Assembly (NCBI GenBank): GCA_964016885.1
Contig: OZ024740.1
Location: 91,946,001 to 92,010,000 of the forward strand
Length of the DNA: 64,000 nucleotides
Origin: Eledone cirrhosa
Taxonomy: Eukaryota
Direction: 5' to 3'
The position numbers and the translations under genes were made by a program. Below the pieces are notes generated by a model that searched no databases, was not told the origin of the DNA, and saw only the letters and a program-made list of their open reading frames with translations. Below, one piece after another: positions 1 through 64,000 of the stretch. Numbering within the stretch: the first letter of the stretch is position 1; every line of letters starts with the position of its first letter.

Positions 1-986
1 ATTCCTTCCTTATCCGTTCCCTCATTGTCGAGTGCTTGATTCCGTCTCCTTCACAAACACCTAGATATTTGTAAGTTTTTTCTTGATCAAGTTCTCTTAT
101 TACGATCCCCCGATCAAGATTAATGTCTGAACTCTTCAGCAGCTTTCCTCTGGTGGACGTTGCTTTGGCGCATTTATCCAGTCCAAACTCCATTTTAATG
201 TCATCACTGAACTGTTTCACAGTGGACAATAGCCCTTGCAATTGTTCATCATTTTTTGCAAATAGTTTCAGGTCATCCATGTAGAACAGGTGATTAATGG
301 TTTTGTCATAGACTCTATATCCATGTTTTGTTTCATTGAGCATTTTACTTAATGGTATAAGTGCGATGCAGAATAAAAGCGGTGATAAAGAGTCACCTGA
401 AAAATTCCACAATTAATATTAACTTCTCCAGCTTCCAGTCATTTTGTTTCACTATTCAAAAGGAGTGTCGTTCTCCATGTCTTCATACTCAATGACAAAA
501 TCCTCCTGACTACGGGGGATATTTTGAAAATCTCTAGACATTTTTCAATCCAACTGTGTGGTAAACTATCGAATGCTTTTTTATAATCTATCCAAGCAAT
601 CGATAGATGTTTGTGTCTATTATGACAATCTTCCAGTATCATTTTGTTAACCAGAAGCTGATCCTTACAGCCATATGAGCCTCGTTTACACCTTTCTGCT
701 CAATGGGAAATAGGTAATTTGTTATCAGGTGGTCATATGTGTATTCAGTTAGGACTGATGTTAAAATTGTATACATTGTGGTCAAGCAGGTTATCGTTCT
801 TTAATTTTTGGGATTGTTTGTCTCATCATTCTTCGGAAGCAGGAATGTAATGCCGTTAACTAGTCATGATGTTATATTTTCTGGCTCCTTAACTATTTCA
901 TTGTAAAGTTGGGCTAACAGCTCTTGAGACTCTGTGAAGGCATTTATCCAAAAGTTTTGTATTTTGTCTTTTCCTGGGGATTTCCA
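1..986 (-). mobile_element. R4/Dong-like (RLE-type) non-LTR retrotransposon RT, 5'-truncated and frameshifted, running off the window edge
   Basis: Minus strand reads WKSPGKDKIQNFWI..., GSYGCKDQLL, AWIDYKKAFDSLPHSWI, GDSLSPLLFCIALIPL, NHLFYMDDLKLF and FGLDKC. The 5' junction abuts (TAA)n at 987-1017, the known target of Dong elements. Confidence 0.85.
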
Positions 987-1017
<31 letters not shown>

Positions 1018-1399
1018 TAGAGAACAGAGTCCTCAAACATGACTTTCAGTGGACCCTTTCACATGCAGCAAAAGAAAGCTTCTTAATGTGGGACCTGTTC
1101 ACAGCAGTATCACTCCACTAAACTAGTGGGAATATGCTATCGGTGTAAATAAGTATGCTTTCAAATCGTAGCTTGGAAATATGTACTCCTTTGTCCAATT
1201 GCGGTGCTAGCTGTCGCAAATGTTTGAAGCAAAGACAGTAAAAGTATCCACATAAGGCATGTCAATATTTTCGCGTTAATTTGGTATTTGGATTGAGATC
1301 CACAAGAAAATAATTCTGGCACACCAAACCCCGTCTTCGTAATAAACGTCCCTGTCTAAGGCTATCTGGACAACTTCAAGTTTACATCCCTATTCAGAG

Positions 1400-1770
1400 T
1401 GCTGCCACGTCGCAAGTTGTAGAGAATACGTTGCTGATCTTCTTAAACCATTCATAGAAATATCTGAGGTTCATGAGTTGCATAGGTTAGCTATTAATTT
1501 CCTGTCAATGACCGAGGTCACCAGAGCAATTTAAGACCTCAAATGTGGCAAGGAAACCAAGAGGGTGAAATTTGACCGGATATTTTGAAAGCTTCCAATA
1601 AAGAAGATATTCTCTGCCTAGGTCTTGTGTGTTAGATTGACTTGATCACTGGAAAGGAACCTAAGTATTAACGATAAGGAATAATAATTTTCAAAACAGC
1701 ATACAAAAGAGATTGCACTAATTATAGAGGGCTCTCATCGTTATGCATCCTTAGGAAACACTCTATTTCC
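1400..1770 (+). mobile_element. Heavily decayed RTE-like LINE RT fragment
   Basis: Broken frames give REYVADLLKP, EVTRAI*DLKCGK and DCTNYRGLSSLCIL, resembling RT-proximal motifs (NYRGISLL). Confidence 0.6.
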
Positions 1771-1944
1771 TGTCTTCCAATGAGACGTATGATTATTGTC
1801 GACTTCAAGCTAACTGACGAATAGTGTGTTTTTTGCCTCAAACCGATCACCAAATATTTCCCCACTCATTGTTTTAAATATTTGTTTTTATTAACATATG
1901 TAATCGATTTTCTTTTACTAGCTATCAAATAATTGTTTGTAATT

Positions 1945-2345
1945 TTGTCAGAAGGTCAGCAATAACCCTGTACATTACTGTTACTTTATTTTATCGACCC
2001 CGTAAGGATGAAAGGCAAAGTTAACCTCGGTGTGATGTTTAACTCGGTCCGTAAATCGACGTAACTGTGCCACAAAGCATGGCGCCCGACCTTCTACCGA
2101 TACAGACAATCCCCCACCCTATCAAATAATGGTTTCTTATATAGGCACAAGGCCAGCAATTTTGGAGGAGGGGAAAATCGATTAAATCGACTCCAATGCG
2201 TGAATGGTACTTTATTTTATCGACCCCTTGTGTATGAAAGGCAAAGATGACCTCGGCAGGATTTGAACTCAATCCCTAAAGGGACGTAACTGTGCTGAAT
2301 AGCATGGTGTGCGACCCTCTACGGATATTGCCAATCAACCTCCCT
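1945..2345 (-). mobile_element. Two adjacent copies of a tRNA-derived SINE
   Basis: Reverse-complement matches to the SINE at 37880 and 38703 (core CTTTCATCCTTACGGGGTCGATAAAATAAAGTA); copies at about 1945-2120 and 2130-2345. Confidence 0.85.
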
Positions 2346-2881
2346 AATAGATCATCGCAATATTATGCCCTGCTGATGAGATCTAAAACAAAATCATCGT
2401 TTTCTAATTTTCTAAAAAGCGATTCATCACCCTTATTTTTTTCATTCAATATCACCTATATTGTCAAGAATCATTACATTTCGCTAATGATGTTCCCTTT
2501 TTTTCAGTGTGTATTTGTTTTACTTTTTCTGTAGAATATATGTTAAGTACTGATTACAGATGAGTATCCAGTTGTTATACTTTTTTTCTCTATCGTGTGT
2601 CTTTCATTACACATGCGGCAATGATGAAGCGTTTCAATCTGCAATATAATCCGACACAAATTAACCCCCAAACCTCAGATGAAAAACGAAAAGGTATTTC
2701 AATTAAAAAACCAGGTTAAGGATATAAAAATGTTCCTAACATATATGGCAGTATACAATGATTATTAATAATTTCTTGAAAACATATAACGTCATACAAA
2801 CAGGCTGCATACACACGCACGGACAGACACACACACACACACACATACACACACACACACACACATACAGACACACACACA

Positions 2882-2948
<67 letters not shown>

Positions 2949-2961
2949 ATATATATATATA

Positions 2962-3877
2962 CTAGCAGTGGTACCCGGCGTTGCACGGGATAATGTATTT
3001 TGGAAGGCGGGCCGCCAACAGACCTAATCGTAGAAAAACTGCATGCTTGAACAATATGTAAATAAATTAAACCGAATACTCTGATGGCTGGATAGTTTTA
3101 AAGATTTTCCTCGATGAAGCAGGAACAATGCAGGTTTTCACCTAGGGGATCAAGAAAATAATTTTTTTATGTGCATAATATACCTTGAAATTTCGGGAAA
3201 ATCAGCAAGACGTAACGCCTCCAAAGAGCCCTATAAACCTGATAAAAATGAAGTGTTTCACCTAATGCGGGCCCTAGGCCATAAAAGAGTTGGATTTTCT
3301 TTGCTCACGGTATGAAGAAGAGACTCACTAATACATAGTTACAATTTCAAGGAAATCGGTCTGAGGTAACGCCTCAAATAACCCCTAAAAATCTGAAAAT
3401 ACGCAGTTGTTCACCTAATGTGGGCCCTAGGATACCAAATAAATGAATTTGTTTATGTGCATAATACTCCCTGTAACATAAGTAATACACATGTAAAGAT
3501 TGAAAAAAGTCGGTTGGGTACTTCTCGAGTTTTAGGGATTGAAACTCACAGACACACACACATACACACAGAGACAGAAATCCTCATGGAAGTGACCTAA
3601 TGCAGACAGCCAGACATAGAGACATATATTATAAGGGCAAGACGTTATATCTATGTATCTATCTAAAATGAGAAAGATTAATAATTATAGCGCTAGATCC
3701 CTAAGTCGCCTAATGCGGTCCCTAGGGTATTGAACATTTGAAATTATTTGTGCTCAGGACACTCCCAGAAACATAAGTATTAGATATGTCCAGTTTGAAA
3801 ACAGTCGGTTGCGTGGTTCTCGAGTTTTAGGGATACGAACTCACACACACAGACATCCTCAGTTTTATATATATAGA
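2962..3877 (-). mobile_element. Non-autonomous Helitron
   Basis: Minus strand starts TCTATATATATAAAA and ends CCCGTGCAACGCCGGGTACCACTG-CTAG|T (3' hairpin plus CTAG). Homologous to 57563-58663. Confidence 0.85.
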
Positions 3878-3981
3878 CTAGCAGAAAACCAAAGTGTGCG
3901 GTTTTCTGCTAGTGTATATATATATATATTACACACACAGAAATGTATATATATTTATGTGTGTATATATATATATATATC

Positions 3982-4012
<31 letters not shown>

Positions 4013-4330
4013 TACACACACACAAAAATGTATATATGTTTCTGTAGCACTCCTCAATTCCCCCATCTCCCCCTCCCTATATCCCCCTCTTGTAGTATGT
4101 CTTGTATTTCACTCTCACTCTCTCTCTACGCGTGCGCAAAAAACATTCGCACGCGCGCACGTGATTTTGCGTCTATTCACTCTCTCTCCCTCTCGCTATC
4201 CCCCTCTCGTAATATGTCTCTTTCTTTCACTCTCACTCTACGTGTGCGCAAAACACATTCGCACGGGCGCACGTGTTTCCACTGTCGGACAGACAGACAG
4301 AGAAATTGCTGGTTATATATTATAAGGAGA
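3878..4330 (-). mobile_element. Second non-autonomous Helitron, head-to-tail with the first
   Basis: Minus strand A|TCTCCTTATAATATATA start at 4330; CTAG end at 3878 directly abuts the TC start of the 2962-3877 element; internal duplicated CTCTCTACG(C)GTGCGCAAAA block. Confidence 0.6.
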
Positions 4331-4347
4331 TAATATATAAAATTATT

Positions 4348-4405
<58 letters not shown>

Positions 4406-4617
4406 TATGTGTACGGCTGTACTTATATTTTTGCAAACATTTATGTATAAGTTTCCTATATAGCTTTCACTTTCAAGAACATCTCTTCGGTAATTCCCAG
4501 CGTTTATGCGTGAGATGTCTATTTGTAATAACGCCAATGATGACAGTTAGCCCAGACTATTTCCGGAAGCATATTCACAAGAAAAAGAATATAAACGATA
4601 TATTAAACTGTTTTCAG

Positions 4618-4666
4618 ATGGAGAATCCCTGACCATTATGACCCACCGGGTTATTATGGTGATTTG
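4618..4666 (+). other. Possible small host-gene exon
   Basis: ctgttttcag|...TTG|gtaagc splice-like flanks in unique sequence; open frames WRIPDHYDPPGYYGDL or GESLTIMTHRVIMVI. No family recognised. Confidence 0.25.
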
Positions 4667-5663
4667 GTAAGCTTAAATGTAACATGCAACATTTGAAAAT
4701 GCCGGCTCTGTGAATACTTCTCAGTACCTCTCGACCGTTTCTTATTTGCCGTGAATGTAATTAAGCATGTGGTAAATGTTCGGATCATACTACATGTAAC
4801 ATCGTCGAACACATATTTCTGTAGTTAGTGTTGTATGAATGTTCAGTCCAGCCACCATTTTCATCAACCTCTCCATTTTAAGAAATGATTTGAATAGGAA
4901 ATGAGCAATTCCACAACCCTTGTGACATTCCATGTTGTTCCCTTCACTCTACTTAAATAACGTTTCAAGTGATGGAAACCTATTAAGCTATTTTCTCCAT
5001 TTCAATATCATTCCCGAAGTCTCAACATTCTCATTGAGTTAAGATAGCTTTCATCAAAGAGATGATTTCAGGACTTTATCCGAAACAAACCAGACGTAAC
5101 TGATATAACATCATAACCCGTCGTATTTAGTGAGAAGCTGGTGAACGAAACGGCAAGATACCGATTTAACTGACAACTTTTATTAATGTTTTAAAATTAG
5201 TGTACTCTCAAATCAATACTCATGCATCGATTGTTGAATATATACTGGGTGTCAGGTTAGACTTCCAACTCAAAGATATGTTTACATAATATTTCAGGAT
5301 TATACTGTTTCCTAAGCAACATTTCAATCACAAAGACTTGTTCCGATCAGGTATTACAGTAAAAGATTCATATCCAAAATGTTGACCTCAATGATCAAAT
5401 TAGGTTTCAATTATCCACAGGATATATGCTCATCACACAGTACCACGTGTTCTTGCAGCATTAATCCGTTTTCATTGTTTGGTTCTATGACTATATGAAT
5501 AAGGAAAATCGATAGCTAATCCAACGCCGGAAAATAAAGATATTTTTTTCATTGTTCGACTTCTCCACAAACAATAATTTTGTTCCTGAAATATAAATAT
5601 ATATATATAAGTGTATATATAAAAATATAAATATATATATATATATTTATATATATACATATA

Positions 5664-6300
5664 TAGTTTAATTTTAGACGGAATAAAAACAGAGAGGCAG
5701 TACAAATATAAGTCTATAAGGTCCACGCTTTTGAGAATGGGGGGGGGGTTCGGGCATAGGCCCTTCATCAGGAGAAAAGTGTGTAGGAAGAGAGTTCCGA
5801 GGGTGTGTGGGGGAGTGGTGGAATAGTATTTATAAAAAAGGGGGGAGAGAAAAGGGAGGAAAACAGATTTTAGAAGTACAAATCAAAATAAAAATAACCA
5901 TAAACATAAACATAAAAATAAACAAGTGGTTGAAGGGTGTGGGGCATGTAGGGGTGGGGGCAGGTGGATTTTGGACAGGGAGGTGCGGAGTCCGAGTGGG
6001 GATGTCTGAAGGTGGTGTTTCTGTATGTGTGTAGGTGTATGTGTGTGTGTGTGTGTGTGCGTGTATATGTGAATTTGAGAGTTGGAGCTAGGATGAGGTA
6101 CTATGTTTAAGAAAAGGGGAACCGGTGCTTGCGTTCGTGTGGATGGAGAAGGGTTTAGGGGAAGGGGGGGAGACGTGTTGATTCCGGCGGTTGTGTCTGT
6201 GTATGTGGGGCTTCGCACGTCTGTGTGTTTATACAAGGTGTGGATGTAGGTGGCGTGGTTCTAAAAAAAATGTTAGTGTTTGTTCGTGGGTATGTTCCTA
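5664..6300 (-). mobile_element. PLE-like 3'-end remnant with a disrupted hammerhead
   Basis: Minus strand CTGATGA-A-GGGC-CTAT-GCCC-GAA (5771-5749), then a poly-C run replacing stem III; abuts an AT microsatellite. Confidence 0.45.
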
Positions 6301-6372
6301 AGAAGACCATACGCTATTGTTTTAAAGTACCGACATTGTCGCTTACTTAAATTTTCGGCAGACTGGGGGAAA

Positions 6373-6419
6373 TAAGTTGACAGCTCTGTTTCGTACTTGT
6401 TGGTACTTATCAAAACTCA
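6373..6419 (-). ncRNA. Type I hammerhead ribozyme, U3-A8 core variant (family A)
   Basis: TGAGTT-TTGATAA-GTAC caacaa GTAC-GAAA-CAG ag CTG-TC-AACTTA: stems I, II and III pair; GUC cleavage triplet. Confidence 0.8.
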
Positions 6420-6660
6420 CTACTCAATGTCGGTACTTTAAAACGATAGCGTATGGTCTTCAAAATGATTTTAATTAAGCATACTGTGTATTGAAAAATA
6501 CACTATATATACATTCATATACATATCGCTATTTCGGAGCACCATCTCTAATTTTCAATGTCTGCTGGGCCAGCGACCACTCTGTAAAATCAGTTCCTGA
6601 GTGTTACTGGAATTCTATAAGTATCCAACACACATAATTTTTGGCAGACAGGGTGAGTAG

Positions 6661-6707
6661 TGAGTTTTGATAAGTACCAAAAAGTATGAAACAGAGCTGT
6701 CAACTTA
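6661..6707 (+). ncRNA. Type I hammerhead ribozyme, U3-A8 core variant (family A)
   Basis: TGAGTT-TTGATAA-GTAC caaaaa GTAT-GAAA-CAGagCTG-TC-AACTTA. Confidence 0.75.
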
Positions 6708-7033
6708 TCTCCCCCATTCTGTCGATAATTTAAGTATGCGCCAGTGTCGCTAATTTAAAACAATAGTGTATTGCAAAATGCACTAAATATATGTTCATAT
6801 ATATATATCGGTATTTCGGAGCACCAATTCTAATTGTTATATCCGAGACAAACCTACATTTGGCGCCAAATCAATTTTTAATATTCACATGACCTCTACC
6901 CATCAATCAATATTGTTTTGACCACAATCATTTTTTCATAAATCTGGAGCAACTTTTTTTTACATAAAGCAGGTAGAATTTTCAATACTAATCAGATTAG
7001 AGCAAACATCACGGGCGCTCTATCTCAAAATTA

Positions 7034-7069
7034 TTTTTGAAAAGCATTAGAAATGCGAAACCGGTAAAA
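7034..7069 (+). ncRNA. Minimal type I hammerhead, U3-A8 variant, palindromic stem III (family C, element approx. 7005-7182)
   Basis: TTT-TTGAAAA-GCATT aga AATGC-GAAA-CCGG-TA-AAA. Related copies near 23209-23246 (+) and 61090-61125 (-, stem II GCAG/CTGC). Confidence 0.7.
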
Positions 7070-7178
7070 CTTAAAACCAAAACTGAATACTAACCAATAC
7101 AATTACTAATTTTTACTTATTCCTAATTAAACGATTTTTCACTGGGAACAATTTGTCAGCATTTTCTTTTCCTTTTAT

Positions 7179-7211
<33 letters not shown>

Positions 7212-7215
<4 letters not shown>

Positions 7216-7382
7216 TGTGTTGGCTGCCAACTCGTTTTCGAGTACGGCCACTATTTTATAACCATGTAGGAGAACCCCTACCGATGCGCTGAACGAATGT
7301 GCCTTTTTAGTCCAGCCAGCGACTTGAACACTCTGGTACAAACACTACACTTGTGACACTTATTGACACATAGTGATGGGCC
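7212..7382 (-). mobile_element. RTE-like LINE 3' end (C-terminal C2H2 knuckle plus short 3'UTR)
   Basis: Minus strand [25 protein letters not shown] followed by a GTACTCGAAAACGAG hairpin tail, as in RTE/BovB-type ends. Confidence 0.6.
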
Positions 7383-7425
7383 CACACATACACACACACA
7401 TATATATATAGAGATATATATGTAC

Positions 7426-7508
<83 letters not shown>

Positions 7509-7512
7509 CACA

Positions 7513-7566
<54 letters not shown>

Positions 7567-7606
7567 TTCAAAATATTAACAACATAGATATTCTTGTGAT
7601 CAATTA

Positions 7607-7673
7607 TATTTTATTATACATATTTCAGAGGTACTGAGTTAAGTTCAACAGTACGTCCTCATCAGATAAAATA
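7607..7673 (-). ncRNA. Type I hammerhead ribozyme in the Naiad pLTR
   Basis: TATTTTAT-CTGATGA-GGACGTACTG..CAGTACCTCT-GAAA-TATGTA-TA-ATAAAATA: 8-bp stem I, AUA triplet. The inverted copy at 11474-11540 is mutated (CTGATCA). Confidence 0.85.
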
Positions 7674-9479
7674 AGATGACGCATGACATACCGCGACAAA
7701 GTAGATCGTTAAGAATCAGGCATGGTGGTGATTACCTTATGACAAAACTCAATAAATATATCCAAATATTGAGAACATTAAATAACATAATACAAACAAT
7801 AGAGCGTGCTTGTAATAGAGCTGAAGAAATACATGGCATCAATATAACAGATATACATTTTTAAAAACTATTGGAGAAAGAGGAGGGAAAGGAAAGCATA
7901 GAGGAAGAAACAGCTGATGTGATAATATATTTAGTAGGTGGCTCGAAAAAACAAATAAATGATGATTAAAGAGAGAGACAAAGGGGAGAAATTTTAATTT
8001 CAAGTTTATATACTTCCATATATGCAACACATGTCCAAATTAATATAGTTGGGGTTAATTTTCAAAGTATTTAATATAAGTTATTTCAGAGTAATGAATA
8101 ATATTTTAGGTTTTAAAATTAATAGGTATTTGTATTAATATTATAATTATGTTTAATATCTACAATTCAAATTGTATGAACACAAATTTAAAGGATTTAC
8201 GAAACACGAGAAAGAATATATATATATACATATATTACGCTTTTATATCTTCATGAAAATTATTTATAATATTGACTACAGTTTATATAATATAATTTAT
8301 GAAAGAATTATAGTTATAATTATTAAAGAATTTATTGTTAAATAATTTGAGTGGCTAAAGTATCAACCGGCCTTATAACTAAACTTAAAGAGGTCCGAAT
8401 TTTTAATTATGTATATGCGTTACAAAGATTATAGTTTATTATTTGTTTATAATTGAGGTGATACCTTTCAAATATAAATAATAATGCAATAATGTAATAT
8501 AGTAAATAAGTTACTGAAAATATTGTTCAAAAATATATATAGTTAACAAATGTTGTTAAAAATATTGCTAAAGAATTAATGTTTTAAATCAATTCTGTTC
8601 ATTTAGTTGATATATACTATAAAGATATAAGTCAAAGCTATATGAGTCATAATGATAGGGGCTAGATACACAATAAATATACAAATGAAATGAATTTTTT
8701 GAGAAATTTAAAGATGCCCAACATTAAAAATATATTGTAAATGCAATAGGGTTTTAATATAGTATATAAAAATGAATGTGATATAAAAAGGAGCTAAATA
8801 TTTGAAAAAGCCGAAGGTAATCTAAACTTAATTAAACTAAAATAAAATAAAATAAGTTAAATTAAATTATATTATATTATATTAAGTACATACTTATATA
8901 GGTTCGACCTTCCGGGAAATATCAAACACTTTAACAATATATAGTCATTTGCGTGTCTAAATTATATATAAATGTAACTACGATTATGTTATTACACTAG
9001 ATAAAGATATGTGTACAACTATATAGAGATATTATTATAGGCATTAATGAAACAGTATACATTTAATAAAAACAATAATAATTTAATCATTATTAGTAAT
9101 GCTATAATTGTAGTTTTACCTCCAGTTCAGTGGCGAGATATACCAATATTTGTCGGCTATTATGGTTTGGTATATTTATACCTAGATATATATAACAAAT
9201 AAATGCAAATCCAACTTTCTGAGTCCCCCAAAACATACTCAAAATTAGTAAAATATATAAAATATGCAAACGCATGAATGATCCACAGTTCAATTATAAT
9301 CAGTAAATTTACAAGTTAAATATCCAAACTATATATTTAAAAGAGAGACAGATAATTATAAATATATAAAAATCATTAGGTATGTATATTTATCAAGTAA
9401 ACAGGTTATCAAACTAGTGTCCTTCATTCTTACATTCATTCTATCATAAATGTTTAGAAAATAGAGCATTATTAAAGTG

Positions 9480-11165
9480 TTATATACTTGTTAAGCCCAA
9501 TAGTTGATAGGACGCGTAAAAAATCAGGCCTGGTTGTTTACTGTTTTTTCTGACTTTTAGCGATGCTTGGAATGTAGACAAAGCTTTATGAAGGCAGTTT
9601 GAGAATAATTCACTTTGTTTGTTAATTAAGTTTTCATAATTAGTAATTATTAATAGGGTCTCCTTTGTACAGAGGTTGCAGTTAATTGATATAGATGAGT
9701 TGGTATATATTTTACTATCACAAAGCTTCGTCCAAAAGACCGAGTATTTGAAATGTTTGTCTTTTAATGACCACATATTTGTCATAAAGAAGTCGAAGAC
9801 TTCCTATTAAAATTCTAAAATGAGCATTTGTGATTCGCAAATCTCGATATAAATATCGAAGAATTTGCCCCTATGTAGTTGTATGTGTTGATTTTTTTTT
9901 ACGGTGCATTTATACACCATATTTCTATCCAGACACTTATTTTGCAGAGGGCAATCTGGTTTATTTCTGCAATTACATGTCGATGTATTATTATTTATAT
10001 TAACAGTATTATTAATAGCATTATGTTGATTTTGGTTTAGAATTATACTGTTTATTTTAGCGATGTTTTTGGCCATATTCATAATTGTAGAATAAGACAG
10101 TTTAATTGTGTGTCTATTAAATATGGAGTGGTATTTATGTTGACTAATGAATGAAATATCTAAAGCTTTAAAATATAGATTAGCTATTGGTGTTCTTACT
10201 GCTACAGAAGCAGGGGGGGGGCATATACCTGGTTAAGTTCTGGTTCTTTTCCCCGATGTATTCACAGGACAGGTGTTTGAATTACAATTATTAAAATTTA
10301 TAGAATTTCATTTATATATGCCATTATTTTTATCAGGATAAAGACTCGGATTATTATTGCCTATATATTCTATATTATTTTTTATAACATCATTGCGCAT
10401 CATTGTAATATCCTGCCTTTTCATCAAATATTGATTTATTGGCAGATATTCTATTTATGCGTTTTTGTACACTATTTACAATTGCTTTTTTCACAGATTT
10501 AGGGTGATTAGAGTAATAACTAACGTAATTTAAGTTTTCATTGGGCTTATGGTAAGGGTAATAAAAACCAGAGTTTAAGTTAAGGGTAACATCAATGAAA
10601 TTAACTATTTTGGTACCACTTTCTACCTCTAGTTTAAGTTTGTAATTTTTAAACAATTCAATTATATATTTCTTTACCCTGTTTAGTTTTATAGTGTTGT
10701 GTTTAACAACCGTAAATAAAATATCGTCCCTATATAAACCACCGGTAATCTCCGGCAGTTTTCTATTTACCATATTTAAGATGAAAATCACCAGAAGATC
10801 CGTGATTTGCGCTGAATCAATGATCCCACGGTAATGTCAAAGTTTTATTTCTATCTGAGCGGGTCCAATACATATTGCTAAAGTTAATTAGAGTTCTTCT
10901 AGCAGTTAATATGATATCTATTTCATCCGTAGTTAGATCAGTATGTTTGTAAGCGTATGATAAAGCCTTATTTAGTAGGTTAGGCGTAATGGAAAAGTAA
11001 TAGCTTTTTATGTCGATCTGGATGAATTTCTGGTTTTTCTCATCATCTATATTTTTATACCATTCAATCACTTCATTTGTATCCTCCTACACGCTCAATT
11101 TAGACATCAATTTCAAAATCGGTAGAATTATATCAATAATATGTTTACTGATTACTCCAATATCC
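9480..11165 (-). pseudogene. PLE reverse transcriptase plus C-terminal GIY-YIG endonuclease (Naiad type), frameshifted
   Basis: IGVISKHII, FIQIDIKSYYFSI, GGLYRDDIL, NFIDVTLNL, PYHKPN, YYSNHP, CNCRNKPDCPLQNKCL..MVYKCTV, WSLKDK..WTKL, CNLCTKE, SELFSNCLH. Confidence 0.9.
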
Positions 11166-11694
11166 AATTTAATCATCTTTCATTTGTTTTTTCGAGCCAC
11201 CTACTAAATATATTATCACATCAGCTGTTTCTTCCTCTTTGCTTTCCTTTTCCTCCTCTTTCTCCACTAGTTTTTAAAAATAAAAAAATTATAACTGTTG
11301 TATTGATGCCATGTATTTCTTAAGCTCTATTACACTGACCCTCTCTATTATTTGTATTATGTTATCTCATGTTCTCAATATTAGGGTATAACTATTGGGT
11401 TTTGACATAAGTTAATCACTACCATGACTGGATCTTAACCGTGTACTATGTCAGGGTATGTCATGCATCATCTTATTTTGTCTGATCAGGACGTACTGTT
11501 GAACTTAACTCAGTACCTCTGAAATATGGATAATAAGATATAATTGATCACAAGAATATCTATCTTGTTAATATTTTGAATTAATATTAATAACTCTGGA
11601 AAACGTTTGCAGTTGAGTGCTTCTAATCTATTGTAAAACTCATTCTTTGATGTATTCATTGAACCTTGTTTAACTTTTAAATATATATATATAT

Positions 11695-11960
11695 GTTCCT
11701 GATTATTACTGGAATTCTATTTGAATCCAACATTCACAATTTTCAGCAAAACAGGAGGAATACCAACACGTATGAAACATAGCTCCGTCAGCTTATCTCC
11801 CATTGTATGCTGAAAATAGAAGTAAGTGACATTGTCACTACTTTAAAACAATAGCGTAACGTCTTCAAAATTCTTTTAATTAAGCATACAGTGTATTGCA
11901 AAATACACTGTATATATATTCGTATATATATATCGCTATTTCAGAGCACCAATTCTAATT
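11695..11960 (+). mobile_element. HHR family A, truncated copy with decayed HHR
   Basis: Matches 16270-16500 and then reads on to ...GCACCAATTCTAAT; the HHR 5' core is deleted, GAAAC..GTCAGCTTA is retained. Confidence 0.8.
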
Positions 11961-11999
11961 ATATACATATGTATATACACACTCACTCGCACACACACA

Positions 12000-12045
<46 letters not shown>

Positions 12046-12093
12046 CACACATATACATACACACACATACACGCACACATACACACACACACA

Positions 12094-12670
<577 letters not shown>

Positions 12671-12672
12671 TA

Positions 12673-12837
<165 letters not shown>

Positions 12838-14236
12838 ATATATTTATATATGCGTGTGCGTGTGTATATATGTATGTGTGTGTGTGCGTGTGTGTGCGTG
12901 CGTATGTATGTGTGCGTATGCGCCATACTGGCTGAGTTCTATATTCGTGAAAATATAGAACTCAGTGAAAATTCCACATTTTGAAATCACCTAAAATACC
13001 GTGTTTTTTCATACAGTGGTCTTCCTCTACATTTATTATTTGTCGGGTATCAAGATGGGTTAGAACTGTTAGATTTAATATCGGTGCAACAAGCGCTAGA
13101 AAGCACACCCCAACAACCCTAGTTCTAATTTGTGCATCACCTGTTTTGGATGTGCAATTGCCTGATTGCATAACATCTGCTAATAATTCCCTATTTTCTG
13201 CACATTGCAGTTTGAATTGTTTTGGTTAAAATATAGAACAGAAACGGAAACCATCCAGGAACATCGAGATGCAATTTTACTACTGAGACCCTATTGATTG
13301 ATTTAGTGGGTGAGTAATGGAAAGCGATCACTGGAATAACATCAGTCACCTTCTTAAAACCAGTAGTTATTATTCTATTAATTTTAACAATATATAAATT
13401 TCGGTAATTCATAGATGCCCTGCTGTGAAATTTAATTCCTCATATATTCCCTTATAGCCACACATGACACTCTTTTTTTCATATAATATTGAATTCAAAC
13501 GACAATCAATTCGTTATTGTACATACCAGTTTGTATTAAATTTTGTTTTATTTAACTTGTGCGCACTGTCGCTGATTTTCGTTGCCATTAAAAAATTGCC
13601 CACGAAAATGTTCCGATACTTAAGGCAACTTGTTTTGAAGGCGAACCACCTGAAGACATCGATATTTCTAGAACACATAACTGCCTCCGTTTTAACGGTC
13701 TTAACTATTTTAATAAGTAGATATTTTATTTCGAAATCCTTTCAGAATAATGATCAATTTTAAATGAGAGGAAACTCTCAGACACTGTTCATCCATATAT
13801 TAGGAAGGTATACTTCTCATTGTTTCATTTTTATTTCTTATTCTATTATTCTAGGTTATATAAATACTTGATGGTGAAAAACTATGCCAGTTACACATAC
13901 TAGTCCCGCGCCACTCAGAGAAGAACTATTTCTATTCTTAGCTCTCTACTGGTTTGCTAAGTCATGTAAGATTTCTATGATTCATGTAAGTGCTAGGTAT
14001 GTATCCATCTCCTTTGGCTTATTAGGAACGGCTTTTTACTCATTATTACATGTACTAATCTGCTCAGTTATAAGGAAATCAATCCAAGTGCACGAATCGT
14101 ATTCGAATTGCTGCAATATTGCGTTTTACAAACGTATTTATTGATAACCGCTTTATATCATACGTTATGAAATATTATACGAAACATAAATATATGCAAT
14201 GCTATCCGAAGGCCCAACGTATTTTGTTTGACTTAC

Positions 14237-14309
14237 CTCCCAGATGGAAGAGACAGTAAAGTTAAATTTCAAAGCGTTCAGTTTCTTAGAAAATAAAATT
14301 TCCGTCAAC
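14237..14309 (-). other. Possible 73-nt host-gene exon
   Basis: ttatttattcattcag|...GAG|gtaagt consensus sites; open frame LTEILFSKKLNALKFNFTVSSIWE; family not recognised. Confidence 0.3.
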
Positions 14310-15679
14310 CTGAATGAATAAATAATTCATATATCCGAGAGTTATTTCAGAAATATGATACCGACATTCGTGTTTCTAAATCATTTTCAGAGATTTGTAT
14401 TATTTTGCATTATGATTAGTTCTATATATATATATGTAATGTTGAAGAATACATATTATATTTCCAAGCTGTTTTGTTAGGGAATATGCTTTCAGAATCA
14501 TTTTAATTTTACTCAAATGTAAGTTGAATGAATAATATAAATATCTTCATGAGACTATCTATAATACAATATCAGAAATGTGACTGTTAGTTTGCAGCAT
14601 TGCATTTTGTGCAATTTGTGCAATTAGACTTCATCGTTGGCTGTGAATATATTTCATTTTTTAAATAATTATTTCGTATTTTTTTTTATTGTCATACTCT
14701 GCATGAGGAAGTTGGATTAGGAGAATTGTTAGGGCATCATGCACATGCCATGAGCAATTCTTTTACGAAGTTCTAATTTCTCAGATCCAGTTCTCCTCGG
14801 GTCAACTTTGCTTCTTCTTTTCGTTTCGTTAAAATGCAAGTACTAGAGAGGAGGATATAATCTATTTCCCCTCTGCTTCATTATGATCAGATGCCACAAG
14901 TAGGGAGAATTATACACTACATAATGACAATTGAAGTGATATTTAATGTAAAGGAAGACAGATGTTAAATTTTAGAATGTGAGATACAACTCTCTGCTAT
15001 GTACCGTTCCTATCATTTTGTTTAAATTTAAAATGAGGAAAGATTGGTTTTTTCTTGCAAGAATTTAAAAGAATTCATATTATATTACGTGCACAGGAGT
15101 TTACTAGAAGAAATTATATTCAGACAAAACCCGAAATCCATTTCTCTTCATCAGTTCTTAGTTTAATCTAATTTAAATCAAATCTATCCATTGGAAACGT
15201 TGCTGTAATGATATATTCAAAAAGTATGCATAGGCTACGTTTCTGGAGACTGAAAGTGAGAGAGCTAATATAGCTTCATAAAAGATAAATAAAAGAGTAG
15301 ATGAATTTAATGCGAACGCAGATGCAAAATATAGCAACATTATTGAAATATGCATATTGTAAGCCGGCATGGACTTATGCATAAATATTATCAAGCATGC
15401 AAGCTATAATTATCATAACAATTTCCATGTGATACATTATTACAAGTGTCCATAATTACATATTTACAGTCTGATTGTGTTTTAACTATGTACAGTCTCG
15501 CTCTACGTGTGGGAACTTCAGACATAAGGATATATTACGCTCAATCCCAGAAGAGTTAAAGACAAATAATTCTTCGGAGAAAATAATCTGATATATTATA
15601 TTTTTAAAAAGTCAGTTATTTTAGAAACAAACAACATAATATCAAACCATTCATGAAAGTTCTCAAACTTATATATGTA

Positions 15680-16500
15680 TTAGAATTTGTGCTCTTAAAT
15701 AGCGATATGTATAGTGTATTTTGCAATACACTGCATGCTTAATTAAAAGCATTTTGAAGACCTTACGCTATTGTTTTAAAGTAGTGACTATGTCACTTCC
15801 TTCAGTTTTCAACAAACAAAGGGAGATAAGCTGACAGATCTCTGTTTCATGCTGCTGGTATTACTTAGAGCCTAGCACTCCCCTTGTCTGTTGAAAATTA
15901 TGAATGTTGGATTCTTATAGACTTCCAGTAATAATCAGGAACTGATTATACAGAGCGGTTGCCAGTCTATAAGAATCCAATATTCATAATTTTCAACAAG
16001 CAACGGGAGTGCTAAGCTCTGAGGAATAGCAACAGTATGAAACAGAGATATGTCAGCTTATCACCCTTTGTTTGTTGAAAAAAAGAAGTAAGTGACATAT
16101 TCACTACTTTAAAACAATAGCGTAAGGTCTTCAAAATGCTTTTAATTAAGCATACAGTGTATTGCAAAATACCCTATATATATATATATTCATATATATA
16201 TATCGCTATTTCAGAGCACCGATTCTAATTTTCAATTTTTGCTGGACCGTCAACCGCTCTGTATCATCATTTCCTGATTATTACTGGAATTCTATAAGAA
16301 TCCAACATTCATAATTTTCAACAAACAAGGGGAGTGCTAAGCTCTAAGGATTACCATAAGTATAAAACAGAGATATGTGACCTTATCTCCCTTTGTTTGT
16401 TGAAAAAAGAAGTAATTGACATAGTCACTACTTTAAAACAATAGCATAAGGTCTTGAAAATGCTTTTAATTAAGCATACAGTGTATTGCAAAATACACTA
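15680..16500. mobile_element. HHR family A: one inverted copy plus approx. 1.6 tandem units (period 325 nt)
   Basis: CTATAAGAATCC recurs at 15967 and 16292; 15680-15960 is the reverse complement; three HHR motifs, one with an intact core. Confidence 0.85.
16013..16060 (+). ncRNA. Type I hammerhead ribozyme, canonical C3-G8 core (family A)
   Basis: TAAGCT-CTGAGGA-ATA..TAT-GAAA-CA gagata TG-TC-AGCTTA, with stem I extended by TTTTCAACAAG/TTTGTTGAAAA. Confidence 0.75.
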
Positions 16501-16515
16501 TATATACATTTATAT

Positions 16516-16671
<156 letters not shown>

Positions 16672-16842
16672 TATATGTATTATGATTTAATTATGTATTT
16701 CGAGTTTGCAACGTCCAGTTACATTAGGGTCACAAATGTGACTAGTGACGTGCATTTCGCTATTGATCAGCTCAATATTCGATCTGTAGCAATGTGTCCC
16801 AACTCTGCAATCTAAAGTTGGTTGAATATTATATATATATAT

Positions 16843-17039
16843 AGGGAAATGTTCAAAACCACGACGGAAGAGCTCAAGCCGTTTGTACGGCTATTTCTGG
16901 TCCAGAAATAGCCGTCGAAACATCTTGAGCCCTGCAGTTGGCGTTTTGAACATTTTACTATTATCCACTCTACTACACAAAGTATTGAGTATTCTGGTTC
17001 GTTATGGTCCAACTGGTTCCTTACCACACTGCCTTTGTT
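16843..17039 (+). mobile_element. Family H mini fold-back (3' half of an HHR plus tail)
   Basis: Hairpin centred on GGCTATTTCTGG-T-CCAGAAATAGCC, then GAAA and a tail shared with 23441 and 47413; lies in (TA)n. Confidence 0.75.
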
Positions 17040-17040
17040 A

Positions 17041-17079
<39 letters not shown>

Positions 17080-17082
<3 letters not shown>

Positions 17083-17243
17083 TGAGATTCTACAGGACTA
17101 GAACTGTTTCATTCATTAGAAATCATCAATGAATGAAACAGTTCTAGTCCTGTAGAATCTCATCTATATTAAAACTGTTATACTCTGCTATGTATTGAGT
17201 ACCTTACTTACTGTGGTTACCTCCGATTCAACCCGGAATAACG
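17080..17243. mobile_element. Family B mini fold-back with truncated HHR
   Basis: About 40-bp perfect arms 17078-17117 / 17128-17167; minus strand TGATGA-TTTC taat GAAT-GAAA-CAGTTCTAG-TC. Homologous to 31371-31969. Confidence 0.75.
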
Positions 17244-17285
<42 letters not shown>

Positions 17286-17489
17286 GTATTAGTTATACTA
17301 TTTATGGTTATGCAAATACAAAACCTTAAGCAGTTGTAAGTATTTTACACACACCCTAAATAGTGGTAGGCAGTAATGTATTACTACCTTATTACCAGTA
17401 AGTTAAGTAGCTCAATGTAAAAACATCAGATGATTTACAGAGCAGTTATATGAAATATAAGAATCAAAGAACTGCTCAAAACATTATTG

Positions 17490-17536
17490 TGCTTACAGCT
17501 GTTTCCTCCAAACCGAGGTTTGGATTCTTCGGAGCA
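17490..17536 (-). ncRNA. Minimal type I hammerhead, U4C core, palindromic stem III (family B2)
   Basis: TGCT-CCGAAGA-A-TCCAAACC tc GGTTTGGA-G-GAAA-CAGCTG-TA-AGCA. Confidence 0.8.
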
Positions 17537-20169
17537 ATTTATTAATGCATGGACAGTTATATGACCTCCTTTTCAGCCGAGAGACATACCAAATACATAT
17601 TCAAACATTGATACATATTCAAACATTGTGGGTCAACATTCATTACAGAATTTAGTGTGGCAGTACACACTTCGAGATTACATTTATATTAATAGGTACA
17701 ATAAAAAATCAAAGATATAGGTTAAAGTACAACATGAAGATAAGTGGTTATATAGTGCAAATGTTATATGTGTGGCACGCATGTGCGTCTTGTTTATATA
17801 GTGTGGCAGAGAGATATGTGTGGTAGAGGCACTTAGGTAGGTAAATAAGAGTGTTAGGTTGGTAGATCTGGTGGCAAAATCTTTATATGATTGATATAGT
17901 TTGTGTGTGGAGAAATATTATAAGCATTAAAGATAGTGCAAGCATTAAAAGTGTTAAAAGTGTTATAAGTATTGGAGATGCACAGCGCAGGGATGTCAAG
18001 TATTTCATGTACTTCGGCATTTTCATGGTCAGGGGAGTGTATATTTCGATTATATGCCTGTCACATAATCCACGACAATCCAGTTAGAGATCGTAGTCTG
18101 GTGTTGTTTAGTTCGATACAGGAGGTTGTTACGTTTCGAGAAACGCCATTGAATACCGGAAGTGTGTGTGTGGCTAAGGGGAGTTAATGCATGCGGGGAG
18201 GTAACTCTGGGGTTTCTATATCTAGCCATTAAAATGTGTCCCAATATAGACCCTAAATTCTATGGTGAAGTGCACCTTCCAAGAGAGACTTTTAAAGTAT
18301 AAAGTGTATTAACTATAGAGTAGTTTAACTAAGTTATGCTGAAGGTGATCATATTATTATGGTGGATTAACCCATCTTAAGGTGCTACAAAAGGAAATTA
18401 TAGATGATGAGTGAGGATTCTAAATTAATGATCTCTGTGGTTGTAGTCTGCTCATATGACCAGGCGCGGTGACTGCAGGATTGCTTCAGGACCCAGTGAT
18501 CTCTGGTAAGATCTGGGTCATCGCTTGCTACATTGGATGTCGAAAGATAATCGTCCCCAGGCAGGCCAAAGGTCAATCCGCAGTCCTCGCGACCCCTCTC
18601 TGACCGTCAGATCCTCCATATACGTACAACCCGCACGGCAGTTGCATTGCATTCACTCACTGCGCTCAGCAGCCCGGTCCTACTGGTCAACAGCGCTACT
18701 CGATTAAATCATTTTACATCTGTATAAGGAAGGTGTTTCCTCTGCCCAACTCTATCCAACCGATCAATTCATGCTCAAATTACCCTTAGAGCGGTGTAGT
18801 GCCGTTCAAGTGGGTGGATGTTGTCACACCTGCCGTAGAGGTATAAATGGGTATTTTCCCTGCGAAGGGTTCCGGAGGGATGTCGTTGTTTGTGTTATAA
18901 AGGATCAGCTAGTGTTGGGTATGTAGTATAGGGTGTGTCTCTGGTGTTTGATGCTAGATGTGGTGTTACCTTCCTTAGACAGATGTAAAATGATTTAATC
19001 GAGTAGCGCTGTTGACCAGTAGGACCGGGCTGCTGAGCGCAGTGAGTGAATGCAATGCAACTGCCGTGCGGGTTGTACGTATATGGAGGATCTGACGGTC
19101 AGAGAGGGGTCGCGAGGACTGCGGATTGACCTTTGGCCTGCCTGGGGACGATTATCTTTCGACATCCAATGTAGCAAGCGATGACCCAGATCTTACCAGA
19201 GATCATTGGGTCCTGAAGCAATCCTGCAGTCACCGCGCCTGGTCATATGAACAGACTACAACCACAGAGATCATTAATTTAGAATCCTCACTCATCATCT
19301 ATAATTTCCTTTTGTAGCACCTTAAGATGGGTTAATCCACCATAATAATATGATCACCTTCAGCATAACTTAGTTAAACTACTCTATAGTTAATACACTT
19401 TATACTTTAAAAGTCTCTCTTGGAAGGTGCACTTCACCATAGAATTTAGGGTCTATATTGGGACACATTTTAATGGCTAGATATAGAAACCCCAGAGTTA
19501 CCTCCCCGCATGCATTAACTCCCCTTAGCCACACACACACTTCCGGTATTCAATGGCGTTTCTCGAAACGTAACAACCTCCTGTATCGAACTAAAGAACA
19601 CCAGACTACGATCTCTAACTGGATTGTCGTGGATTATGTGAAATGCATATAATCGAAATATACACTCCCCTGACCATGAAAATGCCGAAGTACATGAAAT
19701 ACTTGACATCCCTGCGCTGTGCATCTCCAATACTTATAACACTTTTAACACTTTTAATGCTTGCACTATCTTTAATGCTTATAATATTTCTCCACACACA
19801 AACTATATCAATCATATAAAGATGTTGCCACCAGATTACCAACCTAACACTCTTATTTACCTACCTAAGTGCCTCTACCACACATATCTCTCTGCCACAC
19901 TATATAAACAAGACGCACATGCGTGCCACACATATAACATTTGCACTATATAACCACTTATCTTCATGTTGTACTTTAACCTATATCTTTGATTTTTTAT
20001 TGTACCTATTAATATAAATGTAATCTCGAAGTGTGTACTGCCACTCTAAATTCTGTAATGAATGTTGACCCACAATGTTTGAATATGTATCAATGTTTGA
20101 ATATGTATTTGGTATGTCTCTCGGCTGGGCTGAAAAGGAGGTCATATAACTGTCCATGCATTAATAAAT

Positions 20170-20216
20170 TGCTCCGAAGAATCTAAACCTCGGTTTGGAG
20201 GAAACAGCTGTAAGCA
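20170..20216 (+). ncRNA. Minimal type I hammerhead, U4C core (family B2, right arm)
   Basis: TGCT-CCGAAGA-A-TCTAAACC tc GGTTTGGA-G-GAAA-CAGCTG-TA-AGCA. Confidence 0.8.
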
Positions 20217-20247
20217 CAATAATGTTTTGAGCAGTCCTTTGATTCTT

Positions 20248-20290
<43 letters not shown>

Positions 20291-22916
20291 GTTGTATTTA
20301 TGAGTGTGTGTAATATTGTAAACTGAAATACAGTTGGTAACATATAATATCGGTTAAAGTCCCTTAAACACTGAAACATATGCAGCTAACGTTAATCAAA
20401 CGTCATATCAAAGATGTTGTCAGGAATATATGTGCTTTGCAAACAAAGGTAAATCAACATTATAATTGTTGATAACTATAAATAATCGTTTATAAAATCA
20501 AATATATTACACCTCATAATGGAAGAGGTTGATAGATAAGCGCCAAGAAATGAAACCCCGTTTACCTTGGATGTAGTAGTTCGATTGATTTGACCAATTT
20601 GCTAATTGCAGCTTGCCTCGGATTTCATAATGGAGATTCTAATTATAGATGTGATCAAAGGTTATGACACATGAATCTTTGTGAAAGTTTGAGATTTTAT
20701 ATTTTTAACAAAATATCTGCTGATCCTTTTTAAAGGGTAGGCGTTCTAACATACCCGATTATCTAAAACATTGAAGAAATAAAGCATGTTATTATTTTAT
20801 ATACTAAACAGTTTATGACCACATCAAAATCCGTATGGACATCGCCATTTCAATTTTGTCTGAAGCGGTTCGGAAATTATTACTATACTATATTCTATTT
20901 ATATACCAAACATTTTAAATTCTATTTTGTAGGACGCATAAGCGAGGTGAGAAGAGTTTGTGAATGTTGTTTTAATTTGCTCTATAAACATTTTTTTGTC
21001 TTCAATATGATGTAATATTTCAATGTTAGATAATGATATCCATTTACGTTTCAATTAATCAGTTTCAAACAGCAGGCTTGGAAATTCCTAGATGTTCAGG
21101 GATCGAACTGTATGCACGACATTTCCAATTACAAATTTTTGGAAGCAATTATGAATAGCATTCTCTAGAGGCTTAAATAATGACGGGTCCTATAAAGTAC
21201 CAACCAATTTTGTAAATCCTTTAGCATAATTCTTTAAACTCATGATATTTTTCCATAGTAAGATATATTGCGTTGTTTTGTGATAAGTGGAATGATGGAC
21301 AAAAGGTATTTTACAAGTATTTTCAGTAAAAGTTTATATAGATATTGGTTTCGTGTTTATTTATATTAAATAATTTACATTAATAAATTAATCATTTAAA
21401 GTGACAATTGATTTAGAAAGTGTAAATATTACATTTGCTGCATTTAAATAGAGATTTGCATAATTATACTTGTATGCTGAAAAAATGTAGCTTATATAAA
21501 AGCTATTTCCCTGAAATATCTGAAGATGCCATTGTCTAAACATCAATATTTCTTTATAGAATTTAAGAAATTGTGTTTCTGAACTCGAGTGAAAAGCAAT
21601 CTTCTGAATTAAATTGAAGTTATGTTGATTCTACTTTGTCTACACTAATTGAAATTTAGAATGTAAGAGACACATATCTATGATGACATTCCTCGAAGAA
21701 ATCACACTTTTGAATAGAAAATATAGTCTGTCTACTCTCTATATATTGAATATATGAGGCAGTTTTGTAAACTTATTCATGATTGAAAATAACAAAATTA
21801 ATTAACAGGAAATGGAAAGAAATTTTTCGTAATTTATATTAGCGTAAATCTTTTTTTTCAAAACAGTTATTTCTTGAAATACACAATATATTGTTATTAC
21901 ACTTGTTGACGAATTCTTAACATACCTAGTACATCCTAACGTGAACAAATTGCATTATATTGTTCAATTGCTTTAGAGACAGTATTCTAAATATCTCTTT
22001 CATGTCGAAATTATTCGAACATTTCTCAGTTGCAATTGTATAGCAAAAGGCGTGTGATAAACCCGTGTGACGAATCTTAAACATGGTGGTTGCTGAGGTA
22101 ATATAGATTTGAAAATACAATGGAATGTTAGATTCAATGGTCTCGTTTAGGAAACTTGTGCGAAGTACTGGAAATGATGTTTTATATGTATATTTGAATT
22201 TGGGTGTATTGTTGTTGTTGTTGTTTTTGTGTTGTCGGTGGTGTTGGTTATTATGGTTATGATAGTCGTGGTGGTGATGATTGCTGGTAGTGTATGCGTG
22301 GTTGCTTTGTTGCTGTTTTCTGAGTCCGTTAAATATTGAGCTGAACACGGAGTCGAAATTTGGCTGCTCCACACCTGACTGCCCACAATTTCCTGCGGAT
22401 GAAATTTGTTCTTCCGTTATATTTATTATTTATTTTAGTTAGTACAAAACGTGGGTTAACATTTTTTTTAAATTACTCGATCAGGTATGTCCAAAATCCT
22501 GCAGATAGACGAAGATTGATATGGTTTTCTGAGATTCCGTTAGGTTTATCCACAAAAGCAATACAACATTTTACAAGCTGCATCATGTAAAAGAGATAGC
22601 AAGCTCCAAAAGAAATCTATAATTGATGTTACCTTCAGTGACGATAATAATAATCATTCATAATTTGCCAAACAGATGAATCCTTATGGTATAATACTAA
22701 TACGACGAATTACAGAAAGAATATATTTTGTTTTGGCTTCTTTTCTGCTTTTGACAATCCAATGTTATAATCACAGCATGATGCATTTCAACATCTAGTG
22801 AGGAACGACGATATAGCAAACATGTTTGCAAATTTAACGCGAGAGAATTATTTATAGACAAAATATTTTTATTTCATTATAAATAGTGTATAGACGGAAC
22901 TATTAGCTGGTATGAT

Positions 22917-23013
<97 letters not shown>

Positions 23014-23014
<1 letters not shown>

Positions 23015-23363
23015 GTTAAAAGAATGGAGGTGTAACACACAAGTTATTATATATTGGTAAACGGAATAGAAAATGCTAACAAATTGTTCACAGTTGAAAA
23101 ATGGTTTAATTAAGAATAAAAGAGTATTAGTGATTGTATGAGTTAGTATTCAGTTGTGGTTTAAAATTTTTAAGTTTTTACCAACACGGACACTCTATCT
23201 CAAAATTATTTTTGAAAAGCATTTAGAAATGCGCAACCGGTAAAAACTTAAAAATTTAAAACCACAACTGAATACTAACTCATACAATCACTAATACTCT
23301 TTTATTCCTAATTAAACCATTTTTCAACTGTGAACAATTTGTCAGTATTTTCTATTCCGTTTA

Positions 23364-23367
<4 letters not shown>
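23014..23367. mobile_element. Family C fold-back with a degenerate U3-A8 HHR in the spacer
   Basis: About 130-bp inverted arms 23050-23182 / 23239-23367; TTGAAAA-GCATT taga AATGC-GCAA-CCGG-TA; about 35-nt extra tail on the left. Confidence 0.8.
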
Positions 23368-23439
<72 letters not shown>

Positions 23440-23440
23440 T

Positions 23441-23633
23441 GAAAATGTATGAACCCGACGGCAGAGCTCAAGCAGTTTCGACGGATATTTCTGCAGCCCA
23501 GAAGTAGCCGTCAAAACGGCTTGACCTCTGCCGTCGGAGTCATACATTTTCCTATTACCCACTCTGCTACACTAAGTATTGAGTACTCTTGTGCGTTATG
23601 GTCTATCTGGTTCCTTACCACACCTCCTTCGTT
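23441..23633 (+). mobile_element. Family H mini fold-back
   Basis: GACGGCAGAGCTCAAG...CTTGACCTCTGCCGTC hairpin plus the shared tail; lies in (TA)n. Confidence 0.75.
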
Positions 23634-24153
23634 ATATATATATATATATAATCATATTAAACCATATGACATATATCGTTGAAGAATAGAACAAGGAGCA
23701 AACATTGTTGTTGAATATACAACGCAATTCCTCATTACGCATGTATATAATTTTGTAATAGCCACGCCTTGCATGAGTGGAATACATGCATTTGCCTTGT
23801 TTCGCCACAACATCTATATCATTTATTCTTTCTTTCACTTAGTGTCCGCCACTGATTTCTAATCCATTGTTGATATTCTGAACGTTTGACATAAAACGGA
23901 ATTCGAAACTTCCTTTCTAGTCATAAATGTATATTTATCACTTTTTGTCAAAGTCACGCGTGAAATGCTGTAACCATTCTTCGATGGTAAAGCAGCTACA
24001 TACATTGTGTCTCACAGATATTCTCCAATATTTCGTCTGGTGACTGTCGAGGTATAGATGCACTTTCCTGTTTGTTTTACATAGCATATGCTTTTCTTTG
24101 TGCATCTTATGCAACTACAATGCGTACACACACAAGCACACAAACGTACATCC

Positions 24154-24219
<66 letters not shown>

Positions 24220-24929
24220 GTGTGTGTGTGTCTATGTGTGTGTGTGTGTGTGTGTGTTTGTGTATGTGTGTGTATGTATGTATGTGTGTGTGTGACTGTG
24301 TGTATGTGCGTGTGCGTGCGTGTGTGTGTATGGATGTATGATGGCTGGCCCCTCGATATAGAGCAGGGACATTGCACGATATAACATTATCAATCATTAT
24401 TAATTAATGCTATCGTGCAATACCAGTGCGTGAATATATTTTTTTAAAGTGAGGAAAGAATGTGCATTGAGCAAAACCCACTATCTCAGCGACAGAAGGA
24501 AAGAAATATCACCGTCATCGGTAACTACTGAGCTCCACATTTTATCTTGGAGTTATCCCAGTTTCCTGAGTTGCCTTCTCCTAGAATAATGCCTTGACAA
24601 ATGTAAGGATCCTTCACGCCCAGTGGTTTAACCGCATGATCGGGTATCCTCCCCGATTATTTATATGTCCCCTCGCATATACGTACTCATGCATACACGT
24701 ATATACATATATACATATATGTATATAGATACATACACATGTACGCATGCATATACATATTTACATATTATTGGAGTGCCGTTTACCCTTAAGACTTCTT
24801 CCGCTCTTTGTCAGATTTTCTTTTTTGTTCTACAGGGTGTCCAAAATCACCCTCCGCACCAAGTAAACCTGGTGGGCTTGCCGGTTTAGCACTCAAGAGT
24901 GAACCGACATAATATATAAATATATATAT

Positions 24930-25668
24930 AAACGTTTGTATTTGTAAAGCCAAAACAATGCAGGTATGGACATAGAATATGAATGCAAATGCAAAAGATA
25001 TTGTTGACAGTTAGTCTTTTACCTTAAATTTATTTAAATGTCTTTAATATTCGAGATAATATCTCTTCTTCGGGGGGAAGTAAAGCGATTAAACCAGTGT
25101 TCTAAATAGCTGGCCAAGTCATGCTGACAGGAAATTGTATAGAGTATCTGTTCTATATCTAATGTCAAAGAGTTAAGGTTAGGTGGATAGAGAGTAGTCT
25201 CCCTTTAAAAGGGGTTTTGTACATGTATGTTTAAGTGTGTGGGAGAATACGTGAAGGTGTAAGTAGGTGTGTGTGTGAGTGTGTGTGTGTGTGTGTGTGT
25301 ATATGTGAGTGTGAGTAGATATGTCTATGCATAGATGTTGGTGATAGATGCTCCCTTGTGTTAGAAATGGTGTTTGTGTGTGTATATGTGTGTGAGAGAG
25401 AGAATAAGTGGAGGTGTAAGCGGGTGTGTGTGCGTGTGTGTGGGGGGTGTAAGTATGGGGATAGATGGTCTATCAAGTTAGAATTAAGGAAGCACTAATT
25501 ATAGACAAAGCACAACCACGAAACAATAATAGACTAGAACTCAACACCCAATTTACAAGTATGACCCCGAAGGCCGAGCTCAAGCCGTTTCAACGGCTAA
25601 TTCTGGACTTAGAACTAGCTGTCGAAACGGCTTCAGCTCTGCCTTCGGCCTTCGGGGTCATACTTGTT

Positions 25669-25670
<2 letters not shown>
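24930..25670. mobile_element. Composite PLE remnant ending in a family H hairpin (25554-25670)
   Basis: Degenerate HHR-like CCGAAGA-A-GAGAT att ATCTC-GAAT on the minus strand (about 25045-25073). RIKEALIIDKAQPRNN at about 25480-25530 resembles a PLE GIY-YIG C-terminus. Family H hairpin at the right end. Confidence 0.5.
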
Positions 25671-25718
<48 letters not shown>

Positions 25719-26006
25719 TAACGATGTATGTGTGTTTGGTTGTGTTACTGTATATTGATATATAATATTTCATTTATCATCGATGATCAAGCCAAATAAT
25801 AATATGAAAATATTTTCTTTACTACAAGTGTCTTTATTGATTAACATTTTATAAAGATGCATTTTCAGTATTACTGTCTGGGATGAATGCTAAAACTATC
25901 TTGACATTCAAAGAACTAACTAGTTTATTGTTATATATTGGTTTATGAATTCAGACACAACACAATGCACTATATGTATATATATGTGTGTGTGTGTATG
26001 TATGTA

Positions 26007-26134
<128 letters not shown>

Positions 26135-27145
26135 ATCGGAATAAAAATGTCCCTGCTGAAACAAGAATAATTCATTAACTACGCCCTTTATATGGCAAAG
26201 GATGAAGCAGAAGACATAAAGACGTTCCGTGCATAGTGAGCCAACACTGTGAACCTGAATATATCGGTACAAACATCACAATATAAGCTAATGGCCACTT
26301 CGTTAAAATTGACATTTAAGTGCTCTATACAAAAATGTTAATGTTATGTCAGAAAACATGATGTACCTAAGGCTAGTCATCTCCAAATATCTACAATATC
26401 ACGCTACAGCGAAATGAACGCTATTCAATGATATATGATTCACAAAATAGCATTTAAATCGTACAAAAGAAAATTTAACTTCTTGCGAAACATATATATA
26501 TATCCTTTGATGTAAATAAATCTCGCAATAAAAGTGGTATTAACGGTATTCTTCCCTATTAAATCAATAAATTGATGGAGATTATATGTTTGATCACGAA
26601 ATGATATATTGTATGTAAAAGAGATTTCTTAGAACACAATTATCTATAGATTTAATTGTATCGCAGTTGACTTAACTATAATAATAGAAAATAAAATTAT
26701 AATATATAAGGTATTAAAGATAATCCTTAATTTTGAAAGAAAATCCTCTAATTTATATAGAAATGCATCAAATATACTAGCGCACTTGTAATTGTTTTAG
26801 AGTATTATCCTATCCTATAAGATGTACACACACACCCACGTATATATCCCCACATGTTAAATTATTCATTTTATTAAGAATAAATATTAAGTGTTATTAA
26901 TCTGCTGTTTCGACTCTTTATCACTGTGTCGACACACATTATTAATTTATATATATTTAAACGTTAAACAAGGTTCAATGAATACATCAAAGAATGAGTT
27001 TTACAATAGATTGGAGGCACTCAACTGAAAATGTTTTGCAGGGTTTTAATAGAATAGACACAAGATACATCGAAAATAATTTAGCGAATGAGATAGAAAG
27101 AGGAGCTAAAAGAGGTAAATATTTGAAAGAGTTAGTTTCCTTGTT

Positions 27146-28250
27146 GTTACCCTTAACTTAAACTCTGGTTTGTATTACCCTTTCCATAAGTCCAATGAAA
27201 ACTTAAATTACGTTAGTTATTACTCTAATCACCATAAATCTGTGAAAAACGCAATTGTAAATAGTATACAAAAACGCAAAAATAGAATATCTGCCAATAA
27301 ATCAATTATTGATGAAAAAGCAAGATATTATGCACTAAGAAAGGCAGGTTATACAAATAATATATAATATATACACAATAATAATCCGAGTCTTAATCCT
27401 GATAAAAATAATGGCATATATAAACGAAATTCTAAAATTCTAATAATTGTAATTTAAAAACCTGTAATATGAATAAATCGGGGAAAAGAACCAGAACTAA
27501 ATGAGTTATATGATCCCTCCCCCATGCTTCTGTAGCAGTAAGAACACCAATAGCTAATCTATTTGTTAAAGCTTTAGATAGTTCCTTCCCTAGTCAACAT
27601 AAATACCACTCCATATTTAATAGACACACAATTAAACTGTATTATTCTACAACTATGAATATGGCCCAAAACATCGCTAAACTAAATAGTATAATTCTAC
27701 ACCAAAATCAACATAATGCTCTTAATAATAGTGTTAATATAAATAATAATAAATCGAAATGTAATTGTAGAAATAAACCAGAGTGCCCTCTGCAAAATAA
27801 TTGTCTGGATAGAAATATGGTGTATAAATGCACAGTAAAAACAAATAACAACACATACAACTACATGGGAGCAACCTCTTCGACATTTAAATCGAGATTT
27901 GCGAATAACAAATACTCATTTTCATACTTTAGTAGGAAGTCTTCGACTTCTTTATCACAACTTATATGGTCATTAAAAGACAAACATTTAAAATACTCGA
28001 TCTTTTGGACGAAGCTTTGTAATAGTAAAATATATCGAACTCATCTTTATCAACTAACTGCAACCTCTGCACAAAGGAGACCCTATTAATAATTACTAAT
28101 TATGAAAACTGATTTCACAAATAAGTGAATTATTCTCAAACTGCTTTGTCTACATTCCAAGCCTCGCAAAAAGTCAGGAAAAAGCACTAAACAATCAGGC
28201 CTTAATTGTTGACGTCTCTTATCAACTGTTGGGCCTAAAAAGTCTTAACA
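27146..28250 (+). pseudogene. PLE RT thumb plus GIY-YIG endonuclease relic
   Basis: YYPFHKSN..YYSNHH, CNCRNKPECPLQNNCL, MVYKCTV..YMGATSSTFKSRF, TSLSQLIWSLK; frameshifts present. Confidence 0.9.
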
Positions 28251-29659
28251 GTTTATAAAACTTTAATAATGCTTTACCTTCTAATCATTTATGATAGAAT
28301 TAATGTTAGAATGATAACATTTTTACTTGATAAATATGCATATCTTATGAGTTTTTTAGATATTTATAATTTTGATTCAGATCTTTATTTATCTGTCACA
28401 AATATATAAATTGGATATTTAACTTGTAAATTTACCGATTATAATTGAAATGTGGATCATTCATGCGGTTGCATATTTTACATATTTTACTCATATTGAG
28501 TATGTGTTTGGGGTCACAGAATATTAGATTTGCATCTATTTATTTTTTTATATATATCTATGTATAAATATCTAAATCCATAATAGTCGACAAATATTGG
28601 TCTCTTTCTCCACTGAACTGGAGGTAAAATTTCAATTATAGCATTACTAATAATGATTATAATTATTTTTTATTAAATATATACCTATAATAATATCTCT
28701 ATATAGTTGCACAAATATCTTTATCTAGTGTAATAACATACTCGTAGTTACATTTATAAATAATTTAGACACTCAAATGAGTCTATATTGTTATAAGTGT
28801 TTGATATTCCCTGGATGTTCGAATGTATATAATGATTTTTACATAATATAATATAATTTAATTTAACTTATTTTATTTTAATTAAATTTAGATTACCTTC
28901 GGCTTTTTCAAATATTCAGCTCCCCTTTCTATCACATTCGCTAAAATATTTTAGATGTATCTTTTGTCTACTATATTAAAACCCTATTACATTTATAATA
29001 TATTTTAAATTTATAATTTGGTTATTTAACTTGTAAATTTACTGATTACAATTGAACTGTGGATCATTCATGCGTTTGCATATTTTACATATTTTATTCA
29101 TTTTAAGTATGTATTTGGGGACTCAAAAAGTTAGATTTGCATCTATTTATTTTTATATATATCTAGCGCATAAATATAACAAACCATAATAGACGATAAA
29201 TATTGGTCTCTCTCTCCACTGAACTGGAGGTAAAACTTCAATTATAGCATTACTAATAATGATTATAATTATGTTTTATTACATATATACCGTTTCATTA
29301 ATACCTATAATAATATCTCTATATAGTTGTACAAATATCTATATCTACTCAATTAAATCCCTATTACATTTATAATATATTTTTAATATTGGGCATCTTT
29401 AAGTTTCGCAAACAATTCTATATCTTTATTTGTATATTTATTTTGTATCTAGCCCGAATCATTAGCACTCATATAGTATATATCAACTAAATGAAAATAA
29501 TTGATATAAAACATACATTTTTTAGCAATACTTTTTAACAATATCTTTTAACTATATATATGTTTTTAACAATATTTTCAGTAACTTATTTACTATATTG
29601 TATTATAGTATTATATTATATATATTTGAAATGTATCACCTGAATTATAAACAAATAAT

Positions 29660-29832
29660 TGTTTCTATTTTTGGCACAAGGCCAGAAATAACCAAGTACA
29701 TTACTGGTACTTTATTTTCTCGATGAAAGGCAAAGTTAACCTCAGCGGGATTTGAACTCTGATCATAAAGGGACGCAACTCTATGCTGGATAGCATCGCG
29801 TCCGACCCTCTACCGATACTGCCAATCCCCCT
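29660..29832 (-). mobile_element. tRNA-derived SINE inserted in Naiad copy 2
   Basis: Matches the SINE consensus; absent from the equivalent position in Naiad copy 1 (about 8430). Confidence 0.85.
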
Positions 29833-31284
29833 ATAATCCTTGTATATTTTTTTATCAACACATATATATAATTAAAAATTCAGACTTCTTTAAGTTTAGT
29901 TATAAGGCCTGGTGATCCTTTAGGCACTCAAATTATTTAACAATAAATTCTTTAATAATTATAACTATAATTATTTTATAAATTATATTATATAAACTGT
30001 TGTAAATATTATATATAATTTTGGTAAAGATTACCTTCGTGAGGGTATAAAAGTATTATATATTTTCATTCTCGTGTTTCGTAAATCCTTTAAATTTGTT
30101 TTCATAAAATTTGAATTTTAGAAATTAAACATAATTATAATATTAATACAAATACCTATTAACTTTTAAAACCTAAAATATTATTCATTACTCTGAAATA
30201 ACTTAAATTAAATATTTTGAATATTAACGGCCAACTATATTAATTTGGATATATGTTGCATATATGGAAAACTGTATATAAACTTGAACATAAATTACTC
30301 CCCTTTGTCTTTCTCTTTAATCATCTTTCATTTTTTTTTGCGAGGCACTTACTAAATATAAATATATTATCACATCAGCTGTTTCTTCCTCTACGCTTTA
30401 CTTTCCCTCCTCTTTCTTCAGTAGTTTTTAAAAATCATATTTTTAACTGTTATATTGATGCCATGAATGATTTAAGCTGTATTGCACGCACCCTCTCTAT
30501 TTTTGTATTATGTTATCTCATGTTCTCAATATTAGGGTATAAATATTGAGTTTTGTCATATGTTAATCACTACCATGACTGAATCTTAACCATCTACTAT
30601 GTCAGAGTTTGTCATGCATCATGATGAGGACGTACTGTTGAACTTAACTCAGTATCTCTGAAATATGTATAATAAAATATAATTGATCACAAGAATATCT
30701 ATTTTGTTAATGTTTTGAATTAATATTATATATATATATATATATCAAAAACATTAAATTAAGGCTGCCATATCCACTGCAGAATAAGCTCAAATATTGC
30801 AATGAATAGATCCGATTTCAATGAATAGATCCGAGCATTTCATATCAACTAGATATAGATTGAAATATATATATATAAAATAAACATATGGAACAATCAC
30901 AAGGGATAATTTGTAAAGTATGTAAGCACACATAACTATGTAGGTAACCAATTAAAGTGTAACTAGAACTTCAAATATAGATACCATTTAAGTATATTTC
31001 TTTAAATAAAAAAAATTTGCATTTGCTTTTTAAACGCGGATAGATATTTAATCTCCTTTGGCGACCATCCAGGATTTGACTACTGTAATTTACTGATTAA
31101 TTGGTGAAATATATATTTTATTTAAAGAAATATTGTACAAAGGAGATTAATAATTTTAATATTCGAAGTTCTAATTAAATTTTAATTTGTTACCTACCTA
31201 GTTACATACTTTTCAAATTATCCCTGTGATTGTTCCATATGTTTATTTTATATATATATATATATGTCAATATATTTCTAGTTG

Positions 31285-31370
<86 letters not shown>

Positions 31371-31373
<3 letters not shown>

Positions 31374-31966
31374 TTATTGCGGGTTGAATCGGAGGTAACA
31401 ACAGTAAGTAAGGAACTCAATACATAGCAGAGTATAACAGTTTTAATTTAGAAGAGACCCTACAGAAATAGAACTCTTTCATTCGTGAGAAATCATCATG
31501 TAAGTGGGCGAGTCTGTGAGCTTGCTTGGCGACACCTGGAATATGTATTAAAATAAACTTCACAATAAGGGGAATCACCCCAACACTTGGACCTGTTGAT
31601 GAAACCCTTTCTGCCTTTGTCACCCTTATTCGAGCCTTACAGAATTAGCTTCTAAAGAATTTCCCTTTTATTTAAACAATTGAACTCCAACTATCCTGTA
31701 GTCACATGTCTTACAGACATTGTTAGTCTAAGTGATAAACTAGGATTGGTATTCCAAATTTAATTTTGTTAATACTATAGCTTTAAATAATTATCTTCTA
31801 ATGAACTCCCTTGTCTTTAAATCCTTCAACCAATGACCTCCACCCATTCCAATCCCCAACCTCTCCTACCACCAGAAAAGAAAATATATAAATACAACTA
31901 CTCACTTGGACAGCCGGCTCCCCGATGATTTCTCACGAAAGAAATAGTTCTAGTCCTGTAGAAGCT

Positions 31967-31969
<3 letters not shown>
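31371..31969. mobile_element. Family B asymmetric fold-back with two degenerate HHRs
   Basis: The left end is the reverse complement of 17130-17243. TGATGA-TTTC tcac GAAT-GAAA (-, about 31460-31500) and CCGATGA-TTTC tcac GAAA-GAAA (+, about 31922-31955). Confidence 0.75.
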
Positions 31970-32035
<66 letters not shown>

Positions 32036-32168
32036 TAAAATTGGTATATATTATTTCTAGTGATTCTAAAGACATATTTTATGATATATAGCTCTGATTA
32101 TTTCATTTAATTTATTCATTTCTCATTGAGCCTCAACGTGACCGGTTGCAAAACACATATATGTAATT

Positions 32169-32210
<42 letters not shown>

Positions 32211-32212
<2 letters not shown>

Positions 32213-32289
32213 CGTTTCTGAATTTGTTTAACAAGATTCTTTATCTGAAATCGTGTGTTGAAATTGGCAACATGACCCTCCCAAAGTAT

Positions 32290-32295
<6 letters not shown>
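32211..32295. mobile_element. 85-bp family D 'ends-only' insertion in (TA)n
   Basis: The left part matches 49476-49530 and the right part matches 50036-50064. Confidence 0.8.
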
Positions 32296-32359
<64 letters not shown>

Positions 32360-32360
<1 letters not shown>

Positions 32361-35300
32361 AGTTATGCCACGAATCCTGAAACACCCCACGCCTACTGGG
32401 CCATACTCAGATTATTTCAATTCACATGGGACTTTCTCACCACATGCTCTGCCCGCGTCTTGGGCTGGTCCATCCTACCGCACATCCGTGCGTGTAGAGT
32501 TTACCTCAAACCGACACCGCCTTCCGCTAACATTGCAAAGCGAGGCAAGATATCCATAATATCCACGTGGAAGGTCCTTCCGAATAGACTAGCCAGTTTG
32601 AGTCTGTTGAAGCCCAGAGCGTGTCCGAGTGCATTGTTACACAAATAATCGTCTATAGAACTCAACAGCGGAAGTTCAACAAGCCGCATTCCCCGCCGAG
32701 TAGGCGGGTGTAAGCGCCTTGCAACAGTACAGATGATCCACACCCAGTAACGATATCTTCTTCACCAAGGACTGCAGCTCAGTGAAAGGGTCGAGATCAA
32801 CAAAGACCAGTCTAACAAATGGAAACATCACCTGGTTACCGTTTAGGCAGTATATCTGGACATGTCACAATCTCGGGAAATGTTTGCACATCATTAGCTA
32901 TGGCATGCACAGCTCTCATCATAGAGGGTGCTGGGACAAGATGGATCGCCACAGCAACGGAAACTATTGCTTCCACAAGAAGAGGCTCGAACGCCAGCTA
33001 GGCACAACAGACAGATTGTAGTAGGTGAAGGGTGGGATGCCCACGTAAGACACCTCCACCCGACCTTTCAGCAATTGCTTCCTCTCGGCTTTCTGGTTTA
33101 AAGTTGCTTCCCTCTTCGTAACAACTTCCCGAATAATATCCACCTGGGGTTCTGATCCGAAACAGACTCCGAGCAACTTTATTTGTCCATCCGTCCTGCC
33201 TCCGACGATGCTGTTGGATTGCATGGAGTTGTTTCTCCATGTGCCGAGCTGCAATCCCACTGACTTTTTCAGGTTTATATTTGCTCCCGTCAAACATAGG
33301 TGACAACCTTATTATCCGAGGTGTTCGACACAATCAGAGTGATTTCATCCGAATATGACGACACAGCCTTTCCGCTTCCCGTTTTGAGCGGGATGTATTA
33401 CAATAGCCCCAACTTCCACTCGAGAGAAAATGTGTACAGAAGTGAAAGGAGAAGGACATATTGGCAATTATAAAACGTCTCCGAAAGATGGCCATTAACT
33501 TTGACCACCGAGCAGATGCCGCTGGGCATTGCATCAATCTAGCCTCTGAAGACAGGACCGAATCATGAAGTGTTTAAGACAGCCTTCCATTGATCAGAAC
33601 CCCACCAACCGGGAGATTTACACACTAAACACTCTATGACATATCGCATGCGGTGGAGGTTGTCGTGCATGGAATTGGTCTGCTTGCGCACGTTTGAGCC
33701 TCCCCTATCAAATCCTCGAAGACTAACTCCAACTTCTTCGCTAAGAGCCTGGCCAAAATATTAAACACTGTGTTAAGCAGTGTTATGGGCCTGAAGCTGT
33801 CTCTTTTTCTCGTCAGTTCATATCAGTGTTACGACTTCCAGCTCACAGAACTGAGAGTACTCCCGTTCTTCTATCAATTGCTGTAGAGCGCTACGGGGAA
33901 ATAGGAGAACACATATGGCATATGAATGAAAAGTTAGTAGAGCAGGCCATTCAAACAGATTGACTTACCCCTCATACACCTGGATAGGGTATCCACAACA
34001 TTGGCTGAAATTATCGGCCTTCCACAGCACTCAGCATCGGCTGGTGTCTTACGCGGTAAGCCGTCGAGGTAGGGACTGAAATTCACCACCTTCTCCCACC
34101 GCACCGTTAACCCGAACAGCTCTGTACGATTTAGATGACCCTATGCGTTTGTTCTAGATCCACACATGTGCAATAACGAAATCTAGTCGGTGCATTTTAG
34201 ACAGTTGGAATTAGTTGATCAACTACTTGATGTGTTTACGTTACCCCCTTATCTCTGTTACTCCCACAACATCCTTCTGTGCTTCTAAGTTGCCGTTCCT
34301 GGCCCCTGCCAAGAATAATATTCCAGAATTTCCCAGAAAGGATTCCAGACGCCAAAAGAAGTCTAGGTATCCGGCCACTTCTGTGAGGGGATCACCTTCG
34401 CTATTGTTCAAGTCCAAGGCCATCAATTTACAATACGTATTCAAGACTTTACATCGATACTCAGGCCTTTCCTAATCAGCACTGCCATGCCACCACCCAT
34501 TCCCGGTCGACTAAGGGATACAAAGTTCTGTTAGTCGTCGGAAATGAGGGGTGGTATGCGCGTATCAGAAATATATCTAGTGATCAGAGATATTTGAGCA
34601 TGCGACACTGCTTCCAGGATGAACCAAGCCTATGAACATTTAAACATCTTACTCTTAGGATAGAAATGTTGATGAACGGATTACTTACCTCCTGAGGGCT
34701 TGTGGATGTCGGGTGGGTCGATCTCCATTATTAGCGCGATTTCCATTGGGAACCCCTTTAAAAGCATACACGACTCTTTCACATTTTTCACGTCTTTACG
34801 TCGTTGGGTAATTTCTCATTTTGGAAGTGTTTATTTGCAATCGCTCAATCAGCAGTATTTGGTCGCTTTGATGGTTTATGTGCCAAACATCTCACCATTT
34901 TTGTATCAATATGTTGACTTAGTTTTACAAGAGCTATAAGTTTTTTATTGGCTCTTCTTATTAACTTGATGTTGAGTATTTCTTTCGTTGTTGGTTTCTG
35001 CGTGTGTTTTATTTTGTTTGTCATGATTTATAGTTGTGTCGGTGTTTTCGATGGTGGTTCTGTTTTAGTCGACGGTTGTGGTGTTGGTGTTGTTGCTGGC
35101 GTGACTGTGTTTGCTGCGGGTATGTTCTTTGTGCTAGTTGGTGTGTTTGAAAATGAATCGTTTTTATTTGTTATCTTTTTCGCTGTTGTGCTTTCGTTGT
35201 TCCCCTCATCTTCACTTGCAAATGAGGATGGTCCCTGGAGACTATGTGTTAGACGAAAGGGTGTGTGTGTTTACGAGTGCGTGAATGTTGGTCTGTGTGC

Positions 35301-36390
35301 CTGTGTTTGAAAGCAGGAGATAAGAGCGTCTTTGGACGACTCCCTGGGTGGTTTTAATGGTTCTTTTTCGAGTTGTTGCTGCTGCTGTTATTTTTGTGCT
35401 AGTTTTGTTGGTGTTTTCTTTTGTCATAGCAGCAATATATGTTAGTGGCTCCCAACAGTTTTCAGTTGGGGGGCAAACTGCTCGCAAATGTGTAGTTTCA
35501 CACATAGCAAGAGCCCCACTTTTGAAGAGCCCAAATATGCTCACAAATGGTATGGTCCTTCCTATATGATGTATGTCATTAATGATGCTTTTCAGTGCAG
35601 CCACTAACTCTCCTCCAGAGAATGTCTCAGCTGTTCGAGGTATCTCCAAAAATGTATCAATATTTCAATGCTATCCTTTTCTTTGATTCCATCACCATTG
35701 CCGGGACTTTTTAGTTGGCCTAGGTCTTTTGTCCAGTTATATTTTTTTCCAAATGGGCCAAACGTTAATTTTTTCTCTTAAGTCTAAATTGTATAGCGTT
35801 TTTTTCTTGCTGATATGGCTGGAAAAGTAATCTAGTTTACGTTGTTGTTGCCGTTATTTCTGGTGCTGCGTTTTTATTGATTTTTATTGTTGACGATAGT
35901 GTTGTCGTTGTTCATGTTGTTGACGGGGTGTTCGGTGTTGCTGTAGTTGTTGTAATTGTTGGTGTTGTTGTCGCTGCCCATGCTGTTGTTGCCATATTTC
36001 ATCTCATTGTTGTTTTTATTGTTGGTGGTGTTGTTCTTTTTTTTGGGGGCGGGGGGGCTCTACTATTGGCCATACTGCTCTATGTTTTACCTGTGTTGCC
36101 ATCTTTGTGGGAGGAGTGGTGTTACTCCGCTCAACATGTAAGTCGCTGTAACTGGACAGCTGATTTAACAGGAGGTGGTCGTGTTTCGTACATTGTTTTT
36201 TCAGGAAAACAAATTTTAAAAAAATATAATAAGTTCAAAGATCTAAATATAGTCCGGCCACCTTTACGCAGGTTAACGAAGGGTGTCATAATGCCATTTT
36301 CCTTACAAAATACAACAAAGACTTCAATGCAAACATTTGAAAATTAACCAACCCACGGAGCTCAAAAAAACACTTCACGGTCCGACAAGC
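32360..36390 (-). mobile_element. Decayed Tx1/L1-like non-LTR retrotransposon (ORF1 plus ORF2 relics)
   Basis: Minus strand SFRPITLLNT..ILARLLAKKL, GANINLKKSVGLQLGTW and IKLLGVCFG; upstream degenerate zinc knuckle (FKSG...HLRAVCP) and Thr/Asn-rich ORF1-like sequence. Confidence 0.7.
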
Positions 36391-36656
36391 AATAAAAATA
36401 ATTAAAATTGTTTCTTGTTTCTACTTTTTTTTAATAAGAGGCAGAAGGAACGAAGTATGAATATAACATTGTTGGTTTTACCAGTCTTCCGCGACCGATC
36501 AACTCTACGGACGATTGGTAATGATGGCACCGGTCTCTGGAATCGATAGGTCACAGACTTGTGGTCTCTAAAGTTTTCTGCATTTGAACGATCGTAAAAG
36601 AGACGTCAGTCATGAACAAATGTAAGCATGCTTTATTGATACATGTTTCCCGTTCT

Positions 36657-37265
<609 letters not shown>

Positions 37266-37267
37266 AA

Positions 37268-37392
<125 letters not shown>

Positions 37393-37879
37393 GGGGAGGA
37401 GGGTTGTTCTCTATCCAGTGGAATTTCTTTGTATTCTTTTCCTTAAAACTGCCATTATTGGCATTCATCCTCAGGGACTACATTCAACTAATCATAAATG
37501 CAAAAAACTTATACGCAAACGCACATAAACTCACACTCTTGTAATACACCTTCCCGCACACAACCTATCAGAATCAACATATACATGACTAAAACACATG
37601 TATCCACGTATAGGCACACGCAATCGTGCTCATACCTACATACATACACAAAAATGCACGCAGACACAAATATATACTTATGTTTGCCCAACAAATATAT
37701 ACATATGTTTGCCCAACTTTCCCATCTTGATGAAGCGTGAAGCAAATAACACTTTATATTTAATTTTAGGTTTTTCTTTCACTCAGATGCCACCTAGACT
37801 GTACTTAAAAAATAATGTTCAATTAATATAAACTCGGGGACTAATCGATAATATGTATCTGACATTATTTCATCTAAAG

Positions 37880-38061
37880 GGCGGTGGATTGGCAGTATCG
37901 GTAGAGGGTCGGACGCCATGGTTTCCAACATAGTTACGTCCCTTTACGATCTCAGATCAAATCCCGCCGAGGTTGACGTTGCCTTACGGGGTCGATAAAA
38001 TAAAGTACCAGTAATGCACTGGATAATTGCTGGCCTTGTGCCTAAAGTAGAAACAATTATT
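37880..38061 (+). mobile_element. tRNA-derived SINE
   Basis: A-box-like TGGCAGTATCGG, B-box-like GATCAAATCCC, core resembling the MetaSINE domain, AT-rich tail. Confidence 0.85.
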
Positions 38062-38702
38062 TCATCTAAACCTAAATGACGGTGGATTTAAATAAAAATA
38101 ACATACACACACACATGCCAACATACTCACACACATAATGACAGCAGAACGAACCATTCACAGTAATATATAAAGACAGGTAAACTGGAAAAGAAGGAAA
38201 TGAATACAGACATTAAGTGCCACATCCCACTTGCAAATTCTCAGTCTACTTCATTATGTACGTTTTTATGGAATAATGTTTGTTTTATGAATGTATATAT
38301 GTAAACTAAAATGTCTATGTCTATCATTTCGTATATATGCATGTTTGTATCCAATCAAATATCAGGGATATAGCGGTTGATCTCTGAAACAGTTACTTCA
38401 CGTACATTTTTTCATATTGCTTCTCTTTTAAGATTTTGTGTGAACGTATGAACATTATCGACGGACAATTCAATGTTTCCACTGCCATAATAACAACATA
38501 AACACGGATAATGAAATTAGAAGGTAGTCAACGAATTGGAATAAAGTTCAACAAGTGATTATTATTATTACTTAACTGGATTACACTTCGTTGTTGCCCA
38601 ATTGTCCGCAATATGAAATGATTGTAACTATGTTTATTCATAATTTGAGAAAATGAAGAGGTCAAATATATAGTGTGTTATTTGCTAATATTAATTACAA
38701 AA

Positions 38703-38893
38703 TGGAGGTGCATTGGCAGCTTCGGTAGAGGGTCGGACGCCATGCTTTCCAGCATAGTTATGTCCTTTTACGATCGGAGTTCAAATCCCGCCGGGGTTGA
38801 CTTTGCCTTTCATCCTTACGGGGTCGATAAAATAAAGTACCAGTAATGCACTGGCTAATTGCTGGCCTTGTGCCTAGAGTAGAAACAATTATT
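38703..38893 (+). mobile_element. tRNA-derived SINE
   Basis: TGGCAGCTTCGG (A box), GGAGTTCAAATCCC (B box), GCCTTTCATCCTTACGGGGTCGATAAAATAAAGTACCAG core. Confidence 0.85.
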
Positions 38894-39954
38894 TCATCTA
38901 AACCTACAAATACCGAAACAAATGCCACAAAGACTCATGACGATTTTCTATGTTTCACTTCCTCATTATTTGTGTAGGTATGAAATTACATTTAATACAC
39001 AGTTGTACTGCTTCAATTATCCAGTATTTGCCTTCTTCAACATTTCTAAGAATATTCATATCGATATACAAAATAACAAAAAATAAAAATAAATAAATGA
39101 ATACAGTTGTAGGAGACTTCCATTCAATTAAGTACGAAGTTGATTATTTAATATAGGAATAAAAAATAAATCAATTGAATTGTGTTAGACAACGTAAATA
39201 AAAAGAGCAATAAATAACATAAATTCCAAAGGGGAATTCAATTTTGTTGATATCAGTGTATTTTACAATTTACGGATCATGTTTTATTTTTTTTTAAATC
39301 AATATGAATCCATATGAACTAACTGGTGTATTGCCAAGATGCAAATTCCTTTTTTCATTTTATATATGATTAACTATATCGATGTAATGAAAATTACCTT
39401 AGATGAAAGAAGTCAAGAGTAGAATTGTTTAAAAAATAGGCGATAAGAAAAAGACGTAACTACGACTTATCAACAAAATATTGGAAACCGAAAACAGGAG
39501 AAAAAAAGCTAATATGATAAATATAAATAAAGAATGTCTCAGAATTTTAAATCATTATTATCTCGGAAATATACAATGATAAATATGAAACATTAAAAAT
39601 TCATTTATTTGTCTGACAAAACTGTGCTACATTAAAGCAACATGAGATCTGTGGTAAAGTTCGTTTAACCTCACACTAAAAATAGTTTATTAATGTATGT
39701 TTATTGGTATTTGTTCTTGTGTTTTATATCAATCTAATTTGAAAAATTAATTTGATCTTAAACTTTTAATTGATTTAGGTTTGACAGATTAGCAGTTTCC
39801 TGATCTATGATCTTCAAACCTTTCCTCGTGCCTTTATTTCATCTTTTCGTTTTCAGATTCAGATTCTAGTTTATCTACCTAGATTAATCACACTAGCCGA
39901 TGATGCATTAAACTACTTCCAAGAATAAAGCAGTAACACATTATACTTATATAT

Positions 39955-41760
39955 AGGTATTTGCTTGGTTGCACGTCTCTGAACAGTTTCCAGGCGGTCA
40001 ATGTTCTGAGCATGTTAGGGGTTCCAGACTGGTGATGCAAATTCTATGTGTGGTCGCACCATAGCTGTATACAGCCTTAAATAGATATCTGGAGAGCGGC
40101 TGACAAAGGTCTTGCTGAGTGATGCTAAGACACCCTCGGCCCTCTTGACAATTTTAGAGACGTGCCTCGTCCAACGCAAATCGCTGCTGACCGTAATACC
40201 CAGGTCGCGTTCACAGGAAGACTTCTTGATATTAGTGCTGTGGAGGAAGTATGTGGACTCTGGGTTTTTACTCCCAAAATGCATGGTGGTGCACTTGTCC
40301 ACAGCTAGCTTGAGTTGCCAGTCTTAGATCCATTGTTGCATTGTGTCCAGCTCAGACTGCAAGCAAGATCTATAGTATTCAGGATCTGTCCTTTTTATCT
40401 CAAGGTACAGCTTGATGTCGTCTGCGTACTTTAGTACTGTGGCATTCATTAAGTTGGCATCTATGTCATTAATATCTGCCACAAACAAAATGGGGCCAAG
40501 AACAGATACATTGGTACACCAGATGACATCTCATATGGTGAGGAATGCTGTCCCAGAACCATGACTACCTCTCTTCGACTGAGAATGAAGGACTTCAACC
40601 AGTTAAAAAGATCATTCTTCACACCCATTGCAGAGAGTTTTGTCATAAGCCTTTTGTGTGGCACAGCATTGAAGGCCTTCGCAAAGTCAAGGTAAACAAC
40701 ATCCACCCATGATCCGCCATCAGTGATCCGGGTGATGTCCTCAAGAAACTCTATAAGTTGATCACAGCAGCTGGAGTTGGGAATAAATCCAAATTGCGAG
40801 GGCCGGATAAGACTGTGAGAGCTCCAGAAGTTCCAAAGTGTTTCTCTGACACAGCATTCCATCAGTTTGGCGATAAAACTAGTAAGAATGACTGAACGAT
40901 AGTTAACAGGTGACGTGCGGTCACTCTTTTTGAAGAGAGGAATGACATTGGCAGTTTTCCACTGTTCTGGAGTAGCACTGTTGTTCAGACAGAATTGGAA
41001 GAAGCGTGATAACTGGTGTAGAAGGAAGTACCCACCACGCTTAAGAAGCAGGTACGTAACACCATCAAGACCAGGAGAGGCATGGTTGCGTTTATGTTTT
41101 AGGTGACGTCGCAGCATTGCATGTGTAGATTCCATGGTTGTAATAGAGTCTGGTGTCATAGGTGTTGGAGATGGTACACTCGGGTCCTCAATAGTGAACA
41201 TGCCTGCATAGCATTCAGCAATGAGCTGTGCGCATTCCTTGGGGTCGTCAGTAACCTGGCTTGTGTGGGGATTGCGAAGAGGACCATTTGGAGAGTAAGG
41301 CCTCTGCTTTGAGTGAACATACTTCCAGAACACCTTACTGTCAGGGCTGGTTGCTATGCGCTGCTCAAATTAAAGCACTGCCTTTTTTGTCACCTGTCTG
41401 ATGTGGTTGGACGATCTATTTCGCCTCTTCCTATTAATGTCTGATTTGTGAAGTTTGTACTCACGTTCAGCATTGCGCCGTTCTTTTCTGGCAAGACGGA
41501 CTGCTGCAGTCTCCCAAATTGCGCTTTTGGGATGTTTTTTCCGCTTACGTGGCACCGATGCTGCACATGCTGTCCATATTGAGCTCAGGATGTTCTGGAG
41601 TACAGTGTTGACATCTCCAGAGTCGTAGAAGTCAAGCCAGTTTGGCCGTTGCAACTCGGTGCAGTAACAGTTCCAATCTGCTTTATTCCAGTCAAATCAG
41701 TATAGATGGTGTCGTTTTTCTAGCTCTAACAAGCCACAACATTTGCCATGACCATCATTA
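39955..41760 (-). mobile_element. CR1-clade LINE RT region, truncated pseudogene
   Basis: FWKYV, SPGLDG, WKTANVIPLFKK..NYR, QFGF, DVVYLDFAKAF, KYADDIKLY, DKCTTMHFG, ERDLGITV, VRPHIEFASPVWNP. Confidence 0.9.
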
Positions 41761-42839
41761 TTTTAGGCATCCTCAAAAGAAGAGTGTTAAAACCTAACGT
41801 ACCTACTAACCACGCGAGTATTGTCCTCGGCTTCATCTTTGTCATCAGTTATCACTCTTTACCCCTTTGTCACAAACAAACACATTGAGCGGCTGAGTTT
41901 AGCCGACGCTCATTTAAGACATCCATATTCTTTTTGAACATAGAATATAACCTACCAAAAACACTAAATATTCATGAAATAAAGAAGATTTGATAGACCA
42001 GCTGCACAATATCGCCCTAGCCAAGGGCGACATTAAAGCTACAATCATCTACACAAATTACTAAAAACAATGGAAATAAGTAGTTAAAATTGGAAATAGA
42101 TGTTAAGTGCTTACAGACAAACTTTTACACGTTTAAAATAAAGATGGAAAACTATTTATGAAACACATGTTTAAATCAGCTAATCGTCTACACGAAAACA
42201 TAGATACTTCGTCACCAGTATGAAATCTCTGGGTACTTCCATAGGAGGATGCTCACACTGACGAACTTGAGCAAAGAAGCTAGTCGGAGTATTTAATGTG
42301 GCGTACGTTTCATAAGAGATAGTGGTCTCCACTACCTGACAAAACAAACAGCATGTGGCAGAGTCGATCTGTGGATTCGGAAAGATAGATGTATGTATAC
42401 AAAGGTTATATGAAACATTAAATGAATGTGCAATGCCCGTACGAAAGAGCAAGCTAGTCACGTTTAGAATATCCTATCGGTTCCTTGAAACGACCGGATG
42501 CAGCTGATATGGCTTAAAGACATGCTAGTTCAGTACGGAATATAATAAAATAACTGCAAAAACTATCTTAAAACGAGAGGTGAAATCTTTCTTCATTGAC
42601 TCAAAATATATATTTATAGTGGAAAATTGTAAAAATTCCATCGTCAACTTATTAAATATTTCTTGCTATTCTATGTCTTCTCTCAGAATCTTTTTACATT
42701 GAAATCTGAATTCAGTAAATGATATAAGGCAAGGTGCTAGCGATATAACTGTGTGAGTGTGTGTGTGTGTGTTGTTATCCGTATCTATCTGAGAGTGAAT
42801 TCATTTGTAGAATTCATATGTGTTAAAAAATACATGCCT

Positions 42840-42910
<71 letters not shown>

Positions 42911-42926
42911 AGTATATATATATATA

Positions 42927-45097
42927 GTTTCGTTGACAAGTATATCAATGTGCACAGACACGCAGATATATTACCCTTGGTATGATAGTGTGGTTTTAGC
43001 TGAATGTAGGATAACTAGTATACTACAGAGCCCTTATAAGTTTAGGAATAACCAAAGAGTGCTTCGAAATACATTGTTTTATTTGTTAACAGTGTTTCAT
43101 CCATACGCTATGACAGGAATCACCAGAGCTTATAAACAGTAATATATCAAATGTTGCAGGCTCCATCCAGCTCAGTCACCAGAACAAGGATAAAGGACAA
43201 GTAGGGGGATCCCAAGGCCAGTGCTATATAGAAAAACACACAATACATTACGCATATAATGTCATAAAAAATTAGATCAAAAGTTTATCATATAAATATT
43301 GTAATAGATCATAAGGAGTTTCAGAGAGGATAGCAAGAAAGGAGTGATGGTGCTACTCAGCATGATAAAAAAAAACAAAAAAACGAAACAATGCATAGAC
43401 ACATCAATTCACAAGCAGTGCAAATACAGGATGTACAGGCAGAGTATGAAAGTTTGCAGCCATGAGTCAGTGAAAAGAAAAGTTGGTTAGCTGTGGTGCA
43501 GCTTTACATGTAGGATTGTCAATAGTAAGGATGGTGGACTCCAGTTATATTGCCTTGGAACAGGTCGATTTATCCATATCATTCCAACACTCTCCATCCA
43601 TTGGTTCCGGTTCCAAGCGTTAGGCGATAATATACTATGTTTCCCAAACAAATACCCAGAGGATTTCTCCACATAGGCATTCTGTAATAAATACCCTTAA
43701 TCTAAAGTAAAGTAAAGTACAATAAGGTGAAATATAGTGGAGTACATGTAGTGCCGGCACTCCAGTGAAGAAAGTGAAAATAAAACAGGTCCGCAATATC
43801 TGCTAGCTCCCAAATTCCTCACGTTGGGTCACGCAACGCAACGTCCCAAGTGAAATACACTGTATGGCCGAGTCGGCATATAACTAAAGTGCCATACCAT
43901 ATGCAAATATACCACAGTAAATGCTATTCGTGATGGCTAGTCAGTCGCGTAGACAGAAAGCGTATATAGAAAACCCCGCTTACGGAATTACCTATGTCAG
44001 AGTGGAGGAAAAGCAGATATGGTTACATTAGTAAGCGGGTTTCTTAGAGTGAGTTTAATATATATTCTACACTACTTACAAACAAAAGAAACTCACACTC
44101 ACACTAATAAGCCCGCTTATTAATGTAACCATAACTGTTTTTCGTCCACGCTGACATAGATAATTCCGTAAGCGGAGTCTTCAATATACGCTTTCTGTCT
44201 ACGCGACTGACTAGCCATCACGAATAGCATTTACTGTGGTATATTTGCATAGGGTGTGGTACTTTAGTTATATGCCGACTCGGCCATACAGTGTATTTCA
44301 CTTGGCACGTTGGGTTGCGTGACCGAACGTGAGGATTTTGGGAGATAGCAGATCTGCAGACCTGTTTTATATTCACTTTCTTCACTGGAGTCCCGGCAGT
44401 ACATGTACTCTACTTTACTTCATCTCATTGTACTTTACTTTACTTTAGATTAAGGGTGTTTATTGCAGAATGCCTACGTGGAGAAATCCTCTGCGTATAT
44501 GTTTTGGAAACATAGTATTATATCGCCTAACGCTTGGGACTGGAACCAATGGACGGAGTATGTTGGTATAATATGGAGAAATCGACCTGTTCCAAGGCGA
44601 TATAACTGGAGTCCACCATCCTTCCTATAGATAATACTACATGTAAAGCTGCAGCACAGCTAATCAACTTTTCTTTTCAATGACTCATGCTTGCAAGCTT
44701 TCATACTCTGCCTGTACATCCTGTATTTGCACTGCTTGTGAAATGATGTGTCTATGCATTGTTTTGTTTTTATTGTTTTTTTATCATGCTGAGTAACACG
44801 CTCACTCATTTCTTGCTATCCTCTCTGAAACTCCTTATGATCTATTGCAATATTTATCTGATAAAACTTTGTTGTAATTTGTTAAGGCATTATATGCGTA
44901 ATGTATTGTGTGTTTTTCTTTCTAGCTCTGGCCTTAGGACCCCCCTAATTGTCCTTTATACTTGTTCTAGTGACTGAGCTCGATGGAGCCTGCAACCTTT
45001 GATATATTTTCGTTTAAAAGCTCTGATGATACATGCTATAAGGTGTTAGCAAGTAAAACAATGTATTTCGAAGCACGTTGGTTATTCCTAAACCTAT
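42927..45097. mobile_element. Family E giant fold-back: approx. 1-kb diverged inverted arms with degenerate HHRs
   Basis: About 43035-44055 is inverted at about 44085-45097. GCT-CTGGTGA-TTCC..GGAT-GAAA-CACTG-TT on the minus strand (about 43085-43131); GCT-CTGATGA with a deletion at about 45020. About 105-nt extra left tail. Confidence 0.85.
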
Positions 45098-45099
45098 TA

Positions 45100-45151
<52 letters not shown>

Positions 45152-45155
<4 letters not shown>

Positions 45156-46925
45156 ACAATAATACGTTTGAAAACTCAAATCCAAAGAGGGCTGGATAAG
45201 GATAATTATATATCAAATATATAATAACCGTAGACCAAGTATTTATTCAAATAACAGATTAAAGTTTAAGCAAAGAATCGCTGCTTTCAGCCTTAACGGG
45301 ATCTTCTGAAACTGACAAAGTCAATCTGTAAACGGAGAAGTGAATATTTCAAAAAACATTGCAACCGGAGGAAGACAGGAAGACGATACTTTGATTCCTG
45401 GAAATGTTCCCTGGCAAAGAACGGGAAAAAATGAATATAATACCTTATTATTTGGAGCGGTGAAAAACAATTACACGCAAAGACAGAACCACGTTTATGC
45501 TATAAAAGAAGTCGTAGACAAATATTCTCTTAGGTGGTTCATAGAGACGTTCTCTGGCAATGAACGGAAAAAACGAAGATAATACGTCATATGTGGAGCG
45601 GGGAGGACAATTGCACGAAAAATAAAACCACGTTTATGGTATTACTGAAGTCGTAGACTAAAATTCTAACTAGGAAACCGAATGATTCTCCACTTCAGAG
45701 TTAAGAATAAAGTATATAAAATACAGAGGTAATTGAAATTAAATAAATACATACACGCATCCAAATACGTACATACATAAGCAAACGCGAAAACACTCGC
45801 CATATGTATACAAATACACGCAGATGTAAATGTGTGTGTGTGTGTGCGTGTGTATACAAATAATTAAATAAACGTATATAAATAAATAAATACGTATATA
45901 ACAAGCGCACACACATACCTACATGTAGATACACAAATGTTCGGAGACATACGTCAACCAAAACACGAAGTACACATATACACACACCCTACATACGTAC
46001 GAATCCGCATACTCGCAAAACTCACGTATACACATAACCAAAAGCATATGTTCCAGTATATATAAAATATACGCCATAAGATATACAATCAAATTTACGT
46101 ACGAGAAAGTATAGATCGTACTATCCGTTAGGGTATAATGTGGGGCTGTAATACAGGAAAGCGTTGTGCAATTTATGTTTACAAGCGGAAATTGCCTCAG
46201 ATTTTGTGTTTAAGATGTGGTCTGTGGCGTAGAGTATTTCCAGGGGCTCAGCGGCGCAGAGGTCACATGGTATTTTATATATATACGTATTTATTTATTT
46301 ATATACGTTTATTAAATTATATACACGCAAACACACACACACACATATTTATTGTGCGTGTATTTGTATACCTATGGCGAGTGCTTTCGCGTATGCTTGT
46401 GTATGTACGTATTTGGATGCGTGTATGTATTTATTTAATTTCAGTTACCTCTGTATTTTATTTACTTTATTCTTAACTCTGAAGTGGAGAATCATTCGGT
46501 TTCCTAGTTAGAATTTTAGTCTACGACTTCGGTTATACCATTTGCGTGGCTTTGTCTTTACGTGCAATTGTTCTCCACGCTCCACATATGACGTATTATC
46601 TTCGTTTTTTCCGCTCATTGCCAGAGAACGTCTCTATAAACCACTTAAGAAAATATTGGTCTACGACTTCTTTTATAAAATAAACCTGGTTCTGTCTTTG
46701 CGTGTAATTGTTTTTCACCGCACCAAATAATAAGGTATCATATTCGTTTGTTCCCGTTATTTGCCAGGGAACGTTTCCACGAACGAAAGTATCATCTCCC
46801 TGTCTTCCTACGTTGCAATGTTTTTTGAAATATTCACTTCTGCGTTTACATATTGAATTTGTCAGTTTCAGAAGATCCCGTTAAGGGTGAAAGCAGCGAT
46901 TCTTTGCTTAAACTTTAATCTGTTA

Positions 46926-46930
<5 letters not shown>
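45152..46930. mobile_element. Family F fold-back: approx. 650-bp arms, approx. 380-nt spacer
   Basis: 45249-45900 is inverted at 46281-46930; HHR in both arms (45263-45313 - and 46864-46914 +); about 95-nt extra left tail. Confidence 0.85.
46864..46914 (+). ncRNA. Type I hammerhead-like motif, U4A core (family F)
   Basis: AGTTT-CAGAAGA-TCCC gttaa GGGT-GAAA-GCAG cgattct TTGC-TT-AAACT: CUU triplet. Confidence 0.7.
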
Positions 46931-46958
<28 letters not shown>

Positions 46959-46961
<3 letters not shown>

Positions 46962-47374
46962 GGAGGTGAGTTTTATTGTAGTACAATAAAGCAATGCAGA
47001 TATCGGATAAGAAGCACTCTACAGTTTGTGGGACTGGAGTATGCATAATATAAGATCAAAAGATTGTTAAAGGAGTTCAATATATTTTATTATGCGCATT
47101 TCAAAAACAAACATCATCAAACAATAATATTTGTGTTTTCATCAGATAAAACAGGAGAACATGATATGAAGGCTAAAAAAACACTTGTTGATAGTGCAGT
47201 TTTAAATCAACATATGTTGATTTAAAACTGCACTATCAACAAGTGTTTTTTTAGCCTTCATATCATGTTCTCCTGTTTTATCTGATGAAAACACAAATAT
47301 TATTGTTTGATGATGTTTGTTTTTGAAATGCGCATAATAAAATATATTGAACTCCTTTAACCATCTTTTGATCT

Positions 47375-47382
<8 letters not shown>
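46959..47382. mobile_element. Family G spacer-less palindrome (approx. 168-bp arms) plus approx. 85-nt tail
   Basis: Symmetry centre 47213/47214 (CAT|ATG); only one mismatch seen; HHR in both arms. Confidence 0.9.
47274..47344 (+). ncRNA. Type I hammerhead ribozyme, canonical core, palindromic stem III (family G; mirror copy 47083-47153 -)
   Basis: TGTTTTAT-CTGATGA-long stem II-GAAA-TGCGCA-TA-ATAAAATA; stem I is almost identical to that of the Naiad HHR. Confidence 0.85.
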
Positions 47383-47412
<30 letters not shown>

Positions 47413-47415
<3 letters not shown>

Positions 47416-47595
47416 AACGCGTAGGACCCAACGACCTGTGCTAAAGCCGTTTCGACGGCTTATTCAGAATTAGCCGTCGAAACGGCTTGAGCTCAGCCGT
47501 CGGGTCTACTCGTTCCTATTACCCACTCTACTACCCTAAGTATTGAGTACTTTGGTGCGTTATGGTCCACCTGGTTCCTGACCACATTTCCTTCG

Positions 47596-47597
<2 letters not shown>
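47413..47597 (+). mobile_element. Family H mini fold-back
   Basis: AGCCGTTTCGACGGCT..AGCCGTCGAAACGGCT hairpin; GAAA-CGGC...GCCG-TC stem III; shared tail. Confidence 0.75.
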
Positions 47598-47667
<70 letters not shown>

Positions 47668-48030
47668 TCACACTTGCAATTACATAATTCCTGGAAATAT
47701 ATACTATAGTTAGAAACAGATGTGCAGTAAAAATAGAAAACCACAAAAATAGACGTTAATTACAGGCGCAGATTTCCTTGCGCAGTAAAAATGTTGATCG
47801 AACTAAGGTCTTGATGAACAAAATTATATATCGTGTATACATCTGGAAAGAGTGTATAATTTAAAGATAAATTGGCAAGTAATTCTTATGTTATCACGTC
47901 GGTTGGCACCAGACTGTTAATGTTAATTAAATTATTCACCACACTAGTATTTGTGATAAAGATTAGAAGTAAACAGTATTATACGTTATCATTGTCAATG
48001 CATAGTGGAAAGGAGGTTTTAAAAACTAAC

Positions 48031-48066
<36 letters not shown>

Positions 48067-48067
48067 A

Positions 48068-48250
48068 TTATTTCTAATTTTGGCACAAGGCCAGCAATTA
48101 ACCAGTACATTACTGGTACTTTATTTATCGACCTCATAAGGATGAAAGGCAAAGTTAACCTCGACGGGATTTGAACTCAGACCGCAAAGGGACGTAACTA
48201 TGCTGGAAAGCATGGCGTCCGACCCTCTACCCATACTGCCAATTCACCGA
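48068..48250 (-). mobile_element. tRNA-derived SINE
   Basis: Reverse complement of the 38703 copy. Confidence 0.85.
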
Positions 48251-48257
48251 TAATAAT

Positions 48258-48771
48258 AATAAATATAATCTGAGTTTTTTTAAATATTAATAATAACATT
48301 CGATTCGTTTACAATTATGCAATGTTATAGCCATAACAGTAGAATGAACCCTTCATTCTTGCTCACTGTTCATCTGCCAAACTGTCAGAGCCAGTGAAAA
48401 TATATGCTGTCAGAGCTAGTCAGTACTAGTGAAAAACTGACTGGCTAGTCGGCTGATATGCAAATCTGGCTGATCAGCCAGTCGGCTAATATGCAAATCA
48501 GGTCGATCAGTCACTATGTATTTTTGAAAATAGCCTATATTTTTACTAGCTCTGACAGTTTGGTAGGTGAACAGTGAGCTGTACCGATGATGGGTGATAC
48601 CCAGAAACATTAGTGTCTGCAGTTCTGTTCAGATGCCAACACAGGAGCAAGAATGAAGGGTTCATTCTGCAATGTAGGCTTGCTTGCATAATTACAAACG
48701 AATCAAATGATATTATTAATATTCGAAAAGCTCAGATTACATTTATTGTATTCAGCCATGAAGAGCGAATA

Positions 48772-48775
<4 letters not shown>
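48258..48775. mobile_element. Family I fold-back; HHR present only in the right arm
   Basis: 48258-48405 is inverted at about 48535-48748; the left arm lacks about 48579-48648. Confidence 0.8.
48568..48631 (+). ncRNA. Type I hammerhead ribozyme, U4C core, extended stem I (family I)
   Basis: TGAACAG.GAGCTGTA-CCGATGA-TGGGT gat ACCCA-GAAA-CA ttag TG-TC-TGCAGTTC-TGTTCA. Confidence 0.85.
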
Positions 48776-48830
<55 letters not shown>

Positions 48831-48833
<3 letters not shown>

Positions 48834-49460
48834 AATGCATATTTGAAAGGGATGAACACTGCTACAAATATATATGTGGTCGAATTGCAAATGACCAAGT
48901 TAGCTAGGTTGACAAATAGTAATTTAAAATAATATGGTTTGCCTGTCTCAATTTAAAATAATAAATCAATAAAACTAACAAACCGATATTGGCAATGGCC
49001 GTGATACCCGGACAAATTCTAAATTTGTTTCGCAACAATTAAGTGAAAGTTACTATTCCTGTGCTCTTCTGCGGGTATCCAGGATCTTCGTACCTTTCAC
49101 TTCAAAATACTTAAGAAGACTGAGAAACATTTGCTGTTGAACGCACATGTGTCACAGCGCCTAACTCGTGGCATACTCGTTCCGCTAAAACTAGCAGCCG
49201 GTTTTATGGGACTAAAATTAGCTCTACGTATGGCGCCTAGAATATCATATATTGAGTTATAAACTCGAAATAGTCTATTATTTTCAATTAGCATCTTTCA
49301 ACCTAGCTAACTTGGTCATTTGAAATTCGAACACATGTATATTTGTATCAGTGTTCATCCCTCTCATATATTCATTTGTATTACACGGCTCGGAAATATT
49401 CCCTTCTTTCAGCTATTTAATTGTAAAAGACTATTTCGCGTTTATAACTCAATATATGAT
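48831..49460. mobile_element. Family J non-coding HHR element (approx. 490-nt circularly permuted unit) with an inverted second arm
   Basis: 48831-48912 is inverted at 49298-49380; 49241-49276 is inverted at 49428-49462; HHR on the minus strand. Confidence 0.8.
49003..49079 (-). ncRNA. Type I hammerhead ribozyme, U4A core, long stems (family J)
   Basis: GATACCCG-CAGAAGA-GCA....TGC-GAAA-CAAATT tag AATTTG-TC-CGGGTATC: 8-bp stem I, 7-bp stem III, GUC triplet. Confidence 0.85.
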
Positions 49461-49475
49461 ATATATGTATATATA

Positions 49476-50064
49476 TTTCCTTTCTGAATTTGTTTGGCAA
49501 GATCCTTTATCTGAAAACGTGTGTTGAAACCGATATTATTATACTTTGGGAGGGTCATGTTGCCAATAAGAAACAAACGCACCACCAGTTTCACTTCAAT
49601 TTATTATAAATTAAACATCTTCTTAAAAAGATTTTAAATTTGTTTTAATAAATTTCCGGTTGGTCGGTGGTTTCGACAACCGGATGTTTGTTCATATATT
49701 GTCAAAGTTCTTTCGTAACACATTCTGTGACCCCTTCAGTGACTGGGGATTATTTACTTTTATGTGTGCCTTCTCTTTGTTCTGTCCTACGCCACCTTGT
49801 TTTTGTGTGTTATGTGCTTAGTTTGAAAAGGTCACAGTATGTGTGACAAAAGAACTTTGACAATATATGAACAACCGTCCGGTTGTCGAACCATGCAACC
49901 AACCGGAAATGTATACATTTTTTTGAAAAAATGTGTCAAAATATTTTGTGAGAAATGTTGTTTTTTATAATCTGAAAAAAAAAATTAATTTATAATAAAT
50001 TGGAGTGAAAATCATTGGTGCGTGTGTTTCTTATAGGCAACATGACCCTCCCAAAGTATAACAA
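49476..50064. mobile_element. Family D fold-back with degenerate HHRs
   Basis: About 49535-49735 is inverted at about 49828-50064; minus strand GTCA-CTGAAGG-GGTCAC..GTTAC-GAAA-GAAC-TT-TGAC; about 55-nt extra left tail. Confidence 0.75.
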
Positions 50065-50109
50065 TATATATATATATATACATATAATATATATATATAT
50101 ATATACATA

Positions 50110-50199
<90 letters not shown>

Positions 50200-50423
50200 A
50201 GTCGTTTGGAAGCCTCGACAATGCAAATGGGTAAATCTCCAGGTAACAAGGTCCGGTGGTGGAGAGAGAGATGTAAGTGGGTGTACGTTGAGATGCGTGG
50301 TGTGTATAACATGTGTGAGATGTGTAGAATGAAGGGAAGATTATAAAGGATAAAAATAAAAATAAAAATAAAAATACAAAATAACAACACAAGAGAGAGT
50401 TACCTTGGGGGAGATTTAATAGT

Positions 50424-50459
50424 CCCTATATATTTCGGATTCATATCCATCAACTAGGG
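50424..50459 (-). ncRNA. Degenerate minimal hammerhead in a PLE-like remnant (approx. 50197-50520)
   Basis: CCC-TAGTTGA-T-GGAT atga ATCC-GAAA-TATA-TA-GGG; the 5' core is mutated. Confidence 0.4.
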
Positions 50460-50617
50460 TTTTTTCCGGGGTGGGGGAAAAGGTTGTCTCTCAGACAACT
50501 CGGAACGCGTCTTTCTCTGTTTGTTGATATACATATATCTATTTATTTATTTATATACATACATGCGCATACACAGACGCACACACACAGTCACAACATA
50601 TATATATATATATATAA

Positions 50618-51166
50618 TACAATATGTTGAAAAGGTAACACACCAGAGAGAGATATACAATGCGCTATTAATAAAACAGGGAAAAAAACCACCAGCGTAT
50701 GGAATCTATAACCTAAGAGAGGCAGATTATAGACACGATAATTAAAAATATAAAGTAAAGCGTAAATAAATACCTCTATAACTATATAACACACGCACAA
50801 ATCCAAAGATACTAATCCAAAGATATGTTTCACCAGTAATTTGTTGAAAGAAATGGACTAGTCTCGGCTCATCAGCGTTTGTAAGGCTATCTATGGATTA
50901 GTATCTTTGGATTTGTACGTGTGTTATATAGTTATAGAGGTATTTATTTACGCTTTACTTTATATTTTTAATTATCGTGTCTATAATCTGCCTTTCATAG
51001 GTTATAGATTCCATACACTGGTGTTTCTTTCTCCCTGTTTTATTGATAGCGCACTCTATATCTCTTTCTGGTGACATATTTTACGTTAAAGAGCTCAGGA
51101 TTTCTTCTACTTTGAGCACATCATTTACAGGGAATAACGAGAGCCTATGCCTCCGTTAATTTATCA

Positions 51167-51168
<2 letters not shown>
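50618..51168. mobile_element. Family K fold-back with a degenerate HHR in the spacer
   Basis: 50641-50825 is inverted at 50888-51073; minus strand CTGATGA-GCC...GGT-GAAAC (50875-50827); tail with bulged hairpin at 51093-51117. Confidence 0.75.
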
Positions 51169-51198
<30 letters not shown>

Positions 51199-51201
<3 letters not shown>

Positions 51202-51790
51202 TGGTACGACCTTGCCTACGATACAATAAGGTTTATAGTATCTTGAAGGTTTTTGATATTTTGGTGTTTCCTCGCATCCGAGACTGTATATCATACAGAT
51301 GTATGAGAATAAATAACTTAATAATTCAGCATATATTATAAGATCAATTGCCTGCTTCAACTGCATGACCCTGCAAATATCATTCTGACGCACTCTAATC
51401 ATGTATAGATAAGACAAGCGTGCATGCTACACGGGAAATTGCCTCATGCACTGACTACTCTAAGCTTTCCTCTTGCTTTATCTTCATAGACTGCCAACGC
51501 TTCATGTTTATCTTTATTTTCACTCTTGCTTTTATTTTATTTTATTTTTATCATGTAACACTTTATTTTTTATCATGTAACACTTTATATGTAAATTGCC
51601 ATGCTATTTCATTTGATGAATGTCACCCCACTGTTGATCAATATGCACATATGTTTTATGTGTCTCTTGGGTTGAAAAGGAGGTCAAGTATGTTATAAAT
51701 AACTGCTCCGAAGAATCCAAACCTCGGTTTGGAGGAAACAATTGTAAGCAAATAAATGACTTAAACTGAACTTTGATTACTGTAATCTCT
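51199..51790 (+). mobile_element. Diverged relative of family B2 with HHR at 51704-51750
   Basis: TGCT-CCGAAGA-ATCCAAACCTCGGTTTGGAG-GAAA-CAATTG-TA-AGCA; upstream TGTCTCTTGGGTTGAAAAGGAGGTCA is shared with B2; (TA)n flanks. Confidence 0.8.
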
Positions 51791-52530
51791 ATATATATAT
51801 ATGTACGTAATGTATATATGTATATAATTGTGTATGCATACATGTTTGTGCGATTTGTTCTCTTCCACAAACTGCAATTGTGCAGTATATATCATTTCCT
51901 AGGAAGAAATACGTTCTAAGCAGGTTATCCCTTTTTAGAGAAATGGCTAAATCACTCGATTTTTATTCGTTTTCCGTCACAAATTTTTGAAATATATGAA
52001 TAGCGGTAGTAGGGCAAAAACTGATGAACTGATATATAGGATTGAATAGGCGGCTGATTGCATTACTGGTTTTGAAGGTGTGACAAAGTTTCCGTCCAAT
52101 TAGCTAGCGCCAATATACGTAAGTAAACGAACTATTTTTTTTTATCAATGCTCTTGGTACTTGTTCAGAACTTAGCTCATTGAGTGAGTAAATGTCAGGA
52201 AACGGGACTATTATTGAGAGAGAATAATAGCAGGTATATATTATAAAAAAGGTAATATGTTCCGAGTGCTTACAAATGTCTCAACAGTAGTTAACAGCCT
52301 AGTCATTCTATGTGCAAATTGGTAATTATTTCTAATTATTTGCAGAAACTCAATTTTCAAATGCTGCTTCTAACATTTCCTCAGAGCAGAATGGTTAACA
52401 TGTAAATACCTTTGTATTTCTTAAAGGAAGTTATTGGGGAAGATAGAGTAGAAAAGGAAAATAGAACGAAGGGGAGAGAGAGAGAGAGGGAGAGAGATAC
52501 AGAGAGAAAAAGAGAGAGAGAGAGAGAGAA

Positions 52531-52591
<61 letters not shown>

Positions 52592-52799
52592 TAGGTTTGG
52601 AGAAATGGGAGAGAGTGGTTTGAAGAATACAGATAGCTTAATCAAAATGTTGTGTTAGGGCTTTTTTTATATTATTATGTTGTCTCATGTAATAAATTGT
52701 TTCTCGAATTCGTTATTGCTTCGTTCTTTAGCCGAACCTGTATTTCCCCGTGATCTCACATGCAACATATCTTTCGTACTTTCAGATTATCGTCCAATT

Positions 52800-55540
52800 T
52801 TTGCAATGACATACAGGCACACACAATTACCATTGCGATCGTACGCGAAGAAAATTCCCGGTGAACTGGAATATGTGGAAACTGCAGGATTCCCTAATGG
52901 ACTTCTATCCACAAAAAGGAATGTTATCACGAACATGATGTATCTAATTCGACCTTCACGAGCAGGCCAGAGTCAGAGATCAAAAGAAGAAGGGGCATTG
53001 TCCCTCTCATATGTGCTATCAGAACACTGGATTTTCTGTAACGTATATACAGTGACTATAAAACATATAAAACGGAAGATACTTCAATTATATGCAGAAT
53101 TTCAACGACTATATCAAACGAGGAAGAACAGGAGAAATGAAACATAATTGGAGGAGGTTAAACAAATTAACAACGAAGTGGATTATATATTTGATATATT
53201 CTGCGAGAACGCCGTAGTAAGGAAATAGAAATATACCACGGATTCAGCATGACGGACGAATAGTGGGAATACCTTCAAGATCAGCCGAAGGACCGCGAAA
53301 TGTTTTGTGTGAATTTCATAGATAAAAAGTGAGAAAAGGAGGAAAAGTGACATTGAATCTTTGGAAAGACAGATGCAGAGAGCTGAAAAAGAGCAAGAAA
53401 AGATCCAATTATTTATGGATGTGTCTTCTGACCCGACCGAAGACAACGAACAAGTTGCGGACTTTAATTTCTCATCTGACAGTGCTCCGTCGGTTCCTAA
53501 GAAGCGTAATGTTGTGGCATCATTGGAATTCGGAGATGATATTCTACCCCCCTGTTTCAGACACTTACGAATCAGTAAGAGGATAATAAAGCCAGAGGTA
53601 TTGGAAACTATCGATGAACTGAAATCCATAACTCTATGTCTGAAAATCAGGCTAATGCCGCTATAGTTGTTGTTGGAAATAAATTGTTTGACAGGAAATG
53701 GAAGTTACATAAAGAAATCGACGTGATCGATCTCGATACTTTACCTCATAAACGTAATCTTCGAGAGAGCGGAAAAAGTATTGAAATGATGGAACTGGAC
53801 TGCATAGTTAAGGAAATCATGTCTTCAGATACCAACAGCGTGATTACCTATCACGACGACGGGTCAAAAAAAAAAGGTGTTGGATCTTTCAGTGTACAGG
53901 GCAGGACAGTTGGTGGAATGTACAGAGCGCTTCCTACGTTACCGATAGCGTCTGAATCGCGACAGAGCTTGGCTGATTTAAAATTGGCTGTTTTGTCCAT
54001 ACTAGAATCTGCAAGTGAGGTACCCGTCAAATTGCTCTTCGAAAAAATTGATTTTGTGATAACTGATCAGACATCACATAATTTCGAGGTTCAGGCGATC
54101 CTAGCTGAATAACTAGAGACTGAACACGTTCCAGACCACCTTTTCTGGAGTGTTTATCCTTCCGTCATGTTCAACAGGGTTTTGATAAAACTATCGTCTG
54201 AAATTGAGAACGAAATTGGTAGAGACAAAATCTTCTCGAGTTTTCTAGTGAATGCATCTGCTAATGCCTCAAGCGTCACAGAGCATGCTTCGTATCTGAA
54301 GAACGTTTCAGACAGATCCGATATGATGACGAAATTCGGCGACAAGCGAGTTGAGAAATGATGTACTCAAAGTCATAAAGGTGCTCTTACCGAAGTTGGG
54401 TGGTAGCTTCCAGAGGCAAAAGGGCGGCATATTCGGATTTGAAGAAGCTCGCGATTCTCCATACGACTTATCAAAGATAAAAACTGCCAAACTTGAAAAA
54501 GCGCCTATTCACAACCTCGATACAGAAAGAGGCGTGGGCTTTATTAATTACCATTGCCTCGCCGAGGCGCGAAACAATTGGCCGCCGCTTCTTCATCTCA
54601 AGTATAGATGAAGGTTAGAGACCTGATCGAAAATGAGTCGGGGTATTTCAACAAATACAGGAAGTTGGTTAGAAAAGGCGGCCAAATGCCTGAAATTATG
54701 AAAGACAGGAGGAGTTGACACGTGATGGCCCCGCAACCAAGGAAAATGCTATTATCGCCACCGACAAGCGATGAAACAAGGACCTTGATTATCTAAAATC
54801 AGTAGGTGGTCCTTTTACTAAAAAGGAGGATATAGATACATATATGGAGAGCGATACATCTTCGGAAACATATAAAATAGAAAGGTTGTATATAGAAATT
54901 ATATATGCAACGGACACTTCGCTATCGATACAAAAAAACAGCGACATTTTCAAACTAAAAAGGAATTATCGGAAACTAGTTGTGGATACTTAGGTGCGAA
55001 ATCTGAGGGTTTATCTGGAGAAAATCTGTTGCAAAACGGATGCTACTGTTCAGGACTTTAAAGATGCTTTAGATCAGTTGTTGAACAATTATAATTTAAA
55101 ATAAACCAATGATAATGTACCAATAAATCATGTATACTAATTTGTTCATGCCATAGACTAGAGTTAAGCTCATTTTGTCTTCGGAAATGCGTTTAAAATA
55201 TGCCATTCATTAAAAATGATATATTAGTCAATATAGTTGGTTCAATAACAGTTTCCCATATCCGGCATATTGGATGGTCGTAATTCAAAAACAATACCAT
55301 AAATGAGTTTATCAACCCCAAAACCCCCCTTGTAACGAAAACATATCGAGTATAGGTGCAATAATAGCGGACTTTTCCTTCTTTTCGACCATGCTCAACT
55401 TCAGGAGGTATGTACAGGGGGGTTCCGACCGTCGGGTACATTTTTTAGTATGATTTCAGTGCATGGTATGGGTCACTACATATTTTAAAGGGGGCCCGGA
55501 AATTGAATCTGCAGATTTGTAAATTAACACCCCCACCCCT
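52800..55540 (+). mobile_element. Decayed DNA transposon, probably a hAT-superfamily (hATm-like) transposase pseudogene
   Basis: Collinear broken ORFs with HWIFCNVYT, IFDIF, YLQDQ, YHDDGSK, ITDQTSHN and APIHNLDTERGVG (candidate D-D-E). The right end ...CACCCCTA fits a TAGGG-type TIR; the left TIR and TSD were not found. Confidence 0.55.
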
Positions 55541-55702
55541 ACTTTAAGCTTATTTTCCTATCCGGAAGTAATTTTATAGCCAAGTTACATAAGTTCAATA
55601 TTATTGAAGTTGAATTTTAAATGAATTTCTAATTCACTCAACATTGCTAATTGTAAATTACATACACTCTCTCTCTCACACACACACACACATATATATA
55701 TA

Positions 55703-56273
55703 TATTAATTCAAAATATTAACAAAATAGACAATTCTTGTGATCAAGTATACTTTATTATACACATTTCAGAGGTACTGAACTAACTTCAACAGTATGTC
55801 CTCATCAGATAAAATAAGATGATGCATGACATACCCTTACATAGTAGATGATTAAGATTCTGTCATGGTAGTGAGTAAGATATGACAAAGCTCAATATTT
55901 ATATACCTTAAGATTCAGACATGAAAAAACTTACATATAATACATATAATAGAGAGGGTGCGTGTGAGAAAGCTTAAACAAACATAACAGCAATTTACAT
56001 AACTGTTAGAGATTCAAATAATTTAAATTATTGAAGAAAGAAGAAAGAAAAAAAGAAAGACAGAGAGAAAACAGATGGGGGATAATATAGCTAGTAGAAG
56101 TATAGAGAACAAAAGAGGATTGATCAAGGAAAGAGAGACAAAGAGGAATATTTTGTATAGTGTAAAAATATAGAGGGATGAATTATATATATCTATATAG
56201 AACTATACATTTGGCCAATCTTTAGTAAAACTCATTCTTTGATTTATTCATTGAACCTTGTTTAACCTTTAAA
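55703..56273. mobile_element. Naiad-type PLE copy 3 (pLTR on -, short tail on +) with HHR at 55750-55816 (-)
   Basis: Same two termini as copies 1 and 2; TATTTTAT-CTGATGA-GGACATACTG..CAGTACCTCT-GAAA-TGTGTA-TA-ATAAAGTA. Confidence 0.85.
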
Positions 56274-56293
56274 TATATATATTATTCTTAGTA

Positions 56294-56466
56294 TTCTTCT
56301 TCTTCTTCTTCTTCTTCTTCTTCTTCTTCTTCTTCTTCTTCTTCTTCTTCTTCTCTCTCTTCTTCTTCTTCTTCTTCTTCTTCTTCTTCTTCTTCTTCTT
56401 CTTCTTCTTCTTCTTCTTCTTCTTCTTCTTCTTCTTCTTCTTCTTCTTCTTCTTCTTCTTCTTCTT
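56294..56466. repeat. (TTC)n microsatellite
   Basis: Direct reading; explains the poly-K ORF. Confidence 0.95.
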
Positions 56467-57562
56467 TATGAAGCTGTTGTTTGTAACATTCAAAAACACC
56501 GAGTTATACACAAGGGAAACGATCCTGATATAATCTTCCATATCATCCCAAGAGCACTGCGTTTCTTGTAACTGCATGTGCATAATTGCATGGTGGCTGC
56601 AATAGTAAGAGTGTTTTGACAGTACAAAAAGAATACCTTCCTCTACATGCAACACAACCACTGATACACACGTAGTTATAAATATCCCCTAGATTGCACC
56701 TCCAAAATGCCATTTTATTTTTTTAGAGATAATGTTATTTGAGAAAGCAAAAGAAATCTTCTAAATGGATCTGATCAAGATGTTGGGGTGATATTTTATT
56801 TCATTGCAGTTACAGTAAACCTATTCCGTGTGTTTCTAAGATGAATGCAACGCAGACGTTTAGATATTATTTTTACATCATCAAAGATGATTCCATATAT
56901 ATGTGTACCCTAAAAGCAAATCTCAAGTACAAACCGAATGACACAGACGGAACAGCTTGAACACTGTATCACAAGTATATATAACAATTATATCCTGGAA
57001 TATAAAAGTGATATGTTTCCATTGGCCCTCTTGTAATATTATAAGAGATAGAGAAATATATTAGGAGATCTTAGTGCCACACGCTTATATCTGTTCGTTT
57101 ATTTCAACAGAGCACTAGAGACTTGTGAAAATGTATATCATTTATCAACCACAAATTATATCATATCTGGAGACAGATCGGAATCCTGTAAGCTGATAAC
57201 ATGCTTGAATAACATATTGTAAACATCCGTATTTGTCAAGTAGGTAAATTACAGATCATACACCATTCAATATACTTGTGTTCGTAATAATATTTGTTTT
57301 GTCAAAAATATATACCGATTTCCACAATCAAAAGAAGTAATTGAGTAAAAGAATACGTTCGTTTACGTTTTTTTCATTTATATATCTAATTGGATATATT
57401 TTTAATGTTTCTTCTTTATTTTATAGTAAATTTAGTTGTCGGAAGCCAACCACTGAATGCAATACCTGAAAACTCACCTCAATAATGCTCAGTACTCAAA
57501 GATTGTTGCGTCACGAGGATATTCTTTGGTTTATACATATATGATGGAAGAATAAGAAGTAA

Positions 57563-58663
57563 TCTATATATATAAAAGTAAGGATGTATGTCTGTGTGTG
57601 TGTGAATTTGAATCCCTAAAACTCGAGAAGCACCTAGCCGACTGTTTTCAAACTTTACACATGTAATACTGATGTTTCAGGGTGTGTTCTGAGCAAAAAC
57701 AATTACAAATTATCAATGCACTAGGAACAGCATAAGGCGATTTAGCGATCTCTCGCTATAATTCTTAGTCTTTATTTTTTAGATAGATACATACATATAA
57801 GGTCGCGCCCTTATAATATATGTCAGTATGTCTGGATGTCTGCATTACGTCACTTCCCTGAGGATGTATGTCTGTGTGTGTGCGTGTGTATGTATGTATG
57901 TGTGTGTGTGTTTGTGTGTATGTGTGTGTGTGAGTGTGCGTGGGTGTCTGTCTGTGAGTTTTAAACCCTAAAACTCGGGAAGTACCCAACCGATATTTTT
58001 CAAGCTTTACATGTGTATTACGTATGTTTCAGGAAGTGTCATGCACATAAAAGTATTCAACCTTTTTGAACCCTAGTTCATTAGTTGATTAGTTGATTAG
58101 TTCATTAGTTGATTAGTTCATTAGTTGTGAACCCTAGTTCATTAGTTGATTAGTTCATTAGTTGTGAACCCTAGTTCATTAGTTGATTAGTTCATTAGTT
58201 GAAAAACTGCGTTTTTTCAGGTTTTTATGGGTTTTATGATGCATTACGTGAGATTGATTTCCTTGACATTGTAACTATGTATTAGTCAGTCACTTCTTCA
58301 TACCGTGAGCAAAGAAAATTCAACTTTTCTATTGTTCAGAGCCCACATTAGGTGAACAACTTCATTTTTTCAGCTTTTTATGGATTTTTTGAGGCGTTAC
58401 GTCTAGCAGATTTTCCCGAAATTTCAAGGCATTATATGCACACAAAAAAATTCATTTTCTTGATCCCCTAGGGCCCGCATTAGGTGAAAACCTGCATTGT
58501 TCCTGCTCCATCGAGGAAAGTCTTAAAGATTATCCAGCCATCAGAGTGTTAGCTTTATTTTCTCTACATATTGACCAGGCATGCAGTTTTTCCACGACTT
58601 GGTCTGTTGGCGCCCCGTGTTCTAAACTACCTTATCCCGTGCAACGCCAGGTACCACTGCTAG
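57563..58663 (+). mobile_element. Non-autonomous Helitron with an internal minisatellite (approx. 58068-58201)
   Basis: A|TCTATATATATAAAA start; CCCGTGCAACGCCAGGTACCACTG-CTAG|T end; homologous to 2962-3877; TAGTTCAT/TAGTTGAT repeats inside. Confidence 0.9.
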
Positions 58664-59584
58664 TATATTATAAATGTCAATTGTATATAATAATATCATA
58701 TTACATTAAATCACTTAATATATTTAAATATATTTAATATTCTTTATACACAACATATTCAGTTTATATACTAAAATATTGCACTTGAAACAAAATGTTA
58801 AATTGCATCTACAAATACATATGTATATATTACGTCGACATAATTAATAACTGTTCTATCGGGAAATGTAAATTAGAAGCATTTATATTAACAGATAATT
58901 ATTGGGAGCGATTCCAGTTTCGTTTAAAATATCTGGGAATTTGTTTGAAGAGAAACATGTAGAAATAAAACGTCTAGAAATATATAAATGGATATCAAGC
59001 AATAATTGATTGAAGAAGTTTAGGGGTAATAAATTACATTCCTCAATTATAACCATAACAAAATATTTCAATCGGAGAAAAAAACAAATATAATTTCAAA
59101 ATTGGGATGCTGCACCCAAGATTCAATAAATTCAATTAGTACCAAGACGAACTTGTCATAGTATAATTATAAAGTGATAATAACAACTATGTAAAGAAAC
59201 ATTTCCCTAAGGGGCATAAAAACAAATGGAACTTATAAACAAACCAAACATCAAGTAAATAAACAGGTGGAAATTAAAGAAAATATAAATTAGTAAATGT
59301 AATAAAAAAAACAAGTAATATATACATTTAAAATAATAAAATTTGATTAGAAATGTGCAATTATTTCCAAATGTATCTGAACTTTCCAATAAATACACCT
59401 GAATCAAATGTGCCATCGTATCGATAATATCGTATACAGAATGCGGACTCTTCCGATCAGATCTACCTTTGGCACTGTGTGTAAAACTGTGAGGGTTACA
59501 AAGGATTGTGGGCCTGTCATTTTACCTGGTTTAGTGCTCCATTTATTAATGTCAGTTATTTTAGTTTCACTTCAAACATCATGC

Positions 59585-59980
59585 ATTATTTCCACGGTTC
59601 TCCATGCAATTGAGATGTCCTTCATGCATTTGTTGTTGATTATGAGAATGGTATCCTCAGATGAAAATACCCGATATGTTTGATATCTCGCTGGCAGGAA
59701 AAAGCACACGTCCTATTGCTTGCGTGCCTGGTACTTTTCCTTTCTTTTTTCTTCGTTTTTCTTTCCGTTTTTTTCGTTGATAGCTTTTTCTAGCAAACAC
59801 GACGGCTGGCAAACCCTTCATGGAACTCATGTTTCCTGGGCAGACAAGCGATAGGACGTGTGTTCTTTCCTGCCAGTGACGTATCAAACATATCTGTTAT
59901 CCATCTGAGGATACCGCTCTCATAATCAACAGCAAATGCGTGAAGGACATCTGGATTGCATGGAGAACCGTGAAAATAAT
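59585..59980. repeat. Diverged approx. 145-bp inverted repeat, possible old HHR fold-back
   Basis: 59585-59730 is inverted at 59836-59980; CTGAGGA ... GAAA in both arms, with a long imperfect stem II. Confidence 0.55.
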
Positions 59981-59984
59981 TATA

Positions 59985-60190
59985 ATTGTTTCTACATTTG
60001 GCACAAGGCCAGCAATTATCCCAGTGTATTACTGGTCCTTTATTTTATCGACCTCGTAAAGATAAAAGGCAAATTTAACCTCGGTGTGATTTTTAACTCG
60101 GTCCGTAAATGGACGTAACTGTGATGCAAAGCATGGCGCCCGACCCTCTACCGATACAGACATGTAACTGTGCTGCAAAGCATGGCGTCA
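59985..60190 (-). mobile_element. tRNA-derived SINE with a small terminal duplication
   Basis: Matches the 1945-2120 subtype; GTAACTGTG.TGCAAAGCATGGCG is repeated. Confidence 0.85.
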
Positions 60191-60368
60191 TAAATAATTA
60201 TAATTATAATGATCAAAGGATATATGTACGCTCAGCATCTTATTTTGTTATTTTTATAAAATCTACGGCGTAACTAAAAACAACGATTGTTGAGAGCTTT
60301 CTCATACTTACTCCTGTGTTTACTAAAACAATATTTTCCGAACACACACACACACACACACACACTTG

Positions 60369-60399
<31 letters not shown>

Positions 60400-60558
60400 G
60401 GAAAGTTATATTTAAATTGTTGGGTTACAACTAGCAAATATTTATAACTGATATATATCTTGCTCCAATACTGTTGAGCGCTTTATATTATAACTGGAAA
60501 AATGGAATTCTTTATTACTTCCTTATAAATATAGTTTCCATTTATTTAATATTGTATA

Positions 60559-60650
<92 letters not shown>

Positions 60651-60652
60651 TA

Positions 60653-60931
60653 CGTGTGTATAATGGTAGCCATGGTGATTTCATAGGCGGAATGATAAAA
60701 TTACCACTCAATATTCTTACAGAGCAGAGTGTGAATAGTATAAAAAAACAAAAAAAATCAGTGATGCATCTGGACTGAGTTTATTGAGTGTTACAATTGT
60801 TTCGATGGAACCTGCAGCCGTAGAATCAGCCAGATCCATACAGTGATCATGTCTCGAGCTACCTGCCAGCGAAACAATTGTAACACGTAATAAACTGAGT
60901 CCAGATGCATCACTGATTTTTCGTTTTTTTA

Positions 60932-60935
<4 letters not shown>
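60653..60935. mobile_element. Family L fold-back with HHR 3' halves
   Basis: 60736-60808 is inverted at about 60866-60936; GAAA-CAATTG-TA-ACAC in both arms; about 80-nt left tail with bulged hairpin. Confidence 0.75.
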
Positions 60936-60969
<34 letters not shown>

Positions 60970-60975
<6 letters not shown>

Positions 60976-61160
60976 GTGAGGTTTTTTTTTTTTAAATGAA
61001 AAATAATAGAGGTGTGCTACAACAAAGTTGAAATCGAAAATGCAACTGGTGTCTTATTCTTAAAAAATATATATATATTTATTTGATTCATTTACCGGTT
61101 TTGCAGTTCTTCTGCTTTTCAAAAGTAGAGTTGAGATAGAGGGTCTGTGGTTTTTGCAAA
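60970..61160 (-). mobile_element. Family C relative with a degenerate U3-A8 HHR
   Basis: Minus strand CTCTATCTCAA...TTGAAAA-GCAG aagaa CTGC-AAAA-CCGG-TA-AA. Confidence 0.55.
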
Positions 61161-61390
61161 CTTGACTGTCACCACATAATATGAACCTGTAGATTGCGAA
61201 ATCATGAAAGGACTTATTCAATCAACACTTAACATTTAATTTTCTACCATACTATGTCATTCTAATACCATTATAAAAGTTAAAGGATGGTATATAAAAC
61301 GAGTAAATCAGACAAAGTTGTAATTCCTATTATTAATATAATCTTCTATACACAGTAATACACAGCCGTGTATATTTATCTATCTATCTG

Positions 61391-61495
<105 letters not shown>

Positions 61496-61623
61496 AATAG
61501 AATGAAACGAAATTTCATTTATCACACTTAGTACGGCACTTACTTAAATATAAGTATGGATGTATGTATGGCGTAATTCGGGTTGTTTGTTTGTTTATAA
61601 ACAAAACGAGCATTATAATTAAT

Positions 61624-61737
61624 TGTTTCTACGTTAGGCACAAGGCCAGCAATTAACCAGTGCATTACTGGTACTTTATTTTATAGACCCCGTAAGGATG
61701 AAAGGCAAAGTTAACTCGGCGGGATTTGAACTCAGAA
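61624..61737 (-). mobile_element. 5'-truncated tRNA-derived SINE
   Basis: Core and tail match the other copies. Confidence 0.85.
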
Positions 61738-61790
61738 TGGCAATATATATATATATAAACATATATAAATATATATATATATACACATAT

Positions 61791-61870
<80 letters not shown>

Positions 61871-62097
61871 TATATACATATATATTATATACATATCATA
61901 ATCTATAAAGCTAAGTGTATGGACATGCTCCTTTGTTATAGAAATCTACCATATAGAATTTCTTCAATTGAAATTTACAATTCAGTATTCGAAATAGCTT
62001 CGATTGTGTCTTGGCACATATCATCTTTTAAATTTCACCAACAATTACGCAAAATATCGATAAAACTCAATATTTTACGATTGACCTCTCTCATTTG

Positions 62098-62908
62098 AAG
62101 TGCTCACCTTTTTTCCATTACCATTCAAAATCTATACAACTTCATACTTTCTGCTACTTTCCCTTTCCAAGCTTGATGGTGATACTGTCCGTTTTACTCT
62201 CTCATATAATCTGTCTACCTCTATCTACAACCCACACATTTTGCTACTTTCTCGTATATACTTCAACCTTACTGATTTATTTCCAAACGCATACAAACAC
62301 ACACTCGCTTCAAATGATATAAACACATTTAAAGCAATTAAACAACGTGAGTGATTTATAACCACACTAACTTTTAGTTTCTTCAAACTTAATGATTGAT
62401 TTACAAACACATACAAACACACACTCAAATAAATTGATTTAAAAAAATGTAAAGCAATTAAACAACGTGCGGGATTTATAACCACAAACATTTGCCATTT
62501 GCAACATTTACGTAAACAATCAAGTGCTTTCCTCTTTCCATTACCATTCAACATCTATACAACTTCATACTTTCTGCTACTTTCTCTTTCCAAGCTTGAT
62601 GGTGATACTGTCCGGTTTTACTCTCTCATATAATCTGTCTACCTCTATCTACAACCCACACATTTTGCTACTTTCTCGTATATACTTCAACCTTACTGAT
62701 TTATTTCCAAACGCATACAAACACACACTCGCTTCAAATGATATAAACACATTTAAAGCAATTAAACAACGTGAGTGATTTATAACCACACTTACTTTTA
62801 GTTGCTTCAAACTTAATGATTTATTTACAAACACATACAAACACACACTCACATAAATTGATAAAAAATAATTTAAAGCAATTAAACAACGTGCGGTATT
62901 TATAACCA
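62098..62908. repeat. Approx. 425-bp tandem duplication in the Helitron 5' region
   Basis: 62098-62485 is repeated at 62524-62908 (duplicated ORF-track peptides); candidate Helitron 5' TC near 61896. Confidence 0.85.
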
Positions 62909-62909
62909 T

Positions 62910-64000
62910 CTGCGCCTTCTACTCCATGAGGTTTTAGGCCCACAAAGTTTTCAAGACATCAGAACTGTTGACGGTGTATTATGTGATACTTTCCGCGAAG
63001 CCGGCTTTCGGCGTGGACTTTTGGAGGACGATTCACAATGGGGCGCCACTATGGCGGAGGGTGTTTCGATAAAATCTCCTAAAAAAATCAGATCGCTTTT
63101 CGCTATTCTACTCCTATGGTGTGACTTGGCTGATCCCGCCTCTGTATGGCTTACCTAGAAAGATTATATGTCTGAAGATTTCCTGCGTCACGCTCAATGG
63201 CTACATCCATCAATGGAGGTCGGGTACAGTGACCTCATTTACAACAGGGCACTGCTTGAAATCGAAGTTACTGTACTTGATATGAGCGGTAGTGCCTTGG
63301 CGGTATATGGCCTACCTTCAACAAACCGGGAACGCACAAACACTCTGTCTTCAGATTTGCTGCGTGAGACATGTTTTAATGTTGACGAGATTGCACAGTA
63401 CATAGCCGAGAATGAGCCAAAGCTACTTCCAGAAAAGAAGTTCGCTTACAACTCCGTTGTTAATTTAGTCCGGGCCAAAGCTGGGGGGATTTTTTTCCTG
63501 GACGCTCCTGGTGGAACTGGGAAAACTTTTGTCACCAAATATTATTGACTGAGATTAGGCGAACACAAGGCATTGCCCTAGCTTGGCATCATCTGGAATT
63601 GCGGCTACTTTGTTGCCAGGCGGCAGGACAGCTCACTCCACTTTCAAGCTCCCGCTTGACTTAGCGAAAACTGAGACACCAACTTGCAACATCAGTAACA
63701 GCTCCAACCAGGCAGAAGTCTTCAAACGATGCAAGCTTATCGTTTGGGATGTATGCACGATGGCCCACAGAGGTGCTCTTGAGGCACTAGATAGATCTCT
63801 CAGAGACATCAAACACTCTACAGCTCCGATGGGAGGCATAACACTTCTTCTTTCAGGGGACTTCCGGAAAACACTTCCCGTTATTCCCAAGGGGACTAGG
63901 GCTGATGCAGTAAATGCGTGTCTTAAGTCATCCATATTGTGGCCACTAGTGAACACTCTCAAACTTAACACTAACATGCGTGCTCATATGCCATGTGGTA
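62910..64000 (+). pseudogene. Helitron RepHel, PIF1-like helicase portion with stops and a frameshift
   Basis: GPQSFQDIRTVDG..TFREA..GLLEDD, MSEDF, FFLDAPGGTGKTF, ASSGIAATLLPGGRTAHSTFKLP, LSGDFRKTLPVIP, LNTNMR. Confidence 0.95.

Follow-up and report, generated by a model that had tools for sequence, protein, structure and literature searches.

The J repeat copy examined here lies in the window (the whole 64,000-nt stretch of DNA that was analyzed), on contig C1 of a 3.0-Gb genome, in AT-rich surroundings with many (TA)n tracts. Positions within J refer to a 496-nt majority unit built from genomic copies, in which position 1 is the first A of segment A (window 49276, minus strand), the hammerhead covers 199-278, the cut falls after 270, site 1 is 450, site 2 is 35, and the tail is 451-496 plus 1-35. 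The parts of the window copy are as follows.

48777..48830, left flank: (TA)n target microsatellite
48829..49280, minus strand: long arm (loci L001/L070), unit positions 493 to 450 (0.92 unit), inner 3' end at site 1, no tail
49003..49079, minus strand: type I hammerhead fold; stem I of 8 bp, stem II of 2 bp plus an imperfect extension, stem III of 7 bp
49071-49065, minus strand: hammerhead core CAGAAGA (U4A)
49013-49011, minus strand: GUC cut triplet, with the predicted cut between 49011 and 49010
49242..49276, minus strand: segment A, unit 1-35, with a small GAGTT/AACTC hairpin; equals the tail's second half
49276..49280: head-to-head arm junction, 5-nt overlap
49276..49462, plus strand: short inverted arm, unit positions 347 to 35 (0.37 unit), outer 3' end at site 2, tail included
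49382..49462, plus strand: 81-nt tail between both fixed 3' ends, unit 451-496 plus 1-35
49388..49413, plus strand: bulged hairpin GCTC-GGAA..TTCC-(7-nt bulge)-GAGC, a form common to Hydra-clade PLE tails
49463..49477, right flank: short degenerate (TA)n

Both arms of the window copy end in (TA)n, and the 106 nt that they have in common are 88.7% identical. Segment A is internal in the long arm, where it continues into unit position 36. An ORF-less unit of about 490 nt whose downstream tail equals its own 5' start had been proposed for this locus, and both parts of that proposal were borne out: positions 49424-49462 match the inverted 49242-49280 at 94.9%, and joining the arms gives a loop of 492 nt, compared with 496 nt in contiguous genomic copies. 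The strand and layout given for the body were also correct, with small corrections to its limits: the long arm runs from 49280 to 48829 and not from 49295 to 48831. The window hairpin is mismatched at 49410, where 170 of 179 other columns counted have G. Immediately 3' of site 2 lies a small hairpin, CGGCTC ... GAGCT, within unit 36-57 (window 49241-49220, minus strand). The motif also occurs 3' of site 1, and at site 2 it is mutated in the window copy; this hairpin may be a relic of the jump that made the unit. No second J copy was found in the 64-kb window. Reads from three runs of one sample, aligned to the window copy, gave only short repeat contigs, with none across the copy.

We searched the genome for J and obtained 2,442 candidates at first look for the body query and 1,697 for the tail query. 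Exact hammerhead patterns of 16 and 15 bases matched 290 and 422 times, respectively, and never as reversed controls; therefore, at least 700 J copies bear the hammerhead. J3, with CCTG in stem I, is the larger subfamily (422 exact matches, compared with 290 for CCCG). The unit is about 496 nt, circularly permuted, and without an ORF, the longest ATG frame in the doubled unit being 36 aa. There was no protein match on the unit and no tRNA in the 3 loci checked; J has no LTR, PBS, or tRNA head, and its repeats are partial tandems of variable length. Contiguous copies run in the order C-D-A-B-C-D-A, which proves the loop. The consensus of genomic copies closes into a loop, which was the check proposed with the original prediction, in that a collinear arm exceeded one unit in 63 of 138 distinct loci and the 496-nt unit closes on itself; the opposite outcome, copies that extend into a long coding element, was not encountered, as arms loop back and no J arm continuing into coding sequence was seen among the loci examined. 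The 138 loci remained after 13 of 151 were left out as duplicates (L040 and L094 perhaps wrongly), and 6 of 45 and 6 of 30 rows of later locus sets were left out as repeats of earlier loci. All J counts come from this one genome.

Direct repeats of at least 60 nt were present in 84 arms of the 195 pooled loci. Among the long arms, L078 has 1.77 units, L061 about 2.65 units with two interruptions, and L290 and L291 have 3.3 units each. Head-to-tail multimers with at least 2 complete hammerheads were the dimers and trimers L061, L078, L255, and L290, and a tandem array (L284-L289) on contig C11, which extends from about 4,449,400 to beyond 4,510,000 (at least 60 kb). This satellite-like array consists of about 120 J3 units of 495-513 nt each and was sampled as five 10-kb stretches plus the right edge, the far end lying beyond the part reached. 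It starts at unit position 26, after a foldback sequence. Mean identity among 84 full units was 94%; of 79 units scored, 62 had the family core and 11 had no G5. The array forms a side branch, with no dispersed copy inside the array clade (18 units sampled, support 81/74), and its candidacy as the source of dispersed copies is thus unsupported. In L290, private changes are common to two of three units, and the units of L291 are 98.8% identical; some long multimers, such as these two, are probably later duplications at the DNA level.

J copies differ by 3.5-6% from their own subfamily majority, and the J tree is ladder-like with a lineage about 10% deep. A late subfamily (L314, L316, L318, L319) of about 535 nt has a duplicated GAAA-stem III segment, with a CCGAAGA core in some copies. 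Four divergent relatives (L258, L261, L280, L281) are 69-75% identical to J, one with a CUGAAGA core; these may be older branches and useful to root the tree.

The 5' ends of J arms are variable, and the 3' ends are fixed on the hammerhead strand: among 268 segments, 100 end at unit 450 and 113 at unit 35, two points 81 nt apart. TA repeats directly follow 181 of these 213 fixed ends. Head-to-head pairs were found in 137 of the 195 pooled loci; 99 combined 450 with 35, 4 combined 450 with 450, none combined 35 with 35, and 34 had an interrupted or unclassed end. Each end was therefore used by one arm in 99 of 103 classifiable inverted insertions (P = 5e-25); part of this sample was chosen by the tail query, and without those loci 51 of 53 in the first set were one of each. 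Subfamily diagnostics agreed between inverted arms in 61 of 61 cases. The inverted arms of one locus differ by 5.1%, and the direct repeats within an arm by 5.3%. The 5.1% difference is what decay of identical copies would give, in view of the distance of copies from their subfamily majority, and the sequences show that both arms and both direct repeats were identical at insertion. Copying of one arm from the other by folding back was considered and rejected: the short arm holds 46 nt that are missing from the long arm in the window, and the 5' ends of paired arms are unrelated.

This anatomy corresponds to the PLE pattern of 5' truncation, partial tandem, inverted arm, tail at one end, and (TA)n target. 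Partial tandems, an inverted truncated copy, a one-end tail, and a bias toward (TA)n have been described for PLE insertions (Craig et al. 2021, PMC8557442), and the pattern including the one-end tail is also given by Arkhipova 2013. No target-site duplication was discernible for J in (TA)n. In the anole Poseidon element PAc, the PLE protein was reported to cut and extend both strands of an AT-rich target and to start at two internal RNA sites whose spacing equals the tail (Frangieh et al. 2024, PMC11167929). By this analogy, we infer that unit 450 and unit 35 are two RT start sites that are both used in each insertion, one per target strand. PAc was described as having no strand preference per start site, and the available part of that report contains no coupling of the two, whereas J insertions are nearly always one of each.

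The idea that J is a satellite or MITE-like foldback element spread at the DNA level hardly merits belief, even with a 60-kb tandem array and insertions that resemble inverted repeats, as arm lengths and inversion points differ per locus, 3' ends are fixed on the hammerhead strand, the array is derived and not ancestral, and DNA expansion covers only the array and some multimers. J arms are also 5' truncated and inverted just like PLE stubs, so that J could be no more than the pLTR of an autonomous PLE, left as a truncated 3' end of that longer element, its short copies being dead-end stubs remade each time. This is very improbable: in every long arm the sequence upstream of the unit is the unit again, the unit has no protein match, and PLE coding remnants lie near J at 9 distinct loci, in none of which the ORF runs collinearly into the 5' end of a J arm.

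The PLE involved was sought through the tail. The J tail opens with a bulged RCTC..GAGY hairpin and has two hairpins within its 81 nt. Directly after the inner end, the order is TAT|TA, a spacer of 2-6 nt, RCTC, then a stem-loop, a short bulge, and finally GAGY, and this order is common to J, the Hydra family of the window, and at least 6 other repeat families; most tails have a second hairpin shortly ahead of the outer end. The motif TATTA..RCTC..GAGY gave 207 matches, compared with 10, 10, and 13 for three scrambled controls in the same 202 sequences; of 206 hairpin-motif matches in the tail survey, 129 were J itself. By plain alignment, the J tail resembled the tail of family K (z = 6.6, 0 of 500 shuffles) and that of the K relative L193 (z = 4.7); its similarity to the Hydra tail of the window itself was at chance level (z = 0.7), and four other tails were likewise not close. 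K is a coding family: in L233, the C-terminus of a Hydra endonuclease is found 1.3 kb upstream, oriented the same way and connected through a 3' region common to another K copy. Similarity of J to autonomous families is confined to the tail.

Hydra-clade PLEs are present in the window as two broken copies, each with a 3' region of 2 kb, at 7555-11685 and 26950-30730, the first as follows.

7555..11685, minus strand: broken Hydra-type PLE, not J; tailless main arm; on the inverted arm, a tail of 97 nt, with its hairpin starting at 11593

In these copies, the hammerhead is located about 45 nt from the inner end and has a 3-bp stem III, and one of the arms has the 97-nt tail. Their family is extremely abundant in the genome, with end architecture as in J. 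The PLE remnants at 9.5-11.2 kb and 27.1-28.2 kb encode RT motifs, then CNCRNKPxC, then a GIY-YIG-like domain. The Hydra clade is described as having a CxCX5C linker, a C-terminal endonuclease, a (TA)n target, and a canonical hammerhead, and Naiad as having an N-terminal endonuclease and no canonical hammerhead (Craig et al. 2021, PMC8557442). The order of RT, CxCX5C, and GIY-YIG in the window elements is therefore Hydra architecture and not Naiad. Hydra endonuclease gave 61,651 first-look candidates in the genome. Of the consensus ends published in the Craig supplement, those of Hydra-2_Amil, from a coral, and Hydra-2_Ajap, from a sea cucumber, show this hairpin in the form GCTC-stem-bulge-GAGC; that of Hydra-1_Crog is imperfect, Hydra-1_Amil has a weak trace at most, and two Hydra consensus sequences end before the tail. 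The hairpin was absent from the last ~100 nt of the two published cephalopod Naiad consensus sequences inspected. Given the hairpin in Hydra tails here and at published Hydra ends, and the Hydra type of the window PLEs, the partner of J is likely a Hydra family and not Naiad. The original prediction had named Naiad RT as the enzyme that copies J; its PLE RT and the link through a shared hairpin fit our data, and the choice of Naiad is not supported by them.

Mobilization by a Naiad or Neptune enzyme is improbable in our estimate, although those clades also target (TA)n and Neptune-type elements are abundant here, with 10,597 GIY-YIG candidates. Nearly all of the 30 best GIY-YIG loci had a C-terminal endonuclease and a CxxxxCxxC linker, which is Neptune type by published description, and none of the 30 had the hairpin motif at its own end within 1.5 kb. 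There was no Naiad among these 30 loci or among the annotated window pieces, in a search made without a Naiad query. Both here and in three further phyla, the hairpin tail goes with Hydra ORFs, and Naiads are described as lacking canonical hammerheads. On the other side, some hairpin families have no identified ORF, and the search for the exact Hydra partner came up empty: J had no significant match to 50 Hydra loci, the partner family was not found in 14 extended Hydra loci, 30 K loci, or 30 GIY-YIG loci, and no body similarity to the pLTRs sampled was observed. Four J motifs had 0 matches in the part of the Craig et al. 2021 supplement that was searched.

The window contains further elements of related appearance. 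Small palindromic insertions with a (TA)n end and an RCTC..GAGY tail hairpin lie at 47040-47387, 47415-47600, 16955-17040, and 23549-23630, and in the 47040 family each of the two arms bears a hammerhead of its own. A young inverted element at 17300-20252, with arms 99% identical and a 165-nt tail opening with the hairpin, has, close to the inner end, a hammerhead-like motif whose core reads CCGAAGA; the element gave no match to PLE proteins and is possibly another, longer non-autonomous family. A hammerhead-like fold with a CCGAUGA core (48576-48625) sits at the center of a palindromic insertion (48258-48747) that adjoins J. Variants at core position 4 seem common among these hairpin and hammerhead families. 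An inverted element at 45249-46928 retains, at 46294-46142, a remnant of the C-terminus of a Hydra endonuclease. At 40461-41369 there is a fragment of a LINE-type RT (Pfam RVT_1), and at 62100-63550 a fragment of a PIF1 helicase that is accompanied by short tandem repeats and probably belongs to a Helitron. Elsewhere in the genome, several abundant Neptune-type PLE families (L329-L358) likewise end in (TA)n.

The hammerhead at 49003-49079, with its 8-bp stem I, 7-bp stem III, and GUC, was confirmed on the minus strand as originally described. All three stems formed in the predicted fold (z = -2.4, 2 of 200 shuffles; z = -1.3 with more flank), and the hammerhead also formed when the unit was folded as a circle (z = -4.7). 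The model agrees with the earlier expectation that the J hammerhead can fold as a monomer. Minimal PLE hammerheads have been described as needing dimers (Cervera 2014), and the local Hydra motifs have stems III of 3 bp, unlike the 7 bp of J. In 141 complete copies, the three-stem fold with GAAA and GUC was present, and 15 of 17 stem pairs were paired in 87-96%. To call this hammerhead robust was an overstatement, though: its core is CAGAAGA and not CUGAnGA, core position 4 being A in 134 of the 141 copies and U in 4. Rfam had no match in the window at gathering score, and none of its hammerhead families matched 3 J loci at E up to 1. A literature search on U4A hammerheads returned no ribozyme paper with the term. 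According to Perreault 2011, changes of the hammerhead core mostly lead to a sharp loss of activity, U4 is in contact with the A6-N7 phosphate, and a viroid U4C variant was slow in vitro yet sufficient in vivo; U4A does not come up in the text consulted. The family-wide U4A may slow cleavage and keep most templates intact, a weaker reading of the same sequences.

Copies with CUGAUGA and CAGAUGA cores are found at one end of the tree, followed by CAGAAGA with G-C in stem III and then CAGAAGA with A-U. If the canonical core is taken as ancestral, the tree being unrooted, the compensatory change in stem III is later than U4A. The stem III pair is A-U in 67 and G-C in 54 of 141 copies, and the stem I pair is C-G in 66 and U-A in 20 of 105, the U-A change being that of J3. 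The stem I change is weaker as covariation because both of its sides are CpG sites. Stem III of J3 was lengthened through hairpin-preserving duplications. Doubly changed cells numbered 15, compared with 6.8 in shuffles, but only 2 pairs were altered on both sides, a count reached by 360 of 500 shuffles, and each compensatory change is a single inherited event. From these few events, the sequences are consistent with selection on the hammerhead fold.

Whether the template was a circle or a line was addressed through repeats and 5' ends. Where one arm contains direct repeats, subfamily diagnostics agreed in 41 of 41 cases, and upstream and downstream repeats had no systematic difference (2 of 496 columns nominal). 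Repeats that stay alike despite ~10% lineage change indicate that in each cycle both are renewed from a single unit. Arms that cross the cut site show no scar there, and columns 270-271 are conserved. No sharp 5' stop was found at the cut site, and 8 of 213 arms cross it twice; 5' ends were overrepresented just 3' of the cut site (13 of 58, P = 0.002), a figure confounded by a near-palindrome at 284-292. The stopping rate per nt was 0.002-0.006 in the first pass and 0.0086 in the second. In the second pass, the hazard rose to 0.030 per nt at 190-220 and 0.020 at 271-292, at the same position in both arm types, whereas first-pass stopping was raised only at 271-292 (0.012) and was 0.0046 at 190-220. 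Unit 290-301 is covered twice by 38 arms, and in 32 of these the 5' end falls within 190-292, compared with 17 expected (P = 0.0008); for J1/J2 arms the count was 20 of 21 (P = 0.0002), with subfamily labels in this analysis assigned by simple motif rules. The upstream hammerhead is almost never passed by J1/J2 arms and is often passed by J3 arms.

These results allow more than one scenario. We lean, by a modest degree, toward a circular template. On the DNA evidence, the account with a similar slight edge is that J was likely pasted into (TA)n by a Hydra-clade PLE endonuclease and RT, probably from a circular monomer RNA that the hammerhead would release from dimeric or arrayed copies. The pile-up of 5' ends at the upstream hammerhead counts against a simple endless circle, which needs extra assumptions. 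The pile-up could be due to stalling at GC-rich tracts while first-round cDNA is displaced, to mixed cut, linear, and circular templates, or to linear RNA that starts at about 190-220.

The last of these belongs to a serious alternative that we regard as less probable: the same element and Hydra partner, but with a template that is either a linear RNA left uncleaved, about 1.7 units long and beginning near unit 190-220 of an upstream repeat, or a read-through of dimers and arrays. The upstream repeat would be renewed by template jumps between homologous repeats, and the hammerhead would cut a minority of transcripts or act as a folded element. Such a template accommodates the second-pass pile-ups and the missing first-pass excess at 190-220, as well as the U4A core and the report that hammerhead cleavage was dispensable for PAc in vitro, where unprocessed RNA was the main PLE substrate (Frangieh et al. 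2024, PMC11167929). It also fits the scarcity of full dimers in J1/J2, where 8 matches to the dimer patterns included 2 J loci; this scarcity is valid for those subfamilies only, as the CCCG-based patterns miss J3. The same double-core pattern caught unrelated tandem repeats (L247, L249-L252, L248), including a 31-nt minisatellite and a CCGAAGA repeat at ~490-nt spacing. A linear template is harder to reconcile with the absence of separate diagnostics for upstream and downstream repeats over the lineage, which makes regeneration necessary nearly every cycle. There is also no common upstream flank or sharp start at 190-212, and the sole large array is a side branch without dispersed copies.

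If the circular template is correct, the Hydra protein would bind the tail hairpins of the J RNA, and both strands of the cut (TA)n would prime synthesis, one at each tail border. Each cDNA would run a variable distance, beyond one full unit on the closed template, and the 5' ends of both cDNAs would then be joined head to head. With less assurance, the occasional dimers and arrays, partly expanded as DNA, may be the donors of J RNA. A more specific version, which is tentative and in its full combination rather unlikely, is that J is a minimal circular-RNA parasite whose two-hairpin tail is docked by a Hydra dimer, with RT starting at both borders, the circle being rolled, and U4A being a selected attenuation. 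Each RT site would be primed by one (TA)n strand, which would force the head-to-head insertion with one tailed and one tailless arm; RT rolling round the circle would produce the pseudo-LTR; and U4A would keep the circle closed long enough for copying.

At the DNA level, J has the characters of both a non-LTR retrozyme and a non-autonomous PLE. Metazoan non-LTR retrozymes have been described with units of 170-400 nt and PLEs as proposed mobilizers (Cervera and de la Pena 2020, PMC7229834). J resembles them in its non-coding unit, single type I hammerhead, low GC, tandems, and lack of LTR and PBS, and in a predicted self-paired circle with the hammerhead free to fold. It differs in its unit of 496-513 nt, its 7-bp stem III and U4A core, its mostly dispersed insertions of 0.1-1.7 units with inverted arms as opposed to tandem arrays, the lack of a discernible target-site duplication in (TA)n, and the putative status of its circular RNA. 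Plant LTR retrozymes, with a type III hammerhead in LTRs, PBS, PPT, and a 4-bp TSD, are unlike J, which has a type I fold and no fixed LTR. J shares with Hydra-clade PLEs (PMC8557442) the (TA)n target, partial tandems, inverted 5'-truncated arm, one-end tail, and RCTC..GAGY hairpin. Unlike these coding elements, it has no ORF; its hammerhead lies ~170 nt from the inner end, compared with ~45 nt near the 3' end in Hydra PLEs, and its tail is 81 nt, within the 75-100 nt of families here, compared with 30-40 nt in the Hydra PLEs of that study. The hairpin is carried by the published Hydra consensus ends but is not mentioned in the available text of that study, which describes non-autonomous PLEs for Chlamys (MRC1) and not for Hydra.

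The broad idea of retrozymes as PLE-dependent is already in print (Cervera 2020; Li 2026 preprint). Hammerhead circles as PLE templates were proposed in 2014 and 2020, and one in vitro study found cleavage dispensable. Li, Clavereau, and Pollet (bioRxiv 10.64898/2026.07.22.740005) report that retrozymes depend on PLEs, with units of 51-972 bp, dispersed monomers, and local multimers; the J unit is within that range, and the outline conclusion is the same. Their basis is co-occurrence and pLTR similarity for Xenopus Neptune/Poseidon, with no end architecture, tails, or common hairpin in the accessible part of the preprint. In the sources consulted, the enzyme moving animal retrozymes has so far been deduced from co-occurrence and pLTR likeness only. 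Our literature search, which left most subscription papers and Repbase outside its range, found no paper on the RCTC..GAGY hairpin, start-site coupling, or the J family. What appears to be new is the PLE integration signature on a retrozyme, the tie to Hydra through a cross-phylum hairpin, the near-strict use of one start of each kind, and the fixed U4A core in a fold that seems to be structurally constrained.

Taken together, J offers short and readable insertions in their hundreds, in which a cis hairpin links a retrozyme with one PLE clade. It shows near-strict coupling of two start sites per insertion, which bears on how the pseudo-LTR, the tail, and the head-to-head arms are formed. As a 500-nt substrate with a handful of point changes, it would be a handy model for testing PLE copying. 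If the tentative combined reading of J as a minimal circular-RNA parasite is true, RCTC..GAGY would be the first RNA recognition element to hold across the Hydra clade of PLEs, in corals as in this genome.
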